In this document: positions 1 to 64,000 of the stretch, in pieces | Layout of the letters: the number at the start of each line of letters is the position of its first letter | Numbering within the stretch: position 1 is the stretch's first letter | IMG/VR virus record: IMGVR_UViG_3300044623_001154 | Span: 1 to 64,000 of that record | DNA from: a virus | Taxonomy: Duplodnaviria; Caudoviricetes | Direction: 5' to 3' (one strand) | Length of the DNA stretch: 64,000 bases | Translations under genes and position numbers: made by a program | Notes under the pieces: generated by a model | The model's input: only the letters and a program-made list of their open reading frames with translations | The model's database searches: none | What the model was told of the DNA's origin: nothing

Positions 1-31
1 GGATGATGAAAGACAAGAGTTAATAAAATCA

Positions 32-763
32 ATGAGTGTTAATAATGATATTAATTATGATGATTTAATAAGTCGACTTGGTGATGATGATGCGACTATT
101 AGTATGGATGATTTATTTAGTTTAAAAGAATCAATACGAAAAGTATTAAGGGAAGAGGTTGAGAGGAAATATCTTAAACCATCACCAAATTCTGAAAAGT
201 TAATTTACGAAATATTAAACAAACTTTTCTCAGGTGCTGATATGTATTACGAAAAAGTTTCGAAAGCCAGACACGATTTTGATTTCTGTAAAAATGGTAA
301 GCGAATTATCGAATTTATAATGTATTTTGATAATGATGATGACGCATGGGAAGATAAAAGGGCTTCAACAGAAAGGAATTTCCGAGAAGGTAACGTTCTA
401 ATATATCGTGAAACAATTGATGATATATTAAAACATATTCCTATTAGAAGAAATTATTTAAAACATATTTTTGATGAATGGTTTGAAGAAACATACTTAG
501 ATATGATACATGAAAAAATGGGACGTAATGATATAACAATTGACACAATTGATGAATTAACAGGTAGACCTGATGTTTGTGTTCCAACCCAAACAAAACC
601 TGATGAAATTACCGATGAGGAAATGATTGAGTATATTATGAAAAATACTTTATATCGTAGGGAACATATTGAAAAAAATGAATCGGAAGAGCCAGGTTGG
701 ATTGAAGATTTATATTTGAAAAAACTTCGTAAGAATAAACATGATGAGCTGAGAGGATATTAA
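32..763 (+). CDS. Hypothetical phage protein, acidic; contains the W-F-x-E paralog-family domain
   Basis: 243-aa ORF; motif HIFDEWFEETY resembles C-terminal motifs of several other ORFs in the window. Confidence 0.75.
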   Translation: MSVNNDINYDDLISRLGDDDATISMDDLFSLKESIRKVLREEVERKYLKPSPNSEKLIYEILNKLFSGADMYYEKVSKARHDFDFCKNGKRIIEFIMYFDNDDDAWEDKRASTERNFREGNVLIYRETIDDILKHIPIRRNYLKHIFDEWFEETYLDMIHEKMGRNDITIDTIDELTGRPDVCVPTQTKPDEITDEEMIEYIMKNTLYRREHIEKNESEEPGWIEDLYLKKLRKNKHDELRGY

Positions 764-809
764 TTTAAAATAATATGCGAGGGATAATGAAAGTTATCCC
801 TTTTTTTAT

Positions 810-817
810 TATATTTG
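810..817 (+). promoter_or_regulatory. Bacteroidota sigma70-type -7 element (TATATTTG), early/host-RNAP promoter class
   Basis: TAnnTTTG immediately upstream of ATG 822, after a terminator hairpin; same element near 3324, 26731, 41191, 47291, 48280, 55516, 56247 and on the minus strand near 46382 and 60183. Confidence 0.7.
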
Positions 818-821
818 ACCT

Positions 822-1049
822 ATGGAAACGACAGACATCAAAGTAGGCAACGAATTTAACCCTTTTGGGTTGTCATATTGGAGAAATTCTTCAAAACCTT
901 ATAGTATTGAAGAGTATAAAGGTTATCATCCAAACATTATGGAAATTACCAACACTCTAAAAATCACTAAAATTGAAGGTGACGCACTTATTTTTAATGA
1001 TGGTGAGTATATTATTGACAAGAAATATTTTAATAAAACAAAAATATGA
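822..1049 (+). CDS. Small hypothetical protein
   Basis: ORF after promoter; overlaps next start codon. Confidence 0.65.
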   Translation: METTDIKVGNEFNPFGLSYWRNSSKPYSIEEYKGYHPNIMEITNTLKITKIEGDALIFNDGEYIIDKKYFNKTKI

Positions 1050-1237
1050 CAACAGATAAAAACGGTAGAGACATCAAAGTAGGTGATTATGTTAAAGTAA
1101 TTAACCGAATTACAGGTTCAATTGAGGATTCAGGTAAGATTACCAAAATAGATGGAAGACAAGTTCATCTTGGTGTTAAGTTGATTGATATTGTAGTAAT
1201 TGATAATGTTTATTTAAGTGACCAAATTGTTAAATAA
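1046..1237 (+). CDS. Small KOW/SH3-like beta protein
   Basis: DKNGRDIKVGDYVKV motif typical of small phage SH3-like proteins. Confidence 0.6.
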   Translation: MTTDKNGRDIKVGDYVKVINRITGSIEDSGKITKIDGRQVHLGVKLIDIVVIDNVYLSDQIVK

Positions 1238-1238
1238 T

Positions 1239-1745
1239 ATGGATATTGAAAAACTAAATATGGGTGAGCTTATTGAATTAAGAAATAGAATTCAATATCG
1301 TATTGATAATTATAGTGACGGATATTTGTATATCTGTTCCGTTCGCCAATATGGAAGTGTGTGGGAAGAAAAACCTAATAACCTTTATACCCTAAGTGAC
1401 TTATGTGATTCATATTACGGTGATAATGGTATTGTTGATGTATATACCAATAACCCTAATTTAAAGTTTCCTGAAATGGAATTCTATAACTATGGGGATG
1501 TTATGTTCATTAAGACTGAATATGATTATAGAGAGTGGGTTAAATTCAATAAATCACGTAATTTAATTGATTCTATAAGAGAACAAGTTGATGCTTGGGA
1601 GGATAGAGATAATCTTCCGTTCAGGAGTAGACCTATGTTTAAACCTGTTTGGTCAAAAGAAGAATTGGAAGATGAGGTTAAAGAGTTTGAGAACAAAACG
1701 TGGGATTTTGTTGAACCTGTAAGTATGGTATTAAACGAAGAATAA
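1239..1745 (+). CDS. Hypothetical protein
   Basis: ORF 1218-1745; ATG 1239 directly after the previous stop is the likelier start. Confidence 0.7.
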   Translation: MDIEKLNMGELIELRNRIQYRIDNYSDGYLYICSVRQYGSVWEEKPNNLYTLSDLCDSYYGDNGIVDVYTNNPNLKFPEMEFYNYGDVMFIKTEYDYREWVKFNKSRNLIDSIREQVDAWEDRDNLPFRSRPMFKPVWSKEELEDEVKEFENKTWDFVEPVSMVLNEE

Positions 1746-1746
1746 T

Positions 1747-1941
1747 ATGAAGAAATACAATTTAATAGTGCTCGCAGGTTATACACATTGGACCGTCTCA
1801 GTATTTGCGACCAAATTTCGCAACACAACAAATGATAGTTCAAGTTCAGGGTTTTACTCATTTTATGATGAGAACATACTTGTTGCTTGTTACCCAATTG
1901 AAAAGACAATAATAACAGGTATAGAAGAAATGGAAGAGTAA
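1747..1941 (+). CDS. Small hypothetical protein
   Basis: Tightly packed in operon. Confidence 0.6.
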   Translation: MKKYNLIVLAGYTHWTVSVFATKFRNTTNDSSSSGFYSFYDENILVACYPIEKTIITGIEEMEE

Positions 1942-1942
1942 T

Positions 1943-2158
1943 ATGAGAAAATTAATATTAGTAATCTTAGTGGGGATATTACTATCCTGTGATGATGGAT
2001 TCAAACACGAAATTGGGGATGTAACAACTTATAAGTTATATAGTAACCGAGTATTGATATTGGATACTTTAACTAAAAACGGAAAACCTTACTATAAAAT
2101 ACAAGCCGAACCTGATTGTAATAGTTGTAAAGAAGCGTCTGAATTAGAATTAAATTAA
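1943..2158 (+). CDS. Putative lipoprotein
   Basis: MRKLILVILVGILLSC: basic N-terminus, hydrophobic stretch, lipobox Cys followed by acidic residues. Confidence 0.6.
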   Translation: MRKLILVILVGILLSCDDGFKHEIGDVTTYKLYSNRVLILDTLTKNGKPYYKIQAEPDCNSCKEASELELN

Positions 2159-2352
2159 TGGGTAAAAACAAACACGTATCACTTAGAAAGATAACAACCC
2201 GTAATTCAAATGACGATGAGGTTGTTATTTTCGAACAAAACCACTATAATGAATGGGCATACACGGTAATGCAAGTTAATGGTAAAGAAGTTAATGATGG
2301 TGCTTGGGATTATCTTTCAAGTGCTTTAAAAGCAAGTGAGAAATATGGGTAA
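2158..2352 (+). CDS. Small hypothetical protein
   Basis: Coupled stop/start. Confidence 0.6.
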   Translation: MGKNKHVSLRKITTRNSNDDEVVIFEQNHYNEWAYTVMQVNGKEVNDGAWDYLSSALKASEKYG

Positions 2353-2560
2353 CATCGGTAAAGAAATTAAGGACTTCTACTGTAATGGTTTCGCTGGTAG
2401 AAGATATGATTTAACAGGTAGTATTATTGAAGCCGAAGGTGAAGATTGGGTTGTTATTAGAACTGATGAAGGTGAACCAATCTTTATGAACCTACAAGAT
2501 GGAGATAAACAAGAATATGTTAATGATTGGACCAAATTTAATTATGATGAAGAAATTTAA
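2345..2560 (+). CDS. Small hypothetical protein
   Basis: ATG 2345 overlaps previous gene end. Confidence 0.6.
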   Translation: MGNIGKEIKDFYCNGFAGRRYDLTGSIIEAEGEDWVVIRTDEGEPIFMNLQDGDKQEYVNDWTKFNYDEEI

Positions 2561-2635
2561 TACGTACACCAACTACAAAACCTATACTTTGCATTAACAG
2601 GAGAAGAACTTTTATTAAAAGAATATGAAAAATAA
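2561..2635 (+). pseudogene. Orphan C-terminal fragment YVHQLQNLYFALTGEEL...
   Basis: In frame directly after the TAA at 2558-2560; I recall this motif as a C-terminus of Bacteroidota phage proteins. Confidence 0.5.
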
Positions 2636-2984
2636 AATGCTTATAGTGGACGATGAGGAGGACATCTTAATATTCTTATCTCATCACTTCAATAAAAATG
2701 GTTTCGATGTTACAACATCATTAGATGGTTCCATAGGTTTATCTGAATTTAAAAAGAAAAAATTTGATATTGTTATAACTGATATACGTATGCCAAATAT
2801 GGATGGTATAGAAATGTGTGGTGAGATAAAAAAACAAGATGATACTACACCAATCATATTTTTAACTGCGGTTACGGATGATTATAAAATATTACATGCA
2901 ATGAGAACAGGTGCGTCCCAATTTGTTGATAAACCAATCAAACTAGATGAACTAACAGATATTGTTAATAATTTGGTTAATTAA
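2625..2984 (+). CDS. Single-domain response regulator (CheY-like receiver)
   Basis: LIVDDE, DIVITDIRMPNMDG (phospho-Asp), IIFLTA, FVDKP. Confidence 0.92.
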   Translation: MKNKMLIVDDEEDILIFLSHHFNKNGFDVTTSLDGSIGLSEFKKKKFDIVITDIRMPNMDGIEMCGEIKKQDDTTPIIFLTAVTDDYKILHAMRTGASQFVDKPIKLDELTDIVNNLVN

Positions 2985-3073
2985 AATTGTGAAAAAATGA
3001 GTGACGACAAAGAATTAAAAGAAGTAATCAGTGGTTGGTTAGATGATGATGGTTGTTTAATCCTGAGAAGAAT

Positions 3074-3271
3074 ATGAACATATCAAGATTAACATTGATA
3101 AACGCCGAATTTAACCAATGGAACGGATTTAACTTTTCATTGGGTGGGGTTGAACTAAATTTCGGTAATAAAACATTTGAGGGTGATTTATTATCATTAT
3201 CCTTTTCAAGGGACCACTTTATAATCGGATTGTGTTTTTTTGATATAATAATTTCAAAACCAATACATTAA
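3074..3271 (+). CDS. Small hypothetical protein
   Basis: ORF 3053-3271, first ATG at 3074. Confidence 0.5.
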   Translation: MNISRLTLINAEFNQWNGFNFSLGGVELNFGNKTFEGDLLSLSFSRDHFIIGLCFFDIIISKPIH

Positions 3272-3345
3272 AACTTAAAAGAAATATAATTCAATCCCCA
3301 ATGATAAGTTGGGGTTTTTTTATTATATTTGTAAAAAAAGAAAAT

Positions 3346-3564
3346 ATGGGACTAATAATTTTTATCGCAGTACTTCTAACGTTAATCAATATCGTTATGA
3401 CTAAACAACTAACTAGCTTGCTAATACATAGCAGACTTGACACCCAATTCTTTTATAGATTATGTCTAATCCCTCCAATTGGGATTGTAACATATTGTTT
3501 AGCTATTATTGTAATAGTCATAACAGTTTTAATATTCACGGTTATGGATATTTGGTATAAATAA
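3346..3564 (+). CDS. Small two-TM membrane protein
   Basis: Two hydrophobic stretches; follows a TATATTTG promoter. Confidence 0.6.
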   Translation: MGLIIFIAVLLTLINIVMTKQLTSLLIHSRLDTQFFYRLCLIPPIGIVTYCLAIIVIVITVLIFTVMDIWYK

Positions 3565-3647
3565 TTTAAAGAAAAGATTATGGCGGTAATTGGAATTATA
3601 ATGGTGGTATTATTCATCAAAGGTGTGTTATTCTTAGATAAAAAATT

Positions 3648-4514
3648 ATGAGTTATCCTGAAACATTTAAAAAAGGGTTTATTACTGAGATTGAGAAAGA
3701 ACTCAAAAAATGTGAGATAATCTATAACCCAAACACAAAAGGTATTTGGTTTGTTAACCGAGAAGAAAAATATTGGTACTTAGAATATAAAATAGAAAGT
3801 AACTATCTATGGTGGAGATATGAATTTTTTAATATGTTAAAAACCTTATTTTCTATGCCTGATGAGGTATTTAATGATGTAATCTCTGAGTGGGTGGAAG
3901 ACACCCTAAATTGTAAGGTACTCTCAATCCACCACGTGTATTTTACATCTTCCACATTGGTGGAAGAGACCCTAAATTGTAAGGTACTCAAAATAGATGA
4001 AAGAAATTTCCCCCAAAATAAATTGGTGGAAGACACCCTAAATGGTAAGGTAGTCACAACTTGGTTGACTCCAGCAGAAAAAAATCCTTGGGTGGAAGAA
4101 ACCCTAAATATTAAGGTAGATTCAATGTGTGGTAGAAATGATGATTGGAATGAACAGGTGGAAGAAACACTAATTTGTAAGGTACTCAAAACAATAAGAA
4201 GAGACGGTTTTAAAGAATCTTCGGTGGAAGACACACTAAATTGTAAGGTACTCACAACGGCCCATTTCGAAAGTAAATCCTTGTTCAGGGTGGAAGAAAC
4301 CCTAAATTGTAAGGTACTCAAAACAAATCTAAAAAACACTGCAGATATATATGCGGTGGAAGAGACCCTAAATTGTAAGGTACTCAAAACTAGGTATGAG
4401 CTACAAAACGATGGGATAAAGGTGGAACAGACCCTAAATTGTAAGGTAGTCTCAACACAGAACCATTCATTAAAACAAATTGAATTGGTGGAAGAGACAC
4501 TAAATTTAAAATAA
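3648..4514 (+). CDS. Phage paralog-family domain fused in frame to a translated CRISPR-like array (22-aa repeats VEETLNCKVLKT + 10 variable aa)
   Basis: 288-aa ORF; unique N-terminal ~80 aa, then 9 full 66-nt units; stop codon lies inside the terminal repeat. Confidence 0.8.
   Translation: MSYPETFKKGFITEIEKELKKCEIIYNPNTKGIWFVNREEKYWYLEYKIESNYLWWRYEFFNMLKTLFSMPDEVFNDVISEWVEDTLNCKVLSIHHVYFTSSTLVEETLNCKVLKIDERNFPQNKLVEDTLNGKVVTTWLTPAEKNPWVEETLNIKVDSMCGRNDDWNEQVEETLICKVLKTIRRDGFKESSVEDTLNCKVLTTAHFESKSLFRVEETLNCKVLKTNLKNTADIYAVEETLNCKVLKTRYELQNDGIKVEQTLNCKVVSTQNHSLKQIELVEETLNLK
3893..4514 (+). CRISPR. CRISPR-like array: 10 repeats (consensus GGTGGAAGAVACCCTAAATTGTAAGGTACTCAMAAC, 36 nt) and 9 unique 30-nt spacers; no cas genes in window
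   Basis: Repeats start at 3893, 3959, 4025, 4091, 4157, 4223, 4289, 4355, 4421, 4487 (exact 66-nt period); spacers mutually unrelated; internal dyad ACCCTA..TAAGGT; last repeat truncated. Confidence 0.75.
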
Positions 4515-4570
4515 CGAGGGCAAATCTTACCCCTATTAAAATAACGAGAGTAATAAATACATCTGAAATT

Positions 4571-4807
4571 ATGACACAGGAAGACGCAAACGAATTAAAT
4601 AAAGAACAAGCATTAGAGGAGGGAAGACAACTAGCATTCCCATTATCAACAGGGTCAGGTTATCCTATTACAGGATTAACCAAAAGAGAATATATGGCAA
4701 CACAACTAATGGTGGGTTTACTATCAAACGGTCATAAAAAAGAAATTGCCGCAGGTCTCGCAGTTCAAGCAACCGAATTATTATTAATAGAACTAAATAA
4801 AAAATAA
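4571..4807 (+). CDS. Conserved small phage protein
   Basis: AFP...GLTKREY.ATQ.M.GLL...AV...D/ELL.EL motif common in phage hypotheticals. Confidence 0.7.
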   Translation: MTQEDANELNKEQALEEGRQLAFPLSTGSGYPITGLTKREYMATQLMVGLLSNGHKKEIAAGLAVQATELLLIELNKK

Positions 4808-4946
4808 TGAAAACACCGAAAGAAGTATTAGATGAGTTTATCATCGGAATGCCTGATGAAGATTGTATGAAAGGATTCATCATAAAAGCAATGGAAGAGT
4901 ACGCCAAATTATATCACGAAGAACAATTAACTAAAAATTAAAAACA

Positions 4947-5129
4947 ATGATTACACTAACAATACTTTCAATAATATACTCAATCTTCGGATTGATGAGG
5001 TTTAAAAAAATATATGGACATTATAACGTTTATGATGAAGAGATGAAAGGGTGGACCTTGTTAGTCGCAATGACCACAATATACTCAAGTTTGATGGGAA
5101 TGGTGTTCATAGTAAAATACTTACCATAA
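4947..5129 (+). CDS. Small two-TM membrane protein
   Basis: Hydrophobic N- and C-terminal segments. Confidence 0.6.
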   Translation: MITLTILSIIYSIFGLMRFKKIYGHYNVYDEEMKGWTLLVAMTTIYSSLMGMVFIVKYLP

Positions 5130-5195
5130 CAACCCCGCGAAGGAATCACAGTTCAATATATCACAGACTTCAGTGGCAATGAACATACCAAAATA

Positions 5196-5720
5196 ATGAA
5201 CGCTATGAATCAAGAACATAAAGAAGCAATAATTAATTATGTAAATGAATTAGGACTAACCGATACCCTAACCATTGTCGGGGGGAACAAAGATATTATT
5301 AGAAAAGCATATATAGATAATCCTGAAAGATATATGGATTACCTAATTGGTAATCTACTTAAAGACCACCAACCTATTAATGATGAAATATATTTCTATA
5401 AACCAATAGTAATTGGTGGGTATAATAATTATGAGGTTATATTCGAATGTAAAAGACCTGACTATGAATTTAAACTTAATGGTGACCTTTATGTTAGTCG
5501 GCGTATATGGAACTACTTCTATGTTAATATTATGTGTTTTACCACTAAAGAAATAGAAAACACAATCAAATCATGGATAACTAAAAATATCCCTGACCTA
5601 AGTTCATTAACTCCTGTATGTAAACAACCTAATTTATCTTTCTCAGCATCAACCATGGGTTATCGTGAAATTAGTTTCGAAGATGAATATATGGTTTTAC
5701 CAAGTAATCACAGAATATGA
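5196..5720 (+). CDS. Hypothetical protein, tandem paralog of 5717-6172
   Basis: Shares MNQEHK..IIN.VN..G...TL.I.GG.KDIIRK.YIDNPE..DYLIGNL and IWNYFY with the next gene. Confidence 0.75.
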   Translation: MNAMNQEHKEAIINYVNELGLTDTLTIVGGNKDIIRKAYIDNPERYMDYLIGNLLKDHQPINDEIYFYKPIVIGGYNNYEVIFECKRPDYEFKLNGDLYVSRRIWNYFYVNIMCFTTKEIENTIKSWITKNIPDLSSLTPVCKQPNLSFSASTMGYREISFEDEYMVLPSNHRI

Positions 5721-6172
5721 ACCAAGAACATAAAAACACCATAATCAATATGGTTAACGATATAGGAATCAGTAACACCTTAGACATAATCGGGGGTGAT
5801 AAAGATATTATCAGAAAAGTATATATAGATAATCCTGAATCTTATCTCGACTACTTAATAGGTAACCTATATCCAATGAAAGATTCATACGGATTAAATC
5901 GGTGGGTATATGAATATAAAGTTAATGTACTACACTATGAAGATAGTACAGATACGATTCTTATTGATGATTATATATGGAACTACTTCTATAAAAGTGT
6001 TATGCAATTTGATGATAGAACTATAGAATCCATACTCACTAAATGGTTATGTAAACACTACCCAAAACTATCCGAAAGAAAACCAATACCATATACTGAT
6101 TGGTGGGATGTGGATAAAAAAATAAATGCTCTTGCTGATGAATACAAATATTTTATGGGTTATAATCAATAA
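5717..6172 (+). CDS. Hypothetical protein, tandem paralog of 5196-5720
   Basis: See previous entry. Confidence 0.75.
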   Translation: MNQEHKNTIINMVNDIGISNTLDIIGGDKDIIRKVYIDNPESYLDYLIGNLYPMKDSYGLNRWVYEYKVNVLHYEDSTDTILIDDYIWNYFYKSVMQFDDRTIESILTKWLCKHYPKLSERKPIPYTDWWDVDKKINALADEYKYFMGYNQ

Positions 6173-7075
6173 TAATTAATGTAAACTACATATAAGATTA
6201 AACTATTTATTCCTAACTCCCGTTCCGTTTACACTCCACTACGTTATCCATTCATACTCTAATCATATATGTAGTTTCTCCTGTTCATTATATATAACCG
6301 TTCATTGTCACTGAACATACAATCCTACTGAACACTTTCCCCCCATTTAATCAAGACCCCCTTTTTACTATCAGACCTTACCATAGATTAACTATATCCC
6401 ATTATGATGGGGATTATATCAAATAACATATAAAAGTACACCACAGGTGTTAATTGTATGTTTATACATATAATCCCCCTTTAATAGGACTTATAGTAAG
6501 TTATACGAATTTCACTATGTAAGAATTCCTTACTAACTCAGGTTCCACCTGTTTACACTAACCTCTTTACTGTAACTTTTTTAACTGTCCTAATATAATA
6601 TAATCTGATGAGGTGTCTGTCATTTTGTCCCACTAATTACCACCATAAATGGTCCGTTGAAGATACTTTCCTAACACACTACGTGTTCACACGCCTCCTG
6701 TACCTTAAACTAGAATATTTGCTGGGTTTTATATATAGTAAATAAACTAGACCTACAGACCCCTACAGAGGGGATTTATTGGTCACTACACTATCAACAA
6801 CCAAACATCCGAACTAAAAAAATGGGGGTTGTGGTAAGAAGTGGGAACCCAAATACCCGTCAAGCGATTATCCCCATCCCCAAGCACGACTGACATTTTG
6901 TCAAAAACAAGTTTTTTAACATAAAAAGTTATTAACAATTCCCCACTGTCATAGTGTCAGGTCCATTTCCCCCAATAAAGTTATCAACATTAATGGTGTT
7001 CATAAGTCACATTTACTGTACCATCAGGAAAGTTATCAACTTGACATACTGTCAGGTGTTAATATATTTATATAT

Positions 7076-7375
7076 ATGGAAATATTAAATGACTTCGGAA
7101 TAGAAATAAAAGATGAAACCCCAAAGATAAGTGTGAACTATACCAATGGGGATTATACAGGAACCTGTGTATACGAGATAGTAGAAAAGGTGGGAACTAA
7201 TAAACCAATCAGACAGACCATTATAATCCTGACCCACTCAGATATGGGGGAAGTAATTGACTATTGGAATACTAAGGAGAAATTAAATGAAGAGAACTAT
7301 AATGAAGTATCTACTTCAATCAGGAGACACTCTCGTCAGATGGTGGATGAATATCTTCAAGGTCAGTCTCACTAA
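7076..7375 (+). CDS. Hypothetical protein
   Basis: ORF preceded by TATTTATA. Confidence 0.6.
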   Translation: MEILNDFGIEIKDETPKISVNYTNGDYTGTCVYEIVEKVGTNKPIRQTIIILTHSDMGEVIDYWNTKEKLNEENYNEVSTSIRRHSRQMVDEYLQGQSH

Positions 7376-7556
7376 CCACATGTCTGTTCCACCATACACG
7401 TAGTCTATGACCTTCAGGTAAACTCCTGAAGGTTACATCCAAGATGTAAAACACCCCAATGAATGAGGCCATAACCAACCATATAATAAAAAGTATCTTC
7501 ATATATAAATTATAATCAATTATAGTGGGGAAATCAAATCTTTGTTGTATATTCAT
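7320..7556 (-). CDS. Small single-TM protein (start probably internal, MKILFII)
   Basis: Hydrophobic helix; convergent with the 7076 gene. Confidence 0.45.
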   Translation of the reverse strand: MNIQQRFDFPTIIDYNLYMKILFIIWLVMASFIGVFYILDVTFRSLPEGHRLRVWWNRHVVSETDLEDIHPPSDESVS

Positions 7557-7588
7557 ATTAAGTATTCACAATCTAATATGTATCAATC

Positions 7589-7729
7589 ATGGGAGCAACT
7601 GAAATAAAATATTGGTCACTACACTACCACGTGTATGTTAAGTTGGTTAATAACAAACCTGTAGACAACTGTGACCCTGAGGCAATCAACTACTTCACAT
7701 TATATATCAAAAATAATTCCCCATTCTAA
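7589..7729 (+). CDS. 46-aa hypothetical protein (not in ORF track)
   Basis: ATG GGA GCA...CCA TTC TAA followed by a hairpin. Confidence 0.35.
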   Translation: MGATEIKYWSLHYHVYVKLVNNKPVDNCDPEAINYFTLYIKNNSPF

Positions 7730-7764
7730 CGTGGGGGATTATTATTATTTGTATATTAGCATTG

Positions 7765-7925
7765 TCACTTGTGAGAACAGTTAAGACGGGCGGATATAAT
7801 TCAGTTTATATGTGGGGAGTTCTAAGGGAACCTGCTATCAACCCCCAAGGTATATGAAAGTATAAGGCAGGTTGGAGTCTACTTGCTTCTCACCTTTAAG
7901 AGTAGTCGTCTGAGGTGTCACCCCC
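7765..7925 (+). ncRNA. Candidate structured, pseudoknotted non-coding RNA
   Basis: GTGAGAA/TTCTCAC, AGACG/CGTCT, AACCTGC/GCAGGTT, TGGGG/CCCCA pairings and a GAAA tetraloop hairpin; promoter-like TTTGTATATTAG upstream; no long ORF. Confidence 0.4.
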
Positions 7926-7992
7926 AAACCATCATACAACAAAGGTGGGGATAATTATTGACATAAACTAATTCTTCAACATATTTATTGTC

Positions 7993-8463
7993 ATGGAGAC
8001 TAAATTAAATGATAAACAAATGAGAGGTATTGACATGGTCATCAATGCCATCATGAAGAAATACAAATTCCTTAAAGGGTGGGAACTATATCCTGACCAT
8101 GAAAAATATGACTCAGTGATATTCATAAACGTTATCATGGACTATCAGGAGTTTGCTGACACATACAAATACTATACGGAACCTAACAGATATACATTTA
8201 AACGTACCGCAGGAAACCCCGCTACTTACATGGGGAGAGATAAGAAAGACTATGATAGTATGTACTATGATAAAGATAAGTTACTATACGAAGAGGTTAA
8301 ACTAATCAAAGAAGACATTGAAACAAGTGCTAAAGAATTATACCATAACCTTCCTGAAGAATTCCACTCTACATTCTCCACCGAATCATTCCCCGAATCG
8401 AAACACCCAAGGTCTATTATGATTACTGAGTTCATTGATACTCACCAAGCAGAGTCTTACTGA
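7993..8463 (+). CDS. Hypothetical protein
   Basis: 156-aa ORF after TATTTAT; its stop codon overlaps a TGACATAATGTCA palindrome. Confidence 0.7.
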   Translation: METKLNDKQMRGIDMVINAIMKKYKFLKGWELYPDHEKYDSVIFINVIMDYQEFADTYKYYTEPNRYTFKRTAGNPATYMGRDKKDYDSMYYDKDKLLYEEVKLIKEDIETSAKELYHNLPEEFHSTFSTESFPESKHPRSIMITEFIDTHQAESY

Positions 8464-8569
8464 CATAATGTCAATTCCTAATTCCCCCACAATAAGTTAT
8501 TAACATCCATACCACCTGACACCATGTCATGTTGATAACTTCATTTGTATATGTCCCTGTAATTACATC

Positions 8570-8720
8570 ACCCCCATATAGAATCCCTAAGACAGGGGGA
8601 CCTATAGTAACGTGGGCTAGAGCCCCTTCCCCTGATAACCCCCCATATACCCCTATACACCCCCCCTGCCCCGTATCCCCCCTCCATATAGGGTCATTTT
8701 GGGGTCCAAAAGGGGGGATA
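8570..8720. other. C-run tract (G-quadruplex-prone on minus strand) followed by G-runs
   Basis: Seven C4-C7 runs within 8623-8682 in an AT-rich genome. Confidence 0.65.
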
Positions 8721-8839
8721 ATCCTTTTGAGAAAGCGTATATCCTAAAAAACATATACTAACTTTTTTTCTGAAAAACCAAAAAAATATTTTTAAAAAAT
8801 TTTTGGAAAATTTTAAGGAATTACCTATCTTTATACTCT

Positions 8840-9178
8840 ATGACAAATCGGGCGATTGATACATACGTAAAAGACTTTTTAACTTACCGACATAAGGATT
8901 GGTATTGGGTTATTAATCCTGACACTAAAGAGTGGTTGGTTAGTGTGGGTAAAACGGGATATACATTTTTCAATAGTGAGTTTTGGCTTACCTTTTCAAA
9001 GTTCTATCCTGTGAAGGATTTAACTAAGACAATACAGGATTGGGTCATATATAAATTGGATGCTCCAATAAGTGAACATTGTTACCCTGATTATGTAAGT
9101 GGGGACTATGATTGGAGGAATGAATTTGATATTATGGAAATTACTGAGGTTATTCACGAAGGTAAGGTATTTATCTAA
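8840..9178 (+). CDS. Hypothetical protein, W-x-x-E paralog family
   Basis: Similar to the 3648 N-terminal domain (W.INP.TKEW..., I.DWV...L). Confidence 0.7.
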   Translation: MTNRAIDTYVKDFLTYRHKDWYWVINPDTKEWLVSVGKTGYTFFNSEFWLTFSKFYPVKDLTKTIQDWVIYKLDAPISEHCYPDYVSGDYDWRNEFDIMEITEVIHEGKVFI

Positions 9179-9179
9179 T

Positions 9180-9470
9180 ATGAAAGTGATAATAACAGAA
9201 AATCAAATCCCCTTAGTGATACGTTACTTTAAAACTGAGGTCCTTAAACAAATGGAGGTTTCTAACCCATGTTATTATAATGACCATTTTGATTTTGACA
9301 AATACAAACGAGATATTATACATTCCTCAATTAATGAGGTTGTGGGTCATATGGGTATTGACGAAAGGATGTTCTCCACATTCAAAGGTCAATTGTTAAA
9401 TGAGTTGGGTGGTGTGATTAGAAGACACTATAATAAATTCATTAAGGAGAACTGTCGTCCAAGGTGGTAA
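9180..9470 (+). CDS. MK-x-I-I-T-E leader protein
   Basis: MKVIITENQ at ATG 9180 after GTATTTAT; related to 14198. Confidence 0.7.
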   Translation: MKVIITENQIPLVIRYFKTEVLKQMEVSNPCYYNDHFDFDKYKRDIIHSSINEVVGHMGIDERMFSTFKGQLLNELGGVIRRHYNKFIKENCRPRW

Positions 9471-9535
9471 CATATCAAAAAAATATTTTTAAAAAATTTT
9501 CAGAAAATCGGAGTATTTATAATTAAAATTATATT

Positions 9536-9937
9536 ATGGATAATTTAAATAAATACAAAAACAGATTTCATACATTAATGGAATCGACAATCGGCTATGT
9601 TAAACCATTAATTAGTGAGCAAAATTTTAAAGATGAATTAATAAAGCAGGGTTATAATGATATAACCTCTTGGTTTTTAAGTGATGTGGGAGTTGTTTAT
9701 ATACCTGACGGTAAATATGTTGGCGAAGGAACCCAAGATTATGTACATATTAAAACCCCCCAAGGAATTGATACGGGTTATGTATTATTTTGGGAGGAAC
9801 CGATGGAATTAACTAGAGGTGGCGGTATTGAAATTTTAATTGAAAGTAAGGGCGCAGTTATTAGAGTTGCGGGTAAGTTTAACTCATTAATGTTGAATGA
9901 AACCAAATTAAATAGTAGTGGATTAAAAACAAATTAA
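9536..9937 (+). CDS. Leader-variant protein (RF..L.E..IG..KPLISEQ)
   Basis: N-terminal segment shared with the duplicated segment of the 18999 protein. Confidence 0.7.
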   Translation: MDNLNKYKNRFHTLMESTIGYVKPLISEQNFKDELIKQGYNDITSWFLSDVGVVYIPDGKYVGEGTQDYVHIKTPQGIDTGYVLFWEEPMELTRGGGIEILIESKGAVIRVAGKFNSLMLNETKLNSSGLKTN

Positions 9938-10121
9938 TTTAATGGTACTTTTTAATTTGGGGGAAATCAGGACCCCCCTATAAACGGGGGACATGTCTAC
10001 TGAATAAACATATAAGGGGGACATGTTTAAATTTCCTGTAAAAATCGACATATATAAAAAGGGGGTAATAGTGAAAAAAAATTTCTGGAAAAATTTTGAG
10101 TAAAATGGGGTATTTATATAT

Positions 10122-10487
10122 ATGAAAGTTATATTAAATGAAAGTAGATTCGAATCTGTGTTTTCGGAATTGTTGAAGAAAGAAAAACTTAACATAGACA
10201 TTAGTTGGTATGGTAGTGATATGAGTAGTCAAGGTGAATTGATTATAAAAGGGTTGGTTAAATTTAGTCAGGGAGATACACCGAGAAATATAGAACTTAT
10301 TGGATATTCACAAGGTCATATATTTTCATATATAAAAAAAGGGGATGAATTAATATTGAGAAAGATATCACCTAATATAGAACATTATTTTGAACGTGTT
10401 GCTTTGTTTAATATATTCCCCCCCGAAAAGGTGTTAGACTATCTTGATAACTTGGTTAAGGAATATTTATATAATGAATTAAAATAA
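10122..10487 (+). CDS. MK-x-I-L-N-E leader protein
   Basis: MKVILNESRF; TATTTATA upstream. Confidence 0.7.
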   Translation: MKVILNESRFESVFSELLKKEKLNIDISWYGSDMSSQGELIIKGLVKFSQGDTPRNIELIGYSQGHIFSYIKKGDELILRKISPNIEHYFERVALFNIFPPEKVLDYLDNLVKEYLYNELK

Positions 10488-10492
10488 TACAT

Positions 10493-10519
10493 AACCCCTC
10501 TTCAACGGAGGGGTTTTTT
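10493..10519 (+). terminator. Intrinsic terminator (repeated near 12484)
   Basis: AACCCCTC-TTCAACG-GAGGGGTT-TTTT. Confidence 0.8.
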
Positions 10520-10529
10520 GTTTTAGATA

Positions 10530-10538
10530 ATATTTATA
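10530..10538 (+). promoter_or_regulatory. Phage-specific (putative late) promoter motif ATATTTATA
   Basis: TATTTAT shortly upstream of most leader-bearing genes (e.g. 9169, 9514, 10111, 11425, 12523, 13091, 15250, 16068, 18976, 20207, 24031, 30489, 32128, 57282; minus strand 44091, 59243). Confidence 0.7.
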
Positions 10539-10551
10539 ATAAAAAGTATAT

Positions 10552-11049
10552 ATGAAAAAAGTGATAAGATTAACAGAATCCGATTTGATGAGGATTGTTA
10601 AACGAGTTATTAAAGAGAGTGATGGTGAGGTTAAAAAAACTGACGCTAAGACAAATCAATATTGGAACCAATTAAAACCTAGATTAAAAGCCTTAGGTTT
10701 TAATTCTAAAGTAGACCATATTGTAAATGAACGTAGTTATTTTAACATAGGTGGATACCCTAGTGTTGATTTTTATAGCGAAGTAATGACACACCCATCA
10801 GGAATTGTTATTACATATCCTGCAGATATGATGGATTATACAGGTGATTATTACCCTAATTTTGTGGAAATCAATGGTTCTAAAAATTGGAATCAATCAT
10901 CACATTTACCTACGTTTGTAGACGGGTCAAGTCCTTGTATTGGTTCTATAATACAAAGTGAGCCTGATTCAGGAAAAGGTTTTAAGGTGTCCTGTGGTGA
11001 TTACATTGTTAAAGTTGTAACTAAAGCAATTAATGACACAAAGAAATAA
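10552..11049 (+). CDS. MKKVIRLTESDL leader protein
   Basis: Near-identical first ~25 codons to 12545, 14482, 18507. Confidence 0.8.
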   Translation: MKKVIRLTESDLMRIVKRVIKESDGEVKKTDAKTNQYWNQLKPRLKALGFNSKVDHIVNERSYFNIGGYPSVDFYSEVMTHPSGIVITYPADMMDYTGDYYPNFVEINGSKNWNQSSHLPTFVDGSSPCIGSIIQSEPDSGKGFKVSCGDYIVKVVTKAINDTKK

Positions 11050-11060
11050 GATTAACTGAA

Positions 11061-11087
11061 ACCCACCTCATCAGGTGGGGTTTTTTA
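11061..11087 (+). terminator. Intrinsic terminator CCACCTCATCAGGTGG (repeated near 15676 and 18941)
   Basis: Same hairpin plus T-run in three places. Confidence 0.8.
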
Positions 11088-11132
11088 TTTGACCTCATCA
11101 TTTAATTTCTATATAATTAAATAAAAAAGATT

Positions 11133-11423
11133 ATGAGAGATTATGATGTTAATGAAACTGTGGAACAACCTGTTGAAATGAGAGGTTATGATAGAGAACC
11201 TGAAATGGAGTTGAAACAAGATTACAAACCTAAGAAACAGGAATTACTTAAAGAATACGAGATACGTCTTCGTTTTTTAAGTGTTGGGTGTGTTGTTAGT
11301 GTTGGATGTAAGGAGATTCCTTTTAGAAATGTAAAGGAAGCTATGGATGAACTTAACAAGTATGTTGAGAATCCATATGAGGTAGGAAAGAAATGGCATG
11401 AGTTATTTAATAGTGAGGACTGA
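11133..11423 (+). CDS. Hypothetical protein
   Basis: 96-aa ORF, GCVVSVGCK motif. Confidence 0.7.
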   Translation: MRDYDVNETVEQPVEMRGYDREPEMELKQDYKPKKQELLKEYEIRLRFLSVGCVVSVGCKEIPFRNVKEAMDELNKYVENPYEVGKKWHELFNSED

Positions 11424-11444
11424 TATTTATTATTAAAAATATAT

Positions 11445-11837
11445 ATGAAAAAGTTTATTATTACGGAAGACGATAAGAATCATATAAAGGGTTTATATGG
11501 GAGAATATTATCTGAGGGTTTTGAAGGTCAAGTTGAGGACTTGGATAATTGGATTGAAAATCATCATGATTACATCAGTCAGCATTCTTTAGAAGAAAAG
11601 ATATCAGAGTTGTTTGATGGGGCGCTTGGTGATGTTGATTCACACGTTCACACTGAAAATGACGCAGGTGGTGACGAGTATGGTGAGAATTGGGGTAGAA
11701 AGTTAATTACAATAACAAACAATGGTGAACCCTTAATTAAAATTTGGGTAACTAATGATTATGTATATGACTACGGTAAAAACTCTATTGAGTTTGACGA
11801 AAGGTTTAAATTTAATCAGGACGCATTATATTCATAA
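11445..11837 (+). CDS. MKKFIITE leader protein, acidic
   Basis: MKKFIITEDDKNHIKGLYG.ILSE. Confidence 0.75.
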   Translation: MKKFIITEDDKNHIKGLYGRILSEGFEGQVEDLDNWIENHHDYISQHSLEEKISELFDGALGDVDSHVHTENDAGGDEYGENWGRKLITITNNGEPLIKIWVTNDYVYDYGKNSIEFDERFKFNQDALYS

Positions 11838-11965
11838 TCCCCCAACTACCGAATAATCCTCGGTAGTTTAATAATCCCTCGCCAATGATAGTATCGTTGG
11901 TTTGACCCCATCTTTTATAAGTGGGGTTTTTTTATTTAATGGGATATTTATCATTAAAACAAACT

Positions 11966-12454
11966 ATGAAAAAATTTATAATCACCGAACAAGATAAGAA
12001 TTCCATTTTAGGTATGTATGGTGTCATATCCGAACAAGCCCCAACAACAACTTATTATCTTGGGACTAACAAAAACGCAAAATTTACAGTTATTAGTGCT
12101 AAGGATATACCTGGTGGTAAAGAATTAACCTTAACTTTACAGTCACTATGTCGTTTTCTTGATAAAGAAGGTCAATTAGAGATGAATGCTAATTACTCAA
12201 CGCTAACAGGAAAACTAACATACACCAGTTCAAATGGGTTGGTTAAATTAACAATTTTACCTACCAACACGAATCCTGAGATGGTCAAGACTCTAAATTA
12301 CGCATTTGATTTTATGTTTAACGATATAGTTACAACAGGTGTTAGTATTGACGAAAAAAACTTTTTTTACGATACCACTTTAGTTGCAAGACTTAAAAAT
12401 ATTAAAACACCAACTACACCTGTTGGTGGAGTATCACAAAAACCAATGGGTTAA
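11966..12454 (+). CDS. MKKFIITE leader protein
   Basis: MKKFIITEQDKNSILGMYGVISEQ at ATG 11966. Confidence 0.75.
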   Translation: MKKFIITEQDKNSILGMYGVISEQAPTTTYYLGTNKNAKFTVISAKDIPGGKELTLTLQSLCRFLDKEGQLEMNANYSTLTGKLTYTSSNGLVKLTILPTNTNPEMVKTLNYAFDFMFNDIVTTGVSIDEKNFFYDTTLVARLKNIKTPTTPVGGVSQKPMG

Positions 12455-12544
12455 AATATAGGACTTAGTAATATAATATAGTGAACCCCTTCTTCAACGG
12501 AGGGGTTTTTTATTTTACAAAGTATTTATTAAAAAAAGATTTTT

Positions 12545-12868
12545 ATGAAGAAAGTAATAAGATTAACAGAATCAGATTTGATGAGAATAGTTAAAAGAGT
12601 TATATTAGAACAATCAGTAAATTGTGACAATGACTTTAATAAAATTGAAAACTCGTTAGAATATAAATACCACCAAAAGGGCGGGATATTTTCTAAACTT
12701 AACCAAAATGATAAAGGTATGAATGAATATGTTTGTTTAAAAGACCATAAGGGTTATATTAAAAAAATCATACCTACAATCACAAATGAAAATTTAAAAT
12801 GTGTTCAGAATAAAATGGTTAATTGGTGTAAATCTGAAGGTTATAATACAGGTAATCAGATATCTTAA
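12545..12868 (+). CDS. MKKVIRLTESDL leader protein, Cys-containing
   Basis: Conserved leader ending ILEQ. Confidence 0.8.
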   Translation: MKKVIRLTESDLMRIVKRVILEQSVNCDNDFNKIENSLEYKYHQKGGIFSKLNQNDKGMNEYVCLKDHKGYIKKIIPTITNENLKCVQNKMVNWCKSEGYNTGNQIS

Positions 12869-13111
12869 CATTATTGAGTTTGATGAAAGGTTTAAATTTA
12901 ATCAGGACGCATTATATTCATAATCCCCCAACTACCGATTAATTCTCGGTAGTTTAATTCCCCCATCTTTTATAGGTGGGGTCTCTTTATTTGGTAGAAA
13001 ATAGGATAAAAAAGATAAAATTTCGTTCACCGTGTCCGACCTTCGGTCGTGTTTTTCTTGGTCCCCCCGCCGCGATTTAATATTTGAATATATTTATAAT
13101 TAAACGTATAT

Positions 13112-13387
13112 ATGAAAAATAGAATAAGATTAACTGAGGGTGACTTGATTAGATTAGTTAAACGTGTCATTAATGAAAACCACGAAGAAAATTCATTATA
13201 TAAAGAAATTAAAAGTGTTATAAGAAATTCTATTTCACCATCTGAAGAGAGGGTTAATATTTTACGAATGATTGCCGATGAAATTGAATCAGGGGCATCA
13301 CAAAGAAAAGAAACTGCCATAAGATGGGACAAAGATAAAGAACGGTCAAGAAAAAGGGGTGGTTTAGACCCTAATAATCAATTTTAA
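13112..13387 (+). CDS. IRLTE leader protein
   Basis: MKNRIRLTEGDLIRLVKRVINE. Confidence 0.75.
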   Translation: MKNRIRLTEGDLIRLVKRVINENHEENSLYKEIKSVIRNSISPSEERVNILRMIADEIESGASQRKETAIRWDKDKERSRKRGGLDPNNQF

Positions 13388-13836
13388 TGAATAAGGAAAC
13401 AACAATAGAAGACCCATCGGTATTGAACGTTATTAAAAAGTTTACGAACAAAATGATTAATCAATACATGAAGATGTATACAGGTATTAATACTGATTTT
13501 AAATTTGATTTAGAATTAATTGATGTAACTAGTAGAAATGGTATGGAAAGAGTTAGTGATTCGGTTAGACGTGAATACGATTATGTTTTATTGCTGGAAC
13601 CTAATCAGGTTATACCTGGTAAAATATATGTTAATGAGGAAACCCCATTTTATCATAAAGATGATGTAAGAGCTCAATATATGAAAAATCCGTATGAAAT
13701 TGGTTTTTATGAGTTCACTGAGTTATTGAGGGAGGATTTAAAAATGTTGGGGATTGATTTGGACCGTACTTCGTTTGGTCGAACTTATATAAAGTGTCCT
13801 GTTGATTGGGGTTTAAGTTTAAATTATAAAGAATGA
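13387..13836 (+). CDS. Hypothetical protein
   Basis: Coupled ORF. Confidence 0.7.
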   Translation: MNKETTIEDPSVLNVIKKFTNKMINQYMKMYTGINTDFKFDLELIDVTSRNGMERVSDSVRREYDYVLLLEPNQVIPGKIYVNEETPFYHKDDVRAQYMKNPYEIGFYEFTELLREDLKMLGIDLDRTSFGRTYIKCPVDWGLSLNYKE

Positions 13837-14201
13837 AAATATTAATTAATGAAAGTGATTTAAGAAATCTATTGGTAAATAGATTGGGGATTGATTTAAC
13901 GGGTAAGGTTAAAATCTTAACCAGTGTTTATCATATTCCTAGGGTATTTGATGAATTCATGAGTAGTCATATGGCTAGAGTTTGGATGAAAAACTATGGA
14001 CCGATGTATCTAATTAAATTACCTGATGAGACATTAATATATCAGAAACAGGTTAAGTTTAGGGATAAGATATTAGTTAATTCTGAAGGTGAATCATATC
14101 AGGAACAAGAAGTATTGGATAAGTTAGGTGTTCCCCCGATTGGGTTAACCCTTACTGATATTGTGGATACATTTGGTGAAGAAATGGATATGGGTTTATG
14201 A
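13833..14201 (+). CDS. Leader protein, LGIDLTG/YGPMY/LGIPP.G family
   Basis: Paralog of 17307 and of the C-half of 16532. Confidence 0.8.
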   Translation: MKILINESDLRNLLVNRLGIDLTGKVKILTSVYHIPRVFDEFMSSHMARVWMKNYGPMYLIKLPDETLIYQKQVKFRDKILVNSEGESYQEQEVLDKLGVPPIGLTLTDIVDTFGEEMDMGL

Positions 14202-14473
14202 AGGTAATAATAACGGAAGAACAACTTAGCGTTTATGTCAGACGAAGATATCATTGTATGAAGGATTATCTTGATAAGTTAGCGAGTGGTGAAGAGAGAT
14301 TATTTATTCCCCCTGGTGATTTTGAGTGGAGTTCCTATCAGGTGGTATTTACCGCGGTTCTTAGACTTAATTGTGATGATAAATATAATGGTTTATATAG
14401 TCAAGATATTCATAATGAAGTTATGGAACTGTTTGGTGACGACATGTTTAAAATTTATAAAGAAAATAAGTAA
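14198..14473 (+). CDS. MKVIITE leader protein
   Basis: MKVIITEEQL. Confidence 0.75.
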   Translation: MKVIITEEQLSVYVRRRYHCMKDYLDKLASGEERLFIPPGDFEWSSYQVVFTAVLRLNCDDKYNGLYSQDIHNEVMELFGDDMFKIYKENK

Positions 14474-14481
14474 AAGTACAT

Positions 14482-15210
14482 ATGAAAAAAGTAATAAGAT
14501 TAACAGAATCCGATTTGATGAGGATTGTTAAAAGAGTGATTAAAGAGAGTGATGGGGAAGATAATTTTGAAACGTTAATCAATTTAGGGTTTGATAATAT
14601 GTTTGCGTTTTATTTGACGATGGTTGAAGGTAACGGTACTTGGACAGAACTCTTCAATACGTATAATAAAGAAATATCGGAATTATTTTTTTATAATGAT
14701 TATTGGAGATTTATACATTTTGTTTTAGCTTCTAAGGAATATAGTTCATACACACTTAACCTTAAACAACCTGAACTACCAAAGTTAAGTGTCGATGATT
14801 TAGATAATTTCACTGACGCTGATTGGGACGAATTTAATAAAAAAAGTGATGAATATCATAAACCAAAACGAAAATCATATATGATGGATTTTTATCCTAA
14901 TTGGGATGGGACTCATTCACAAATGATAGATATCTTAATTAACTACTTTTTTGATGGTGATAAGAAGGAATGGATAAATGAATATGGTTCTTATTTAATT
15001 AATCATCGAATAATTGATGATGTTCACGGTGACACCCCAATGATATATGAGTATCATATTTATCTTGCATTACGTCAATATAGAGGTGATTTTTATAAAA
15101 TGGAAGATGAAATTGAAGAGAATTTCGGTAAATCTTTAGACGATATTCTTTATGAGTATCAGCCATTTAATGTTGATAACATTAATGACTTATATAATTT
15201 ATTAAAATAA
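14482..15210 (+). CDS. MKKVIRLTESDL leader protein, acidic/aromatic
   Basis: Conserved leader; body weakly related to 18507. Confidence 0.8.
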   Translation: MKKVIRLTESDLMRIVKRVIKESDGEDNFETLINLGFDNMFAFYLTMVEGNGTWTELFNTYNKEISELFFYNDYWRFIHFVLASKEYSSYTLNLKQPELPKLSVDDLDNFTDADWDEFNKKSDEYHKPKRKSYMMDFYPNWDGTHSQMIDILINYFFDGDKKEWINEYGSYLINHRIIDDVHGDTPMIYEYHIYLALRQYRGDFYKMEDEIEENFGKSLDDILYEYQPFNVDNINDLYNLLK

Positions 15211-15270
15211 TTTAAACCCTCTTAAACGGAGGGTTTATTTATTTAGATATATTTATAATTAAAAGTATAT

Positions 15271-15654
15271 ATGAAAAAGGTTATAAGATTAACAGAATCT
15301 CAACTTATTAAAACTTTAAAAAAAATCATAAAAGAATCTGAGTTAAATGAGCTTGGTCAAGGTGATTTTTCGGATATTGAAGAAATTGATTGTGTTGACC
15401 CAATTGGTAAATTACACGTGGGGATTACGACTATGTCAAAAAGGAGTAATTATCGTAGTGGATTTGATTTTATCGTTGTTTATTATAACAACAAAAAGAC
15501 AAATGAAAAAATTGTATATGGTTTCGGACCAGAAGTAACAGATGATATGTTTGATAAAAAAGATTATGAGGGTACCCCTATAATTTGTCGTATAGCTGAA
15601 AGAACGTTGATGGATTTTTCTGAACAATATAATGAAAAAGAAGTAAACTTTTAG
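15271..15654 (+). CDS. MKKVIRLTES leader protein
   Basis: Conserved leader. Confidence 0.8.
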   Translation: MKKVIRLTESQLIKTLKKIIKESELNELGQGDFSDIEEIDCVDPIGKLHVGITTMSKRSNYRSGFDFIVVYYNNKKTNEKIVYGFGPEVTDDMFDKKDYEGTPIICRIAERTLMDFSEQYNEKEVNF

Positions 15655-15729
15655 AATTAATAAGTTTTATTAACGCCCACCTCATCAGGTGGTTTTTTTT
15701 TGTAAATTTGTTTCATTAAATCATGTGTA

Positions 15730-16041
15730 ATGGAAAAGATTGTTAATAAGTTTTTGGATGGTTACGTTGGGGATAAGGTAGACTGTCGATTAGTTCATAC
15801 ATCTAAAGCGTTTTGGTATAAGTTAAAAGGTAAATCAGGTGTTGGTTTTTACACTATTCGTGTTAGTAAGAAACATGGGGGTTATATTGTGTTTAAGGAC
15901 CAGAATTTATGTAACATGGTTGCTAGTATATTTGACATTTCAACTGAAGATTCGGGTAATTTAATCAGTAAATGGTTTCAGGAAACTTTTAATATTGTTA
16001 AGTTTTCCGATTTATCTCAATTTATGGATAAAAAAGGGTAG
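15730..16041 (+). CDS. Hypothetical protein, W-F-x-E family
   Basis: LISKWFQETFNI. Confidence 0.7.
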   Translation: MEKIVNKFLDGYVGDKVDCRLVHTSKAFWYKLKGKSGVGFYTIRVSKKHGGYIVFKDQNLCNMVASIFDISTEDSGNLISKWFQETFNIVKFSDLSQFMDKKG

Positions 16042-16079
16042 TATCTTTTAATTTCTCCCACCTCGTTATATTTATTGTT

Positions 16080-16535
16080 ATGAAATTAATACTGACAGAA
16101 TCACAATATCGTGGGATGTTAAAACAGATTAAGGATTATGAGGAAAAATTGTCCTTCATGAAACAGAATTTGTCAACATCTGTTAAAGCTGATATTTTCA
16201 ATCATTTATTTGACAAATATACAGGTGAAAAAAGCATATACGGAATTAATCCTGAAGAATCGTTTCAAATTGAGTTAGATGGTTTAAGAAATGTGTTGGG
16301 AGGTCGACCTAGGATATTAGTATGGGTTGACGTTATTAACGGTTATGTGAGAGCTATGATAACAATTGGGGGTATTCGTGGTGGTGGTGATGACAAGATG
16401 ACAACAATTAAATGGTTGTTTGAGGATGAAAATGGTGAGGAAACCTTTTATTCAAAACTTGATAAGGGGATTCAAACTAGAATGAGCCAAAAGTATCAGG
16501 ATAAAATGATTGAGAAGTACAATAGTAGACAATGA
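16080..16535 (+). CDS. MKLILTE leader protein
   Basis: MKLILTESQY. Confidence 0.75.
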   Translation: MKLILTESQYRGMLKQIKDYEEKLSFMKQNLSTSVKADIFNHLFDKYTGEKSIYGINPEESFQIELDGLRNVLGGRPRILVWVDVINGYVRAMITIGGIRGGGDDKMTTIKWLFEDENGEETFYSKLDKGIQTRMSQKYQDKMIEKYNSRQ

Positions 16536-17305
16536 AAGTCGTAATAACTAAAAAACAATATAAGGACGCTGCGTATAAATTCCTGACAACATTTTTGGGT
16601 GAGTTAAGATATGATGAAAATGAATATTCTACATCCGTTTATGGTAAGAATGATTCAATTGATGATAATGCTCCTATGACAATATGGAGGGGACCTCAAA
16701 GGGGTAAAGGATGTAAAAAAGATTTAACCTTGTATTACGATTTTTCACATCAATTGGACCTATTTTTTCCGTTAACAAGGAAAAAGATTTTCTCGGATGT
16801 TTTGGTTAAATATGTTTACGATAAGACAGGTATTAAATGTGACTGTGTTGATTATAGTTATGATTTTGACCTTAGTGGTGAAAAAAGTCAACAATATAGG
16901 TATAATGTTAAGAAAAAAAAGAAAACTACAATTCGTGAAAACTTTTTAACTGAAGCCAATCTTAAAAATTTATTGATTAATAAATTGGGTGTTGATTTAA
17001 CAGGTAAAATTCATATGGTAACTAATTCATACGAATTACCATTTGAATTTAATGAACGTATAATTACCCCACAAACACTTCGATTATATCTGAATAAATA
17101 TGGTCCTATGTATGTTATTGAGATTGGTAGTCAAATATATTTATATCAATATCAACAATTAACAAATGAAGTTCGTAAGATGATTGTTGATACAAACGAT
17201 AGAACATATTCTGAGGACCAAATATTAAATAAACTAGGTATTCCCCCAATGGGTCTAACACTTGATGATATTGTGGATACATTTGTTGAAGAAGGGGAGG
17301 AATAA
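16532..17305 (+). CDS. Two-domain leader protein joined at IRENFLTE
   Basis: C-half is a full copy of the 13833/17307 family starting at an internal LTE. Confidence 0.8.
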   Translation: MKVVITKKQYKDAAYKFLTTFLGELRYDENEYSTSVYGKNDSIDDNAPMTIWRGPQRGKGCKKDLTLYYDFSHQLDLFFPLTRKKIFSDVLVKYVYDKTGIKCDCVDYSYDFDLSGEKSQQYRYNVKKKKKTTIRENFLTEANLKNLLINKLGVDLTGKIHMVTNSYELPFEFNERIITPQTLRLYLNKYGPMYVIEIGSQIYLYQYQQLTNEVRKMIVDTNDRTYSEDQILNKLGIPPMGLTLDDIVDTFVEEGEE

Positions 17306-17306
17306 T

Positions 17307-17678
17307 ATGAAAGTAATAATAACTGAAGCTAGTCTTAAAAATTTATTGGTTAATAAATTGGGTATTGATTTAACGGGTCAGGTTGAAACTATTAAATATG
17401 TTCATCAGTTACCTAAAAAGTATTTTGACTTTATTGGTCCAAAGAAGATTAATGATTGGTTGAATATGTATGGTCCGATGTATCTATTTAGATTACCATA
17501 TAGAAATTTTTTATATCAGAGTCAATCAAACACTTGGACGGAAAGTCATTCAGGTTTACTATTAAGTTATAATGGTAAAACATATACTGATGCTGAATTC
17601 TTGGAACTCTTAGGTATTCCCCCAATGGGAATAACTATTCAAGATATCATTGATACATTTGTTAAAGAAGAAGATTGA
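17307..17678 (+). CDS. Leader protein, LGIDLTG family
   Basis: MKVIITEASLKNLLVNKLGIDLTG. Confidence 0.8.
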   Translation: MKVIITEASLKNLLVNKLGIDLTGQVETIKYVHQLPKKYFDFIGPKKINDWLNMYGPMYLFRLPYRNFLYQSQSNTWTESHSGLLLSYNGKTYTDAEFLELLGIPPMGITIQDIIDTFVKEED

Positions 17679-17679
17679 T

Positions 17680-18042
17680 ATGAAAGTAATAATAAGTGAA
17701 TCCAAATATGAGGAAGGTATTTTAAATTATTTAAAAGCCAATTATTACCCTGATTATAATTGGGGTCCCGAACTACATAGTTTTTATAAAGAAGAGGTGG
17801 CGAAATATGGTGGTATTGATTTTTATATTAATGACCAGGTTGGTTATGAATATAGACGTGGATTAAATGTCAGTGTTTTACATCTTTATTTTAGAGTAAC
17901 TCAACCCCTGTATAACTTGTTTGGTTTTAAATGGGTTCCAATATTTAAAACGTGGTTTGAAGAGAACACTGGTCTTAAAGTTAATGAGGTAAGTTTTGTT
18001 GATAATGAAGATTATTCTTCGATGAAAAATATTGAATTTTAA
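17680..18042 (+). CDS. Leader protein, W-F-x-E family
   Basis: MKVIISESKY ... FKTWFEENTGLKV. Confidence 0.75.
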   Translation: MKVIISESKYEEGILNYLKANYYPDYNWGPELHSFYKEEVAKYGGIDFYINDQVGYEYRRGLNVSVLHLYFRVTQPLYNLFGFKWVPIFKTWFEENTGLKVNEVSFVDNEDYSSMKNIEF

Positions 18043-18045
18043 AAT

Positions 18046-18510
18046 ATGAAAATAATAATAACTGAAAATCAGTATAATTTATTAACTGAAATGGAAGACG
18101 ACTTAATATCGTATGAGAGTGATTTTGAATCGGGTATTAATATTTTAGTTATCTTTGAAAGCAATCCAAATTACTCAAACTTAGTAGATTTTTTTGAAGA
18201 GTATGGTTATGGGTTTTATTTCCCTGAACAAAATTTAATAATAATTGATGGTGAAATTTTCTTAGGTGATGACGGTTTAACTATGAAAGACCTTAAATTT
18301 ATTGAAGCTCACGAAATTGCTCATTTAATATTAAAACATAACGGACCTCGGTCTGAAAAAGATGAGATAGAGGCCGACCTTGGTGCTTACATCCTTTTAA
18401 AACAACACAACATGTCAACAGATAGGTTGGTCGATGAGTTTTACAACCGACACGGTGTTGAGTTTGATGAAGAACTAATAAATAAAGTTTCGAAAAATTT
18501 TAAAAAATGA
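18046..18510 (+). CDS. Leader protein with zincin (HExxH) metallopeptidase-like domain
   Basis: AHEIAH ... EIEAD motif as in ImmA/IrrE-like peptidases. Confidence 0.7.
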   Translation: MKIIITENQYNLLTEMEDDLISYESDFESGINILVIFESNPNYSNLVDFFEEYGYGFYFPEQNLIIIDGEIFLGDDGLTMKDLKFIEAHEIAHLILKHNGPRSEKDEIEADLGAYILLKQHNMSTDRLVDEFYNRHGVEFDEELINKVSKNFKK

Positions 18511-18938
18511 AAAAAGTTATAAGATTAACAGAATCTGATTTGATGAGGATTGTTAAAAGAGTGATTAACGAGAGTGAAAGTCATGAGAAAGAATTCAATG
18601 ATAGGTTAGATAACAATGAGGACCCAATGATTGCGTATTATAAATCTCAATTGATTAATGGTACAAAATTATCTGATTTATTTAAAATATATGGTGAAGT
18701 ATTAGCTTTTGATTTATTTGGTGGTAACATAACTAAATTTTTAGATGAAGTTCAGGAAATAAATAATAATTCTAGTGAATATCCCCAAGAAGATTGGAAA
18801 GAGGAAAAGCTTATTCCGATTTTAACCGATTATTTTTGTCAAGGGGATGAAGATAAGGCATATAATGAGGTTAGAAAATGGTGGAAAAATATTACGTTTG
18901 AGGATGATGACTTAGATAATTTGGAGGCTATGAGATAA
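18507..18938 (+). CDS. MKKVIRLTESDL leader protein
   Basis: Conserved leader. Confidence 0.8.
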   Translation: MKKVIRLTESDLMRIVKRVINESESHEKEFNDRLDNNEDPMIAYYKSQLINGTKLSDLFKIYGEVLAFDLFGGNITKFLDEVQEINNNSSEYPQEDWKEEKLIPILTDYFCQGDEDKAYNEVRKWWKNITFEDDDLDNLEAMR

Positions 18939-18998
18939 CTCCACCTCATCAGGTGGGTTTTTTGTTATGTGAGGATATTTATTATTAAAATTATAAGA

Positions 18999-20153
18999 AT
19001 GAAACATTTATTAAATAATTTAAGCGAAGAAGAAAAGAATAGTATTCGTGGACAACATACAGGAGGTATGCTAGTGAATAATTCGAGATTTAACTCTTTA
19101 TTGGAAAATAAATTGGGTAACTCTAAACCATTGGTTGAACAATTTGACGATGAGGATGATAGTCGTATTAAAAATAAATTAAAACACCCTGGTTCTGAAA
19201 TTATGATGGTTGGTCATGATTATACTTTAATTAAAGTTGAAGGTACGGGAGAAGAACAAAGAAAAGCGGTTGAGTGGTTTGGTGGTTATTATAAATGGAC
19301 TGAGGGGGAATCACATTGGGAAGAATCAATACCAAATGAAAAATTTGGTCTTAGACTTTTAGTTAACGGACCGATATTTTTTATATTTCCAAATGATGAT
19401 AATGGGGATGTTGGTTTAGTGACAGGGTTACCTAGTGAAAGATACCTAATTCAGTTTGAACACAGAAGATTTGTTGATAGATTGGACAAAAAGTTTGACG
19501 TTGTTAGAAGATTTAATGGTGATTTCGCTGAGTTCAAAGATATTCTTAAAGAATATTTATATCCATCAGAACCAACATTAGATAATGAACTTAATGATGA
19601 AGAACTTGATGAGGACACATCTTGGATGAATGATTTAGAAGAAGGAAAGAATAGTATTCGTGGACAACATACAGGTGGTATGCAAGTGAATAATTCAAGA
19701 TTTAACACATTATTGGAAAATAAATTGGGTAACTCTAAACCATTGGTTGAACAATTGGACGATGAGGATGATTATGAATTAGAGGATGAAAACGAACCAT
19801 ATATTGATTTAACAGATGATGAGGATGATGATATTCACCAAATACACCGTAAAATGAGTTCTGATGATGAAGAACTTTATCGTGGTGCCCCTGAAAGACT
19901 TGTTAAACATATGGATAGTGGTAAAATTTCTGGTACACATAAACACGGTGTTGGTTATACCCCTAACGAGTTTGGAAAAAGTTTAGGACATTCAAGTCAC
20001 CCTACTTCAATTCCTAATTATACCAAAATGGAGGATTTAGATGATATAAACGGTATGTTAAGAATGTCAAATCCTAATAAAGGTAGAAGATATAGAGATT
20101 TAGAAGAAGACACATCTTGGATGAATGATTTAGAAGAAGGAAACGATTGGTAA
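18999..20153 (+). CDS. Acidic protein with internal duplication of an extended leader (fusion of two cassettes)
   Basis: KNSIRGQHTGGM.VNNSRFN.LLENKLGNSKPLVEQ.DDEDD twice; EDTSWMNDLEEG twice. Confidence 0.8.
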   Translation: MKHLLNNLSEEEKNSIRGQHTGGMLVNNSRFNSLLENKLGNSKPLVEQFDDEDDSRIKNKLKHPGSEIMMVGHDYTLIKVEGTGEEQRKAVEWFGGYYKWTEGESHWEESIPNEKFGLRLLVNGPIFFIFPNDDNGDVGLVTGLPSERYLIQFEHRRFVDRLDKKFDVVRRFNGDFAEFKDILKEYLYPSEPTLDNELNDEELDEDTSWMNDLEEGKNSIRGQHTGGMQVNNSRFNTLLENKLGNSKPLVEQLDDEDDYELEDENEPYIDLTDDEDDDIHQIHRKMSSDDEELYRGAPERLVKHMDSGKISGTHKHGVGYTPNEFGKSLGHSSHPTSIPNYTKMEDLDDINGMLRMSNPNKGRRYRDLEEDTSWMNDLEEGNDW

Positions 20154-20217
20154 AAATTAAACTATTATAAGCCCCACCATTGAGTGGGGTTTTTTGTTTT
20201 ATATTGTATTTATAAAT

Positions 20218-20586
20218 ATGAAAATTATAATAACTGAAAATAAACTAAATGAGTTTATAAATAAATTCATTGGTGATTATGTTAAAGATTATAACAGATA
20301 CAAAAATGGTTCTTTTCTTCTTTATGAAGAACCATGGGATGATGATGATTATGCCAATTATGATAGTGTTGTGTTAGAACATGATTCAGAAGATGGTAGA
20401 TTACTTATTAGATATAGTTTGGTAAAAACAATTTCGGACATGTTTGGTTTAAGTCTAACCGATGCTAGAGTTAGAATTAAGGATTGGTTTGAGAATGAAA
20501 ATGGATTGATAGTTAAATTTGTCGAATCAGATAAAATTGCTGGTAAACAATATTTTAATAACGAAGATGAAGATACTAATAACTGA
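20218..20586 (+). CDS. Leader protein, W-F-x-E family
   Basis: MKIIITENKL ... IKDWFENENGLIV. Confidence 0.75.
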   Translation: MKIIITENKLNEFINKFIGDYVKDYNRYKNGSFLLYEEPWDDDDYANYDSVVLEHDSEDGRLLIRYSLVKTISDMFGLSLTDARVRIKDWFENENGLIVKFVESDKIAGKQYFNNEDEDTNN

Positions 20587-20965
20587 AAATAAATTACAAT
20601 CATTATTCAATGGGATGGTTTCCGAATATGATAAGTTAATCGAGTCGGAACGTGATTATGATTATTATGACGAGAGCAAAAGTCGTTATATTGATTACAC
20701 ACCGTTTAATTTTTATATGGATGATGAAGATTGGGAGAATGATGAATGGATTATGCAATATGCTGAAAAACCCCCATATAATAAACCTGTTGAGGGATTT
20801 GAAACACCATTATTAATTTACTCAGAATGGTATTTTAAATCATTAACAACAATGTTTGTGGATAAGTTTGATGATTTATTAGCGGAATGGTTTACATTAA
20901 CATATGGATATCCTGTTAAAATGGTTAAAAGTTACAGAGATGTTAATGACTTTTTAGGTTATTAA
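20567..20965 (+). CDS. Leader protein, W-F family
   Basis: MKILITENKL ... LAEWFTLTYGYPV. Confidence 0.75.
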   Translation: MKILITENKLQSLFNGMVSEYDKLIESERDYDYYDESKSRYIDYTPFNFYMDDEDWENDEWIMQYAEKPPYNKPVEGFETPLLIYSEWYFKSLTTMFVDKFDDLLAEWFTLTYGYPVKMVKSYRDVNDFLGY

Positions 20966-20989
20966 AACACCATCTTAATATTTATATTT

Positions 20990-21475
20990 ATGAAAATCAT
21001 TATTCGGAACGAGTTAGTTAACAATTTACGAGACCAAATTAAAACTTTAGGTGTTGGTGAGGTTGTTAAATTAGTTGGTGGTGTTGATACATTATTAAAA
21101 GTTACCTTTAATGGTGATTTAAATGAATTTTATAAAACTACTGGTTATGTCCCATATAAGTTTGATTCAACAGGTGAGAATATGTATATAGATGAAATGT
21201 TAATTCAAACACTTAATTTAGAAGATGTGTACTTAGGAAAAAAACTTGGTGATTTTAGATGGACTAGTAGTGGTATGGATTTTAAGGTTACCACGATAGT
21301 TTTTAAACCTTTTAAAAATCAATCGGGTCAAGAGTTACGGAGAGTTATTGGGAGAAGTGGTGATTCAGGGTTTGGTGATTCGTATATCTCAAAAAAAAAC
21401 ACAATCGGTAAACGAGGTAGAGCTCAGATATTCAAACAAATTATAGAGGAATATAAATTAAACAGTTATATATGA
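20990..21475 (+). CDS. Leader-variant protein with helix-G-helix-GG module
   Basis: MKIIIRNE; IKTLGVGEVVKLVGGVD. Confidence 0.7.
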   Translation: MKIIIRNELVNNLRDQIKTLGVGEVVKLVGGVDTLLKVTFNGDLNEFYKTTGYVPYKFDSTGENMYIDEMLIQTLNLEDVYLGKKLGDFRWTSSGMDFKVTTIVFKPFKNQSGQELRRVIGRSGDSGFGDSYISKKNTIGKRGRAQIFKQIIEEYKLNSYI

Positions 21476-22269
21476 AAATTATTATTGGTGAAAATACTGA
21501 ATCTAAGTTATCAGGTTTGTTACAGACAAAGATTGGTGAAATATTAGATGGTATTAAAAAACGTTATCGTAAAGAGGAGATTGGTGCTAGTAATTGGTAT
21601 CTAAACACATTTTCAAGAATTGACAAAGTAGTTGTTAGAAACCTTAAAGTTAACCCCTATTTTAGTATTTATATTGATGTTTACAGTAATCATGGACACT
21701 TCGATGAAGATGATGCCCAATCGTTTGCGGTATATTTAAAAGAAGAATTAAGTTATATAGGTAATCCTTGGGTTGTTCCCATATTAATCAATAATAATTT
21801 GGAGGACGAAGATATGATTAGTGAAAATGAAAATGAAAATGAAAAACCAAAGTTAAACGACGTAATACAATCTATGATTGATGAATCAGGTTTGGTTAAT
21901 ACTATTAAATCTTCGGGTGGATATGATACATTTGTAACAATCATACCTGATTACTTCAAGTCAAAAACAAAGAAGATTAATTTAATCAATGATATAATTG
22001 TTTATGATGAAGAAGCTAATGGTAGAATTTATTTAGAAGATTTTATGAATCCAATAGTTATTCGGGAGGAAATTGTTGATGGGGGAACATTTCAACATGA
22101 GATTTCTTTTATTGAAAACGATATTGTCTGTGTCGCAGTGTGGGAATATGATGAAGATGGTGACCAGTTAGATGATATGGACGATACTTATGATATGTAT
22201 TTAGAAGAAATACAACCAAGACATTTAAACCAAATATTTGAAGGACTAATTAACGAATATTTAAGATGA
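21472..22269 (+). CDS. Two-domain leader protein
   Basis: MKIIIGE; internal MISE junction, then the GG module. Confidence 0.75.
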   Translation: MKIIIGENTESKLSGLLQTKIGEILDGIKKRYRKEEIGASNWYLNTFSRIDKVVVRNLKVNPYFSIYIDVYSNHGHFDEDDAQSFAVYLKEELSYIGNPWVVPILINNNLEDEDMISENENENEKPKLNDVIQSMIDESGLVNTIKSSGGYDTFVTIIPDYFKSKTKKINLINDIIVYDEEANGRIYLEDFMNPIVIREEIVDGGTFQHEISFIENDIVCVAVWEYDEDGDQLDDMDDTYDMYLEEIQPRHLNQIFEGLINEYLR

Positions 22270-23183
22270 AAATAATAATAACAGAACTACAACGTAAATC
22301 ACTTAATGAAATGATTAAACTCGACATTAAAGTTGGGGATACATTAATGGGTGGTAAATTTAAGAATAAGAAGGTGGTTGTTAAAACTATTGGTAAGAAT
22401 GATAAGGGTGATATCACAATTAATGGTAAACCATTGTTAAGATTTAGAATGTTAAAGGAAAATGTAGATATACCTGAGAATAAAATACTGAATATGTTTA
22501 AGAAATGGTTATATGATACTTATGACAATATTTCGTTTTTGGAAATTTCAACAAAACCTGACCCCTATTTACACCCCTCAAGATTTAAAGACATTCCATT
22601 AGTCATAGTTCATTATACGGAGAGTGATGAGGGTGAATATCCCACTTATCAACCCAATTATAGAAGTTGGTTAGTTATAGATATAGTTGAAACATGGAAT
22701 AAAATCACAGGTGGTTCAATACCAATTACAGGTAGTTTTTATGATAGAATTGACCATAAAAACGTTAAGATACTTGTTGACGCTGAAGAGTTTAGTGAAG
22801 ATGAGGATGAACCAATTAATGAAAGTGTTAATCCTAAAATGAATGATTTATTTGATGACTACATTAAAAAAGTTCATCCTGAATTTTTAGTTAAGAACTC
22901 CTCATTTAGAATGTCTTCAGGTGAAGATACATTATACATTTATACCGATAGTACTGATAGTTATAGACCAGGTGCAACGTTTTTTGTTGACTTAGTTTAT
23001 AATGATGATGTTGATGGTAAACATTTGGTTTTTTATGATGAGAAATACATTGAGGAATTTTCTAATGTATTTGGTGAAGATAAATGGGCAGAACTATTTT
23101 TAAATTGGATTAATAAAGAATATGAACCTAAATTAAAAAGATACTTCAATGAGATTGATTGGGAAATAACAGGTGTAAATTAA
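22266..23183 (+). CDS. Multi-domain leader protein (putative polyprotein)
   Basis: Segments bounded by LNE, LKE, INE; first is a basic KOW/SH3-like DIKVGD..GGKFKNKK module. Confidence 0.75.
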   Translation: MKIIITELQRKSLNEMIKLDIKVGDTLMGGKFKNKKVVVKTIGKNDKGDITINGKPLLRFRMLKENVDIPENKILNMFKKWLYDTYDNISFLEISTKPDPYLHPSRFKDIPLVIVHYTESDEGEYPTYQPNYRSWLVIDIVETWNKITGGSIPITGSFYDRIDHKNVKILVDAEEFSEDEDEPINESVNPKMNDLFDDYIKKVHPEFLVKNSSFRMSSGEDTLYIYTDSTDSYRPGATFFVDLVYNDDVDGKHLVFYDEKYIEEFSNVFGEDKWAELFLNWINKEYEPKLKRYFNEIDWEITGVN

Positions 23184-23246
23184 TATTTGACATTAAATCA
23201 TTTATCCCTTATACTTTAATCAATAAACTTAAATAACTAAAAAAAA

Positions 23247-23717
23247 ATGACAAACGAATTAAAAACGATTGAAAACTTATTGAACAAACTTTGGACTGAG
23301 TCTAATTACCCAACTACATTCGGTACTAAAGCAACTGAATGGTTTACACCTGTAGTTAACAGTGAATTATTCACACCATCAAAAGTTGCTAACTCTTGGT
23401 ACAAAAATTATAACCCAACTTATAATGAAACACCAACAAGTTACACAACTGAAAACACTTTAACATGGTCATTTGAATTACCAGGGTTTAACAATGAAAA
23501 TTTGACAGTTGAACTTTCAAACAACAAATTGTTTATTGAAGGAAAACGTCCTCTTAACACAACTGAAGAAACTTATGAAACTGTATCTAAAACTTACACG
23601 GTTGATACAACTACATATGATTTCACTAACTCAACTGCTGAGATTAAAGACGGTATCTTAACTGTGACTTTTCCAAAGTACAAAAAAGATAAGAAAAAAG
23701 TCGTTACGTTAATTTAA
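23247..23717 (+). CDS. Small heat-shock protein (Hsp20/alpha-crystallin)
   Basis: FELPGF..E.L.V.L....L.IEG and AEIKDGILTVTFPK. Confidence 0.9.
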   Translation: MTNELKTIENLLNKLWTESNYPTTFGTKATEWFTPVVNSELFTPSKVANSWYKNYNPTYNETPTSYTTENTLTWSFELPGFNNENLTVELSNNKLFIEGKRPLNTTEETYETVSKTYTVDTTTYDFTNSTAEIKDGILTVTFPKYKKDKKKVVTLI

Positions 23718-23802
23718 TTTTATTAAATGAAATTAAACCCCTCTTTCTTAATTGATTGGGGGGTTTTTTGTTTCTTATAATATTTATAATAAAAATGATA
23801 TT

Positions 23803-23970
23803 ATGAAAAAAGAAGAAGTATTAGGTATTGTTAGACATCTATTAACCTTTATTGGTGGTGGTGTTGTTGCTAAAGGTATTGTGGATGAATCACAAGTTTT
23901 AGAAATAATTGGTGCTATTATGACCTTGGTAGGTTCAGTATGGTCAGTTGCCGATAAAAGAAAAAAATAA
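23803..23970 (+). CDS. Putative two-TM holin
   Basis: LGIVRHLLTFIGG...GAIMTLVG.VWS..K pattern of small phage holin-like proteins. Confidence 0.65.
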   Translation: MKKEEVLGIVRHLLTFIGGGVVAKGIVDESQVLEIIGAIMTLVGSVWSVADKRKK

Positions 23971-24041
23971 TTTAATTAAAATGATTAAACCCCCTTTCTT
24001 AAATGATTGGGGGTTTTTTGTTTTATATTATATTTATTAAT

Positions 24042-24680
24042 ATGAAATTAATATTAACTGAAGAACAATATTTTAAAATTTTTGAAGATGTTAAACCATC
24101 AGATAAAGCAATAAAAAATATATGTGATTCCGAAAAATTTTGTAAAGCTCAAGGTAAAATCACTTTTGGTCAATTACGGTCTTTAGTTGATTATTCAACA
24201 AAGAAAAGGATTTTATATCATTTAGGTGAAGGTGGTTATAAAGCTTTTTTAAGAATATTACCGTGGTTTTTACCACAAATAACGTTTGTGGGTGTTGCGG
24301 CATCAATAAGTCGAGCGATAAATAAAATAATAAAACCCGCTTTAGAAGAAACCAATGGTTATAAAACTTGGTGGGGGAAAGTTATTATGAAGTCGTTTAA
24401 CATTGTTGAGGGGGAATTACCAATTGATGACCCATTATCCAAGATATTCTTCATATCAGATGGTTTAATGACAATGTTAAATGAAAATTATAAAATTAAA
24501 TTTGCTCGTTATATCGTAAAAATAACTAGTGAAAAATCTGATGATGAGGTTGTACCTGACTATTTTGTTGAAAATGAATTAAGGACTTGGTTAAATGAAA
24601 AATTTTTATTAGACCCACCACTACCACCCAAACAAGATAAGACTAAAGACGATTTTAATATTGATGACCCTACATTATAA
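24042..24680 (+). CDS. MKLILTE leader protein
   Basis: ATG 24042 after TATTTAT; ITFGQL motif. Confidence 0.75.
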   Translation: MKLILTEEQYFKIFEDVKPSDKAIKNICDSEKFCKAQGKITFGQLRSLVDYSTKKRILYHLGEGGYKAFLRILPWFLPQITFVGVAASISRAINKIIKPALEETNGYKTWWGKVIMKSFNIVEGELPIDDPLSKIFFISDGLMTMLNENYKIKFARYIVKITSEKSDDEVVPDYFVENELRTWLNEKFLLDPPLPPKQDKTKDDFNIDDPTL

Positions 24681-24715
24681 GTAGGGTTTTTTGTTTGTTG
24701 TAATATTTATCTAAT

Positions 24716-25108
24716 ATGAAAATATTGATAACTGAAAATAGGCTGATTAATTTATATCAATCATTAATTAATAGATGTGTTGATGAATTGAGTTCTATGG
24801 GTCATGAAGAAATCCCAGCTGAAGATTGGGTTGACCCTTATGTATTTGATGAAGCTGAGGCTATAGATAGTATTACCGTTAATGATGTTGAGGTTATGGA
24901 TGAAACTTATCCTTCATTTAGTATTATGGTTGTTGAAATACATGCGGATGTTATTTTGGATTCATTAAAGAGATATGATTTAGAGAACTTAAATTATCAT
25001 ATTGAATACTTCATTAAGGCAAACACATTTGGTAAAAGTGATAGAGGTGTTAAAATTGATTTGTTATTTGATAGTGTAGAATTAAAAAATAAAAATCCTC
25101 AGTGGTAG
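24716..25108 (+). CDS. MKILITE leader protein
   Basis: Leader plus TATTTAT. Confidence 0.75.
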   Translation: MKILITENRLINLYQSLINRCVDELSSMGHEEIPAEDWVDPYVFDEAEAIDSITVNDVEVMDETYPSFSIMVVEIHADVILDSLKRYDLENLNYHIEYFIKANTFGKSDRGVKIDLLFDSVELKNKNPQW

Positions 25109-25112
25109 ATAT

Positions 25113-25589
25113 ATGATAGAAAAATTTAAAAATTTAGTTAAAAATGTCGGAGTAGTTGACGCCATTAAAATGATGGGTGGTTTCGACACATTTAGGGAAA
25201 TTGCTGAAAATAATCCCCAATTTAAACCATATCTTGATAAATTAAAAGGTAGTTGTAGTATTTCAGATTTAGAAAAATCAACTGATGCGTATTTTGATTT
25301 TTACATATTGAATGTCGATACTCGAGATGATTTTGCCGAACTAACGGTTGATATGGTTGTTGATTTTAAGAATCTATCAGGTGAGGAAATTTATAAATTA
25401 AAAAAATGGTTAGGTGCGGTTGCCAATGACCATTACTTTGATATATACGATATTGATTTGGAAATACCATCAGACCAAAATCTATTTATTAAATCATTCA
25501 ATGGTAAACCATATAGTTGGTCTGGTTATGATAATGTTATTAGTGACAATGAAGCTTTTGAATTACTTGATAAAACAGGTAAGTGGTAG
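25113..25589 (+). CDS. GG-module protein, tandem duplicate copy 1
   Basis: High identity to the N-half of 25594. Confidence 0.8.
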   Translation: MIEKFKNLVKNVGVVDAIKMMGGFDTFREIAENNPQFKPYLDKLKGSCSISDLEKSTDAYFDFYILNVDTRDDFAELTVDMVVDFKNLSGEEIYKLKKWLGAVANDHYFDIYDIDLEIPSDQNLFIKSFNGKPYSWSGYDNVISDNEAFELLDKTGKW

Positions 25590-25593
25590 ATAT

Positions 25594-26664
25594 ATGATAG
25601 AAAAATTTAAACTATTAGTTAAAAATGTTGGAGTACTTGAAGCTATTAAAATGATAGGTGGTTTCGACGCATTTAGGGAAATTGCTGAAAATAACCCCCA
25701 ATTTAGACCATATCTTGACGAATTAAAAGGTAGTTGTAGTGTTTCATTAGTGAATACCCCTGATGCGTATTTCGATTTTTACATAATGGATTATGATATT
25801 ATGGATGGGGAATTTGTTGAATTAATTGTTGATATGATAGTTAATTTTAATAATCTATCAGGTGAGGAGATATATCAATTAAAACAATGGTTTGGAGCGG
25901 TTGCCGATGACCACGGATTTGAGATATATGATATTGACTTAAAAATCCCGACACACCAAAATCTATATATTAAATCATTCAATGGTAGACCATATAGTTG
26001 GACTGGTTTTGATGGTTTAGAGATTAGTGATGATGAAGCTATTGAATTACTCGATAAAACAGGTTTGTGGGAAGGTATGATTAGAGAAAACGATGAAATG
26101 TTATCAAAAGATGATGGTAAATCTGAATTATCTAACCAAAAACAAATGTTAACTAAAATTTGGGATAAACAAGGGTTCGCTAATAAAGACCCAATGTTTA
26201 TGAAACTATTTCATATTTCGGGCTGGAAAGAAAGCTATGTTGAAACTTGGGTTGTTGAATGGAATAAAAAAAACAATATTAATCCTTTAAAATATTTTGA
26301 AGAAGACGGTTTTAAGTTTCACCAATTATCACCAACAAATCCTCATTTATTTTTAAGTGAAGATAGTAGAACCGTAACGATAACCCAAGATACTGTAACA
26401 GGTGATATAATAATACATCGTATAGATGTTAGTACTCAAACAGAAAGTGTTGGTGTTTGGTTTGAGATAATATTCGATACGATTACCGAACCAAGTTTTA
26501 ATGGTAGAACATTTGATGAAATGTATGATTATGATAATATGGATGAAGATGATTATGACGAAATAGTTAATTCATACCGTGATGATTTACATTGGGGTTT
26601 ACAAAACTATATCGAGAAAAAATACACAAGAAAAATGGGTTACTATTTAGATTTAGAATGGTAA
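25594..26664 (+). CDS. GG-module protein, tandem duplicate copy 2 with extra C-terminal domain
   Basis: ATG 25594; duplicated part ends at KTGLW, then an MIRE junction. Confidence 0.8.
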   Translation: MIEKFKLLVKNVGVLEAIKMIGGFDAFREIAENNPQFRPYLDELKGSCSVSLVNTPDAYFDFYIMDYDIMDGEFVELIVDMIVNFNNLSGEEIYQLKQWFGAVADDHGFEIYDIDLKIPTHQNLYIKSFNGRPYSWTGFDGLEISDDEAIELLDKTGLWEGMIRENDEMLSKDDGKSELSNQKQMLTKIWDKQGFANKDPMFMKLFHISGWKESYVETWVVEWNKKNNINPLKYFEEDGFKFHQLSPTNPHLFLSEDSRTVTITQDTVTGDIIIHRIDVSTQTESVGVWFEIIFDTITEPSFNGRTFDEMYDYDNMDEDDYDEIVNSYRDDLHWGLQNYIEKKYTRKMGYYLDLEW

Positions 26665-26755
26665 TCTGAAAATTAAAAAAAGAATGTCAAGTTTTCACGT
26701 ATAATTTTTGTTAGTTATTAGTTTTCGTATTATATTTGTAGAAACAGATACGGTC

Positions 26756-27340
26756 ATGAAAACATTAGTAACTATATTATTCGCAATCATCACAGTGGCA
26801 ACTTACTCTCAAGAAGTTTTGTCTAAGTACCCATTGTTCTCAGATATATGGAAAGTTAACGTAGTTGTTGAGAATGGTAAAAAAGTTGATGTTGTAACAC
26901 CAATCAATGCTAAATGTTTCTCACTTAACACTTCATACGTAGAACAAACTATCAACGAGACTGAAATTGAAAAATACTTGTTAGAGTCTTTCAATAAATT
27001 CCGTAAAGAGTACAACGCATTACCTGTTACTCAGGATGCTGGTATAACTAAAGGTGCTGAAGAATACGCTAAAAAATTGGCATCATCTAACACTTTAGTA
27101 CACGATGTAAACTTACCATACGGACAATCTGAATGTATCGCAAATATCTCTTTCATGTTGTTGAGTAAACTAACTAAAGAAGATGGTAACATAAACAAAA
27201 TCATCGCCGACTCTTATTTTGACATCTTCGTAGGAAGTGACGCACACATGGACATATTGTTAGACAACGACACTAAAACTTACGGATTTGGAATCGCAGT
27301 TCTTAATAACTCAATCAGAGTAGTTGTTCGTGGAAAATAA
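26756..27340 (+). CDS. Secreted CAP/SCP-domain protein
   Basis: Signal peptide; FNKFRKE....V..D.....AE.YA..LA....L.H, SECIA, S..HM.ILL...YGFGIA. Confidence 0.75.
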   Translation: MKTLVTILFAIITVATYSQEVLSKYPLFSDIWKVNVVVENGKKVDVVTPINAKCFSLNTSYVEQTINETEIEKYLLESFNKFRKEYNALPVTQDAGITKGAEEYAKKLASSNTLVHDVNLPYGQSECIANISFMLLSKLTKEDGNINKIIADSYFDIFVGSDAHMDILLDNDTKTYGFGIAVLNNSIRVVVRGK

Positions 27341-27367
27341 AAAAGGGAGTCTAAAACTCCCTTTTTT
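27341..27367. terminator. Bidirectional terminator
   Basis: AAAAGGGAGT..ACTCCCTTTTTT between convergent genes. Confidence 0.75.
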
Positions 27368-27375
27368 ATTACCAA

Positions 27376-28494
27376 CTATTTTAATATTGGACAAACCAGC
27401 ATCTTAGCTGCCCAATTTGATTTGTTTTTTTTAGTACCTGTTATTCTCATAATAATTTTTGGTAATTGATATGTGATGTGTCTACCAGGTTTTAAAAATT
27501 TTATATTATACATATCAGAAGTAACATCAATAAAATCATCTTCTTTTGGTATTGGGTCAGGTTCTTTATTATCATTAAAACCAACCATTAAATCCATATC
27601 CAAATATTTGTATTGTTCATATTCAGGTCTTTTTTGTTCTTTAATATTTTCGGGCCATTTGGAATTCCAAGCTGGTCCTGATGTTCCTGGTAATTTAGAG
27701 TTAGTTCCCATCCAATTTTGTTGGGGTTTAAAGGTCTCAGGAATATAAACACCAATTTTACGTAATTCATCTATCACATAGTTAGTTGCCGTTTGATTTC
27801 TTAATCTTGATAAATCTTCAAATGAATATGTTTTTTTATCAGGTGATGGACCATTGGGTAATGTTGAGCATGATGATTTAACCGACATGGAATCAATAAA
27901 CGCTTTTGGTTCACCTTCTTTAGGTGTTAGAAGCTCCATTTGTTTTACTATTGGGTCAATAATATCCTCTTTAACCGATTGAACAAAAACATCTGTTAAT
28001 TGAAAATAATTGTCCACGAAGAATTTAGAATTTGGTTCTAAGTTTCCTGGAAATTTAAGTGGTACACCTGCAACTTTTTTAACTTTACCTTCAATAGGAA
28101 TTTGGTCAACAGTTGTTTTATCCCCAACGATAACTGATTCCCATTTATTTTCTTCGTAAGTAGCGTTAAACTCTTCTAATGCCGCCACGGCATATCCTTT
28201 ATGTATTGTATCTTGTTTAAGTTTTAACCAAAACTTTTTAGACGAACCTTGCATCAAACTAACCATAGTTGAATCATTCTTCAAATAAGCGTCCCATTGG
28301 TCTTGAGGTGTTTTAGCGACATAACTATCAAAACTAACAACGTCAGTTTTACTTGGTTTACCTTTACCTAATTCACGAACTTTACCTTTTTTAATTTTTA
28401 TATCTAAACGACGTTGTTCATTAATCACGTAATCAAACTTAATTAAGTCCTTCATTCTCGTCATTTCGTTTAATATATTTTCGTTATTTTTCAT
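27376..28494 (-). CDS. Hypothetical protein with ILNE/VINEQ leader variant; possible degenerate OmpA-C-like domain
   Basis: 372 aa; SSCST...LSRLRNQTA..Y...L pattern weakly OmpA-like. Confidence 0.65.
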   Translation of the reverse strand: MKNNENILNEMTRMKDLIKFDYVINEQRRLDIKIKKGKVRELGKGKPSKTDVVSFDSYVAKTPQDQWDAYLKNDSTMVSLMQGSSKKFWLKLKQDTIHKGYAVAALEEFNATYEENKWESVIVGDKTTVDQIPIEGKVKKVAGVPLKFPGNLEPNSKFFVDNYFQLTDVFVQSVKEDIIDPIVKQMELLTPKEGEPKAFIDSMSVKSSCSTLPNGPSPDKKTYSFEDLSRLRNQTATNYVIDELRKIGVYIPETFKPQQNWMGTNSKLPGTSGPAWNSKWPENIKEQKRPEYEQYKYLDMDLMVGFNDNKEPDPIPKEDDFIDVTSDMYNIKFLKPGRHITYQLPKIIMRITGTKKNKSNWAAKMLVCPILK

Positions 28495-28571
28495 ATTTCT
28501 AATATTATTATATTTAATAAATATTCATTATCTTTGAAATCCTTAATAATAGAGTATTTATATATTATATA

Positions 28572-28937
28572 ATGAAGTTTAAAGAAATAAAGTATAGTGA
28601 AATTAAGTCAAATATCTATGATAGATTCATTGATATGTTGGTTAAGAACACGTCGTTTTCTGATGTATATGATTATACTAATGGTGAAATGTACGATTTT
28701 GTCTCACATATTAAGTTCCCATTTTATGATGATGGTTATGAATTAAAGTTTAAAAATTCTGAGTCATGGTCAATGAATGTTCCTCCAAGATACCATTTGG
28801 AACAAATGTTAATGGTTGTTGGTGTCGATTCTAATGAGGACCCAAAGATTTCTCAATCCATATATTTAGAATATGTTGATAGACTTGAAATCAAAGTTAA
28901 GGACTTTATAAAACAATTTATGGAATATGAAGGTTAA
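28572..28937 (+). CDS. Hypothetical protein
   Basis: ORF after TATTTATA. Confidence 0.7.
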   Translation: MKFKEIKYSEIKSNIYDRFIDMLVKNTSFSDVYDYTNGEMYDFVSHIKFPFYDDGYELKFKNSESWSMNVPPRYHLEQMLMVVGVDSNEDPKISQSIYLEYVDRLEIKVKDFIKQFMEYEG

Positions 28938-29247
28938 GGTTAATAAAGAAATGTTGAGGAAAGCATCTAATATGGTGTTTGATACTTATTATTCAGATAT
29001 TGATGATATCAATGATTATAATCTTGATAGATTCATGTATTACAGAACTGACGGTAAAATAAAATTACAGGTTAGAGAATACAATGGACTAAAGTATTTG
29101 GCGTTTTATAAACAAGATAGAGATTCTATTCAAAACATGGTACCGATAAGTGATTATATGTTTGATAAATTACTTAAAGAATGGTTCATAAACAAATACA
29201 ACGTCGATATTGATTCTGTGTTATTACCATTTAATAGAAATGAATAG
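28927..29247 (+). CDS. Hypothetical protein, W-F family
   Basis: LLKEWFINKYNVDI. Confidence 0.7.
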   Translation: MKVKVNKEMLRKASNMVFDTYYSDIDDINDYNLDRFMYYRTDGKIKLQVREYNGLKYLAFYKQDRDSIQNMVPISDYMFDKLLKEWFINKYNVDIDSVLLPFNRNE

Positions 29248-29794
29248 AAAAGAACAAATAAGGTCTATGATAGATAGTATGGGTGTTTTTGAAGTTTCAA
29301 AAATAATTGGATTACCTGTGTTTGATTTAATCAAATATTCGGATTACCCGATTAATCCTACGATTATATATGAAGTTATCCAAGAGTATTTTACCGAAGT
29401 TAAACAAAGACCTGGTGGACGAATTTATTATAAAGAATTTTCAATATATTATGAAAAATTTGAAGGTGTTGTGGTATGGAATGACGGGGTTTATGTTGAT
29501 TCCCATGGTGGTGGAACATCTTTTCAATTTTATGCAACCCCATTTTGGGATGGTTTATCAATTATACCAATTAATTTGACAGATGTTTATGTTGATAATA
29601 TTGACGGTGATGAACCAATGTCTATCATTGATGAAATTGGCGAAGAAAACTATTATGATTATATTGATATTGATTATAAAAAATTTGATAGTCTTGATAA
29701 ATTAATAAAATGGCTTGAGACTGATTATTTAGAATTGACTTATAATCAAATAAAAAAAATAAGGTCCAAAGTAATTAATGAATATAAATTATAA
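29240..29794 (+). CDS. Hypothetical protein with helix-G-helix N-module
   Basis: IRSMIDSMGVFEVSKIIG; FYATPFWDG. Confidence 0.7.
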   Translation: MNRKEQIRSMIDSMGVFEVSKIIGLPVFDLIKYSDYPINPTIIYEVIQEYFTEVKQRPGGRIYYKEFSIYYEKFEGVVVWNDGVYVDSHGGGTSFQFYATPFWDGLSIIPINLTDVYVDNIDGDEPMSIIDEIGEENYYDYIDIDYKKFDSLDKLIKWLETDYLELTYNQIKKIRSKVINEYKL

Positions 29795-29835
29795 AGGGTA
29801 ATGACAGTCACCCTTTTTTTTATTATACTTATTTC

Positions 29836-30225
29836 ATGGAAATTAATAGAAAACACATTTATTTAATTGATAGTATCTTTAACACATTTTTTCCAGGTGT
29901 TGAGTATGTTATTGAATCTGAGAATAGTTTAGTGTATTTGTATAATATTCGTTTAACAAACGCTATAGGTAAAATATACGACCCAATGTCATTTGACCCC
30001 ATATATAGATTTAGTTCAAATACGTATTATAGTGAAAATGATTTTATAATAGTATTTCGTGAATTCGCAGTTTCGTTATCAGGTTTAATCTTAGTGTATT
30101 ATCCTCATTTAAATGACAACAAAAAAACTTCAATAATTGTTACACCAAGTCAAACAAAAAATAGAGACTACGGAATATATGCCGCAATTACTGACCCACA
30201 TAAAAATAGATTTGAAAATCATTAA
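29836..30225 (+). CDS. Hypothetical protein
   Basis: 129-aa ORF. Confidence 0.6.
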   Translation: MEINRKHIYLIDSIFNTFFPGVEYVIESENSLVYLYNIRLTNAIGKIYDPMSFDPIYRFSSNTYYSENDFIIVFREFAVSLSGLILVYYPHLNDNKKTSIIVTPSQTKNRDYGIYAAITDPHKNRFENH

Positions 30226-30262
30226 CAGTTTAAAAAAAATAAACATCAATTATATTTAAGTT

Positions 30263-30448
30263 ATGGATAATGAACAAAAAGCAGCAATTTACGGACGACT
30301 TCTAAATGAGCACACGAGGTTACAAAATGAAATTTCCTCAGTTAAAGGAGAATCTTTTGATTTGAATACTGAACAAAGAAATAGAATTAAACAACTTGAG
30401 CAAACGCAAATAAGAATTATGAACGATATTAATCGTTTATTACGTTAA
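30263..30448 (+). CDS. Small coiled-coil protein
   Basis: Heptad pattern; followed by a terminator. Confidence 0.65.
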   Translation: MDNEQKAAIYGRLLNEHTRLQNEISSVKGESFDLNTEQRNRIKQLEQTQIRIMNDINRLLR

Positions 30449-30499
30449 TCTAAACCCCACCCATGAGTGGGGTTTTTAATTTTACGGATATTTATTAAT

Positions 30500-30925
30500 A
30501 TGAAAATAATAATTACTGAAAGACAATATCGACAATATAAATCATTATTAGAACAAAGTGTTTATGATGAAGAAGATGACGATGATGATAATTACTTGAA
30601 TAATTATCGTAGTGCAGAACCTTTCGATAAAGAAGGTATGGTTGTTAAAGGTGAAGTTGGTTCAATACCAATCAAGTTTACATATTCTGAAGAGAATACT
30701 ACTGAGAATGGGGAAATCGAATATTTCGGTGAAATCCAATTTTATGGTGACGAATTTTTAGGGATAATAATAACCGACAAACGTGGTTATTTAGTTAACG
30801 TTGATTTTTATTCAACACTATCTGATGATGACGTTAGATTACAAAAAGTATTAAAAGAAATGGGTCTTTATTTTGAATTTGAACATTGGATAGATTCAAC
30901 AGTAATCCCACAAATCCAAGATTAA
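30500..30925 (+). CDS. MKIIITE leader protein
   Basis: MKIIITERQY...LLEQ. Confidence 0.75.
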   Translation: MKIIITERQYRQYKSLLEQSVYDEEDDDDDNYLNNYRSAEPFDKEGMVVKGEVGSIPIKFTYSEENTTENGEIEYFGEIQFYGDEFLGIIITDKRGYLVNVDFYSTLSDDDVRLQKVLKEMGLYFEFEHWIDSTVIPQIQD

Positions 30926-30927
30926 TT

Positions 30928-31224
30928 ATGAATGAGTTAGAAAAAATTAAGTATTTGTTTCAATACAAAAAAGGTGTTGTAATTAGTGAACAAACGATTC
31001 CACCCCCACCACCTGATACTGTGGGACCTACGTCAGGAGCGACTTCAGGTGATACATCAGCGGTTACAACAACGACAACAACAGTTAAACCTGTTAGTCC
31101 TGATAAATTGAGGGATTGTTCAGGATTTAATTCGGGAGGTAAACTAACTAAAGGTGAGGAAACAAAAGAGTTTATCATCTTTAACAATGAAAAAGGAATA
31201 CCCGTTTGTAAAAAAACAAAATAG
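30928..31224 (+). CDS. Leader-variant protein (VISEQ) with Pro/Thr-rich linker
   Basis: MNELEKIKYLF.YKKGVVISEQ, PPPPP, TTTTTT. Confidence 0.7.
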   Translation: MNELEKIKYLFQYKKGVVISEQTIPPPPPDTVGPTSGATSGDTSAVTTTTTTVKPVSPDKLRDCSGFNSGGKLTKGEETKEFIIFNNEKGIPVCKKTK

Positions 31225-31271
31225 AAATTTAAACCCCTTGATTATCGAGGGGTTTTTTATTATGGTTATGT

Positions 31272-31571
31272 ATGGAGAATCTTAACGTATTATACCAAAA
31301 CATTAATCGGTTAACTAAAATAAAGTATTCTGAAGTAAATGGGGTTTCAATAAAACTTGAACATCGTAGTAATCCATTCAATCCTATAGGTAAGTATGAT
31401 TATAAGATTGTGGTATTTGAGGTTGATATAAATGATGAAACTCCTTTTAGTAAAACATTATTACAAGAGATTAGTAACCATATTGGAATAATTGTTAAAA
31501 TGTTATTATCTGAATGTGATTTTATTAGGGTATATTTCAACGGTATATTACAATGTAACCCCTCTTATTAA
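31272..31571 (+). CDS. Hypothetical protein
   Basis: 99-aa ORF. Confidence 0.6.
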   Translation: MENLNVLYQNINRLTKIKYSEVNGVSIKLEHRSNPFNPIGKYDYKIVVFEVDINDETPFSKTLLQEISNHIGIIVKMLLSECDFIRVYFNGILQCNPSY

Positions 31572-31604
31572 AAAATTAACTATTTATAACAATACTATTG
31601 AATT

Positions 31605-31787
31605 ATGGAAAACCAAGTAGAGAGACAGATTAATGAATTAGAAAAATTAATTTTGTTTTATGAGAATTTAGGTGAAACTAACAATCACATTGAGAATTAC
31701 AAAAAACAATTATTCATTCAATTAGATGAATTAAAGAACCCAAAGGTGGAAACTACCGATGAAAAACAAAATCAAACTGAGGTTTAA
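31605..31787 (+). CDS. Small hypothetical protein
   Basis: ORF after TATTTATA. Confidence 0.55.
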   Translation: MENQVERQINELEKLILFYENLGETNNHIENYKKQLFIQLDELKNPKVETTDEKQNQTEV

Positions 31788-32127
31788 TTTAGGTAGGGGA
31801 AAAAACTACCTTAAATGGAAAATTGAATATCCTAATTCAAAACCAATGTATCTTGACCCTAGTGAAGTTAAATTGGTTTTGGAAGGGTGTTTATTAAAAA
31901 ACTACAAGAAGACGGCACAACGTATATATGACGGGTCAAATAAGACCGTATGTTCTTGGGTTATCTGTGATAATATCACTATTAATGAACCAACACCTCA
32001 TCTTGGTGGAAAGGTTATATCTTATAACCCCAAATTAAATCCTTATTGGGTTTACGAGGGGAACGATGCCGATAATTTTACGTTTGAAACTATAATCTCA
32101 GATGGTGGAGAATTATTCGTTATTTAA
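31759..32127 (+). CDS. Conserved phage hypothetical protein
   Basis: RFNLGRG.NY.KW...A..I..G.NKTVCSW..C...ISYNP motif. Confidence 0.7.
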   Translation: MKNKIKLRFNLGRGKNYLKWKIEYPNSKPMYLDPSEVKLVLEGCLLKNYKKTAQRIYDGSNKTVCSWVICDNITINEPTPHLGGKVISYNPKLNPYWVYEGNDADNFTFETIISDGGELFVI

Positions 32128-32138
32128 TATTTATTAAT

Positions 32139-32579
32139 ATGAAAATACTAATCACTGAAAATAAATTTAAAGATGCAATTAAATTAAGTTTAAAAGAGTT
32201 AGGAACTGAATCAACAATTGATAATGTTGGTGGGTGGGAGAACTTTTGTAAAGTAATGAACATTGAGGGTTTTATGGATTTCTTACACTTATTTGATGAT
32301 TTGGAACAAGTTCAATCTGAGGAAAGAGAACATTGGACGTTATTTCGTTATAAAAAAGGTAATAACTTAATGGTTTACGATAGAAAAAGTAAGGAAGTTT
32401 ACATTAGTAAAAAAGAAATTTGGTCGTTTTTGGGCGGTAAATTTGATTTAACTTATCCTGTTGTTCAGGCAGTTACAAAGAAGTGGTTGGGTGAGGTCTA
32501 CAATTTGAGGGGAATCAGAACAGAAATTACAACCACAAACAACCGAAGCCCCTACAAAGGTTCGTGCCAAATTACTTAA
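32139..32579 (+). CDS. MKILITE leader protein (GG module + W-x-x-E domain) ending in a CRISPR-like repeat
   Basis: C-terminal W|LGEVYNLRGIRT is encoded by a 36-nt GTTG...AAC repeat. Confidence 0.8.
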   Translation: MKILITENKFKDAIKLSLKELGTESTIDNVGGWENFCKVMNIEGFMDFLHLFDDLEQVQSEEREHWTLFRYKKGNNLMVYDRKSKEVYISKKEIWSFLGGKFDLTYPVVQAVTKKWLGEVYNLRGIRTEITTTNNRSPYKGSCQIT

Positions 32580-32650
32580 AGGGGAATCACAACAGAAATT
32601 ACAAACACAAACAACCTCAGTTAGTTGGGTGAGGTATAGAATTTAAAATA
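32486..32650 (+). CRISPR. Degenerate CRISPR-like mini-array, repeat GTTGGGTGAGGTCTACAATTTGAGGGGAATCASAAC (36 nt)
   Basis: Full repeat 32486-32521; partial repeat ending GGGGAATCACAAC at 32593; exactly 30-nt spacer 32594-32623; terminal truncated repeat at 32624. Confidence 0.6.
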
Positions 32651-32689
32651 TTTATTGATATTCAAGTTGACTTTATTTATTATTGATTA

Positions 32690-32923
32690 ATGAAACAATC
32701 AATTGTCGAACAATTTTTCAAAATAATGTACCCCGACTTAGATATTAAAATCAAAAACTATGAATTAATGCCAAGATTTGATTTTAATGAGAAGGGACAA
32801 TTTGTAGAAGGTGATTCGGCTATATTTATAGATGTTATTACTAATAGTTTATTTGACGAATATCTTGTTGGTAATGAATTAACACAATTTACAGGTTATG
32901 AATTTTCAATAACCAGATGTTAA
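32690..32923 (+). CDS. Small hypothetical protein
   Basis: 77-aa ORF. Confidence 0.6.
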   Translation: MKQSIVEQFFKIMYPDLDIKIKNYELMPRFDFNEKGQFVEGDSAIFIDVITNSLFDEYLVGNELTQFTGYEFSITRC

Positions 32924-32935
32924 AAAAATATTAAA

Positions 32936-33211
32936 ATGAGAACACTATTAGAAACGGCTTATTCAAATTATTTAACTCAGGTTGAAAGTACTCTTACAAT
33001 TGAAGAATTTAAATATAAATTAACGATTGACGATACATTTGACTCAGAATGGTCTAATGGTTGTACAAGAACATTAACTTTTGATGAAAGATATGCTTTA
33101 GGTGAATCCATTGAAGATGTTAGAGTTGCAAAAGTTCAAAAATACGGGGAGGCTTATATAACAGTATATCTAAATGAATTTAACATACCTAAACGAGACA
33201 TTATAAACTAA
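32936..33211 (+). CDS. Small hypothetical protein
   Basis: 91-aa ORF. Confidence 0.6.
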   Translation: MRTLLETAYSNYLTQVESTLTIEEFKYKLTIDDTFDSEWSNGCTRTLTFDERYALGESIEDVRVAKVQKYGEAYITVYLNEFNIPKRDIIN

Positions 33212-33227
33212 TTAAAACTTACATACT

Positions 33228-34601
33228 ATGAAAAGACTATTTTTATTAATTACAATTTTGCTGGTTTCACAATTCTTATCGGCACAATATTGTGGAATAG
33301 CTACTACAAATGTTGCAATAACACCAACTACTACTGTACAATATAGTACGACATATAGTTCTGGTAGGAGAGCATTTAATTTTGTAGCCACTGCTGGTAG
33401 TGAATATACATTTTCAACAGTAGGACAATCAACTGTTGATACCTACCTTAGATTATATTCTACAGGTACGGGTGGTACACTTTTAGCAGAAAGTGACGAT
33501 TATAATAATACCCAATCTGAAATAACATGGTATTGTTCAACTTCTGGAACTTATTCTGTGTTACTTACTAGATGGACATCAAGCAATACGTGTGCTGCTC
33601 TTAATGGAAATGCTCGTATTAAATACCAAAAGGGTAATTCTAGCGGAGGTACCGTTGTAAGTATTGGTGGTGGAGAAGTCAGTGATTACAATGTTCCTGC
33701 AAATCATTATTACAAATATGGATGGACAGATATGATTTATCTACAATCAGAAATTAATACTGTTGGTAGTATTACAAAAATTCGTTTTCAAGTTGACCCA
33801 TTAACTGCGATTCCTTATACGGCAACAAATCAAAAGATTTATATGGGTCACACCACATTATCATCATTTCCATCTTCTACAGTAAAAGAGAATGCTCAAA
33901 CGAATTACGTATCTTCCAATTATACATTAGTGTATGACGGGACTGTAAGTTGGACAGTTGGGTGGGTTGAAATTGTGTTACAAACTCCTTTCCCTTGGAA
34001 TAACACAAATAATTTACTTATTAAGTGGGAAAATAGAAATAATGCCTATACATTTGATGAACCATGGTTTTATTATACATCAAAAACCAATACAGTTGCA
34101 TATAAAGTTTTAGATGCTTCATACCCTACTGCTGATGGTGTGAGAGGTAGTTTAAGACCTAACATTAAAATTGCATTAGCCGACCCAGTTGGATTACCTA
34201 TTGAATTATTATACTTTAAAGGTAAAAAAATGGATGATGGTAATTTATTAGAGTGGGAATCAGCAACTGAATTAAATAATGATTACTACACGATTTATAG
34301 AAGTAACTATCCAATTGATTGGGCCGAAATTGTTAAAATTGATGGTGTCGGAACATCAACCTTTTCCAACCACTATCACTATTTAGATAGAGATTTTTCA
34401 AATGATGTCAATTACTACTATTTGACTCAAACTGATTTTGATGGTAAAACAAAAAAATATGAAATCATATCAATTGATAATCGTTATATTGTTTCTGAAT
34501 TAGTTCGTATAACCAATATATTAGGTCAAGATATTAATTTTGATACACCTGGTTTAAAAATATTTTATTACACTGACGGAACAATTGTTAAACGATATTA
34601 G
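33228..34601 (+). CDS. Secreted beta-rich protein (PPC-like domain) with Bacteroidota T9SS cargo-type C-terminus
   Basis: Signal peptide; DTYLRLY..LAESDD (PPC-like); LPIELLYF...LEWESATELNNDYY; C-terminal ITNILGQ..GLKIFYYTDGTIVK. Confidence 0.75.
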   Translation: MKRLFLLITILLVSQFLSAQYCGIATTNVAITPTTTVQYSTTYSSGRRAFNFVATAGSEYTFSTVGQSTVDTYLRLYSTGTGGTLLAESDDYNNTQSEITWYCSTSGTYSVLLTRWTSSNTCAALNGNARIKYQKGNSSGGTVVSIGGGEVSDYNVPANHYYKYGWTDMIYLQSEINTVGSITKIRFQVDPLTAIPYTATNQKIYMGHTTLSSFPSSTVKENAQTNYVSSNYTLVYDGTVSWTVGWVEIVLQTPFPWNNTNNLLIKWENRNNAYTFDEPWFYYTSKTNTVAYKVLDASYPTADGVRGSLRPNIKIALADPVGLPIELLYFKGKKMDDGNLLEWESATELNNDYYTIYRSNYPIDWAEIVKIDGVGTSTFSNHYHYLDRDFSNDVNYYYLTQTDFDGKTKKYEIISIDNRYIVSELVRITNILGQDINFDTPGLKIFYYTDGTIVKRY

Positions 34602-34647
34602 ACACCATTCATTTTTTTTACTATCTTTATAAAAAAAAAGATGGACA

Positions 34648-35034
34648 ATGGACAAGAATGAAATGGACCAATTTTTAGAATCAATTGGTGGTTTAGAAAA
34701 CGGATTTTTTACAGATAGAGAACCTATCGTCGATAGTGGATTCTTTGGTGTTAATCAAGGATGGTTCCCAATAATAAAATCCTTAATCGAAGACTTAATC
34801 AAATTGGGGTGGGACAAACAAATTACTCAAGTTAAAGAGAAGTTTGGTGGTCTAAGATTTTATATCAACTCAGGTAGTGATGAAATCCATCAAAGAATAT
34901 TACAGGCTGAAAACGAAAGTTACGAGACTTGTGAGGTTTGTGGTAAACATGGTGAACTAAGAAAAGATATTGGATGGTATTTCACATTATGTGATGAACA
35001 TTATAACCTTAAAAAAAATAAAAATGAAATTTGA
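34648..35034 (+). CDS. Conserved phage protein with C-terminal Zn ribbon
   Basis: GW..II..L, QVKEKFGGLRFY, TCEVCG...TLCDEH. Confidence 0.75.
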   Translation: MDKNEMDQFLESIGGLENGFFTDREPIVDSGFFGVNQGWFPIIKSLIEDLIKLGWDKQITQVKEKFGGLRFYINSGSDEIHQRILQAENESYETCEVCGKHGELRKDIGWYFTLCDEHYNLKKNKNEI

Positions 35035-35212
35035 TTTATCTGAAGAACAAATCACTAAATTAGATGAGTGGAAAAAAGCAATTAAAATTGTTTATGGTGA
35101 ATATGGTTTATTCACATATAGTTTCTCACCAACAGGTATTGGTACAAGTGTTGAAGTATTCAGTGATATTGCAAAGACATCAATTGATTTAACAGAAATT
35201 GATAAGTGGTAA
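35024..35212 (+). CDS. Small phage hypothetical protein
   Basis: G.FTYSF.PTGIG...IDLTE.D.W motif. Confidence 0.65.
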   Translation: MKFDLSEEQITKLDEWKKAIKIVYGEYGLFTYSFSPTGIGTSVEVFSDIAKTSIDLTEIDKW

Positions 35213-35490
35213 AAAAAATAGAAACTATGATAAAATTAGGACTGATTAACTATGAAGGTGATTGTTTAAGAGCAATTAAGAAAGGTGATAAAATAATTAT
35301 CAAAGACCAACACGGTGAAGAATTAGAAACGACAAATGTTAAAGGTTTGTTAGAGTTCTTAGATGGTTATAGAAATATAACTGATAGTGAAGGTAAAAGT
35401 TGGGATTATAATGACGTACATAAAGACGCCAAACCTAAGTATTTAAAAATATACGAATTTTTAATCAAATTTCCCAAGGAAGATTTATGA
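35206..35490 (+). CDS. Hypothetical protein
   Basis: Coupled ORF. Confidence 0.6.
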   Translation: MVKKIETMIKLGLINYEGDCLRAIKKGDKIIIKDQHGEELETTNVKGLLEFLDGYRNITDSEGKSWDYNDVHKDAKPKYLKIYEFLIKFPKEDL

Positions 35491-35520
35491 GGTAATAACT
35501 AATTATATTAAAAGAAAAAT

Positions 35521-36162
35521 ATGATTAGATTTATTTTATTATTATGTACGATGGTAAGTTTACCATTGTTTGGTCAATACAAAGTTGATACAACAATTAT
35601 AAACGAGGCTTACACATCTTACGTTAATAAAGAATTGGGACAGGCATTATATGTCAAATACAAGTTATATAAAGGGGGTGGAAAGTGTCTAAGAGCCTCC
35701 AATTGGGTAAACGATACAAAACTAATTTTAGTTAATGAGAACCAATATAAAGGGACTCTATACGATAAAGGACATTTGGCTAACGCTGAAGATTTTGCTT
35801 ACAATTGTCATCTTGATTCGTTAACGTTTAGAGATTATAATAGATTACCACAAATAAGAAAATTAAATCGAGGTCTTTGGAAAACAACTGAAACCGAAAT
35901 TAGAAAAATGTCTCAGACCGATTCGTTAATGATTTATACTGGCGGATATTGGGGAACCCCAAATATAGTTGTGAATGGAATGAAAGTTCCTTCAATTTGT
36001 TGGAAGGTAGTTTATAGTTTATCATTAAAAAAAGTTGTACTGTGCTCATTGTTTTATAACAACGACACACCTGTTAAAACTGATACTAACTTAGGGAATC
36101 TTGAATTAATGTTAGGGTTTTCTTTAGGTGTTTATACTGAATCAAAAAAAAAGAAAAAGTAA
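35521..36162 (+). CDS. Secreted DNA/RNA non-specific endonuclease (NucA/EndA family)
   Basis: Signal peptide; YDKGHLA, N..PQ...LNRGLW...E, VP...WKVVY. Confidence 0.88.
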   Translation: MIRFILLLCTMVSLPLFGQYKVDTTIINEAYTSYVNKELGQALYVKYKLYKGGGKCLRASNWVNDTKLILVNENQYKGTLYDKGHLANAEDFAYNCHLDSLTFRDYNRLPQIRKLNRGLWKTTETEIRKMSQTDSLMIYTGGYWGTPNIVVNGMKVPSICWKVVYSLSLKKVVLCSLFYNNDTPVKTDTNLGNLELMLGFSLGVYTESKKKKK

Positions 36163-36163
36163 T

Positions 36164-36370
36164 ATGACCAAATTTAAAAATGTGAGTTTGGAAATCTCCA
36201 ATAAATTGTCTACATTGCAATATGAATGGGGAGATATCTCGGATATCGGAAATGAAATTGGGATTATCCTTGGTAAATACATTGATGAAAATGACCAAGG
36301 ATGGGATAAGGATAGCTTTATTGCTGGTTTAAATCACGGTATATCTCACACAGACGGAACACATTGTTAA
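36164..36370 (+). CDS. Small hypothetical protein
   Basis: ATG 36164. Confidence 0.55.
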   Translation: MTKFKNVSLEISNKLSTLQYEWGDISDIGNEIGIILGKYIDENDQGWDKDSFIAGLNHGISHTDGTHC

Positions 36371-36386
36371 ATTAAATAAAAATAGT

Positions 36387-36974
36387 ATGAAAAAGTTAGT
36401 ATTCGGTATTTGTTTGATGTTATCATCATTAATTTTTGGACAAGGGGATGGTGAAGACATACCTTATTACGAATTGTATTGGATTAAAACTGTAACATTT
36501 GGTGATAATACTATTGAAAAAGTTAGGCTAATTCAGGGCGACCCAAGTCCTGAATATTTTAAAAAAGAAAACATCACTAAGTGGGACACTATTGGTGTGT
36601 TATCGTATATGGGGAGACAAGTTATTGATTCATTAAACAAACTTAGAGTTAGTGAAGGATTATCCGTGATTACTAATGATGATGAGTTTGCCGAAGATGA
36701 ATACGGTTATGCTGAAGAAAGTATCTTTGATTTTTACGGTAGAAGACAAACACCTTTGATGGTAACCGACATCTATTATGATACGGGTGAATGTACTTGT
36801 GTTAATGACATTATTGCCGAAATAACATCACATAAAGATATTATGAAACGAGTATTATCTAAACGAAATAAAGTGTTAAATGTTTGTGTTCTTTTAGATA
36901 AAAAAACAAATGAGTTTAACATATACATCCAAGTAAAAAGATTATTCACTTTAAGTTATTTCATAGGTAATTAG
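36387..36974 (+). CDS. Secreted protein, degenerate CAP-like
   Basis: Signal peptide; LNKLRVSEGL ... SH..IM..VLS. Confidence 0.55.
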   Translation: MKKLVFGICLMLSSLIFGQGDGEDIPYYELYWIKTVTFGDNTIEKVRLIQGDPSPEYFKKENITKWDTIGVLSYMGRQVIDSLNKLRVSEGLSVITNDDEFAEDEYGYAEESIFDFYGRRQTPLMVTDIYYDTGECTCVNDIIAEITSHKDIMKRVLSKRNKVLNVCVLLDKKTNEFNIYIQVKRLFTLSYFIGN

Positions 36975-36975
36975 T

Positions 36976-37179
36976 ATGAAGAAAAAAAGATTTAAGATTG
37001 ATATCCCTGAAAAAATAATCGGAATGTCATTTAACAACGCTAAAGTTTATTGTTTATCTGAAGGTTATAGATTATATTTACCAGAAGATAACACGGGTGA
37101 TTTAAATATCACTTATATTATAACGGTTAAAGAAACTGACAGTGATGGTAAAATTTTAAAAGCGAATTACGGAATATGA
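36976..37179 (+). CDS. Small hypothetical protein
   Basis: IIGMSF..A..YC...GY.. Confidence 0.55.
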   Translation: MKKKRFKIDIPEKIIGMSFNNAKVYCLSEGYRLYLPEDNTGDLNITYIITVKETDSDGKILKANYGI

Positions 37180-37880
37180 AGAAAAAGATTGTGGTATTCA
37201 CAGGTGCTGGTGTCTCAAGGGAGAGTGGTGTCCTAACATTCCGAGATAGTGTTGATGGATTGTGGGAAAATCATAATATTGACGATGTTTGTACTCCTTC
37301 AGGTTGGAAGAAAGACCGTGAGAAAGTATTGAACTTTTATAACGATAGACGTAGACAATTACCAACAGTTGAACCAAACTCAGCACATACTGATTTGGTT
37401 AAATTAGAGGACAAATATGACGTAACAATCGTTACCCAAAATGTTGACGACCTACATGAAAGAGCGGGTTCATCAAAGATATTACATTTACACGGTGAGT
37501 TGACTAAGGCTCGTGGGTCTTTATCTACTAATCAAGATACCATTCGTGATATTGGATATGGTGATATTAATATTGGGGATAAGTGTAAATACGGTTCACA
37601 AGTAAGACCCCACATTGTTTGGTTTGAAGAAATGCCGTTCAACGTTGAGGAAAGTTACGACGCAATTATTGATACGGATGTCTTAATTATAATCGGAACT
37701 AGTTTGATGATTGGTTATACTTTGAATTTATTATCAAGTGTTAGTGATGATTGTAAAATATATTACATTGACCCCCAACCAAGTAGATACTTAGACAAGT
37801 ATGGTAAAAATGTTACTTACATTGAGAAACCAGCAACAGAGGGGGTGATGTCAGTTGTTAATGAATTAATGAATGAATAA
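37176..37880 (+). CDS. cobB: NAD-dependent protein deacylase (sirtuin, CobB-like)
   Basis: TGAGVS.ESG..TFR, PN.AH, TQNVDDLHERAG, HLHG, RPHIVWF.E, IGTSL. Confidence 0.92.
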   Translation: MKKKIVVFTGAGVSRESGVLTFRDSVDGLWENHNIDDVCTPSGWKKDREKVLNFYNDRRRQLPTVEPNSAHTDLVKLEDKYDVTIVTQNVDDLHERAGSSKILHLHGELTKARGSLSTNQDTIRDIGYGDINIGDKCKYGSQVRPHIVWFEEMPFNVEESYDAIIDTDVLIIIGTSLMIGYTLNLLSSVSDDCKIYYIDPQPSRYLDKYGKNVTYIEKPATEGVMSVVNELMNE

Positions 37881-38263
37881 TGGGAGAAAAGTTACCTGAT
37901 AGTTATGTTCCTGATAGAAGTCTAAAAACATATCCGACTGAAATTGGTTCACAATCATTTGAACCTGATAATATTGAATTATTTAAGTTAGATAAAACTC
38001 AAAACTTAAAACATCATTATGTTACGAAGTTTGAAGAAATTAAATCTGAATATGAAAAATTAATGAATGAGATTCAGGTAAATGAACGGGTTTATAAATC
38101 AAAATATAACTTCATACCTGTTGTCGGTTATCATTATTATCTTTATATTGATGGTGATAAAGAATTCCTTTCAATTATCACACCTGATGAGTGGGGTAAT
38201 AAATTTGGATTCATTGGGAAGTATGTCTTACAGTCAGATGGTAGATGGTTAGAAATTAAATAA
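37880..38263 (+). CDS. DUF2452-like protein
   Basis: YPTE.GS..F.P...Y.F.PV.G..YYLY....FLS.I.P.EW. Confidence 0.7.
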   Translation: MGEKLPDSYVPDRSLKTYPTEIGSQSFEPDNIELFKLDKTQNLKHHYVTKFEEIKSEYEKLMNEIQVNERVYKSKYNFIPVVGYHYYLYIDGDKEFLSIITPDEWGNKFGFIGKYVLQSDGRWLEIK

Positions 38264-38271
38264 TTTGAAAT

Positions 38272-38679
38272 ATGAAAAGAAACATACCTGATATGAGCAA
38301 CCAATTGTTGTTCTATATGGATAAGTGGGGTGAAAAAGGAAACAAGTCTGACCGAACTCCTGAAAAGTATGAGGAAACTATGATTAATCTTGAGAAGAAG
38401 ATTGAGAAGGATATGATTGGGGTTTTATCTAAAATGGGGGTTAATGCTAGTGTTAAGTCTGACAGATATTCATTACCATTTCAGGACCAAATTAAAACGA
38501 CACAACATGGTGAATCGTATTTGAATGGTGCGTTCGAATCAATTAAATTATATCGTGCGGTACTACATAAAATGGTTGACCTGAATGTTTATAAAGTTAG
38601 ATTTTATATCTTTGCTGAGGTTGAAGATTCATTCCCGATGGGTAAAGTAAATTACTACTTCAACTATTATATTCATTAA
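38272..38679 (+). CDS. Hypothetical protein
   Basis: 135-aa ORF. Confidence 0.65.
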   Translation: MKRNIPDMSNQLLFYMDKWGEKGNKSDRTPEKYEETMINLEKKIEKDMIGVLSKMGVNASVKSDRYSLPFQDQIKTTQHGESYLNGAFESIKLYRAVLHKMVDLNVYKVRFYIFAEVEDSFPMGKVNYYFNYYIH

Positions 38680-38910
38680 AATGAGTGTTGCGATAATTAA
38701 ATCGAAAAAGGTTGAAAAACATAATGATGTTTTCATACTTCACGTTGGTTTTAAACACTATGATTTAGGTGTTCAAATTCATAGTTGGGGTGTTAGATTT
38801 ATGTTTATTTGGTGGCATGTTTGCATACATTTAAAATGAATGAAGAAATTAATATTAAAGTTTTCGTTATGGTTATATTATAAATTACCTAAACGTAAAA
38901 GAAAAAGTGT

Positions 38911-39117
38911 GTGGGATTTATGAATATACCTGAAAATGAAAGAACGTTTAATGATATCTATGATGAAATTGTTAATGATTTAAAAGGTAATCTAACCTCA
39001 GATGAATACAAAGAATTAATAACCCTTGAATACGTTCTTACTTGGGGATATAACGAACCAAGTGATTCCAAAAGATATGACGAATTAAGAAATAAAAAAT
39101 ATGAACTCATTAGATAA
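38911..39117 (+). CDS. Small hypothetical protein
   Basis: Overlaps thyA start. Confidence 0.55.
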   Translation: MGFMNIPENERTFNDIYDEIVNDLKGNLTSDEYKELITLEYVLTWGYNEPSDSKRYDELRNKKYELIR

Positions 39118-40315
39118 ACAATACACAGATTTACTTCAAACCATATTAGATTATGGGGTTGGAAAGAAAGATAGAACAGGTACGGGAACTAAATCTATCT
39201 TTGGTTATACCATTCGTCATAATATGAAGGACGGATTTCCTTTGCTCACGACAAAACGAATGCCGTTCCGTCTCATAGCAACAGAGTTAATTTGGTTCCT
39301 TCGTGGTGATACAAACATTAAATTCCTGGTTGATAATGATTGTCATATTTGGGATGGTGATGCGTATAAAAAATATTCAAACCATTTTATCGGATATGAA
39401 GATGTGCCAAATAAAGAATGGTTTATTGAAAGAATAAAAACAGATGATGAGTTTGCTAACAAGTGGGGTGAGTTAGGTCCAATTTATGGTAAGCAATGGA
39501 GAAGATGGACTAAAAAGAAAATGTATTTATCTACGGATGGTTCATATGAAAAAATCTTTGATGAAATGGACCAAACAGTTATTGACCAAATCGCTATCTT
39601 AATCAACGACCTTAAAACAAATCCAGACTCAAGACGATTAATGGTTAATGCGTGGAATGTTGGAGAATTGGATTCAATGGTACTTCCACCTTGTCATTAT
39701 GGATTTCAAGTTTATACAAGAGAGTTGAGTGAGAAAGAAAGGCATAATCTTTTAAAAAAATACAAAGGGTTATTATGTTATGATGGTATAGGAAATGTTA
39801 TGGAATACTATGATTCTATTAATATCCCTAAACGAGCAATCTCATTAATGTGGAATCAACGTTCAGTAGATACATTTTTAGGTTTACCATTTAACATCGC
39901 ATCTTATGGATTGTTATTGGAAATCATTGCTAAAACAGTTAATATGGTTCCTGATGAATTGATTGGAAACTTGGGTGATACTCATCTATATTCAAATCAT
40001 ATTGAACAAGCAAAAGAACAAATTGGTAGAGAATTACGAGTTGATGAAAGAGTTTGTATGTGTTATGAAAACCCCAAATTAGATTTGTCTAAGATACAGG
40101 AAGGAATGAGTGATGAAGAATTCACAAAAGTTTGTGATGAATTTAATATTCCGACAAGAACGAGAACACCATTTGAATTACCGACATTAGTAATATCTAA
40201 TCAAGTTAATTTTAATGAAGGGATTGATGAGTTTTTAAATAGTTGTTTAATCACTGATTTTGTTATTAAGAATTACCAATCACACGGAACTATCAAAGCT
40301 CCATTATCAAATTAA
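39101..40315 (+). CDS. thyA: Thymidylate synthase (long form with insertions)
   Basis: DRTGTGT, FPLLTTK, ELIWFLRG, LGPIYG.QWR, SRRL.VNAWN, LPPCH, QRSVD.FLGLPFNIASY, GDTHLY.NH. Confidence 0.97.
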   Translation: MNSLDKQYTDLLQTILDYGVGKKDRTGTGTKSIFGYTIRHNMKDGFPLLTTKRMPFRLIATELIWFLRGDTNIKFLVDNDCHIWDGDAYKKYSNHFIGYEDVPNKEWFIERIKTDDEFANKWGELGPIYGKQWRRWTKKKMYLSTDGSYEKIFDEMDQTVIDQIAILINDLKTNPDSRRLMVNAWNVGELDSMVLPPCHYGFQVYTRELSEKERHNLLKKYKGLLCYDGIGNVMEYYDSINIPKRAISLMWNQRSVDTFLGLPFNIASYGLLLEIIAKTVNMVPDELIGNLGDTHLYSNHIEQAKEQIGRELRVDERVCMCYENPKLDLSKIQEGMSDEEFTKVCDEFNIPTRTRTPFELPTLVISNQVNFNEGIDEFLNSCLITDFVIKNYQSHGTIKAPLSN

Positions 40316-40318
40316 AAA

Positions 40319-41149
40319 ATGAAACAGATTTACATAATAGCGAAAGAATTTAAGTATCCGTTACTATTGATTTATACGTATATGTTTATCGCACAACTTT
40401 TATTTTTACTTGAGCCTTTTGTGTTGGGTAAAATGATTGATGGTCTGTTAAAAAATGATTATAATTGGTTATATTGTTTCTTAGGTATTATGGTATTTGA
40501 AAATTACTTTATTTACCGAAGAATGGTTTACGATACTAAGGTGTATACAACAATTTATAATAGTGTTGTTCTTAAATTTTTGAAAAACTCAAAGGATTCC
40601 GATAATTCAACAAAAATTGCCAGAACTGAGTTGACCAATAATTTGATTAATTTTTTAGAGAATGATATTCATTACTATATAATGGCGATAATAACATTGG
40701 TGGGGTCATTAATCTTTATATTTTTAGAACACCCAATGACAGGTTTTGTGTCAATGGCTTGTGTAATACCAATATCATTTATTGTGTACCATTTTTATAA
40801 AAAAATATCACAAAGTACTCGTGTTAACCATACACACTACGAGGATAAAATAAGTATAATTACCGAAGGGGATGATGATAAGATTGAATCTTTCTTTAAC
40901 AGACGAAGAAAGATAATGATTTATGGTTCAACATTACAAGGTAAAAATTGGGTTTCATTGATTGGAACAAGAGTTAGTTTTTTAGTGTTGGCATTAATCG
41001 TGTTTACACATAATAACACAAATTTATCTCAAGGGGATTCAATTGCAATGTATGCGTACATTAATCAATTCTTATTTTCCTTAATGTCAATACCTGTTGG
41101 GGTTGAAACATTCACAAGAATTAAAGACGTATTAAACAGAATAAATTAA
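40319..41149 (+). CDS. ABC-transporter transmembrane domain protein (no ATPase)
   Basis: About six TM helices; PFVLGKMIDGL motif. Confidence 0.7.
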   Translation: MKQIYIIAKEFKYPLLLIYTYMFIAQLLFLLEPFVLGKMIDGLLKNDYNWLYCFLGIMVFENYFIYRRMVYDTKVYTTIYNSVVLKFLKNSKDSDNSTKIARTELTNNLINFLENDIHYYIMAIITLVGSLIFIFLEHPMTGFVSMACVIPISFIVYHFYKKISQSTRVNHTHYEDKISIITEGDDDKIESFFNRRRKIMIYGSTLQGKNWVSLIGTRVSFLVLALIVFTHNNTNLSQGDSIAMYAYINQFLFSLMSIPVGVETFTRIKDVLNRIN

Positions 41150-41215
41150 AAAAAATTAACACCCCAATGTAAAAGTTGGGGTTTTTTGTTTATATTTGTA
41201 AAAACGATAAGAGTT

Positions 41216-41374
41216 ATGGAAAGATTTTCAATGAGAGAAGTGTTAAAGGAGAAATACGGTGAACCTGAGAAAAACACTAAAACCGCTAAGTCAACTAAAA
41301 AGGTTGAGAAGAAAGATGGTGGTAAGTACGTTACTAAAATTGTTGATGGTGTTAAATACATGGTTTTAAAATAA
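41216..41374 (+). CDS. Small basic protein
   Basis: After a TATATTTG promoter. Confidence 0.55.
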   Translation: MERFSMREVLKEKYGEPEKNTKTAKSTKKVEKKDGGKYVTKIVDGVKYMVLK

Positions 41375-41379
41375 AAGAT

Positions 41380-41685
41380 ATGAATATAGTAAGTAAAACA
41401 TTAATGGTGAATATCGAGAATGATATCACATTACATAATGGGTCAATTACAATGACTGTAGTACATCAAGTGCACGTATATGAATTAGGTGATGAGATTG
41501 ATGTTGATGTTGAATTAATAGATTTTGATAACGTTGTTTTCTTAGGTATAAGTATTGGATATACAACATTAAGAGAGACCTTGGAAAATGTTGGTATTGA
41601 GTTTCAATCAATGGTGAATGAAGCGTCTAATGATTTAATAAGTGACCAAGACATTGAGTATTTAAAAACATTATATATCAAATAA
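41380..41685 (+). CDS. Hypothetical protein
   Basis: 101-aa ORF. Confidence 0.65.
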   Translation: MNIVSKTLMVNIENDITLHNGSITMTVVHQVHVYELGDEIDVDVELIDFDNVVFLGISIGYTTLRETLENVGIEFQSMVNEASNDLISDQDIEYLKTLYIK

Positions 41686-41688
41686 GGT

Positions 41689-42225
41689 ATGCAAAAAAGA
41701 GCGGTAAGTGGTGTTGTGTTTGAGAATTCATTTATTGGTGATGGTTGGGTTAGAAAGGCAACATCCCCAAGATTAAAATGGGGTGGTAACGGGAGAACAA
41801 TAATTGATAAGATTAAATCAATTAATTATAACCCTGAGTTGTTCATTTTGGATGAGAATTCTAATATGTCAAAGTATGACATCTATAACACAATCACAGG
41901 TGGTAAACGTGAAGTTAAGAAATACCCAAAAGATAGTTTAAAAGGGTGGTCATTATATTCCGAAGCGTTTTTTAAGATTGCTAGTGAGAATGCCGTTAAA
42001 CAAATAAGTGTTGACGTTTACAATAAATTTGTCGAAGATTATTATGAATACCACAAGAACAGTGGTTTATTTGACCGAGTAATAAAAAAGATGAATGAAG
42101 GAATTGAGGGTGTACAAGTGATTGATACATTTATCCCCATGAATGAGTTAGAATTCAAAGTTGATATTATTAGAAACAGTTGGAAAAAATACCATAGATT
42201 AAGTGTACTAATTAAATTGAAATGA
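41689..42225 (+). CDS. Possible PD-(D/E)xK nuclease
   Basis: G..FE ... KYDIY ... REVK spacing. Confidence 0.4.
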   Translation: MQKRAVSGVVFENSFIGDGWVRKATSPRLKWGGNGRTIIDKIKSINYNPELFILDENSNMSKYDIYNTITGGKREVKKYPKDSLKGWSLYSEAFFKIASENAVKQISVDVYNKFVEDYYEYHKNSGLFDRVIKKMNEGIEGVQVIDTFIPMNELEFKVDIIRNSWKKYHRLSVLIKLK

Positions 42226-42563
42226 CTATGAAAACTTGGATTAAACAAATTACGGTAGTGTTCTTATTCACACTGATGTCATCATTCAGTAGAGCACAAT
42301 TCTCACCATTAGGTTATTATGGTTTGAGATTTGGTTGTGGTAATGACGTGGACTTGACCTTTACAGGTTCAATTCTTATGATTGGGGGCGGTGTAACATA
42401 CCTATACGCTAACCAACTTTATCCTGTTATGTATAATCAACAACAACCGACACAACCACAGATTTATAACTTACAAAGAATTGGTGTAACATTAGTTATA
42501 ACAGGTGTGGTAGTTTTAGTTGAGGAATCAATTAGACATGGATTACATAAAAGAAGACGATAA
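42222..42563 (+). CDS. Membrane protein with signal peptide
   Basis: N-terminal signal plus two TM segments. Confidence 0.6.
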   Translation: MTMKTWIKQITVVFLFTLMSSFSRAQFSPLGYYGLRFGCGNDVDLTFTGSILMIGGGVTYLYANQLYPVMYNQQQPTQPQIYNLQRIGVTLVITGVVVLVEESIRHGLHKRRR

Positions 42564-42874
42564 ATTAATTTAAAATGAAAGATATTATGTTTAGTATTGG
42601 AATTGGAATTATGTTAGTAACATATTGTTTGTTAGTTCATAGTGTGGTTAAAAAACCTGACTTGGGTAACAATAATTATAAGTTAAGAGATAAATTATTT
42701 GTCTTACTTCTTTGTGAAATGATAATTATTTGTATCTTTAGACTATGAAATATATCGTAAACACAAAAGATAAACAGATTATAATAATTGAGGGTTTTAC
42801 CAAAGACCTGAAAAGTATTAAAGATATATTCAAAGGGTATCAAATTATTTTTCAACCAATTAAAGATAAAACAG

Positions 42875-43114
42875 ATGGCGGTAATAACAGTAGAAACGAT
42901 TAAGATTGGTAGAGTTACTTATGAAGTAAAAAGTGGTGATTTTATTACGTATAACGGTGTTAATCATATGTTTGTTGCTGGCGACAAAAGAATCCTTAAA
43001 ACAGTTGGATGGGTATCATACGATTCTTTGGTAATGCCAAAGTCGTTAGTGAAAAAAATACCTTTTATTCGAATGACTAAAGTAAACGGTCACACAGGAA
43101 AATGGTACTTTTAA
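42875..43114 (+). CDS. Small hypothetical protein
   Basis: 79-aa ORF before a terminator. Confidence 0.6.
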   Translation: MAVITVETIKIGRVTYEVKSGDFITYNGVNHMFVAGDKRILKTVGWVSYDSLVMPKSLVKKIPFIRMTKVNGHTGKWYF

Positions 43115-43312
43115 ATAAAAAACCCCTATTGTTTAGGGGTTTTTTTAATATATGAATACTCAATAATTGTGTCATGTGAGATTATTTGTTTCTCAGGATA
43201 TGGGTCAATATACAATCGTTTATATAATTCCCAATCCTGAGTTGGGCTCACCGCTGGGTCGAATATTACAAAATCAATTTCTTTATCTTTCATGACTAAT
43301 ATTTTTTAATGT

Positions 43313-44074
43313 TTATACCATTCCTGTAGTTCGGTAGTACTGATTTAAATCACCAACAGTTAATGGTGTGTCAACAGGTTTACCTAATTTTTTGTTAAAT
43401 ACAGGGTTCGCTTTTGCAACTGTTTGTGCGGACATACCATTTGTTTGTAATACATAGTCATTTGGTTTACCTGCGGCTACAGGCCAAAAGTTGAATATGT
43501 ACAAATCAGTAGGTGTTTTAATTTTACCACTTTTATGTCCCGCCATCCAAAATTCTTTTATGGCCTCCATCTGAGTATCTAAATTAGTTCTAATATCTTC
43601 TAATGAGTATTTCTTACCACTTATTGTTTTAGTTGTTCCATTCTTACCATCTGGACAAAATTGAATTAAACCAACACATCCGATACTATTTTTAACCGAA
43701 GGATTTAAACCTGATTCGTGTTGCATCAACTTAATAATTGAATTCTCATCAATACCAATCGCACTTGATATTTCACTAAGTTTAGATTTAAAATTTGGAT
43801 TATTCAATAGTTCTTGACCTTTAGCCGATACATTACCAATACTAACAGGTCCACTTGGAGTACTTGAGGTACTTGACGCACCATCATGTGAACTACCATT
43901 ATTTGATGATGATGAAGAACCTGAATCTTTATCTCTAATTAATTTTTTAGCGTATTCAATAGCTTGTCTACCAATGTCACCAAGACTAAGTCCACCATCA
44001 GAACTACTATCTTGTTCCTTCAAATATTTCTTAACCATTTTGTTTTTTTGCGATTCTGTGATTATAAATTTCAT
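43313..44074 (-). CDS. Leader-bearing lytic transglycosylase (lysozyme-like), likely virion-associated
   Basis: MKFIITESQ leader; Ser-rich linker; MQHESGLNP..KN..G.VGLIQF. Confidence 0.8.
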   Translation of the reverse strand: MKFIITESQKNKMVKKYLKEQDSSSDGGLSLGDIGRQAIEYAKKLIRDKDSGSSSSSNNGSSHDGASSTSSTPSGPVSIGNVSAKGQELLNNPNFKSKLSEISSAIGIDENSIIKLMQHESGLNPSVKNSIGCVGLIQFCPDGKNGTTKTISGKKYSLEDIRTNLDTQMEAIKEFWMAGHKSGKIKTPTDLYIFNFWPVAAGKPNDYVLQTNGMSAQTVAKANPVFNKKLGKPVDTPLTVGDLNQYYRTTGMV

Positions 44075-44141
44075 AATTAATCTTTTAATATATAAATAGT
44101 TTACTATTCTTAAAGTTTATTATAAGATATTTATAAACAGA

Positions 44142-44528
44142 ATGAAAGTAACTATTATACATAAAAAATCAGGAATTAAAAAAGATGAGGTAGAAGTTTA
44201 TAATAAATTTATAAAATACCTTCAGAAGGAATTCCCATTAAAACACGATTTAACAATCACTTTCCTTGGTGAAAGAGTTGGTAAAATGACCACAGGTAGT
44301 AGACTACCTCATGACATTCGAATATTATCTAAAAATAGGATGAATCGTGACATTTTAAGAACCTTGGCTCACGAATGGGTTCATGAACATCAGATGGACG
44401 TTAAGAAACGAGATATGGGTCCTGATATCGGTGGTGAGAATGAAGATGAAGCAAATTCAGAATCAGGAGCCATGATGAAAAAATTTGAACGTGACTTTCC
44501 CGATTCTGAATCAATACTTTATAAGTAA
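44142..44528 (+). CDS. HExxH metallopeptidase-like protein
   Basis: DILRTLAHEWVHEHQ...EDEAN. Confidence 0.75.
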   Translation: MKVTIIHKKSGIKKDEVEVYNKFIKYLQKEFPLKHDLTITFLGERVGKMTTGSRLPHDIRILSKNRMNRDILRTLAHEWVHEHQMDVKKRDMGPDIGGENEDEANSESGAMMKKFERDFPDSESILYK

Positions 44529-45086
44529 TTAAATATTATTTGGTCGTACCCAATTATCTTGGTAATCATATGTGTTAGCACAAAATCTAGCGTAATCATT
44601 TACTAATGGTTTTCCTGTGTTGTAACAACCACAAACAATTTCCCAATCACCATATTTGTCGTGTAATTTTCGTAACAACTTCATACTAATCTCAATGTTT
44701 AATCTAACATCGGTTTTCAACTTATTATTAGGTACACTATGTTTCTGAATTAGTCGAGCCGTTCCTGGCATGATTTGCATTGGTCCTAACGCCCCCACAC
44801 ATGATGTTTGATGTGGGTTATATTTCCAATGAAATGGTCCTTGATAACGAGTTTCCAAAAACGAGATATTGTAAGCAATATGTTTAGGTATTTTATATTT
44901 TTTTGAATATTTCTCAATGTTTTCATACATAAACATTGGTGTTGGGGTTATTATATCTGAATGATTCTTTACCAACACAATCTCTTTTTCAAAATCAGAT
45001 TTTTGGTAGAATGATTGTAAAGACGTGAATAAAATCAACATTGAAACTGTAAATAATGAGACTAGTGTTAAATCTTTAATTTTCAT
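44529..45086 (-). CDS. SLT-domain lytic transglycosylase with N-terminal membrane anchor
   Basis: LET...S..GALGPMQIMP.TA, NI.I...LL..L...YG.W....YN.G. Confidence 0.85.
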   Translation of the reverse strand: MKIKDLTLVSLFTVSMLILFTSLQSFYQKSDFEKEIVLVKNHSDIITPTPMFMYENIEKYSKKYKIPKHIAYNISFLETRYQGPFHWKYNPHQTSCVGALGPMQIMPGTARLIQKHSVPNNKLKTDVRLNIEISMKLLRKLHDKYGDWEIVCGCYNTGKPLVNDYARFCANTYDYQDNWVRPNNI

Positions 45087-45093
45087 AGGTTTT

Positions 45094-45429
45094 TTATTTT
45101 AAAGTGTTAGTAGAATTGTGTTGTCCCCAAACATTCGCTGCGTAAAGTTTAAAAATAGTTTTACCTATTGAATCTTGGTAGACAGTGTAGTCCCCTGTGT
45201 TGTTGTTAATGATGATTAGATGATGACTTTCATCAATTGCCAATGTTACATCTTTCTTTCTAACCCTTTCCATTTCGGTTTTAGGTACAATGGTTTTAGT
45301 TGTCAATTTGCGGTACGTATACCCTACAATGAATGACGCAATTACTGATATGATAACAATACCATATACCATGACGTTTTTAAAAAATTGTTTTGTTAAT
45401 GACATTACTTTTTCAAATTTTTCTTTCAT
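45094..45429 (-). CDS. Single-TM protein
   Basis: Hydrophobic helix; co-transcribed with the SLT gene. Confidence 0.65.
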   Translation of the reverse strand: MKEKFEKVMSLTKQFFKNVMVYGIVIISVIASFIVGYTYRKLTTKTIVPKTEMERVRKKDVTLAIDESHHLIIINNNTGDYTVYQDSIGKTIFKLYAANVWGQHNSTNTLK

Positions 45430-45564
45430 AATCGTTTAGTTTAGATTGTTAATAACTTTTAGTTAAAGTTAATAAAATTTTGGGGATTATTCAATCAAAC
45501 CCCCATAAAAAAAAAGAACCACCAGTGTTTAATTGGTGGTCTCGTGATTTTCTATTTTTTAGTC

Positions 45565-45990
45565 TTAATCAATGGAAACAAGTTCTAAATCAAAGATTAA
45601 TTTTTGTCCTGCCAAAGGATGATTAGCGTCAACTACGATAGTTCCTTCTTTAATTTCGGCAACTTTAACATTAACAGGTCCCATTGGTCCTTCAGCTTGT
45701 AACATATCACCAACTGAAACACCTTCAGGTATTTGTTCTCTTGGGACTTCAACAATCATTTCTGAGTTAACGTCACCATATGCGTTTGATGGGTCAATTT
45801 CAATTGTTTTTTTATCACCGATAGTCATTTCAATAATACCATCTTCAAATCCTTTAATTAAAAGACCTTGTCCTAATTGAGCTTTTAAAGGTTCTCTTCC
45901 TTCAGTTAAAGATGAATCAAAAACAGTCCCATCTTCTAGTCTTCCTGTGTAATTAACTACAACAGTGTCACCATTTTGTACTTTTTTCAT
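45565..45990 (-). CDS. slyD: FKBP-type peptidyl-prolyl isomerase (SlyD/FkpB-like)
   Basis: V.VNYTGRLEDG.VFDSS, LIKGFE, AYG, VDANHPLAG..L.F. Confidence 0.92.
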   Translation of the reverse strand: MKKVQNGDTVVVNYTGRLEDGTVFDSSLTEGREPLKAQLGQGLLIKGFEDGIIEMTIGDKKTIEIDPSNAYGDVNSEMIVEVPREQIPEGVSVGDMLQAEGPMGPVNVKVAEIKEGTIVVDANHPLAGQKLIFDLELVSID

Positions 45991-46037
45991 AATTTAGTTT
46001 TTTAGTAATTATAGTCTATTATTGTTAATAATCAAGT

Positions 46038-46367
46038 TTAATTCAATACAATTTTATTGGTTTCGTAGTCAAAACGAATATCGTAGGTGTAACTGTACAA
46101 CCCCAATGTATTAGTATTATTAGTTATATATATCTCCCCACACTCATTTTTGAGTAATGCAACCAAAGACGCTCCAAAGCACCCCATACTTAAAAACGCC
46201 TCACCTAATTTTGGTGTTGTTAGTCCTAAATTACCGATTAATCGACCATTATCTATAATGTTTTCTAATCGTTTTTTTAGTAATGAACCACCATCGTGTT
46301 GTACGTGTAGACTGAATAATCTATCCCCGTTTTCGTTATATACATTTACAAGTGCTAAAGTTCCCAT
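46038..46367 (-). CDS. Conserved phage hypothetical protein
   Basis: MGT.A....QHDG...F..MGC..A.LVA.LK...G.IY. Confidence 0.7.
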   Translation of the reverse strand: MGTLALVNVYNENGDRLFSLHVQHDGGSLLKKRLENIIDNGRLIGNLGLTTPKLGEAFLSMGCFGASLVALLKNECGEIYITNNTNTLGLYSYTYDIRFDYETNKIVLN

Positions 46368-46390
46368 AGTTCGTTTTTTTCACAAATATA

Positions 46391-46669
46391 CTAAAAAAAG
46401 TCTACAGTGGACATAAATTGTGTACTTTCTGATACCACCATATATTTCCACGATTCATTCATTAAATAATTTAATCCATCAGGATAAATTATCTCAAAGT
46501 CCTCAAGTTTATTATCTTTGGGAATCATTAATTTACAATCAACCATATAACACTTTTGATACTGAGAAAAATGTACTCGATTAACTATAATATAACACCC
46601 GTCCCCATATAGAAGTTCTAAATCTTTTTTGAAAACTTTGTTCAATAAAACTTCTAAAGCTTTTTTCAT
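46391..46669 (-). CDS. Hypothetical protein
   Basis: 92-aa ORF. Confidence 0.65.
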   Translation of the reverse strand: MKKALEVLLNKVFKKDLELLYGDGCYIIVNRVHFSQYQKCYMVDCKLMIPKDNKLEDFEIIYPDGLNYLMNESWKYMVVSESTQFMSTVDFF

Positions 46670-46743
46670 AATAAAAATATACTATAATTCAGTATAAGGT
46701 CAAATTCAGGTTTGGTCAATAATTAATATAAATAACTGTAACA

Positions 46744-46938
46744 ATGAAAATATTCTTATTCATTATCTTATTAATCGTAATTGGATTCCCAATTTATTTT
46801 ATGGTATTATTGTATAACCATTTTAAGAAATTCATACATATTAAGTTCACAACTACCAAGAAAGTTAAAGGTAAAACCGATAATCCGAGTGTTAATTTAA
46901 AATCATTATTATCTCACATGTCAAAACAAAATAAATAA
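46744..46938 (+). CDS. Small single-TM protein
   Basis: N-terminal hydrophobic helix. Confidence 0.55.
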   Translation: MKIFLFIILLIVIGFPIYFMVLLYNHFKKFIHIKFTTTKKVKGKTDNPSVNLKSLLSHMSKQNK

Positions 46939-46940
46939 CT

Positions 46941-47159
46941 ATGAACATAATTTCAATTGAAACTGAATACCAATGGGTATTAAAAACTTTAAATTCATCA
47001 TTAACACTTGACCACATTAATGTGAGTGATAGATTATTTGAATCGTATTTAACTAAATGGTCCGATGAGTTATCTGACATTAAATTAATGACTATTAATT
47101 CAACATATGAACGACAAAAATCGTTGAGAACTATTGAAATCCAAAAAAATATTAACTAA
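46941..47159 (+). CDS. Small hypothetical protein
   Basis: 72-aa ORF. Confidence 0.6.
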   Translation: MNIISIETEYQWVLKTLNSSLTLDHINVSDRLFESYLTKWSDELSDIKLMTINSTYERQKSLRTIEIQKNIN

Positions 47160-47302
47160 TGTTATTAAAACGTTAATTTTTTAAAAAAATAGATATATTT
47201 ATTAATACTATCACACTCATCAGAGTGCCTATATATAATGGGGGTTTGTAATTTATTTACTAACCCCTTTTTTTATTGATAGATAATTACTATATTTGTT
47301 CT

Positions 47303-47488
47303 ATGAAGATAATAAACGAATATTTGATATTAAACCCGATTACGGGTAAAGTTAAAAAATACATTGAACTTGAAGGTGAAATGTTTTTTAAACTTAAAGG
47401 TCATGAAGAAAATAGATACGATTGGGTAAAACCTGAAGTATTTTATGAATTATATGAAGAATCTAAAAAAACTTTTGAAGGATGGTAA
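47303..47488 (+). CDS. Small hypothetical protein
   Basis: ATG after TATATTTG. Confidence 0.55.
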   Translation: MKIINEYLILNPITGKVKKYIELEGEMFFKLKGHEENRYDWVKPEVFYELYEESKKTFEGW

Positions 47489-48096
47489 GAGATGAAAAAA
47501 TAACCATATTTGAAAAAATCCGTTTATGGTGGAGATTTGATGGTAAATATTGCCACAAAAACTTTATTGAAGGTGTTAAAAACCTATGGAAATGGTTTCC
47601 TGTAATATGGAAAGACCGTGATTGGGATTCATTTTTCATTTATGAAGTTATTAGAGTTAAATTGAACAACCAAGCTGAATATATCGGTGGGAAAAATAGA
47701 CACACTAATGCTAAACGTGATGCCGAATTAATGAGATTAACTTCACGTTTAATCCAACGTTGTCAAGATGACCACTACAATATGGAATATATGGATTATC
47801 ACGAATCTAACATTCTTTGGTTGGATGTTACAGATGTAGATAATATCCCTGAAAAATATAAAGATTCCAAAAGATTGGAGATTGAAGAAATTAGTGAGAA
47901 TTTTGATGAATACTTCAAAAAATACCCACGTCAATACAAACGTGTGATGTCAGGTGAGGTTAACCGATTCAGTCGACCTGTAGAAGAAAAAGATAAAAAC
48001 CTAATTGCAATGGAAATTGCTCACGAAAATCAAGATAGATGTCGTAAATTAGTATTCAAAATAATGTCAAATCGTGTCGAGGGATGGTGGGATTGA
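47482..48096 (+). CDS. Conserved phage protein
   Basis: NL.KWFPVIWKDRDWD ... GWWD. Confidence 0.75.
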   Translation: MVRDEKITIFEKIRLWWRFDGKYCHKNFIEGVKNLWKWFPVIWKDRDWDSFFIYEVIRVKLNNQAEYIGGKNRHTNAKRDAELMRLTSRLIQRCQDDHYNMEYMDYHESNILWLDVTDVDNIPEKYKDSKRLEIEEISENFDEYFKKYPRQYKRVMSGEVNRFSRPVEEKDKNLIAMEIAHENQDRCRKLVFKIMSNRVEGWWD

Positions 48097-48278
48097 CGAT
48101 TAACACCCCCAATGGTGTGGGTGAATTAGAAAAAATATATTTAAGTGAACTAGGTTATCTGATGGTTAAATTAAAAAACGGAGATAAAACTTTTACCTCA
48201 TATAATCTTGGTAAACCAAAAGATGAATTATCAATTGATGATTTAATAAAACATTTAACCCAAAATAATAAATTTTAA
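48084..48278 (+). CDS. Small hypothetical protein
   Basis: TPNG.G..EKIY.SELG.LM. Confidence 0.6.
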   Translation: MVGLTINTPNGVGELEKIYLSELGYLMVKLKNGDKTFTSYNLGKPKDELSIDDLIKHLTQNNKF

Positions 48279-48302
48279 TTATATTTGTAAAAAACTTTTA
48301 AA

Positions 48303-49013
48303 ATGGGAAAATACACAGTAACATTAATCAGTGATACACACAACAAACATAAACATGTTCACAACAACTCTTTGGGTGACTTACCTGGGGGAAATATCTT
48401 AATCCACGCAGGTGACATATCATCTATGGGTTACGAACACGAAATAAATGAATTCGCTAAATGGTACGATGGTCTTAACTATGACCACAAAATATTCATC
48501 GCGGGTAATCACGATTGGGGATTCCAAAATAACGCTGAAAAAGTTAAAGGTAACTTAACAGGATACAAAAGTATTGATTACATCCAAGATGAATTGTTAA
48601 CTATCCAAGATGGTGACAAACCTGAAGTTAAAATATGGGGTTCTCCTTGGCAACCTGAATTCTACAATTGGGCGTTCAACTTACCAAAAAATGGTGATGA
48701 GTTAAAAGCGAAATGGGATATGATTCCTGAAGATATTGATATCTTAATCACTCACGGGCCAGCATGGGGATTCTTAGATGATGTTGATGGTCGCCGAGGA
48801 GACCACTTAGGTTGTGAATTACTTGCTGAGAAAATCAAACAAATCAAACCAAAGATTCACGTATGTGGTCACATCCACACAGGACACGGTCACTACTTCG
48901 ATGGACACACTCACTTCTTCAATGCGTCATTATTGAATGAACAATACTTATACTCTCAAACACCATGGAAATTCGAATGGGATTCTGTAACAAATGAAAT
49001 CACATTCTTATAA
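48303..49013 (+). CDS. Calcineurin-like metallophosphoesterase
   Basis: ISDTH, HAGD, IAGNHD, LITHGP, GHIH. Confidence 0.92.
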   Translation: MGKYTVTLISDTHNKHKHVHNNSLGDLPGGNILIHAGDISSMGYEHEINEFAKWYDGLNYDHKIFIAGNHDWGFQNNAEKVKGNLTGYKSIDYIQDELLTIQDGDKPEVKIWGSPWQPEFYNWAFNLPKNGDELKAKWDMIPEDIDILITHGPAWGFLDDVDGRRGDHLGCELLAEKIKQIKPKIHVCGHIHTGHGHYFDGHTHFFNASLLNEQYLYSQTPWKFEWDSVTNEITFL

Positions 49014-49017
49014 AAAC

Positions 49018-49046
49018 AAAAAACCCCTCAAACGAGGGGTTTTGTT
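49018..49046. terminator. Bidirectional terminator
   Basis: AAAAACCCCTC-AAAC-GAGGGGTTTT. Confidence 0.75.
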
Positions 49047-49886
49047 TTATTGGGTTAATAATTTGTAATATTCTTTAAAGTGTTTTAATCTATCCTCAAG
49101 ACCGTTAGTTCCACCGTTAACTCTTTTTGTTACTAAAGCAACTGTTTTATCGTCAGCACCTTTATCACAAACACTCCATAAAGTGTTAGCATCAAAGAAA
49201 TAAGCTGCAGATGCTAATGGGTATTTAGTTGAAACCAAATCAGGATTAGAAACACAATCCTCACCAATGAACTTAGTGAAGTTTACATAGTTAGATTTAC
49301 CTGTTAATTGGATGAACCCTCGTCCACGGAATTTAAACCCTTCCTTGGTCGTTTCATCACCATTACCCATTCTTCCACCATAAACTCTTGAAGCTATCTT
49401 TTCAGGTTGTTTTGCGTACGATTCTGAAAGATTTCCTGGAAAATACTTTCCGAACACTTTTTTAAGACCATCTGACGAGTAATGTAAATTTTCAACTGTT
49501 ACTCTAAAACCACCACTTTCATGTGAACATTGTGATAAGAAATGAGCTAATCTTAAATTTGTTGTAATACGAAACTTTTTTGCGGTTTCATCAATTTGAG
49601 ATAAAACAGTGTCAGGTATATGACCACGTAATTTATCAATGTTTAACCCACTTGTTGTTGGGGTAATAACAACATCTTCTTTAACTATAGATTTTGTATC
49701 ACCAAATAATTTACTCCACGATTGTTGACCGATAATACCATCGGAAGTCAAACCATTATTAGTTTGCCATGATTTAACCGCTTTTTCAGTGCCAGGACCA
49801 AATACACCATCAGGTGTTAATCCCAATTTAGATTGTAACGTTTTTACATCTTCCCCTGTTGAACCAATTTTTAACATAATATTCAA
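49047..49886 (-). CDS. Endolysin: peptidoglycan-binding domain + GH19 (chitinase/lysozyme-like)
   Basis: GS.G.DV..LQ..LG...DG.FG..T...V..WQ..NGL..DG.IG; AHFLSQ..HESGGF, FRGRGFIQLTG..NY, T..VNGG.NGL.DR. Confidence 0.92.
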   Translation of the reverse strand: MNIMLKIGSTGEDVKTLQSKLGLTPDGVFGPGTEKAVKSWQTNNGLTSDGIIGQQSWSKLFGDTKSIVKEDVVITPTTSGLNIDKLRGHIPDTVLSQIDETAKKFRITTNLRLAHFLSQCSHESGGFRVTVENLHYSSDGLKKVFGKYFPGNLSESYAKQPEKIASRVYGGRMGNGDETTKEGFKFRGRGFIQLTGKSNYVNFTKFIGEDCVSNPDLVSTKYPLASAAYFFDANTLWSVCDKGADDKTVALVTKRVNGGTNGLEDRLKHFKEYYKLLTQ

Positions 49887-50029
49887 ATTTTATATTGATA
49901 AATATTAGACATTGGTTTATAATTTGAATAAATAACGACATTCCGAAAATAAATAATTTAGTTTTTTTCGTTTAAGACCCCCTTGTTAAAACTTGGGGGT
50001 TTTTTGGTTTATTAGAATATTTATTAAGC

Positions 50030-52153
50030 ATGAATAAATTATCTAGAATTTCGTTAACCATTGGTGTAGTTGGGTTATTATCTTTTTTCTTAATGCACGT
50101 ATTAATTTACACAGAATTAATCTTAGTCACTGAGAATATAATCCATTTTAGTTTTTACACAAAAGGTTTAATCGTATTAAGTTTAATGGTCTTCATTAAT
50201 GAATATTTGAAAAAAAACAAACAAATTGATACTGAATCAAAATATAGTGTAAAATTAACTGAAGTATTAATTTCTCAATCACATAATACTTTGTTTTATG
50301 AAGGTAACACTTCTGAAGGTGCTAAAGTTTTAACTAAAGAAGTATCTGAAACAATGAATACGGATAGATGTTCTATATGGTTATATAATCACGATAAAAC
50401 TTCAATTATATGTGAACAACTATATGTTAAATCAGAAGACACTTGGTACCAAGACATTAAACTAAACAAGAAAGATTTCAAACCATATTTTTTAGCTCTT
50501 TTAATTAACCCTGTAATTGTTGCCAATGATGCCAAAACACATACCGCAACTTCTTGTTTTACTGAAACATATCTAAAACCTCTTGGTATAAAATCTATGT
50601 TGGATGTTCCAATTATTTTTAAGGGGGAAGTCATTGGTGTTATATGTATTGAAAGTTTAACTCCTCGTGAGTGGAAAAAATCTGAACTAGAGTTTTCTCA
50701 ATTATTATCGTCTACTTACTCATTCTCATGTTGGGTTAAAGAAAGTAATGATTTAACGAGAAGAAATATAGAAACTGAAAAATTCATAAATGAAGCGGCG
50801 ATTGTTTCAATTACTGACAACAAAGGAAAAATAACTCACGTAAACTCTAAATTTGAAGAGGTATCGGGTTGGAAATTAAAAGATGTGAAGGGTAAAGACC
50901 ATAGTATCGTTAATTCCGATTCACAACCTGACGGATATTGGGGTAAGATGTATGACAAAGTATTAAAAGGTAAAATATGGAATGATGTTGTTACTAATAA
51001 AACAAAAACAGGTGAACTGTATTATGTTGACACATACATCAAAGCATTATTTGACAAAGAACAAAAATTAGAAGGTTTTTCATCAATTAGACAAGATGTT
51101 ACCGAACTGAAAAAAAAGGAACTTGAAATTCGTAATAGAATGAACGCAATTAATAAATCTAATGCAGTGATTGAGTTTGATTTAGATGGAAATATTCTTT
51201 TTGCTAATGAATTGTTTTTAAATACTATGGGTTATTCATCACAGGATGAAATAGTCGGAAAACACCATAGTATGTTTATCTCAGATGATGACTTAAATAG
51301 TGATGAGTATCGTGTTTTTTGGGAAAAATTAAAAGAAGGTATATTATTCTCAGGGGAAATTAATAGAACTAAAAAAGATGGGACCTTAGTGTATTTGCAG
51401 GCGACTTATAATCCAATTGTTGGTATAGATGGTAAAATTTATCGTGTTATGAAAATAGCCACAGATATTACCAACTCTCACGAACAAAAGAAAGAAATTG
51501 AAAAGAAAAACACGTATTTAGAACACGCGGCAAAGATATTAAGACACGATATGCACTCAGGGATTAATACTTACATCCCAAGAGGTGTTAACTCATTAGA
51601 AAGAAGATTAACTCAAGAAGATATTACTAATCTTAAAATCGAAGCCCCACTTAAAATGATTAAGGAAGGTCTTAAACACTCACAAAAAGTTTATAAAGGA
51701 GTTTACGAATTTACCAATCTTGTAAAGAAAGATGTTGTATTAAACAAAACCGAATGTGATTTAAAAATGATTCTAACTGACTACTTATTATCAACGGCAT
51801 ATATTAGTCAAGTTATTATTGACGAATTACCAACTATTGAGGTAAACGAACCTCTATTCTGTACCGCAGTTGACAACTTGATTAGAAATGGTTTAAAGTA
51901 TAATGATTCGGACACTAAATTTGTTAAAATTTATTTTGAAGGTGATACTCTGAATATACAAGATAATGGTCGAGGGATTAACCAAAAAGATTTTGATGAG
52001 TTATCAAAACCTTACACTAGAAAAGAAGGTCAAAAAGAATCAGGAACTGGTTTGGGTCTAAATATTTGTGTGGCGATTTTGGAAGAACATGGATTTAGTA
52101 TTACCTGTGAGAAAAATGAAACAGGTACAAAAATGAAAATAAAAATAAAATAA
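50030..52153 (+). CDS. Membrane sensor histidine kinase: 2 TM-GAF-PAS-PAS-HisKA-HATPase
   Basis: GAF (RCSIWLY, SMLDVPI..G.VIGVIC); PAS/PAC (AVIEFDLDG.I..AN..F...MGY...IVGKHH, ATYNPI..KIATDIT); RHDM H-box; NLIRNG.KY, DNGRG, GTGLGL. Confidence 0.92.
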   Translation: MNKLSRISLTIGVVGLLSFFLMHVLIYTELILVTENIIHFSFYTKGLIVLSLMVFINEYLKKNKQIDTESKYSVKLTEVLISQSHNTLFYEGNTSEGAKVLTKEVSETMNTDRCSIWLYNHDKTSIICEQLYVKSEDTWYQDIKLNKKDFKPYFLALLINPVIVANDAKTHTATSCFTETYLKPLGIKSMLDVPIIFKGEVIGVICIESLTPREWKKSELEFSQLLSSTYSFSCWVKESNDLTRRNIETEKFINEAAIVSITDNKGKITHVNSKFEEVSGWKLKDVKGKDHSIVNSDSQPDGYWGKMYDKVLKGKIWNDVVTNKTKTGELYYVDTYIKALFDKEQKLEGFSSIRQDVTELKKKELEIRNRMNAINKSNAVIEFDLDGNILFANELFLNTMGYSSQDEIVGKHHSMFISDDDLNSDEYRVFWEKLKEGILFSGEINRTKKDGTLVYLQATYNPIVGIDGKIYRVMKIATDITNSHEQKKEIEKKNTYLEHAAKILRHDMHSGINTYIPRGVNSLERRLTQEDITNLKIEAPLKMIKEGLKHSQKVYKGVYEFTNLVKKDVVLNKTECDLKMILTDYLLSTAYISQVIIDELPTIEVNEPLFCTAVDNLIRNGLKYNDSDTKFVKIYFEGDTLNIQDNGRGINQKDFDELSKPYTRKEGQKESGTGLGLNICVAILEEHGFSITCEKNETGTKMKIKIK

Positions 52154-52172
52154 TATAAAAAACGAAAAAAAA

Positions 52173-52610
52173 ATGATTGATTCAATTTTATTAGTGGATG
52201 ATGAGGATTTATTCCATTTAGTATTTGAAGATGCGTGTTCATTACTTGACATAAGTTTATCTTTAAACGCATTAAATAGTTCTGATGAAGCCGCAAAACT
52301 ATTTGAAAAATGGTTCCAAGAAGGGGACAATTATGATAAACCAGAATGTGTATTTGTTGATTTAAACATTATTGGTAGTTCTTTTGATGGTATTGAGTTA
52401 ATCAGAAAAATAAATTTTGAGTTTGGTAATCACGTTGTAATTGGGATTATATCATCTTCAAACGAAGCCGAAGAACAAGCAAAAGCGGTTCAAGCGGGTG
52501 CACAATTTTGGATTATTAAATCTGATGACATTGAACCTCGTTTAGAAGAGTTCAGAAAAGATTATGAAGGTTATAAAAACAGAACATTACCATTTAAAGT
52601 TTACAAATGA
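52173..52610 (+). CDS. Single-domain response regulator
   Basis: LLVDDED, VFVDLN, ISSS, IIKS. Confidence 0.9.
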   Translation: MIDSILLVDDEDLFHLVFEDACSLLDISLSLNALNSSDEAAKLFEKWFQEGDNYDKPECVFVDLNIIGSSFDGIELIRKINFEFGNHVVIGIISSSNEAEEQAKAVQAGAQFWIIKSDDIEPRLEEFRKDYEGYKNRTLPFKVYK

Positions 52611-53284
52611 TTAAAATAGATAGTAATACTAAAAAATTATTGATGGACCTATACGTTACCAAACGTGTGGGTCTTGAAGGTAACATTACTAAACTTATTG
52701 ATAGTGAAGATGACGATGACTTTAAAAATTATCTAAAGGAATGTGAAACCAAAGACAGTGATAAAAGAAAAAAACGTCTTGAAATCACCAAAAAAATTCA
52801 ATCTCAAAATAAAGAATTAAGTGATTTAAATGATGAGAATAGTCGAATTTTAAGCGAATTAAATCAAACATTAGATGAAGTTGGTCAAGATAAATTAACC
52901 TACGAAGTTCAAAATCGAGAACTTAATGAGTGGAAATTAGAAAATATCCGTTTAACTGAGGAATTAAAACATGAAATGGTTAAATCTGAACAGGCCAGAC
53001 TGACCGCAGAAACCGCTAAAGAAAATGCTGAAAATGACTTAGATTTTATCCAAAAAAGAAATCAAACGGAATTAATCTCAATTATTGTTAAGGTTGCTTT
53101 ATGGATGATAATTGGTGTTGGTTTAGTAACAACCTTAGTTTATATCATAACCCTTACTATGGGTAAAGACACACAAGTTATTAGTGCCGCTTGGGCAAAT
53201 ATGTTTGGAATCTTACTTACAAACGCGTTCTCAATTGTTGGAACCATTATGGGTATTAAGTATGCGTCAAAAGACAACGGTTAA
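52607..53284 (+). CDS. Coiled-coil protein with two C-terminal TM helices
   Basis: Long heptad region, then hydrophobic hairpin; coupled to the receiver gene. Confidence 0.75.
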   Translation: MIKIDSNTKKLLMDLYVTKRVGLEGNITKLIDSEDDDDFKNYLKECETKDSDKRKKRLEITKKIQSQNKELSDLNDENSRILSELNQTLDEVGQDKLTYEVQNRELNEWKLENIRLTEELKHEMVKSEQARLTAETAKENAENDLDFIQKRNQTELISIIVKVALWMIIGVGLVTTLVYIITLTMGKDTQVISAAWANMFGILLTNAFSIVGTIMGIKYASKDNG

Positions 53285-53507
53285 ACTTTACGTTTAGGTG
53301 CTCTCTTCTCATTCTTATATTTGATTTCAACTTCATATGGATTAACCATACTTCGTTTACTATCATATTTAAAGATTGTGATTGAATCGTCGTCTTCAAA
53401 CACTCTTTCCCACTTTTTATGTTCTATTTCTACTTTTTTCTTTATCATACTACAAATTTACAAATATTTTTAATATAATTATATACTGACACAAAAAAAA
53501 AATAACC

Positions 53508-53520
53508 TGACATTTTGTCA
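53508..53520. promoter_or_regulatory. TGACATTTTGTCA palindrome upstream of dnaK
   Basis: Identical to the copy at 6891. Confidence 0.6.
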
Positions 53521-53584
53521 TACTTTGACAGATGGTATGATTTTAATAGTGTTTTTGTAAATTAAAATAAAAATTAAAAAAATT

Positions 53585-55456
53585 ATGAGTAAAATTATTG
53601 GTATTGATTTAGGAACCACAAATTCATGTGTGGCGGTTATGGAAAATGGGGAACCTGTGGTAATCCCTAACAGTGAAGGTAAAAGAACAACACCTTCAGT
53701 TGTTGGATATATTAACGAATCTGAAAGAAAGGTAGGTGACCCCGCAAAAAGACAATCTGTAACTAACCCCACTAAAACGGTATATTCTATTAAACGATTT
53801 ATGGGTACTACATTTGACGAATCTAAGTCAGAAATAGGGAAAGTACCATATGAAGTGATAAAAGGTAAGAATAACTCACCTAGAGTGAAAATTGAGAGTA
53901 AAGATTATTCTCCACAGGAGATTTCCGCAACTATTCTACAAAAAATGAAAAAAACTGCCGAAGATTACTTGGGAACAACAGTTACTGAAGCGGTTATTAC
54001 AGTTCCCGCTCATTTTAACGACGCTCAACGTCAGGCAACCAAAGAAGCTGGCGAAATTGCGGGTTTAACTGTAAGACGTATCATCAACGAACCAACCGCG
54101 GCAGCATTGGCTTACGGTCTTGATAAGAAAAACCAAGATATGTTAGTTGTAGTATTCGATTGCGGTGGTGGAACCCATGATGTTTCAATTCTTGAGTTAG
54201 GTGATGGTGTATTTGAAGTATTATCTACAGATGGTGACACACATTTAGGTGGGGATGACTTTGACCAAACAATTATCAACTTTTTAATTGATGAGTTTAA
54301 GAAAGAGAACGGTGTTGACCCAAGTAAAGACCCAATGGCTCTTCAGAGATTAAAAGAGGCGGCTGAGAAAGCGAAAATTGAGTTGTCATCATCATCATCA
54401 ACTGAAATTAACTTACCATACTTAATCCCTGTTGATGGAATTCCAAAACATTTAGTGGTTTCTTTAACAAAATCTAAATTTGAACAACTTGTTGATAATT
54501 TAGTTAAGAGAACAATTGAACCGTGTAAAAATGCGTTAAAAAACGCTGGTATTAAAATAACTGACATTGATGAAATTATTTTAGTTGGTGGTACAACAAG
54601 AATTCCCGCTATTCAGGATGCAGTTAAGAGTTTCTTCGGTAAAGAACCTTCAAAAGGGGTAAATCCTGATGAGGTAGTTGCGTTAGGTGCCGCTATCCAA
54701 GGTGGTGTGTTAGCTGGTGACGTTAAAGACGTACTTTTATTAGATGTTACCCCATTATCATTAGGTATTGAAACTATGGGTGGTATATTCACTAAATTAA
54801 TAGAGTCAAACACAACAATTCCAACTAAAAAGTCACAAGTATTCTCAACGGCAGTTGATAATCAACCAAGTGTTGATATCCATGTACTACAAGGTGAGAG
54901 AGCCATGGCTAGCGACAATAAAACCATTGGTAAATTCCAATTAACTGATGTCCCACCATCACAAAGAGGGGTCCCACAGATAGAAGTGACCTTTGACATA
55001 GATGCTAACGGTATCATTAACGTATCAGCATTGGATAAAGGAACTAACAAAGTACAATCAATTAAAATTGAAGCGTCTTCAGGTTTATCTAAAGAAGAAA
55101 TTGAAAGAATGAAGGCCGACGCTGAATTAAACGCCGAGTCTGACCAAAAAGCAAGAGAAGAGGTTGAATTAATCAATAAGGCTGACACGACAATCTTCCA
55201 ATCAGAAAAGTCATTAAAAGATTTAGATGATAAAATTTCTGAAGACGATAAAAAAGATATTAATGAACTTATTACTAGTTTGAAGGAGTCAGTTGAGAAA
55301 AAAGAAATAACTATTTTAGATTCTAAGATTGAATCTATTAATACTAAGTTCCAATCAATCAGTGAGAACCTTTATAATAAATCTAATCAAGAACCTACTA
55401 ATGAATCATATGACACAAACGATGTTTCTGATGTAGAATTTGAAGAAGTGAAATAG
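53585..55456 (+). CDS. dnaK: Molecular chaperone DnaK (Hsp70)
   Basis: [74 protein letters not shown]. Confidence 0.98.
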
Positions 55457-55546
55457 ATAACCTTAATTTAATATAAAATTAAAATCCCATTCTTTTAAGT
55501 TTGGGATTTTTTTATTATATTTGTAGGACAAGTTAAATCACACATT

Positions 55547-55933
55547 ATGAAAGTTAGTTTTGATTACGACGGTACCTTATCGTTACCTCATGTCGAGGAA
55601 TTCGCAAAAGAACTAGTCGAACAAGGGTATGAGGTATGGGTTGTTACTTCAAGAGTAAGTGAAGATGAGTCTATACTCCATCCTTGGACAAAACCTGATT
55701 GGAATAAAGATTTGTGGGAAAGTTGTGAAAGGATTGGTATTCCAAATAGTAGAGTTAAGTTTACCGCACATAAAGATAAGATTACGTTTTTAGAAGGTAT
55801 GGGGTTCGTATTCCACTTGGATGATGACTTACACGAATTAATATCAATTATGGAATCTAAAGATAGTTGTCAACCATTAAACGTTGGCCATTTTGATTGG
55901 CAAAAAAATTGTTTAGAAGTTTTAAATAAATAA
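55547..55933 (+). CDS. HAD-superfamily hydrolase
   Basis: FDYDGTL, VTSR, HLDDD. Confidence 0.8.
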   Translation: MKVSFDYDGTLSLPHVEEFAKELVEQGYEVWVVTSRVSEDESILHPWTKPDWNKDLWESCERIGIPNSRVKFTAHKDKITFLEGMGFVFHLDDDLHELISIMESKDSCQPLNVGHFDWQKNCLEVLNK

Positions 55934-55987
55934 AATATGATAAATTAATACAAAGTATAAAACACACAAAACCTAAAATTTAAAATT

Positions 55988-56191
55988 ATGAAAAAGTTTG
56001 AAAAAGTAATGTCAGTGATTAATAAATACTCATTATTAGTTGGTGGTATATCATCGTTTTATAACTCGTATTTCAGTACTAAAAGTACGTGGGAAATGGT
56101 TGCTTGGGCTTGTGCTGCTTTGTTCGCATTGAGCGGTTTTGCCCAAATTGTTGAATTAGAAAGAAAAATCAAAGATAAAGATTTTGAATAG
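55988..56191 (+). CDS. Small membrane protein
   Basis: Two hydrophobic segments. Confidence 0.55.
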   Translation: MKKFEKVMSVINKYSLLVGGISSFYNSYFSTKSTWEMVAWACAALFALSGFAQIVELERKIKDKDFE

Positions 56192-56258
56192 TTGATAATT
56201 TTAGAAAACGTTATCTCCGTGGTTATGGTAATTTAAGATTTTTTTGTATCTTTGATAT

Positions 56259-56741
56259 ATGAAAACAACTGTACCATACGAAATGACATCTAACGCGATT
56301 AAAGGTTATGATGAATCAACAATCGCTAAAGCGGAGAGAAATGATTGTGTTGTAAGAGCATTCGCATCAGCGTTTGACATACCTTATGACAAGGCTTGGG
56401 GGATAATCTCTGAGAAATTTGATAGAAAACCAAGACAAGGGACTTATAGTACGTACTCAACATTAAATAAATTGTCTGAGGTTCGTTATACTTGTAATTA
56501 CAAGAAAATTAAACCAATTGGTAAAACTCGCGGAGACTTACGTTACGATGTTAAAGTGAAGGGTGAGGTAGTTAAAAGAAAAATGACTGTTGGGACATTC
56601 ATTAAGAAAAACCCTGAAGGAACATTCTTCATCTTAGTTAGAGGTCACGCGTTCACAATTAAGAATGGTGTGGTTATAGGTAATTACGAAGACTCAATAA
56701 AATTGAAAAAAGAAATTTATTTCGCATACCAAATTATATAA
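56259..56741 (+). CDS. Conserved phage protein (NDCVVRA...GHA), possible Cys-His peptidase-like fold
   Basis: ERNDCVVRAFA.A..I.Y..A; V.GHA..I..G. Confidence 0.65.
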   Translation: MKTTVPYEMTSNAIKGYDESTIAKAERNDCVVRAFASAFDIPYDKAWGIISEKFDRKPRQGTYSTYSTLNKLSEVRYTCNYKKIKPIGKTRGDLRYDVKVKGEVVKRKMTVGTFIKKNPEGTFFILVRGHAFTIKNGVVIGNYEDSIKLKKEIYFAYQII

Positions 56742-56744
56742 CTT

Positions 56745-57269
56745 ATGAAAGTAATATTTTTAGATAACGATGGTGTTATGTGTTTATCTACCGAGTGGGG
56801 TGGACGCATGAAAAAGATTAAAAAATGGAAGTTAAACAATCCTGAAAGTCAGGGTTATGTTAACGACCCAAAAATTCCCGCACATATCAAGATGGATAAC
56901 TTCAACTCCAAAGCGGTTAAAGTTCTAAATGAAATATTGGAATTAACTGATGCTGAGATTGTTGTATCCTCAGATTGGAAACTACATTGTACCTTGGTAG
57001 ACTTACAACATATGTTTAAAGAATACGGTGTGATTAAGTCACCTATTGATGTTACACCTGACACCGTACTTAAACGCATGTCTGATTTAGAAGGTAACAG
57101 AGTGTCAGAAATCAATACTTGGTTAAATAACCACCCTGAAGTAACACATTGGGTAGCTATTGATGATTTGGATTTAAGTAAATTACCTAACTTCGTTCAT
57201 ACTAAAAAAATGAAAGAAGGGATTAAACAATCAGGTATCAAAGAAAAAATACTTAAATTTTTACTATAA
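56745..57269 (+). CDS. HAD domain protein (Swiss-army-knife RNA repair-like)
   Basis: IFLDNDGV, IVVSSDW, R..EI..WL, WVAIDD. Confidence 0.8.
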   Translation: MKVIFLDNDGVMCLSTEWGGRMKKIKKWKLNNPESQGYVNDPKIPAHIKMDNFNSKAVKVLNEILELTDAEIVVSSDWKLHCTLVDLQHMFKEYGVIKSPIDVTPDTVLKRMSDLEGNRVSEINTWLNNHPEVTHWVAIDDLDLSKLPNFVHTKKMKEGIKQSGIKEKILKFLL

Positions 57270-57302
57270 CACATTTTAATGTATTTATAGTAAAAACATT
57301 TT

Positions 57303-58319
57303 ATGAGCAAAGTAATAAGATTAACCGAGTCCGATTTGGTTAGACTAGTTAAAAAAGTTATATCCGAACAACCCAAAATTAGTAATCCCAAAATTAGTAA
57401 TGATTGGATGACCAATTTGAAAAATTCTGGTAAAAATCAAAGTGTATGTCCCATAGGGTTTAGACAAATGACACAACAAGAAATAAGTTCTTACTCTAAA
57501 AAATTGGTTAAACCTTGGTCTAATACAACTGACGGGACGGGTGACTATATATATAAAAACGCGAATACTATATGTAAAAGTACAGCACCTAAAGGTGAAG
57601 CTAAAAAGCTTCCAAATCCCTTTCAAGGTTTAACATTGGAACAAGTTGCGAATGGATTTAGAGATGCTATGAGTGGTGTTGGTGGAAGCATTGCACAAAT
57701 TGTTATATCACTCTTTGGTGGTCACGTAATAAATATGGTTGCTTGGGGATTATTAGTTGCTTATGATATTTATTCTTGGGTACAAAAAGGGGTCGTTAAT
57801 TGGTTTAACCTTCTTAACGATTTAATTTGGTTATTGTTGGCAGGTGTTGGTGGTAAAATAATGGGGGCTCTTAAACCTATATTGAAAGGTGAAACTAAAT
57901 TAATAAACATCTTCACAAAAGCGTCTAAAACAACTTGGTGGAGTCATCTTAAACTGTTTTTAACCAAAATTAGTAGTTACGGTTCTAAAGTAATATTGCA
58001 AATTAGACAAGCGATAAGTGCGATAATAAATAAAGTTCCTACATTAAAAAGTCTGTTAAACCCATTATTGGGGATAATTAATCGTGTTGGTGGTGTTTTA
58101 ACCAGAATTGAACAAACTTTTGTGGAATTTAGTAAAATTAAACCTGTTATGAAAGTTGCTAAAGTGGTTAAACCTATGGTTAAACCTGTTACGACAGTTG
58201 CTAAAGTGCTTAAACCTATGGTTAAACCTGTTGTAAAAGTTGCCAAAGAATACGTCAAAGGAGATATTCAAAGTAGGGTGGTAAATACTGGATTAAATGC
58301 TGGATTTGGTAAAACATAG
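57303..58319 (+). CDS. IRLTESDL leader protein with TM helices and basic KP(V/M)VK repeats
   Basis: Leader; central hydrophobic helices; C-terminal KPVMKVAKVVKPMVKPV repeats. Confidence 0.8.
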   Translation: MSKVIRLTESDLVRLVKKVISEQPKISNPKISNDWMTNLKNSGKNQSVCPIGFRQMTQQEISSYSKKLVKPWSNTTDGTGDYIYKNANTICKSTAPKGEAKKLPNPFQGLTLEQVANGFRDAMSGVGGSIAQIVISLFGGHVINMVAWGLLVAYDIYSWVQKGVVNWFNLLNDLIWLLLAGVGGKIMGALKPILKGETKLINIFTKASKTTWWSHLKLFLTKISSYGSKVILQIRQAISAIINKVPTLKSLLNPLLGIINRVGGVLTRIEQTFVEFSKIKPVMKVAKVVKPMVKPVTTVAKVLKPMVKPVVKVAKEYVKGDIQSRVVNTGLNAGFGKT

Positions 58320-58351
58320 TAAAAACCCCCAATCACTTGGGGGGTTTTAGT

Positions 58352-58606
58352 TTAAGAAGGTGTGTTATCACTCTTTTCTTTTTGGATTTTGTGAATCATC
58401 CAACCAGCAACCGCAAACTCAGCCGCCGCCCATAATAAGAATTCACCCATTGACAAATTTATATGTTTTTCTAATAAAAAGAAAATCATACCCCATTGTG
58501 CAATCACAAACGCTATTCCTGACTCAATCCTTTTTTTTGAAAAGTATGATTTTTTTGTTGAATAGATGTTTATGATTTCTGTAAAGAACCATTTAATTTT
58601 TTCCAT
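58352..58606 (-). CDS. Two-TM holin-like membrane protein
   Basis: SKKRIES.IAF...TM..TM; TATTTAT upstream on minus strand. Confidence 0.6.
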   Translation of the reverse strand: MEKIKWFFTEIINIYSTKKSYFSKKRIESGIAFVIAQWGMIFFLLEKHINLSMGEFLLWAAAEFAVAGWMIHKIQKEKSDNTPS

Positions 58607-58634
58607 AACGTTTTTATTGATAAATATCTCGCAT

Positions 58635-58715
58635 AAAAAAAGGGGATGGTAGCGAAACCTCCCCTTAGTTTGTTACCATAACAGTAACGGTCCTAAACGT
58701 CCTCAGTAAAGAGGG
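58635..58715 (-). ncRNA. Structured 3'-UTR RNA with two segments antisense to 23S rRNA H69-H71, ending in an intrinsic terminator
   Basis: + strand GGTAGCGAAA (58648-58657) and CCATAACAGTAACGGTCCTAA (58676-58696); three hairpins on the minus strand. Confidence 0.55.
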
Positions 58716-59222
58716 TTATTTTTCTTTTACTAATTGTAAACATCTCTTTAAATATTCTTTAGCTCTTGACGACGGGTCTGCGTGTGCTAATACTTTCTCA
58801 ATATCTTTAACTAATTCTTCACCATGTTGGTTTTCTTTATAAAGTTCGATAACTTTATCCATAGCACTGTGACAATTACTAGTTGTTTCATCCATATAGT
58901 TTTTACCACGGAATGTGTTTAAGTGATTCATTAAATCATAAGATAAGTGTTCACCTGAATCACTAACATCAGGATGTAACCTTAAAGTTCTTAATATGTC
59001 CAAGGCATCAACCATACCACTAATTCCACCACTTCTTTTATAAAGTTTTGAAGTGTAATTTTTAAATCCATCATTTAATCCAACGATTTCATCCAAGTTA
59101 ACCGTATTAGTTGTTAAACATCTTTTTTGTTCTTCTTTAGGTTCTTGTGTTGACTCTTGCTCAAGAAGATGTTGACGTATCGCGGTACGAAGTTTATTTT
59201 CGTTAATTATATATTTTTTCAT
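58716..59222 (-). CDS. MKKYIINE leader protein
   Basis: MKKYIINENKL...LLEQ; TATTTAT upstream. Confidence 0.75.
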   Translation of the reverse strand: MKKYIINENKLRTAIRQHLLEQESTQEPKEEQKRCLTTNTVNLDEIVGLNDGFKNYTSKLYKRSGGISGMVDALDILRTLRLHPDVSDSGEHLSYDLMNHLNTFRGKNYMDETTSNCHSAMDKVIELYKENQHGEELVKDIEKVLAHADPSSRAKEYLKRCLQLVKEK

Positions 59223-59335
59223 ACTTTTGCTTATTTATAATAATAAATATTAGTATAAATCAAAATAACTCAACAATTAATTTATATTAAATTTCGTAAT
59301 TATTTATTACATAAAAGTTAAATTAACACATATGG

Positions 59336-59557
59336 ATGATTATGAGCAGAATCAAAACATGGAAACAAATATTTTTAGGAAACCTTTCAATAAAGTTCCT
59401 TATGTTGGCAATGTTCTTCAATCCATTTGGTTTCGACATTGTACAATACTATCTGATAGTCTTAACAGGAAGTTTATTCTACGCAAACTTCGTTTTGTAT
59501 TGTATATCGGGACTATTTTTTGGATTGTATTTCTACTTTCGAAAATTTTCTAAATAA
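59336..59557 (+). CDS. Small membrane protein
   Basis: LMLAMFFNPFGFD...LY..SG.FFG motif. Confidence 0.6.
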   Translation: MIMSRIKTWKQIFLGNLSIKFLMLAMFFNPFGFDIVQYYLIVLTGSLFYANFVLYCISGLFFGLYFYFRKFSK

Positions 59558-59558
59558 A

Positions 59559-59777
59559 TTAGTCTTCATCTTCATCGTCAGGGATAATTTCATCAGACGG
59601 TAACATTAATATCATCCACATATCGAATATCATATAGTAAACCCACCAAGTTAATACTGACGATGGGTAATCTGTGGGATAAAAGATAGTTAACCACGAT
59701 AACATTATAAATTTAAACATTACTATTATTCTTGCAACAAGTAGTACTGAACTTAACAATCTTCGGAACATTTTCAT
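59559..59777 (-). CDS. Small membrane protein
   Basis: Two hydrophobic segments. Confidence 0.55.
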   Translation of the reverse strand: MKMFRRLLSSVLLVARIIVMFKFIMLSWLTIFYPTDYPSSVLTWWVYYMIFDMWMILMLPSDEIIPDDEDED

Positions 59778-60178
59778 AATTTTACTTCAAAACGGTTTTT
59801 CATTAATTCAATTTTGTCTTCAGGTACTTCGTGTTGATTAACACCCCCGTGACGATTTTCAACAATAAGTGTGAAAACTTTAAATCCGTATTCTTTCGCC
59901 ATTTCGACATACGGTTCCATTTCCCACTCTTGTGTGAATGTGTTGGACACTGCAATTCTTAAATCCCCAATTTTGTTATCAGAGTTCTTCATTGAGATTC
60001 TAACTTGGTCTTGACACCAAGCGTGTGCTTGTTTTAATTTGGTAACATCAAATTTATATTCCTTACCAACCATAAAGTACATATCAGCTTCAAAATGAAC
60101 CGCACCAATAGACTTTGCCAATGTGGTTTTACCCGCACCTGGTATACCCCTAAGAATATATAACGTTTTTTCTTTCAT
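59774..60178 (-). CDS. P-loop kinase (AAA_33/polynucleotide kinase-like)
   Basis: RGIPGAGKTT, EAD.YF, AH.WCQ, VSNTF...WE, H.VP...I..M..RF. Confidence 0.85.
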   Translation of the reverse strand: MKEKTLYILRGIPGAGKTTLAKSIGAVHFEADMYFMVGKEYKFDVTKLKQAHAWCQDQVRISMKNSDNKIGDLRIAVSNTFTQEWEMEPYVEMAKEYGFKVFTLIVENRHGGVNQHEVPEDKIELMKNRFEVKL

Positions 60179-60220
60179 ATCTCAAATATAGTGATATTTA
60201 TTAAAATAAAAAAGATATTT

Positions 60221-61213
60221 ATGAATATTAAAACAATAATTCATGAGATACTATTAGAAGCTAAAAAAAAGGATGATAGATGTACAAGATTGGCAAAACA
60301 AAAGTACGATGTTTGGCCATCGGCATACGCCTCAGGTGCGGTAGTTAAATGTCGACAAGGTAAAATTTGGAAAGAGGAAACCGAAATTGATGAAGGAACT
60401 AAAACTGATTACTCAAAAGAAAATAAATCAGGATTACACGGATGGTTTTCAAGACAAGGAGGTAAAGGCAAATCACAAGGATGGGTTGATTGTAATACCT
60501 GTCGTACCGACTCTAACGGTAAAAAAACGTGTAAATCATGTGGTAGAAGTGACGGTGAGGATAGAGCAAAATATCCTGCTTGTAGACCAACACCATCCGC
60601 ATGTGGGACAAAAGGTAAAGGTAAAAAATGGGGTAAAAAGACACCAATGAAGTTAACTGAAAATATTAAAATATCAAACGAATTAAAATATCATTTAGAT
60701 AATAACATATCATTATCTGATAATGTATTTAGAGTTTATTCTGAAAATTATTTTAGAATAATTAATGAAGTTAGAAGACTATATAATGAAAATTTAATAT
60801 CATTAAATGATGAAGACAGTTGGATTGTTGAATCTGACTTAGGAAAAAAAGTAATCCTTGAAAGTGGTGAAGAAATTTATTTGGACGCTCCAATGTATGA
60901 AGAGGATTTGGAGGAATTAATTAGTGAGGCATTACACCGTGGTAAAAATGTTAAATTAGGTAGTCCATTTAGAACACCAGGTGGACCAAAAAAATTCGCA
61001 GTTTATGTTAAAACTCCTAAAGGTACCGTAAAAAAGGTTACATTTGGTGACCCCAATTTAAGAGTTAAAAATGGTAATAAAGATAGAGCCAAATCATTTA
61101 GAGCGAGACATAATTGTGACCAAAAGAAAGATAGAACTATGGCAGGATATTGGAGTTGTAATGTCGGGAGATACGCAAAAAAATTGGGACTAAAATCATC
61201 AAGAAATTGGTAA
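60221..61213 (+). CDS. Multi-module basic Cys-rich phage protein (DUF5872/DUF6321-like modules)
   Basis: KY.VWPSAYASG...KCR; GL..WF..WVDC..YP.CRP; KKF.VYV..VKKV.FGDP...SFRARH.CD...AGYWSC; modules separated by xxE junctions. Confidence 0.75.
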   Translation: MNIKTIIHEILLEAKKKDDRCTRLAKQKYDVWPSAYASGAVVKCRQGKIWKEETEIDEGTKTDYSKENKSGLHGWFSRQGGKGKSQGWVDCNTCRTDSNGKKTCKSCGRSDGEDRAKYPACRPTPSACGTKGKGKKWGKKTPMKLTENIKISNELKYHLDNNISLSDNVFRVYSENYFRIINEVRRLYNENLISLNDEDSWIVESDLGKKVILESGEEIYLDAPMYEEDLEELISEALHRGKNVKLGSPFRTPGGPKKFAVYVKTPKGTVKKVTFGDPNLRVKNGNKDRAKSFRARHNCDQKKDRTMAGYWSCNVGRYAKKLGLKSSRNW

Positions 61214-61214
61214 T

Positions 61215-62414
61215 ATGAACGAAAGAGAATTAAAAGTTAAAACAAATTTTGAAAAGTTTATTCAAGTAACACTAATACGGTTAAAAAAACAGTATGATAT
61301 AACTTTTGAGAAAACTCCTGAAGTTGAGTTAGTTTCATTAAAATACAATATCTACAATAGTAAAGATACTTTTGAGGTATATATTAACACATTTAATAGT
61401 GAAGGTGGTCTAAATGAAAAATTTGGCTCAATATTACGTGAAACCTGTAGATTTGTACAATTGTTCAACGAGTATAATACTCAATTATTTTTTAATACCA
61501 TTGTTCCTGAAATATTTGATTCTTTAGTATCATCCGCTGAAAAATTTAAAACTGAGTTGCAAGAATATTTGTCGGGTTATGATTCGGAAGAATCTAAATT
61601 TGTGGTTGAATACGTTAAACCCGAAAACACAAATTGGAGTAGGGGTGAGGATATTTCAGTAAGAGTAATTATTACTCTATATATTAAAGACCCTAACGAC
61701 GATGATTTAAGAGATGCCGCAGAAAAAACACTTAATAGAGTGTTAACTCGTATGATTCAAAATAGTGATTTTGTTGCGTATTCATTATACACTGATGTTG
61801 AGGAAATGGATAATAACATTAATGAAATTGCTCAAATATCTACTGAGTTATCTGAGAACAAAGTAAAAAATTTTTTTACCAAACATAGTTCATCAATTAA
61901 AAAAACATTCTTAGAAGAATTGAAAAATTCAGGTGATGATGCTAAAAGTGCGTATTCTAATTTAACGAAATTAGTTAATAGTGATGAACCAATTAGTAAA
62001 GAAGAACGTGAAAAAATTGGTAACGAACTTAAAGGTGTTTTTAAAAGAACCATGGTAAAAGTTGGTATGGCTGGAATATTCTTATTACCTGGAGGAACTG
62101 TGTTTTTATTTCTTTTAAAGTTATTTAAAAACAAAAAATCTAAAACCGAGGAATTACCGTTTGACGAAATTAAAGAGGGTGATAATAAAGTACGAGTTTT
62201 TAGTGAACAAACTAACTCAGACGAGTTTAAATGGCATAGAGATAGAGAAGACCGATTAATTACAATTATTGAAGGTAATGGTTGGGGAATCCAAATAGAT
62301 AATGAATTACCTAAACAACTTGAAGTTGGTAAACAATACATCATCCCTGAAGGTGTATACCACAGAGTAATTAAAGGTGATGGGAATCTAAAAGTTTCTA
62401 TTCAATTTATATAG
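61215..62414 (+). CDS. Multi-domain protein with C-terminal cupin-like module
   Basis: R.F....S.E..WHRD.EDR...W..Q.DN.LP..L....IP...YHRVIKG.G.L. Confidence 0.7.
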   Translation: MNERELKVKTNFEKFIQVTLIRLKKQYDITFEKTPEVELVSLKYNIYNSKDTFEVYINTFNSEGGLNEKFGSILRETCRFVQLFNEYNTQLFFNTIVPEIFDSLVSSAEKFKTELQEYLSGYDSEESKFVVEYVKPENTNWSRGEDISVRVIITLYIKDPNDDDLRDAAEKTLNRVLTRMIQNSDFVAYSLYTDVEEMDNNINEIAQISTELSENKVKNFFTKHSSSIKKTFLEELKNSGDDAKSAYSNLTKLVNSDEPISKEEREKIGNELKGVFKRTMVKVGMAGIFLLPGGTVFLFLLKLFKNKKSKTEELPFDEIKEGDNKVRVFSEQTNSDEFKWHRDREDRLITIIEGNGWGIQIDNELPKQLEVGKQYIIPEGVYHRVIKGDGNLKVSIQFI

Positions 62415-62850
62415 AATCTTCAGTTTCTAATTTATTTAATTCAATCATATCATTAATTCGTTTGATTGACTTATCCTTCAACGGTAACGGAGCACCATCT
62501 TCATCAATATAAACAAATTTAGTATGTGTTTTTAAGACTATAAATTGTTTACCAGTCCTAACATTGTGAGCTCGAGCTTCAATATATAATGTTACTGAGG
62601 TTGTTCCGATAGCTGACGGCCACCCAAAAATCTTTAATAATTGACCCTCCTTTGAGGGTTTTTCAAAAACACATTTATCAATCGACACTGTAACCATTCT
62701 TGGTGTATCACACAATTGCATTGCGTAAGCAACGGCTGATGCGTCTAACCAAGCAAGTAATTTCCCCCCGAATAGATTTCCGTGAAAACCTAGGTCTGAC
62801 TTTTTTATTGGGTGAGTATTTAGTAATTCCATGTCAATATTTTTAAACAT
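62407..62850 (-). CDS. Acyl-CoA thioesterase (hotdog fold)
   Basis: DLG.HGNLFGG.LL.W.D, VTVS.D...F..P, G.TS, FV.ID..G.P. Confidence 0.88.
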   Translation of the reverse strand: MFKNIDMELLNTHPIKKSDLGFHGNLFGGKLLAWLDASAVAYAMQLCDTPRMVTVSIDKCVFEKPSKEGQLLKIFGWPSAIGTTSVTLYIEARAHNVRTGKQFIVLKTHTKFVYIDEDGAPLPLKDKSIKRINDMIELNKLETEDSI

Positions 62851-62955
62851 TTAATGTATTTTTTTGTACCTTTATCTATAATTTTATTTTTCAAAATATT
62901 TATTAAGTTCACAAATGAAAAATAAAATATATTTATAAGTATATAAAGAGTTAAA

Positions 62956-63957
62956 ATGTCACAAGAAGACCAATACAATATAAGTTTTATAAGTCGAATA
63001 TTAAAGAATAATACCTTTGGATATGACGGACTTACTTTTGATGATTCATATTCCACTAAAAAAATGGAGGGACACATTAATTATGTTGTTGATGAGATTA
63101 TTGACATTAAAAACAAGATAGTTGTTGGTGATTGGATGCCCGTAATCTATCTGAATATTTCAATTGTTGGTGGTGATGTTGATTATTTAAGTCGGTTAAA
63201 ACAAATTAAAACTATATTGGATTATGACCAATTTAACAACATTATACGACTTTTTTCAAGACAAATGATTAATGTTATCAAACATGATATTGAAGGAGTT
63301 TTAAAAAGTAGAATTGGATTTGATGGAATTGTTAATATTGAAAACATTGATGTGGTTACTGATGAAGTTAATAATTTATTAGAAGGTAAAATGAATAGAC
63401 ACGCAATTAGAACAATTGTAAAAGATATTGTTAAAGTATTAAAAACCAAAGGTGATGGGGAATATGCCTTACCTGAAGACATTAGTGATGATATGACATA
63501 TGAATTCATTAATGGTCCTAAAAATATTACAGTTGAACTTGTGATTAGACCTAATGAAGATGTGAAAACATTTTTAGTTAATGGTAATTATGTTAAACAC
63601 GAAGACACCATTGAAGTTCTTATTGTGTATAACCCTAATGGGGACATTAAAAAAATGATGTATGATATTATTGGTGAGTTAAATGATTTAATTGCCCATG
63701 AATTAGAACATTACAATCAATATACTACAGGTGAATATGATTTTGAAGATGATGAAAAAAGTGAGGAATCATTACATTATTATACAAAACCATATGAAAT
63801 AAAGGCCCAAGTTAAAGGTTTTAAAAGATTATCTAAAGTAAGACGAATTCCGTTGGAATCTGTAATTAGAAATTGGTTCGAAACCCATCCTGATATTCAC
63901 ACACTAAATCAAAGAGACCAAGAAACAGTAATCAACACATTATTACAAAACGTGTAA
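62956..63957 (+). CDS. Two-domain protein with C-terminal HExxH metallopeptidase-like domain
   Basis: IAHELEH..Q...YY....EI.A.V.G; LLE junction. Confidence 0.7.
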   Translation: MSQEDQYNISFISRILKNNTFGYDGLTFDDSYSTKKMEGHINYVVDEIIDIKNKIVVGDWMPVIYLNISIVGGDVDYLSRLKQIKTILDYDQFNNIIRLFSRQMINVIKHDIEGVLKSRIGFDGIVNIENIDVVTDEVNNLLEGKMNRHAIRTIVKDIVKVLKTKGDGEYALPEDISDDMTYEFINGPKNITVELVIRPNEDVKTFLVNGNYVKHEDTIEVLIVYNPNGDIKKMMYDIIGELNDLIAHELEHYNQYTTGEYDFEDDEKSEESLHYYTKPYEIKAQVKGFKRLSKVRRIPLESVIRNWFETHPDIHTLNQRDQETVINTLLQNV

Positions 63958-64000
63958 CTATTTCAATTTATCCATTAATTTTTTAATAAAAACACTTAAA

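What the first reader, a model, noticed from the sequence alone, without database searches (positions are those of the whole stretch)
3648..4514. A CRISPR-like array (36-nt repeat / 30-nt spacer) translated in frame as a hypervariable protein C-terminus
Seen: ten repeats at an exact 66-nt period with nine unrelated 30-nt spacers. The repeat boundary is set at nucleotide level, not by codons. Repeat base 1 (G) is invariant in 10/10 copies although it is the third base of codons for W, L, L, W, Q, S, R, A, K, L, and the repeat ends mid-codon (AA-C/T). The repeat has an internal dyad (GAG-ACC..GGT-A-CTC) and ends ...GGTACTCACAAC in some copies. Established: 36/30 geometry is typical of type II and type VI-B arrays, and Bacteroidota Cas13b repeats run GTTG...GGGTAnTCACAAC (recalled, needs verification). 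Seen: no spacer carries an in-frame stop (rough estimate ~1e-3 for about 85 random AT-rich codons), the first repeat supplies the conserved W-x-E helix of the phage paralog family, and the last repeat supplies the TAA. Inference: a dual-function locus. Either host Cas1-Cas2 inserts spacers into a repeat-like coding sequence, adding 22 aa per event and diversifying a phage protein, or it is a cas-less phage array or decoy that loads host Cas13b/Cas9 while staying translatable. I know of no described protein-coding CRISPR array in phages.
Basis: partly seen in the sequence, partly recalled or inferred. Interest (0 to 1): 0.95.

Follow-up and report, generated by a model that had tools for sequence, protein, structure and literature searches.

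The report
Translated CRISPR-like array in phage gene
A gene of a giant lake phage ends in a repeat-and-spacer array that looks and turns over like a bacterial Cas13b CRISPR array yet is read as protein, so it may show a new way of diversifying a protein.

Summary
Ten 36-nt repeats lie at an exact 66-nt period, with nine unrelated 30-nt inserts, inside ORF 3648-4514.

It is a real gene family of lake jumbo phages: 285 relatives were found in metagenomes. The frame is open in 100 of 105 arrays. All 679 units are multiples of 3 nt. Shared inserts show excess synonymous change, so the protein is under selection.

It is not an ordinary protein repeat:
- The repeat is conserved at DNA level, and its base 1, a third codon position, is G in 95% of copies.
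- Inserts are either near-identical or unrelated.
- Inserts unique to one array sit between more similar repeats.
- The end next to the N-domain turns over fastest.

The repeat resembles Bacteroidota type VI-B (Cas13b) repeats in length, spacing, ends and a GGTA block. It lacks their inner helix register. No protospacers and no cas genes were found.

Best reading (about 0.4): a translated CRISPR-type array whose units arise by repeat-duplicating insertion and are sorted by recombination and selection on the protein. The main rival (about 0.33) is a recombination-shuffled repeat protein that looks like a CRISPR array by chance.

The scan found the same kind of array before on other DNA (e1-5714472).

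The parts
3648..4514 (+). ORF of 288 aa: N-terminal domain plus translated array
   Evidence: Orthologues with open frames:
3648..3892 (+). N-terminal domain (about 82 aa, helix, four strands, two helices). Its last helix runs into repeat 1
   Evidence: AF2 with a 58-row alignment on the orthologue P0001 (94% identical): pLDDT 74-83 over residues 1-80. Conserved in 28 metagenome proteins
3893..3928 (+). repeat 1 (VEDTLNCKVLSI)
3929..3958 (+). insert 1, 30 nt
3959..3994 (+). repeat 2
3995..4024 (+). insert 2, 30 nt
4025..4060 (+). repeat 3 (ends CACAAC). Best match to the Cas13b-repeat models
4061..4090 (+). insert 3, 30 nt
4091..4126 (+). repeat 4 (variant ...ATATTAAGGTAGATTCAAT). It travels with insert 4 in locus L163
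4127..4156 (+). insert 4, 30 nt (CGRNDDWNEQ), also in L163
4157..4192 (+). repeat 5
4193..4222 (+). insert 5, 30 nt
4223..4258 (+). repeat 6
4259..4288 (+). insert 6, 30 nt (AHFESKSLFR), also the last cassette of protein P0002
4289..4324 (+). repeat 7
4325..4354 (+). insert 7, 30 nt
4355..4390 (+). repeat 8
4391..4420 (+). insert 8, 30 nt (RYELQNDGIK), identical in locus L011 at rank 3 of 8
4421..4456 (+). repeat 9. Top score in the genome with the matrix built from real Cas13b repeats
4457..4486 (+). insert 9, 30 nt
4487..4514 (+). terminal half-repeat (first 20 nt or so kept), ending in the stop TAA
   Evidence: seven of the eight arrays (all but L010) end in a repeat cut at about the same place
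32486..32644 (+). decayed second mini-array at the end of ORF 32139..32579: a GTTGGG... repeat starting on the third base of a Trp codon, two 30-nt inserts that resemble each other, and a terminal half-repeat. The ORF stops inside the second repeat
Evidence: ranked 6th of about 146,000 36-mers.

Best explanation
WHAT IT IS (shown). This is a protein-coding gene of a lake jumbo phage. It belongs to a large family with one to four copies per phage. An N-terminal domain of about 85 aa is followed by 2 to 17 units of 66 nt.

Each unit has two parts:
- A 36-nt framework, conserved as DNA, that encodes V-E-[DE]-T-L-N-C-K-V-x-[ST]-T.
- An arbitrary 30-nt insert that encodes 10 residues.

The framework starts on a third codon position (G) and ends on a second codon position (AC). 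The first insert base therefore falls in the wobble position of a Thr codon, and the last two insert bases are read as NNG. Almost any 30-mer without a stop can be read through. The framework is a diverged look-alike of the 36-nt repeats of Bacteroidota type VI-B (Cas13b) arrays. It has the same spacing, the same orientation relative to transcription and the same decayed last repeat.

HOW IT WORKS (inferred).
- New units are born when an unrelated 30-mer is inserted and the framework repeat is duplicated. This is what a CRISPR adaptation integrase does. The most economical candidate is a host type II-C-like Cas1-Cas2 acting in trans, as it does on VI-B arrays. Insertion is commonest near the N-domain end but also happens inside the array.
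- Units are then lost, duplicated and swapped by recombination between frameworks.
- Translation filters the result: only in-frame, stop-free units persist. Useful peptides are kept under purifying selection.
- The product is probably a solenoid-like stack with one variable loop per unit. I expect it to serve as a fast-evolving binder in phage-host or phage-phage conflict.
For: TRANSLATION
- 100 of 105 arrays in 80 metagenome loci have no in-frame stop. There are 16 in-frame stops in 13,901 codons, against 1,198 and 1,296 in the other two frames.
- All 679 units are multiples of 3 nt (inserts of 30 nt x653, 27 x17, 33 x1, 36 x5, 39 x3). In 880 units of real VI-B arrays, 15% are not multiples of 3.
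- Substitutions in shared inserts are 32 synonymous to 31 non-synonymous, against 23% synonymous expected (p = 1.6e-6).

DNA-LEVEL FRAMEWORK
- Base 1 is G in 642 of 679 copies.
- The last cassette residue is one that cannot be encoded NNG in only 3 of 151 cassettes, against 28-45% at the other nine positions. Met plus Trp make up 14% there.
- Third codon positions are about as conserved as first positions (entropy 0.65 against 0.73).
- The repeat is 29 of 36 nt identical between clades whose N-domains are 41-46% identical as protein.

LIKENESS TO VI-B REPEATS
- At least 120 Bacteroidota loci carry GTTG..GGTA..ACAAC repeats at 36 + 30 nt. 5 of 8 large neighbouring ORFs tested are Cas13b.
- A matrix built from 107 such repeats puts 8 array repeats and the 32486 repeat in the top 9 of about 146,000 36-mers of the phage record. 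At the 23 positions the pattern did not fix, the nine full copies rank at 2e-5 to 1.5e-2.
- With the sequence-only model, the top 6 hits in the window are all array repeats (E 0.002-0.05).

BIRTH OF UNITS
- The 439 distinct 30-nt inserts are either 8 or fewer differences apart or 11 or more, apart from three pairs at 9-10.
- Adjacent inserts are no more alike than random pairs (0 of 466 at 10 or fewer differences).
- Repeats flanking an insert unique to one array are identical in 24% of 265 cases. The figure is 9% of 220 for shared inserts and 5% of 1,346 for non-adjacent repeats.
- Within 44 arrays that hold both kinds, unique inserts have closer flanks (mean -1.83 nt; 33 arrays against 11; Wilcoxon p = 5.6e-4).
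- Both stop-containing inserts (loci L147/L162) lie between identical repeats.

POLARITY
- The share of inserts shared with another array rises from 0.12 in the N-domain-proximal fifth to 0.36-0.40 in the two distal fifths.
- Array pairs with only a common suffix number 53, against 10 with only a common prefix.
- Seven of the eight arrays compared end in a half-repeat.

OTHER
- Inserts are richer in G+C (0.34-0.45) than the rest of the phage loci (0.29-0.32).
- VI-B arrays are known to be filled in trans by II-C Cas1, from both phage and host DNA, and to be transcribed from the leader end (passages of PMC8092290).
Against: - No source for any insert was found. 452 distinct inserts against 610,851 bases of five related phage records gave nothing above shuffled controls. 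The same holds for 340 kb of other loci and for INPHARED. The 22-nt cores of 4 of the 9 window inserts had 0 matches in IMG/VR. Host genomes were not searched for the inserts.
- No Cas13b was found in the five phage records and no Cas1 in the four of them searched for it. The records are 26-64% complete. Positive controls worked.
- The first repeat is often a divergent variant (VENKLN...), so it is not the usual template of duplication.
- New inserts also appear inside arrays.
- In the window's own clade (41 distinct inserts) G+C by codon position is 0.47/0.34/0.27, much like native genes at 0.40/0.31/0.23. That is not expected of raw random DNA.
- The best identity to any sampled real repeat is only 25 of 36. 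The real repeats' covarying inner helix is paired in only 29% of cells in 150 phage repeat variants. The structure-aware model gives E of 2 or more.
- The first repeat aligns with the native C-terminal helix of a paralogue that has no array (hhalign probability 70%). This fits an origin from coding sequence.
- The flank-similarity and polarity tests rest on metagenome assemblies. They treat 'unique in this sample' as a stand-in for 'young'.
Confidence: 0.4

Rival explanations
1. An unusual but ordinary tandem-repeat protein. It would be a solenoid with a 12-residue framework and a 10-residue hypervariable loop per coil. Diversity would come only from homologous recombination between DNA-identical frameworks, within a genome, between tandem paralogues and between co-infecting phages, drawing on an old population-wide pool of cassettes. 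The likeness to Cas13b repeats would be chance, and no CRISPR enzyme ever acts on the locus.
For: - The frame is kept and inserts are under protein-level selection.
- A fixed coil length would explain why 96% of inserts are 10 residues.
- Cassettes are shared between divergent phages, sometimes at different ranks. Linkage to the flanking half-repeats decays across the repeat.
- Coexisting array variants are seen in DNA runs from lake water.
- The first repeat aligns with the native end of the domain family.
- No protospacers and no cas genes were found.
- The Cas13b inner helix is not kept.
- The low-confidence AF2 model of the repeats resembles solenoids: CsgA Z 7.1, LRR proteins Z 5-6.6. All are below the tool's noise line of Z 8.
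Against: - It offers no origin for about 400 unrelated insert families (398 by DNA; Chao1 about 660 from proteins). Almost no pairs lie at intermediate distances, and neighbouring inserts show no trace of similarity.
- It does not predict that unique inserts sit between more similar repeats.
- It does not predict the G at the off-codon base 1.
- It does not predict conserved G-ending codons across clades whose N-domains are 41-46% identical.
- The likeness to VI-B repeats in length, spacing, ends, the GGTA block and the 23 free positions would have to be coincidence.
Confidence: 0.33
2. The main function is at RNA level. The mRNA would be a multi-copy mimic of Cas13b repeats, an array-form RNA anti-CRISPR. 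It would soak up or misload host Cas13b. Translation would be secondary, for example serving mRNA stability.
For: - The repeat is conserved at DNA/RNA level beyond what coding needs.
- It resembles VI-B repeats.
- Repeat mimics are a known phage strategy. The published screen found none for type VI and masked confident ORFs before searching, so it could not have seen this array (passages of PMC10651486).
- A hairpin is possible: 73.5% of cells pair in the helices 2-6/29-33 and 11-16/22-27.
Against: - Inserts are under purifying selection as protein. A decoy would not need that.
- The canonical inner helix register is missing and the structure-aware model does not match.
- The alternative hairpin shows no covariation above shuffles.
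- No host repeat closer than 25 of 36 was found.
- There is no evidence that the RNA is processed. Only contigs of RNA libraries were available, and they cannot show RNA ends.
Confidence: 0.12
3. A multi-core peptide precursor, like cyanobactin or fungal repeat precursors (recalled). The N-domain would act as leader, the 12-residue framework as a recognition or cleavage site, and each 10-residue insert as a released peptide.
For: - The architecture has conserved flanks and hypervariable cores, with DNA-level conservation of the flanks.
- The repeat part has low predicted order.
Against: - The inserts have no conserved residue to modify.
- No processing enzyme was looked for or noticed next to the gene.
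- It does not explain the off-codon G, the likeness to VI-B repeats or the flank-similarity result.
Confidence: 0.05
4. An untranslated phage-borne CRISPR mini-array, with a spurious ORF called across it.
For: 8 of 66 real VI-B arrays with 5 or more repeats have some stop-free frame by chance.
Against: - The same frame is open in 100 of 105 arrays.
- Every unit is a multiple of 3 nt.
- Shared inserts show excess synonymous change.
- The frame is continuous with a conserved N-domain.
Confidence: 0.02

Closest known systems
Type VI-B (Cas13b) CRISPR arrays of Bacteroidota, filled in trans by type II-C Cas1-Cas2 (PMC8092290, passages read)
   Same: - 36-nt repeat plus 30-nt insert.
- The repeat starts G(G/T)TG, has GGTA at positions 25-28 and ends CACAAC.
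- It is transcribed from the variable end.
- The last repeat is decayed and inserts are unrelated.
- Related arrays are collinear with insertions and deletions, and the distal end is more conserved.

   Different: - It is translated and under protein-level selection.
- Insert length never leaves the reading frame: 0 of 679 units, against 15% of 880 in real arrays.
- The inner helix of the repeat is not in register.
- Repeat copies vary much more (347 variants in 679 copies).
- New inserts also appear internally.
- No cas genes and no protospacers were found.
RNA anti-CRISPRs / solitary repeat units and phage mini-arrays (PMC10651486, abstract and passages read)
   Same: A phage-borne sequence that mimics a host CRISPR repeat.
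   Different: - It has many copies, lies inside a translated ORF, and is only about 70% identical to any sampled repeat.
- That study found none for type VI and masked ORFs before searching.
Off-target ('neo-CRISPR') spacer integration by Cas1-Cas2 into repeat-like genomic sites (recalled; I saw only citing papers in a search listing)
   Same: It would give a new repeat-spacer unit with a duplicated repeat at a site that is not a canonical array.
   Different: - It is described as a rare laboratory event in bacterial genomes.
- It has not been described as a conserved, translated feature of a phage gene family.
Solenoid repeat binders with hypervariable loops (LRR proteins, lamprey VLRs, curli-like beta-solenoids)
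   Same: - A unit of about 22 residues, with a conserved framework carrying an Asn and a variable face.
- Weak fold matches at Z 5-7.
   Different: - Here the variable segments are unrelated blocks of fixed length.
- The framework is conserved as DNA, including an off-codon base.
- No sequence family match was found in Pfam or PHROGs.
Cyanobactin-type precursor genes with hypervariable core cassettes between DNA-identical flanks (recalled)
   Same: Conserved flanks at DNA level, unrelated short cassettes and several cassettes per gene.
   Different: - No processing enzymes are known here.
- There are up to 17 units.
- The geometry and turnover are CRISPR-like.

Membership tests
Type VI-B CRISPR array | Regular 36-nt repeats with inserts of about 30 nt | tested here: met
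   66-nt period in 653 of 679 phage units, against 743 of 880 units of real arrays.
Type VI-B CRISPR array | Repeat sequence of the family (GTTG..., T-run, GGTA, ...ACAAC) | tested here: inconclusive
   - With the matrix built from real repeats, 9 of the top 9 36-mers of the phage record are array or 32486 repeats.
- The sequence-only model gives E 0.002-0.05.
- But position 2 is G rather than T in 92% of copies, the T-run is missing, and the best identity is 25 of 36.
- The reference set was picked with a pattern that I chose after seeing the phage repeat.
Type VI-B CRISPR array | Repeat hairpin: terminal helix 1-4/33-36 and covarying inner helix 11-15/22-26 | tested here: not met
   - In real repeats the inner helix is 82.6% paired, with covariation above all 500 shuffles.
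- In phage repeats the inner helix is 28.9% paired and the terminal helix 67.7%.
- The structure-aware model gives E of 2 or more.
Type VI-B CRISPR array | cas13b (or any cas gene) in the same genome | tested here: inconclusive
   - No Cas13b in 5 phage records and no Cas1 in 4. Controls were positive.
- The records are 26-64% complete.
- A phage array could use host proteins.
Type VI-B CRISPR array | Spacers copied from foreign or host DNA (protospacers exist) | tested here: inconclusive
   - None found in 611 kb of related phage DNA, 340 kb of other loci or INPHARED.
- None found in IMG/VR for the cores of 4 of the 9 window inserts.
- Host genomes and the lake metagenomes were not searched for inserts.
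Type VI-B CRISPR array | Non-coding: insert length and content free of reading-frame constraint | tested here: not met
   the frame is kept, no unit is off-frame, and shared inserts show excess synonymous change.
Type VI-B CRISPR array | Polar turnover, conserved trailer end, decayed last repeat | tested here: met
   with the caveat that novel inserts also occur internally.
Type VI-B CRISPR array | Processed into crRNAs bound by Cas13b | not testable with these tools
   Only contigs of RNA libraries were available, and they cannot show RNA ends.
RNA anti-CRISPR (solitary repeat unit) | At least 90% identity to a CRISPR repeat of the host, in an intergenic small RNA | tested here: not met
   - The best identity is 25 of 36 to 120 sampled repeats.
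- No strong match in 151 Bacteroidota genomes.
- It lies inside an ORF.
- The host is unknown, so a closer host repeat may exist.
Tandem-repeat (solenoid-type) protein | In-frame units, conserved framework, protein under selection | tested here: met
Tandem-repeat (solenoid-type) protein | Units related by duplication and divergence, so that variable parts are alignable or graded | tested here: not met
   - Distances between inserts are bimodal.
- Cassette families are barely above shuffles.
- Neighbours are unrelated.
Tandem-repeat (solenoid-type) protein | Framework constrained as protein only, with synonymous sites free | tested here: not met
   Third positions and the off-codon base 1 are conserved.
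Tandem-repeat (solenoid-type) protein | Confident repetitive fold | tested here: inconclusive
   - pLDDT of the repeat part is 24-42 without an alignment and 44-62 with one.
- The best fold match has Z 7.1, below the tool's noise line.
Diversity-generating retroelement target | Variable region differs from a template repeat at adenines only | tested here: not met
   Inserts differ at about 22 of 30 positions of all kinds. A reverse transcriptase was not searched for.

The most novel reading that the evidence does not exclude
Host CRISPR adaptation enzymes (type II-C-like Cas1-Cas2, which also fill Cas13b arrays in trans) insert 30-nt prespacers into the repeat-like coding sequence of this phage gene family. 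The reading register (Thr wobble base at one junction, NNG at the other) lets almost any insert be translated. The phage would thus turn the host's immune memory machine into a generator of peptide diversity. It might at the same time act as a sink for adaptation complexes.
Probability: 0.3. Interest if true: 0.95.

Novelty: categorically new. Interest (0 to 1): 0.85.

Why it matters
If the insertion reading is right, CRISPR-style unit insertion can build and diversify a protein. A phage would be exploiting, or decoying, the host's adaptation machinery. That would be a new class of diversity-generating system, alongside DGRs, shufflons and V(D)J-like assembly. It would also offer a ready scaffold that tolerates arbitrary 10-residue inserts.

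If only the conservative reading holds, this is still a large, unannotated family of hypervariable proteins in abundant lake jumbo phages. Its framework is conserved as DNA and its cassettes are unrelated, and their origin still needs a mechanism.

It also exposes a blind spot. Screens for phage CRISPR mimics mask ORFs first and therefore cannot see arrays of this kind.

Tried and rejected
- Rfam at E up to 10 over 3300-4900 gave three chance-level matches and no CRISPR-DR family.
- Pfam and PHROGs gave nothing above threshold for the protein or three paralogues.
- AF2 without an alignment (pLDDT 39) and the ESM Atlas were uninformative.
- The BFVD fold search found only uncharacterised homologues from uncultured phages (3 hits at E of 0.001 or less).
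- The minus-strand ORF 3803..4387 is chance.
- Amino-acid composition of the inserts fits neither the phage proteome nor random translation (chi-square 119 and 102), so it does not decide between readings.
- A model built from 150 phage repeat variants was searched in 151 Bacteroidota genomes. It gave only weak hits (best E 0.003) and touched real arrays only weakly, so no close host repeat was found in those genomes.
- 886 spacers of the sampled real arrays were searched against 873 kb of these phages. There was no convincing match. The best were a 19/19 match from the Segatella buccae array (L045) and a 25/27 AT-rich match from the L057 array, so no host was identified.
- hhalign of the family against ORF 32139..32579 was not significant (probability 0.6%).
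- Reads: the RNA-library contigs leave most of the array uncovered. Being contigs, they show nothing about RNA ends, strand or level.
- Literature: searches found no description of a translated CRISPR-like array. These were six keyword searches of an open-access library, not proof of absence.
- Rows dropped: 10 repeat-to-repeat distances of 98-138 nt inside chains were left out of the unit table. Of these, 117, 126 and 138 nt are multiples of 3, and 98 nt is the L163 deletion. P0027 has no array and was left out of the cassette counts. In one search the first unit of each array was left out.
Full report

The window is the first 64 kb of a 72,977-base IMG/VR virus record. Its estimated completeness is 26%, which implies a jumbo phage, and its G+C is about 30%.

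- Repeat copies start at 3893 + 66i. There are nine full 36-nt copies and a tenth that keeps about 20 nt and then supplies the stop codon. The nine 30-nt inserts are unrelated.
- A 28-nt repeat pattern matched 9 times in the window and never in 100 shuffles.
- ORF 3648..4514 (288 aa) runs through all the inserts.
- Repeat base 1 is G in 10 of 10 copies and is the third base of ten different preceding codons. The repeat ends on codon position 2.

2. IT IS A GENE FAMILY, NOT A ONE-OFF

- Four other viral contigs carry the same repeat in arrays of 4 to 16 units, and all are open in the same frame.
- A protein search with the N-domain alone returned 28 metagenome proteins. 27 of them continue into an in-frame array. 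The exception, P0027, is fused to a serine-recombinase fragment at the exact point where the array would begin.
- Phages whose N-domain is only 41-46% identical carry arrays with a repeat that is 29 of 36 nt identical to the window's.
- A metagenome scan found 285 relatives, and the best 80 loci were kept. They hold 105 arrays with 727 repeats.
- 80 complete genes have 2 to 17 repeats. Some loci carry up to three array genes in tandem, and one record has four arrays.
- Members are in UniProt as uncharacterised proteins of uncultured phages.
- The window's stretch, or close relatives of it, occurs in lake-water metagenome runs filed between 2018 and 2024.

3. IT IS TRANSLATED, AND THE PROTEIN MATTERS

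- 100 of 105 arrays have no in-frame stop. There are 16 in-frame stops in 13,901 codons, 12 of them behind one frameshift, against 1,198 and 1,296 in the other two frames.
- All 679 units are multiples of 3 nt: inserts of 30 nt x653, 27 x17, 33 x1, 36 x5 and 39 x3.
- Real Cas13b-type arrays behave differently. Of their 880 units, 84% are 66 nt, 11% are 65 nt and 3% are 67 nt.
- Where the same insert occurs in different arrays with a few differences, 32 codon changes are synonymous and 31 are not. Only 23% synonymous is expected (p = 1.6e-6). The differences fall 17, 14 and 33 on codon positions 1, 2 and 3. A transition bias would raise the expected share to roughly a third. By my own estimate, not run as a script, the excess stays significant.
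- In the window's own clade (41 distinct inserts) G+C by codon position is 0.47/0.34/0.27, much like native genes at 0.40/0.31/0.23.
- With a 58-row alignment, AF2 models the N-domain at pLDDT 74-83: a helix, four strands and two helices, the last of which runs into repeat 1.
- The repeats come out as strands at pLDDT 44-62.
- That part resembles solenoids only at noise level: CsgA Z 7.1 and LRR proteins Z 5-6.6.

4. IT IS NOT AN ORDINARY PROTEIN REPEAT

The framework is conserved as DNA:
- Base 1, an off-codon position, is G in 642 of 679 copies.
- Protein sequences alone show the same thing. The last cassette residue is one that cannot be written NNG in only 3 of 151 distinct cassettes, against 28-45% at the other nine positions. 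Met plus Trp reach 14% there.
- Third codon positions are about as conserved as first positions (entropy 0.65 against 0.73, with 0.51 for second positions). G-ending codons, which I would expect to be rare in a 30% G+C genome, are kept in more than 90% of copies: GTG at positions 2-4 and AAG at positions 23-25.

The two junctions make the array tolerant of arbitrary inserts:
- The first insert base is the wobble base of a Thr codon (ACN).
- The last two insert bases are read as NNG. The dinucleotide TA, which would give TAG, never occurs there.

The inserts themselves are unrelated blocks:
- The 439 distinct 30-mers are either 8 or fewer differences apart or 11 or more, apart from three pairs at 9-10, with a mode at 22.
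- 180 ten-residue cassettes from 35 proteins fall into 143 families, 121 of them seen once. Chao1 is about 660.
- Adjacent inserts are no more alike than random pairs: mean 21.7 against 21.9 differences, and 0 of 466 at 10 or fewer.

5. COMPARISON WITH REAL CAS13B ARRAYS

Of the 80 rows printed, nearly all are Bacteroidota. They include Bergeyella zoohelcum ATCC 43767, Flavobacterium columnare and Segatella buccae ATCC 33574.
- 5 of 8 large neighbouring ORFs tested are Cas13b by NCBIfam.
- A matrix of 107 distinct repeats from these loci was scored over both strands of the phage record. It puts 8 array repeats and the 32486 repeat in the top 9 of about 146,000 positions. At the 23 positions that my pattern did not fix, the nine full copies still rank between 2e-5 and 1.5e-2.
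- A sequence-only covariance model of the real repeats gives its six best window hits on array repeats (E 0.002-0.05, rough).

The likeness has limits:
- The best identity to any sampled repeat is 25 of 36.
- The real repeats' inner helix 11-15/22-26 is supported by covariation but is paired in only 29% of cells in 150 phage repeat variants.
- The structure-aware model finds nothing significant (E of 2 or more).
- A hairpin shifted by one base is possible (73.5% of cells paired) but has no covariation support.
- I chose the reference pattern after seeing the phage repeat, and that inflates the fixed-position agreement.

6. UNIT DYNAMICS LOOK LIKE CRISPR ARRAYS

- Among 93 non-redundant arrays, 185 pairs share some cassettes but fewer than 80% of them. 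Where two or more are shared, their order is the same in 90 pairs and differs in 10.
- The share of inserts shared with another array rises from 0.12 in the N-domain-proximal fifth to 0.36-0.40 in the two distal fifths. The first insert is unique in 71% of arrays, the last in 46%.
- Pairs with only a common suffix number 53, against 10 with only a common prefix.
- Seven of the eight arrays compared end in a half-repeat.
- Real VI-B arrays are transcribed from their variable, leader end (PMC8092290, passages). The phage arrays have the same orientation.
- Novel inserts also appear inside arrays, and the first repeat is often a divergent variant. A strict leader-end mechanism does not predict either.

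7. HOW UNITS ARE BORN

- Repeats flanking an insert that is unique to one array are identical in 24% of 265 cases. The figure is 9% of 220 for shared inserts and 5% of 1,346 for non-adjacent repeats of one array.
- Within the 44 arrays that hold both kinds, unique inserts have closer flanks (mean -1.83 nt; 33 arrays against 11; Wilcoxon p = 5.6e-4).
- New inserts show no likeness to their neighbours. This therefore points to insertion of foreign sequence with duplication of the repeat, not to duplication of a unit followed by divergence.
- The only two inserts with an in-frame stop (TGA; loci L147/L162) each lie between identical repeats. That is expected of recent insertions not yet purged. 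Recoding of TGA in that phage is not excluded.

8. WHAT IS MISSING

- No source of any insert was found. 452 inserts against 610,851 bases of five related phage records gave best hits of 32 bits, against 36 bits for shuffled controls. The result was the same in 340 kb of other loci, in INPHARED and in IMG/VR for the cores of four window inserts.
- Origin from the phages' own genomes is therefore unlikely.
- Host DNA remains untested. Inserts are richer in G+C (0.34-0.45) than the phage loci (0.29-0.32), which fits a non-phage source but does not prove one.
- No Cas13b was found in the five phage records and no Cas1 in the four of them searched for it (26-64% complete; controls positive).
- No host was identified.
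- Contigs of RNA libraries cover the upstream gene, the N-domain and one repeat, but cannot show transcription ends.

9. SYNTHESIS

Shown:
- This is a translated, selected, modular protein gene.
- Its 36-nt framework is constrained as nucleic acid.
- Its 30-nt inserts are unrelated blocks that turn over unit by unit.

Inferred: units arise by repeat-duplicating insertion, which is the signature reaction of CRISPR adaptation. They are then reshuffled or lost by recombination, with translation acting as the filter.

| Reading | Probability |
|---|---|
| Translated CRISPR-type array with repeat-duplicating insertion | about 0.4 |
| Recombination-only repeat protein, like a CRISPR array by chance | about 0.33 |
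| RNA decoy for Cas13b as the main function | about 0.12 |
| Peptide-precursor reading | about 0.05 |
| Untranslated array with a spurious ORF | about 0.02 |

The first repeat aligns with the native C-terminal helix of a paralogue that has no array (hhalign probability 70%). This suggests that the framework began as coding sequence that happened to resemble, or came to mimic, a CRISPR repeat.

10. NOVELTY

- Six literature searches found no description of such a locus.
- The published screen for phage repeat mimics found none for type VI and masked ORFs beforehand.
- An earlier follow-up in this scan, on another genome, reached the same reading for a 16-unit array (e1-5714472). That is an AI note, not independent evidence, though I tested its main claims here on more data.

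11. LIMITS

- All population tests rest on metagenome assemblies.
- 'Unique in this sample' is only a proxy for young.
- The reference repeats were chosen with hindsight.
- Supplementary files of papers were closed.

Noticed in passing
window 32486-32644: A second, decayed mini-array lies at the end of ORF 32139..32579. A GTTGGG... repeat starts on the third base of a Trp codon. Two 30-nt inserts follow that are nearly identical over their first 23 nt, then a terminal half-repeat with the same ...AATTTAAAATA tail as at 4487. The ORF stops inside the second repeat. The first repeat ranks 6th of about 146,000 36-mers with the Cas13b-repeat matrix.
   Followed up: partly
protein P0027 (metagenome): The family's N-domain is fused to a serine-recombinase (PF00239) fragment at the exact residue where the array normally begins (...IIS|G...). 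This could be a mobile element inserted at the repeat boundary.
   Followed up: no
L147:3211-3276 and 3747-3812 (same in L162): Two inserts carry an in-frame TGA, and each lies between identical repeats. The array and its usual terminal motif continue in frame behind them. They may be recent insertions, nonsense mutations or TGA recoding in that phage.
   Followed up: partly
L163:2812-2909: A 34-nt deletion spans the end of an insert and most of a repeat. It frameshifts the array, making this a rare broken copy.
   Followed up: partly
L180, L200, L207; record G002 (85847-93121): Some phages carry three tandem array genes or four arrays per record, each with its own N-domain.
   Followed up: partly
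window 3803-4387, minus strand: A 194-aa ORF lies antisense to the array. The same frame has 1 to 10 stops in seven related arrays, so it is chance.
   Followed up: yes
window 8840-9175: A 112-aa ORF is a distant paralogue of the N-domain (hhalign probability 70%, E 4e-5). Its ...DWVIYKLD... aligns with the first repeat, and it has no array. ORFs 5196-5720 and 5717-6172 look like further paralogues by eye, which I did not test.
   Followed up: partly
G003:1523-1549: A spacer of the real array in L057 (a Brumimicrobium MAG) matches this related phage at 25 of 27 AT-rich bases. It is the best of 886 host spacers tried but too weak to name a host.
   Followed up: no
window 3300-3834 and 4223-4258: Contigs of two lake metatranscriptome libraries (X22, X23) cover the upstream small ORF and the N-domain at 95-99% identity. 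One 95-nt contig holds a repeat between other inserts. DNA carry-over is not excluded.
   Followed up: partly
window 2625-2984: This phage ORF reads like a response-regulator receiver domain (MLIVDDEEDI...DIRMPNMDG...) by eye. It was not tested.
   Followed up: no

What the first reader, a model, noticed from the sequence alone, without database searches (positions are those of the whole stretch)
32486..32650. Second, differently sequenced CRISPR-like mini-array in the same reading register at the end of a paralogous gene
Seen: repeat GTTGGGTGAGGTCTACAATTTGAGGGGAATCAGAAC (36 nt) begins at the third base of the conserved Trp codon, exactly as at 3893. A later GGGGAATCACAAC is followed by exactly 30 nt and then GTTGGGTGAGGTATAGAATTTAAAATA. 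This terminal repeat is truncated at the same position and with the same TTTAAAATA tail as 4487-4514. The two spacers here are near copies (local duplication). The GTTG..CAAC ends look even more like Cas13b direct repeats. Inference: repeat-in-CDS is a recurring architecture in this protein family with at least two repeat types, possibly matched to different host CRISPR systems. This gene also carries the MKILITE leader.
Basis: partly seen in the sequence, partly recalled or inferred. Interest (0 to 1): 0.85.

Follow-up and report, generated by a model that had tools for sequence, protein, structure and literature searches.

The report
Cas13b-repeat mimic inside phage gene
A gene of a large Flavobacteria-type phage ends in a copy of the RNA repeat that the bacterial Cas13b immune enzyme recognises, followed by CRISPR-like spacers, an arrangement shared by hundreds of related phage genes and possibly a decoy against that immune system.

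Summary
Gene 32139..32579 ends in a 36-nt repeat (32486-32521) that starts at the third base of a conserved Trp codon. A decayed second repeat and a truncated terminal repeat follow. A profile shows this gene and the array-bearing gene at 3648..4514 are paralogues (E 5.5e-33 and 9.1e-13).

The architecture recurs widely. In the fetched viral and metagenome contigs, 74 of 77 arrays start at that Trp codon, with up to 8 repeats and 29-33-nt unique spacers in this repeat type. Of the 120 closest protein homologues, 119 carry the repeat-encoded motif.

A weight matrix from 10 Cas13b-adjacent repeats ranks the window's repeats 1-9 of 127,930 positions. A type II-C matrix does not.

Weak points:
- No cas gene is on these phages.
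- No cognate host array was found.
- No protospacer was found.
- The Cas13b repeat hairpin is only partly kept, and the covariance model does not match this repeat.

Best reading: an orphan phage mini-array of type VI-B-like repeats embedded in mRNA 3' ends, probably a Cas13b decoy (Racr/extraneous-crRNA-like). Function is inferred, not shown. It is a new variant of a known kind and of high interest.

The parts
32139..32579 (+). Phage gene (146 aa, MKILITE...), member of a large unnamed family. Its last folded segment (W116..T128) is encoded by the repeat.
   Evidence: ORF. Family HMM E 5.5e-33. 667 homologous clusters, none with a Pfam domain. AF2 pLDDT 81.5: W116-Y121 lie in the last helix, a strand spans 127-131, and the tail 134-146 is disordered.
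32484..32486 (+). Conserved Trp codon; its third base is base 1 of the repeat
   Evidence: The same junction occurs in 74 of 77 arrays.
32486..32521 (+). R1: intact 36-nt repeat resembling a type VI-B direct repeat, sense strand
   Evidence: Matrix from 10 Cas13b-adjacent repeats: 22.0 bits, rank 3 of 127,930. 24/36 identity to a bona fide repeat. Rank 1,943 under a type II-C matrix.
32522..32559 (+). Spacer-like segment 1 (38 nt); its first 23 nt nearly duplicate 32594-32616
32560..32593 (+). R2: decayed repeat. Only the 3' end, GGGGAATCACAAC (32581-32593), is intact. The gene's stop codon (32577-32579) lies inside it.
   Evidence: Weak matches only: nhmmer 32579-32593 E 2.6; covariance model 9.1 bits, E 7.5.
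32594..32623 (+). Spacer-like segment 2 (30 nt)
   Evidence: No match in IMG/VR for its 23-nt core.
32624..32650 (+). Truncated terminal repeat: the first 21 nt of the repeat (2 mismatches), then AAAATA
   Evidence: The same truncation point occurs in 44 of 62 unique arrays of the family and at 4487-4514.
3648..4514 (+). Paralogous gene (288 aa). Its 3' two-thirds (3893-4514) is a 10-unit, 66-nt-period array of the other repeat type, kept as an open reading frame.
   Evidence: Family HMM E 9.1e-13. No stops in 373 spacer codons across this array type.

Best explanation
The stretch is a partly decayed member of a widespread class of orphan, phage-borne mini-arrays. Their 36-nt repeat is a relative of the type VI-B (Cas13b) CRISPR direct repeat.

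Shown:
- The first repeat is embedded, in frame, in the last about 12 codons of a multi-copy phage gene family.
- Spacer-like segments of about 30 nt follow it.
- A terminal repeat cut after base 21 closes the array.

Inferred:
- The repeat is transcribed as the 3' end of the mRNA, in the sense orientation that Cas13b uses.
- In VI-B systems the mature crRNA is spacer-then-repeat, and Cas13b cuts at the 3' end of the repeat.
- An mRNA ending in one intact repeat would therefore load host Cas13b with a 'guide' made of the gene's own sense sequence.
- That is an extraneous-crRNA/Racr-like decoy that soaks up Cas13b.
- The spacer-like segments would be relics of occasional spacer insertion by host Cas1-Cas2 and of repeat-repeat recombination. 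In this locus they have decayed.
For: 1. Recurrence. A 21-nt pattern from the repeat finds 17 IMG/VR stretches. Nearly all show gene end ..W, a 36-nt repeat, about 30 nt, then a truncated repeat.
2. A three-copy pattern finds 44 metagenome stretches. In 28 of them my consensus scan found arrays of this type, with up to 8 repeats.
3. 74 of 77 arrays start at the third base of TGG.
4. 119 of the 120 closest protein homologues carry the repeat-coded motif. Their ends fall in all three frames of the second repeat: 46, 21 and 8, with 44 other.
5. Between full repeats, the spacers are 29-33 nt long and 104 are unique. Frame-0 stops are not purged (42 of 1156 codons). It is therefore a nucleotide repeat, not a protein repeat.
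6. VI-B likeness. The matrix from 10 repeats found through Cas13b protein searches ranks the window's repeats 1-9 of 127,930; the best unrelated site scores 4.4 bits. All 8 positions with at least 24/36 identity are repeats. A type II-C matrix ranks R1 at 1,943.
7. The 3' 18 nt of the 3893-type repeat match a Cas13b-adjacent Aquimarina repeat at 17 of 18 positions.
8. Orphan status. There is no Cas13b or Cas1 in the 73-kb record, in 618 kb of loci, or in 5 related records including a 296-kb record rated 100% complete. That record carries 18 repeat-like sites at about 8 places.
9. Mechanistic precedent (passages read, PMC13187072). Cas13b binds the repeat hairpin and cuts at its 3' end. A leader-plus-first-repeat RNA over-expressed in trans sequestered Cas13b and lowered phage defence about 1000-fold.
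10. Passages of PMC10651486: viral solitary repeats were found for all CRISPR types except type VI, with a finder that masks ORFs.
Against: 1. The host consensus hairpin is only partly kept: 6 of 11 pairs in R1, and pairs 11-26 and 15-22 in about 1% of 107 phage repeats.
2. The covariance model built from the 10 host repeats does not list R1 among its 32 hits with E<=10. nhmmer gives R1 E 5.4.
3. In silico the phage repeats pair with any flank rather than with themselves: 2.9 intra-repeat pairs against 12.3 for a host repeat. The window's R1 is predicted to be sequestered by upstream coding sequence (-16.2 kcal/mol).
4. No host array with a near-identical repeat turned up among 185,579 species genomes under my pattern (best 27/36 with 17 positions fixed).
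5. Identity to known VI-B repeats is only about 67%, below the 90% used to call Racrs.
6. Cas13b is rare in the sampled family (5 of 401 genomes) whereas Cas9 is common (90 of 401).
7. There is no expression or processing data for the array.
8. The repeat-coded residues are part of the predicted fold, and family members without the repeat keep W-L-x-E-x-Y/F-N-L. Part of the conservation is therefore protein-level.
9. The conservation comparison at third codon positions (0.71 against 0.54) is biased, because the loci were fetched by repeat patterns.
Confidence: 0.5

Rival explanations
1. Working mini-CRISPR arrays. The phage supplies guides (each spacer plus the full repeat after it) to host Cas13b, to attack competing phages or host transcripts, as described for viral mini-arrays.
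For: - Arrays with 2-8 full repeats and unique 29-33-nt spacers exist in this repeat type.
- Spacers differ between related phages while flanks are conserved, and one spacer is shared between the window and L022 at different array positions.
- The review PMC11656645 (passages) says viral mini-array spacers mostly target related viruses.
Against: - 34 of 77 arrays have a single full repeat. Their only spacer is followed by a truncated repeat and cannot form a spacer-repeat crRNA.
- This locus is decayed.
- No protospacer was found for 138 unique spacers in about 1 Mb of related loci, for the window's arrays in GenBank phages, or in 4 IMG/VR scans.
- The one hit is a 21-nt match (25/30) in sense orientation, which could not pair with the mRNA; about 0.1 chance hits are expected per scan by my own estimate.
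- Cas13b activation arrests the cell, which would also harm the resident phage (passages of PMC13187072).
Confidence: 0.2
2. A CRISPR-derived fossil now used for something else, or for nothing. The repeat descends from a captured VI-B array, but today the 3' modules only diversify or terminate the gene. They could act as recombination cassettes, mRNA 3' end structures, or a neutral sink for mis-integrated spacers, with no action on Cas13b.
For: - Hairpin conservation is weak and the covariance model fails.
- No cognate host repeat was found.
- The truncated terminal repeat read in frame gives ..YNLK-stop, which looks like an ancestral gene end.
- Repeat-less family members keep the protein motif.
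Against: - Out-of-frame internal repeats stay nearly identical within arrays (e.g. 8 in L074, 7 in L082), which argues for continuing nucleotide-level constraint or very recent copying.
- Leu after Trp is TTG in all 58 gene ends compared, and Asn is always AAT (biased sample).
- There are many copies per genome: 18 sites in one 296-kb phage.
Confidence: 0.15
3. An ordinary protein tandem repeat or chance similarity. The periodicity would reflect a structural repeat in the protein's C-terminus and have nothing to do with CRISPR.
For: - The paralogous 3893-type arrays are strictly in frame: periods of 66, once 63, with 0 stops in 373 spacer codons against 4-10% in the other frames.
- R1 encodes a folded segment.
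Against: - For the 32486 type, spacer lengths of 29-33 nt put later repeats in all three frames, and the reading frame ends inside the array.
- Variable segments share no similarity, while the 36-nt constant parts do.
- The specific, in-register, sense-strand match to Cas13b repeats, with no match to II-C repeats, is unlikely by chance: no unrelated position among 127,930 reaches it.
Confidence: 0.05
4. The arrays serve an unrecognised phage-encoded effector or integrase rather than host Cas proteins.
For: These are huge phages with many unknown genes. Spacer turnover implies some integration activity acting on phage DNA.
Against: No Cas13b or Cas1 was found in a record rated 100% complete or in four partial ones. 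Nothing else was tested.
Confidence: 0.05

Closest known systems
Type VI-B (Cas13b) CRISPR arrays of Flavobacteriales/Bacteroidales
   Same: - 36-nt repeat and spacers of about 30 nt (period 66).
- 5' GTTG.. and ..CA(C/G)AAC 3' ends, a T-run followed by a G-run in the middle, and the sense orientation.
- The 3' half of the 3893-type repeat is almost identical to an Aquimarina Cas13b-adjacent repeat.
   Different: - No cas13b, csx27/28 or cas1 nearby or anywhere on the phage records searched.
- The first repeat lies inside a coding sequence, in place of a leader.
- The terminal repeat is cut at base 21.
- Repeats are only about 67% identical to known ones, and the repeat hairpin is weakened.
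RNA anti-CRISPRs (Racr) / viral solitary repeat units (PMC10651486, passages read)
   Same: A CRISPR-repeat mimic on a virus without cas genes, often as a single intact repeat. The proposed action is sequestering a Cas protein.
   Different: - Racrs are small non-coding RNAs with their own promoter and are at least 90% identical to a host repeat.
- Here the repeat is the in-frame 3' end of an mRNA, multi-copy, and of a type (VI) for which that survey found none.
- That survey's finder masked ORFs.
Extraneous crRNA (ecrRNA) of Cas13 arrays (PMC13187072, passages read)
   Same: The geometry is the same: sequence upstream of the first repeat plus that repeat forms a crRNA-like RNA that can occupy Cas13b and weaken defence.
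   Different: - There it is an unwanted host by-product that a leader-repeat hairpin suppresses.
- Here it would be the phage's purpose.
- No family-wide upstream-repeat hairpin was seen: 11.3 against 10.6 pairs with shuffled upstream, p 0.49.
Virus-borne mini-CRISPR arrays used in inter-virus conflict (review PMC11656645, passages read)
   Same: One to a few spacers between host-type repeats on a virus that lacks cas genes.
   Different: Those repeats are identical to the host's and their spacers match related viruses. Neither was found here.

Membership tests
Type VI-B CRISPR array | 36-nt direct repeat with sequence likeness to Cas13b-adjacent repeats | tested here: met
   Matrix from 10 Cas13b-adjacent repeats: R1 scores 22.0 bits, rank 3 of 127,930, in exact register and on the sense strand. 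Identity is 24/36, and only repeats reach 24 or more. The type II-C control ranks it 1,943.
Type VI-B CRISPR array | Regular spacing with spacers of about 30 nt that are unique | tested here: met
   Across all fetched arrays: 148 spacers, 138 unique, mode 30 nt; this repeat type has 104 unique spacers of 29-33 nt. In this window locus it is only partly met: one 30-nt spacer, one 38-nt segment, and their first 23 nt are duplicates.
Type VI-B CRISPR array | Repeat folds into the hairpin that Cas13b recognises | tested here: not met
   R1 keeps 6 of 11 consensus pairs, with MFE -2.5 against -4.7 to -16.6 kcal/mol for host repeats. The covariance model does not list R1 at E<=10. An alternative 7-pair scheme holds in 79-99% of phage repeats but hardly covaries.
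Type VI-B CRISPR array | cas13b (and accessory or adaptation genes) in the same genome | tested here: not met
   None in the own 73-kb record, in 66 loci totalling 618 kb, or in 5 related records including a complete 296-kb one. Cas1 is also absent.
Type VI-B CRISPR array | Processing of the transcript by Cas13b at the 3' end of the repeat | not testable with these tools
   RNA contigs of 4 runs cover the neighbouring genes only.
Viral mini-array / Racr | Repeat (near-)identical to a repeat of the host's CRISPR system | tested here: not met
   A scan of 185,579 species genomes with a two-copy pattern that fits R1 gave 20 arrays. The best shows 27/36 identity to the phage consensus and 25/36 to R1, with 17 positions fixed by the pattern. 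The host is unknown.
Viral mini-array / Racr | Carried by a virus without its own effector | tested here: met
Viral mini-array / Racr | Stand-alone small non-coding RNA gene | tested here: not met
   The repeat is codons 116-128 of ORF 32139..32579. No terminator-like site was found in 31500-33300.
Viral mini-array / Racr | Spacers match related viruses | tested here: inconclusive
   No convincing protospacer was found. Only 4 exact-core scans of IMG/VR were possible.
Protein tandem repeat | Units kept in one reading frame without stops | tested here: not met
   This repeat type: spacers of 29-33 nt, 42 stops in 1156 frame-0 codons, and homologue ends in three frames. The feature is met by the other type at 3893 (0 of 373).

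The most novel reading that the evidence does not exclude
Huge Flavobacteriia phages carry, in dozens of gene ends per genome, the first natural RNA mimics of the type VI (Cas13b) repeat. These mimics are also live substrates for the host's spacer-integration machinery, so CRISPR adaptation writes 30-nt inserts into phage genes. In the paralogous 3893-type genes the 66-nt units are kept open and translated, which would make a CRISPR-style array a generator of hypervariable protein segments.
Probability: 0.2. Interest if true: 0.95.

Novelty: new variant of a known kind. Interest (0 to 1): 0.8.

Why it matters
- Only one inhibitor of Cas13b (AcrVIB1) is called known in the 2024 preprint 10.1101/2024.11.17.623997 (passages).
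- The survey of viral repeat mimics found none for type VI, and its finder masked ORFs.
- A repeat mimic hidden in the coding 3' ends of a family with more than 600 protein clusters would fill that gap.
- It would also show that ORF masking hides a whole class of such elements.
- If the spacers are inserted by host Cas1-Cas2, phage genomes record CRISPR adaptation events.
- If the paralogous arrays are translated, adaptation-like insertion would be linked to protein diversification.
- The elements are short and directly testable with existing heterologous Cas13b assays.

Tried and rejected
Steps that led nowhere:
- Rfam: no family at gathering score in the window. Only two chance-level hits at E<=10 in 32300-32800.
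- Pfam and PHROGs: nothing for the gene.
- Pairwise BLASTP of the two window genes: E 23; superseded by the profile.
- GenBank phages (INPHARED), distant BLAST. The array at 3880-4520 had no match. The gene plus array at 32139-32660 gave only six chance-level hits, E 0.1-0.5.
- The 10-kb stretch 30000-40000 matched only a thymidylate synthase of Flavobacterium phages.
- Protospacers. 138 unique spacers against all loci in hand gave one 25-nt hit at E 0.19. Four IMG/VR core scans gave 0, 1, 0 and 0 hits. The one hit (L101, 21 exact, 25/30) lies in sense orientation in a coding region of an unrelated phage and is near chance level.
- Host spacers. 417 spacers from 19 host loci against the phage-type loci gave only 13-24-nt partial matches.
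- RNA runs. Six metatranscriptome runs hold 5-15% of the sampled words. The contigs of four runs that I laid cover 31700-32198 and 32711-32883 but not the array. This says nothing about expression of the array.
- Covariance model of host repeats. The best hit is an array-1 repeat (4421-4456, E 0.039). R1 is not listed; 32560-32593 scores 9.1 bits, E 7.5.
- Leader-repeat hairpin. It is strong for the window's R1 in silico but not a family property.
- Fold search of the AF2 model. No PDB match at E<=0.001 (best 0.14). BFVD gave only weak matches to uncharacterised phage proteins, best 3.2e-3.
- Of the 44 metagenome loci, my consensus scan found no array in 16. I inspected L060, L061, L062, L067 and L099; they hold unrelated repeats. 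L068, L083, L084 and L091 hit the family HMM with divergent repeats. The other seven were not looked at one by one.
- I could not see earlier notes or fetch the DNA of the closest protein homologues.
- Supplementary files of papers were not consulted. Supplementary Data 1-2 of PMC10651486 may list repeats that bear on the 'no type VI' statement.
- Literature searches behind the statement that this is not in print. I found no paper describing Cas13b-type repeats in phage coding sequences.
- PMC7162821 was seen only in a search listing.
Full report
**What is there**

The window is the first 64 kb of a 72,977-nt IMG/VR virus record (CheckV completeness 26%, 31% G+C). Its only DNA-level match among GenBank phages is a thymidylate synthase of Flavobacterium phages.

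ORF 32139..32579 (146 aa, MKILITE...) reads ...KKW LGEVYNLRGIRT.... The G of the Trp codon (32486) is base 1 of GTTGGGTGAGGTCTACAATTTGAGGGGAATCAGAAC (R1, 32486-32521). Downstream lie:
- a 38-nt segment;
- a decayed repeat that keeps only GGGGAATCACAAC (32581-32593);
- exactly 30 nt;
- GTTGGGTGAGGTATAGAATTT followed by AAAATA (32624-32650).

The partial repeats are far beyond chance; none of 100 shuffles gave 2 matches. The complete 36-mer occurs only once within 3 mismatches. The two spacer-like segments share their first 23 nt.

**It is a family trait**

A 21-nt pattern from R1 found 17 IMG/VR stretches. Almost every one shows a gene end ...W, a 36-nt repeat, 29-31 nt and a truncated repeat; some have 3-4 repeats. 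A three-copy pattern found 44 metagenome stretches. In 28 of them my consensus scan found arrays of this kind, for example 8 near-identical repeats in L074 and 7 in L082.

Over all fetched loci I counted 77 arrays. 74 of them start with the third base of a TGG codon. The 3 exceptions are offsets of my detector in arrays of the other type.

An HMM of the 75 residues up to the Trp, which excludes the repeat-coded residues, hits the gene here (E 5.5e-33) and the array-bearing gene at 3648..4514 (E 9.1e-13). The two are paralogues even though BLASTP sees nothing.

A protein search, which is independent of the DNA patterns, gave 667 clusters at E<=0.001 among 731 candidates, all metagenomic and without Pfam domains. 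119 of the best 120 carry W-L-[GD]-E-V-Y-N-L-R-G-[IV]-T-T or a close variant, followed by unrelated residues.

**Nucleotide repeat, not protein repeat**

In this repeat type the spacers are 29, 30, 31, 32 or 33 nt long (16, 43, 33, 11 and 1 of 104 unique). Stops in the gene's frame are not purged (42 of 1156 codons, against 50-78 of 1085-1156 codons in the other frames).

The homologues' C-termini end in the three possible readings of the second repeat: 46 in ..VG-stop, 21 in W.R.TI-stop, 8 in ..YNLK-stop, and 44 otherwise. Out-of-frame internal repeats nevertheless stay nearly identical.

44 of 62 unique arrays end in a repeat cut after base 21 and continued by AAAA... This is the same truncation as at 32624 and at 4487. 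Read in frame, that stump spells ..YNLK-stop. That suggests it is the ancestral gene end, or a standard degenerate terminal repeat.

**Relation to Cas13b repeats**

A two-copy pattern that keeps 17 positions of R1 found 20 arrays among the species genomes. By record title, 19 of the 20 are Bacteroidota (Bergeyella, Capnocytophaga, Chryseobacterium, Riemerella, Aquimarina and others); the twentieth is a contig titled as a Synechococcus MAG. Two that I checked lie next to Cas13b (E 7.7e-202 and 1.9e-238), one of them with Csx28.

Because that pattern was partly guided by a recalled repeat, I built an independent set. A Cas13b protein-family search over 401 family-level and 401 order-level genomes found Cas13b in 5 and 7 of them. 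Together with the Cas13b loci, these yielded 10 repeats.

Results with that set:
- A weight matrix from the 10 repeats, slid over both strands of the window (127,930 positions), ranks eight repeats of the first array and R1 as the top nine (13.1-28.7 bits; R1 22.0, rank 3). All are in exact 36-nt register on the sense strand.
- The next scores are R1's own reverse complement (8.8) and an unrelated site (4.4).
- By plain identity, the only 8 positions reaching 24/36 are repeats.
- As a control, the 36-nt type II-C repeats of eight Cas9 loci from the same family give R1 rank 1,943 and at most 16/36 identity.
- The 3893-type repeat shares 17 of its last 18 bases with the Aquimarina repeat.

**What does not fit**

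- The host repeats fold into a conserved hairpin of 11 consensus pairs. R1 keeps 6 of them, and the phage repeats as a set lose several.
- A covariance model of the host repeats matches one repeat of the first array weakly (E 0.039) and does not list R1 at E<=10. nhmmer gives R1 E 5.4.
- No host array with a near-identical repeat was found (best 27/36).
- None of the 77 arrays in the fetched viral and metagenome loci is free-standing: 74 start at the gene's Trp codon and the other 3 are detector offsets within arrays of the other type.
- No Cas13b or Cas1 is encoded by this record, by 618 kb of related loci, or by five related records. One of those is 296 kb, rated 100% complete, and carries 18 repeat-like sites at about eight places on both strands.
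- No protospacer was found.
- RNA contigs do not cover the array.

**Protein context**

AlphaFold2 with 40 homologues gives pLDDT 81.5. W116-Y121 close the last helix and residues 127-131 form a strand. The repeat therefore encodes folded protein, and the spacer-coded tail (134-146) is disordered. No informative structural neighbour was found. Family members without the repeat keep W-L/A-x-D/E-x-Y/F-N/G-L/I. The repeat is thus under double constraint, and it cannot be said which came first.

**Mechanism**

According to passages of PMC13187072:
- Cas13b binds the repeat hairpin and cuts at its 3' end.
- The mature crRNA is spacer followed by repeat.
- An RNA made of leader plus first repeat, over-expressed in trans, occupies Cas13b and lowers phage defence about 1000-fold.

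A phage mRNA that ends in one intact repeat has exactly that geometry, with the gene's own sense sequence as a harmless 'guide'. In 34 of 77 arrays, and in practice here, the only spacer is followed by a stump and cannot become a crRNA. This favours a decoy over a guide function for such loci. Longer arrays could still supply guides.

Spacer diversity implies insertion events in phage DNA. In F. columnare the VI-B array borrows the II-C Cas1 in trans (passages of PMC8092290), and Cas9 loci are common in the sampled family (90 of 401). All of this paragraph is inference.

**Novelty**

Viral solitary repeats and mini-arrays are known. In passages of PMC10651486 the survey reports them for all types except type VI, and its finder masks ORFs and asks for at least 90% identity. 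My five literature searches found no description of Cas13b-type repeats inside phage genes.

I therefore file this as a new variant of a known kind. It works like a Racr or mini-array, but it is not shown to be a member of either. It fails three membership features: identity to a host repeat, stand-alone RNA status and the repeat hairpin.

Noticed in passing
window 3648-4514; L020, L021, L022, L023: The other repeat type behaves differently. All unit spacings are 66 nt (one is 63), and there are no stops in 373 spacer codons in the gene's frame, against 4-10% in the five other frames. The whole array, up to about 16 units in L020, is kept as an ORF of 22-residue units (VEETLNCKVLKT plus 10 variable residues). 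One 'spacer' is shared between the window and L022 at different positions.
   Followed up: partly
window 10122-32579, several sites: Twelve ORFs on the 73-kb record start with MK[IVLF][IV][IL][TN]E. Many are preceded by a G-rich hairpin with a T-run and the motif ATATTTAT..AATATG, apparently a repeated terminator-promoter-start module.
   Followed up: no
window 58138-58248: A 42-nt tandem repeat, 2.6 copies, 88% matches, TRF score 173, the strongest in the window.
   Followed up: no
window 33228-34601: A 457-aa ORF with a hydrophobic N-terminus directly downstream of the small-gene cluster. It was not analysed.
   Followed up: no
window 31759-32127: The ORF just upstream of the gene has a sub-threshold Pfam match to mycobacteriophage L5 gp82 (PF25735, E 8.5e-4, 19.6 bits against a cut-off of 27).
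   Followed up: no
L045 (uncultured Aquimarina genome): Two Cas13b-type arrays flank cas13b. Each is preceded by the same roughly 40-nt leader, which shows that the leader lies 5' of the GTTGG end of the repeat.
   Followed up: no
L029: A contig binned as a Synechococcus MAG carries a 12-repeat array of the Bacteroidota Cas13b type. No Cas13b was found in that 4.3-Mb genome, so it may be a mis-binned contig.
   Followed up: no
L010, L014 (family members): Some family genes end W-L-G/D-E/D-V/T-Y-N-L-K.., so their first repeat already has the truncated form. This is what recombination between the first and the terminal repeat would leave.
   Followed up: no
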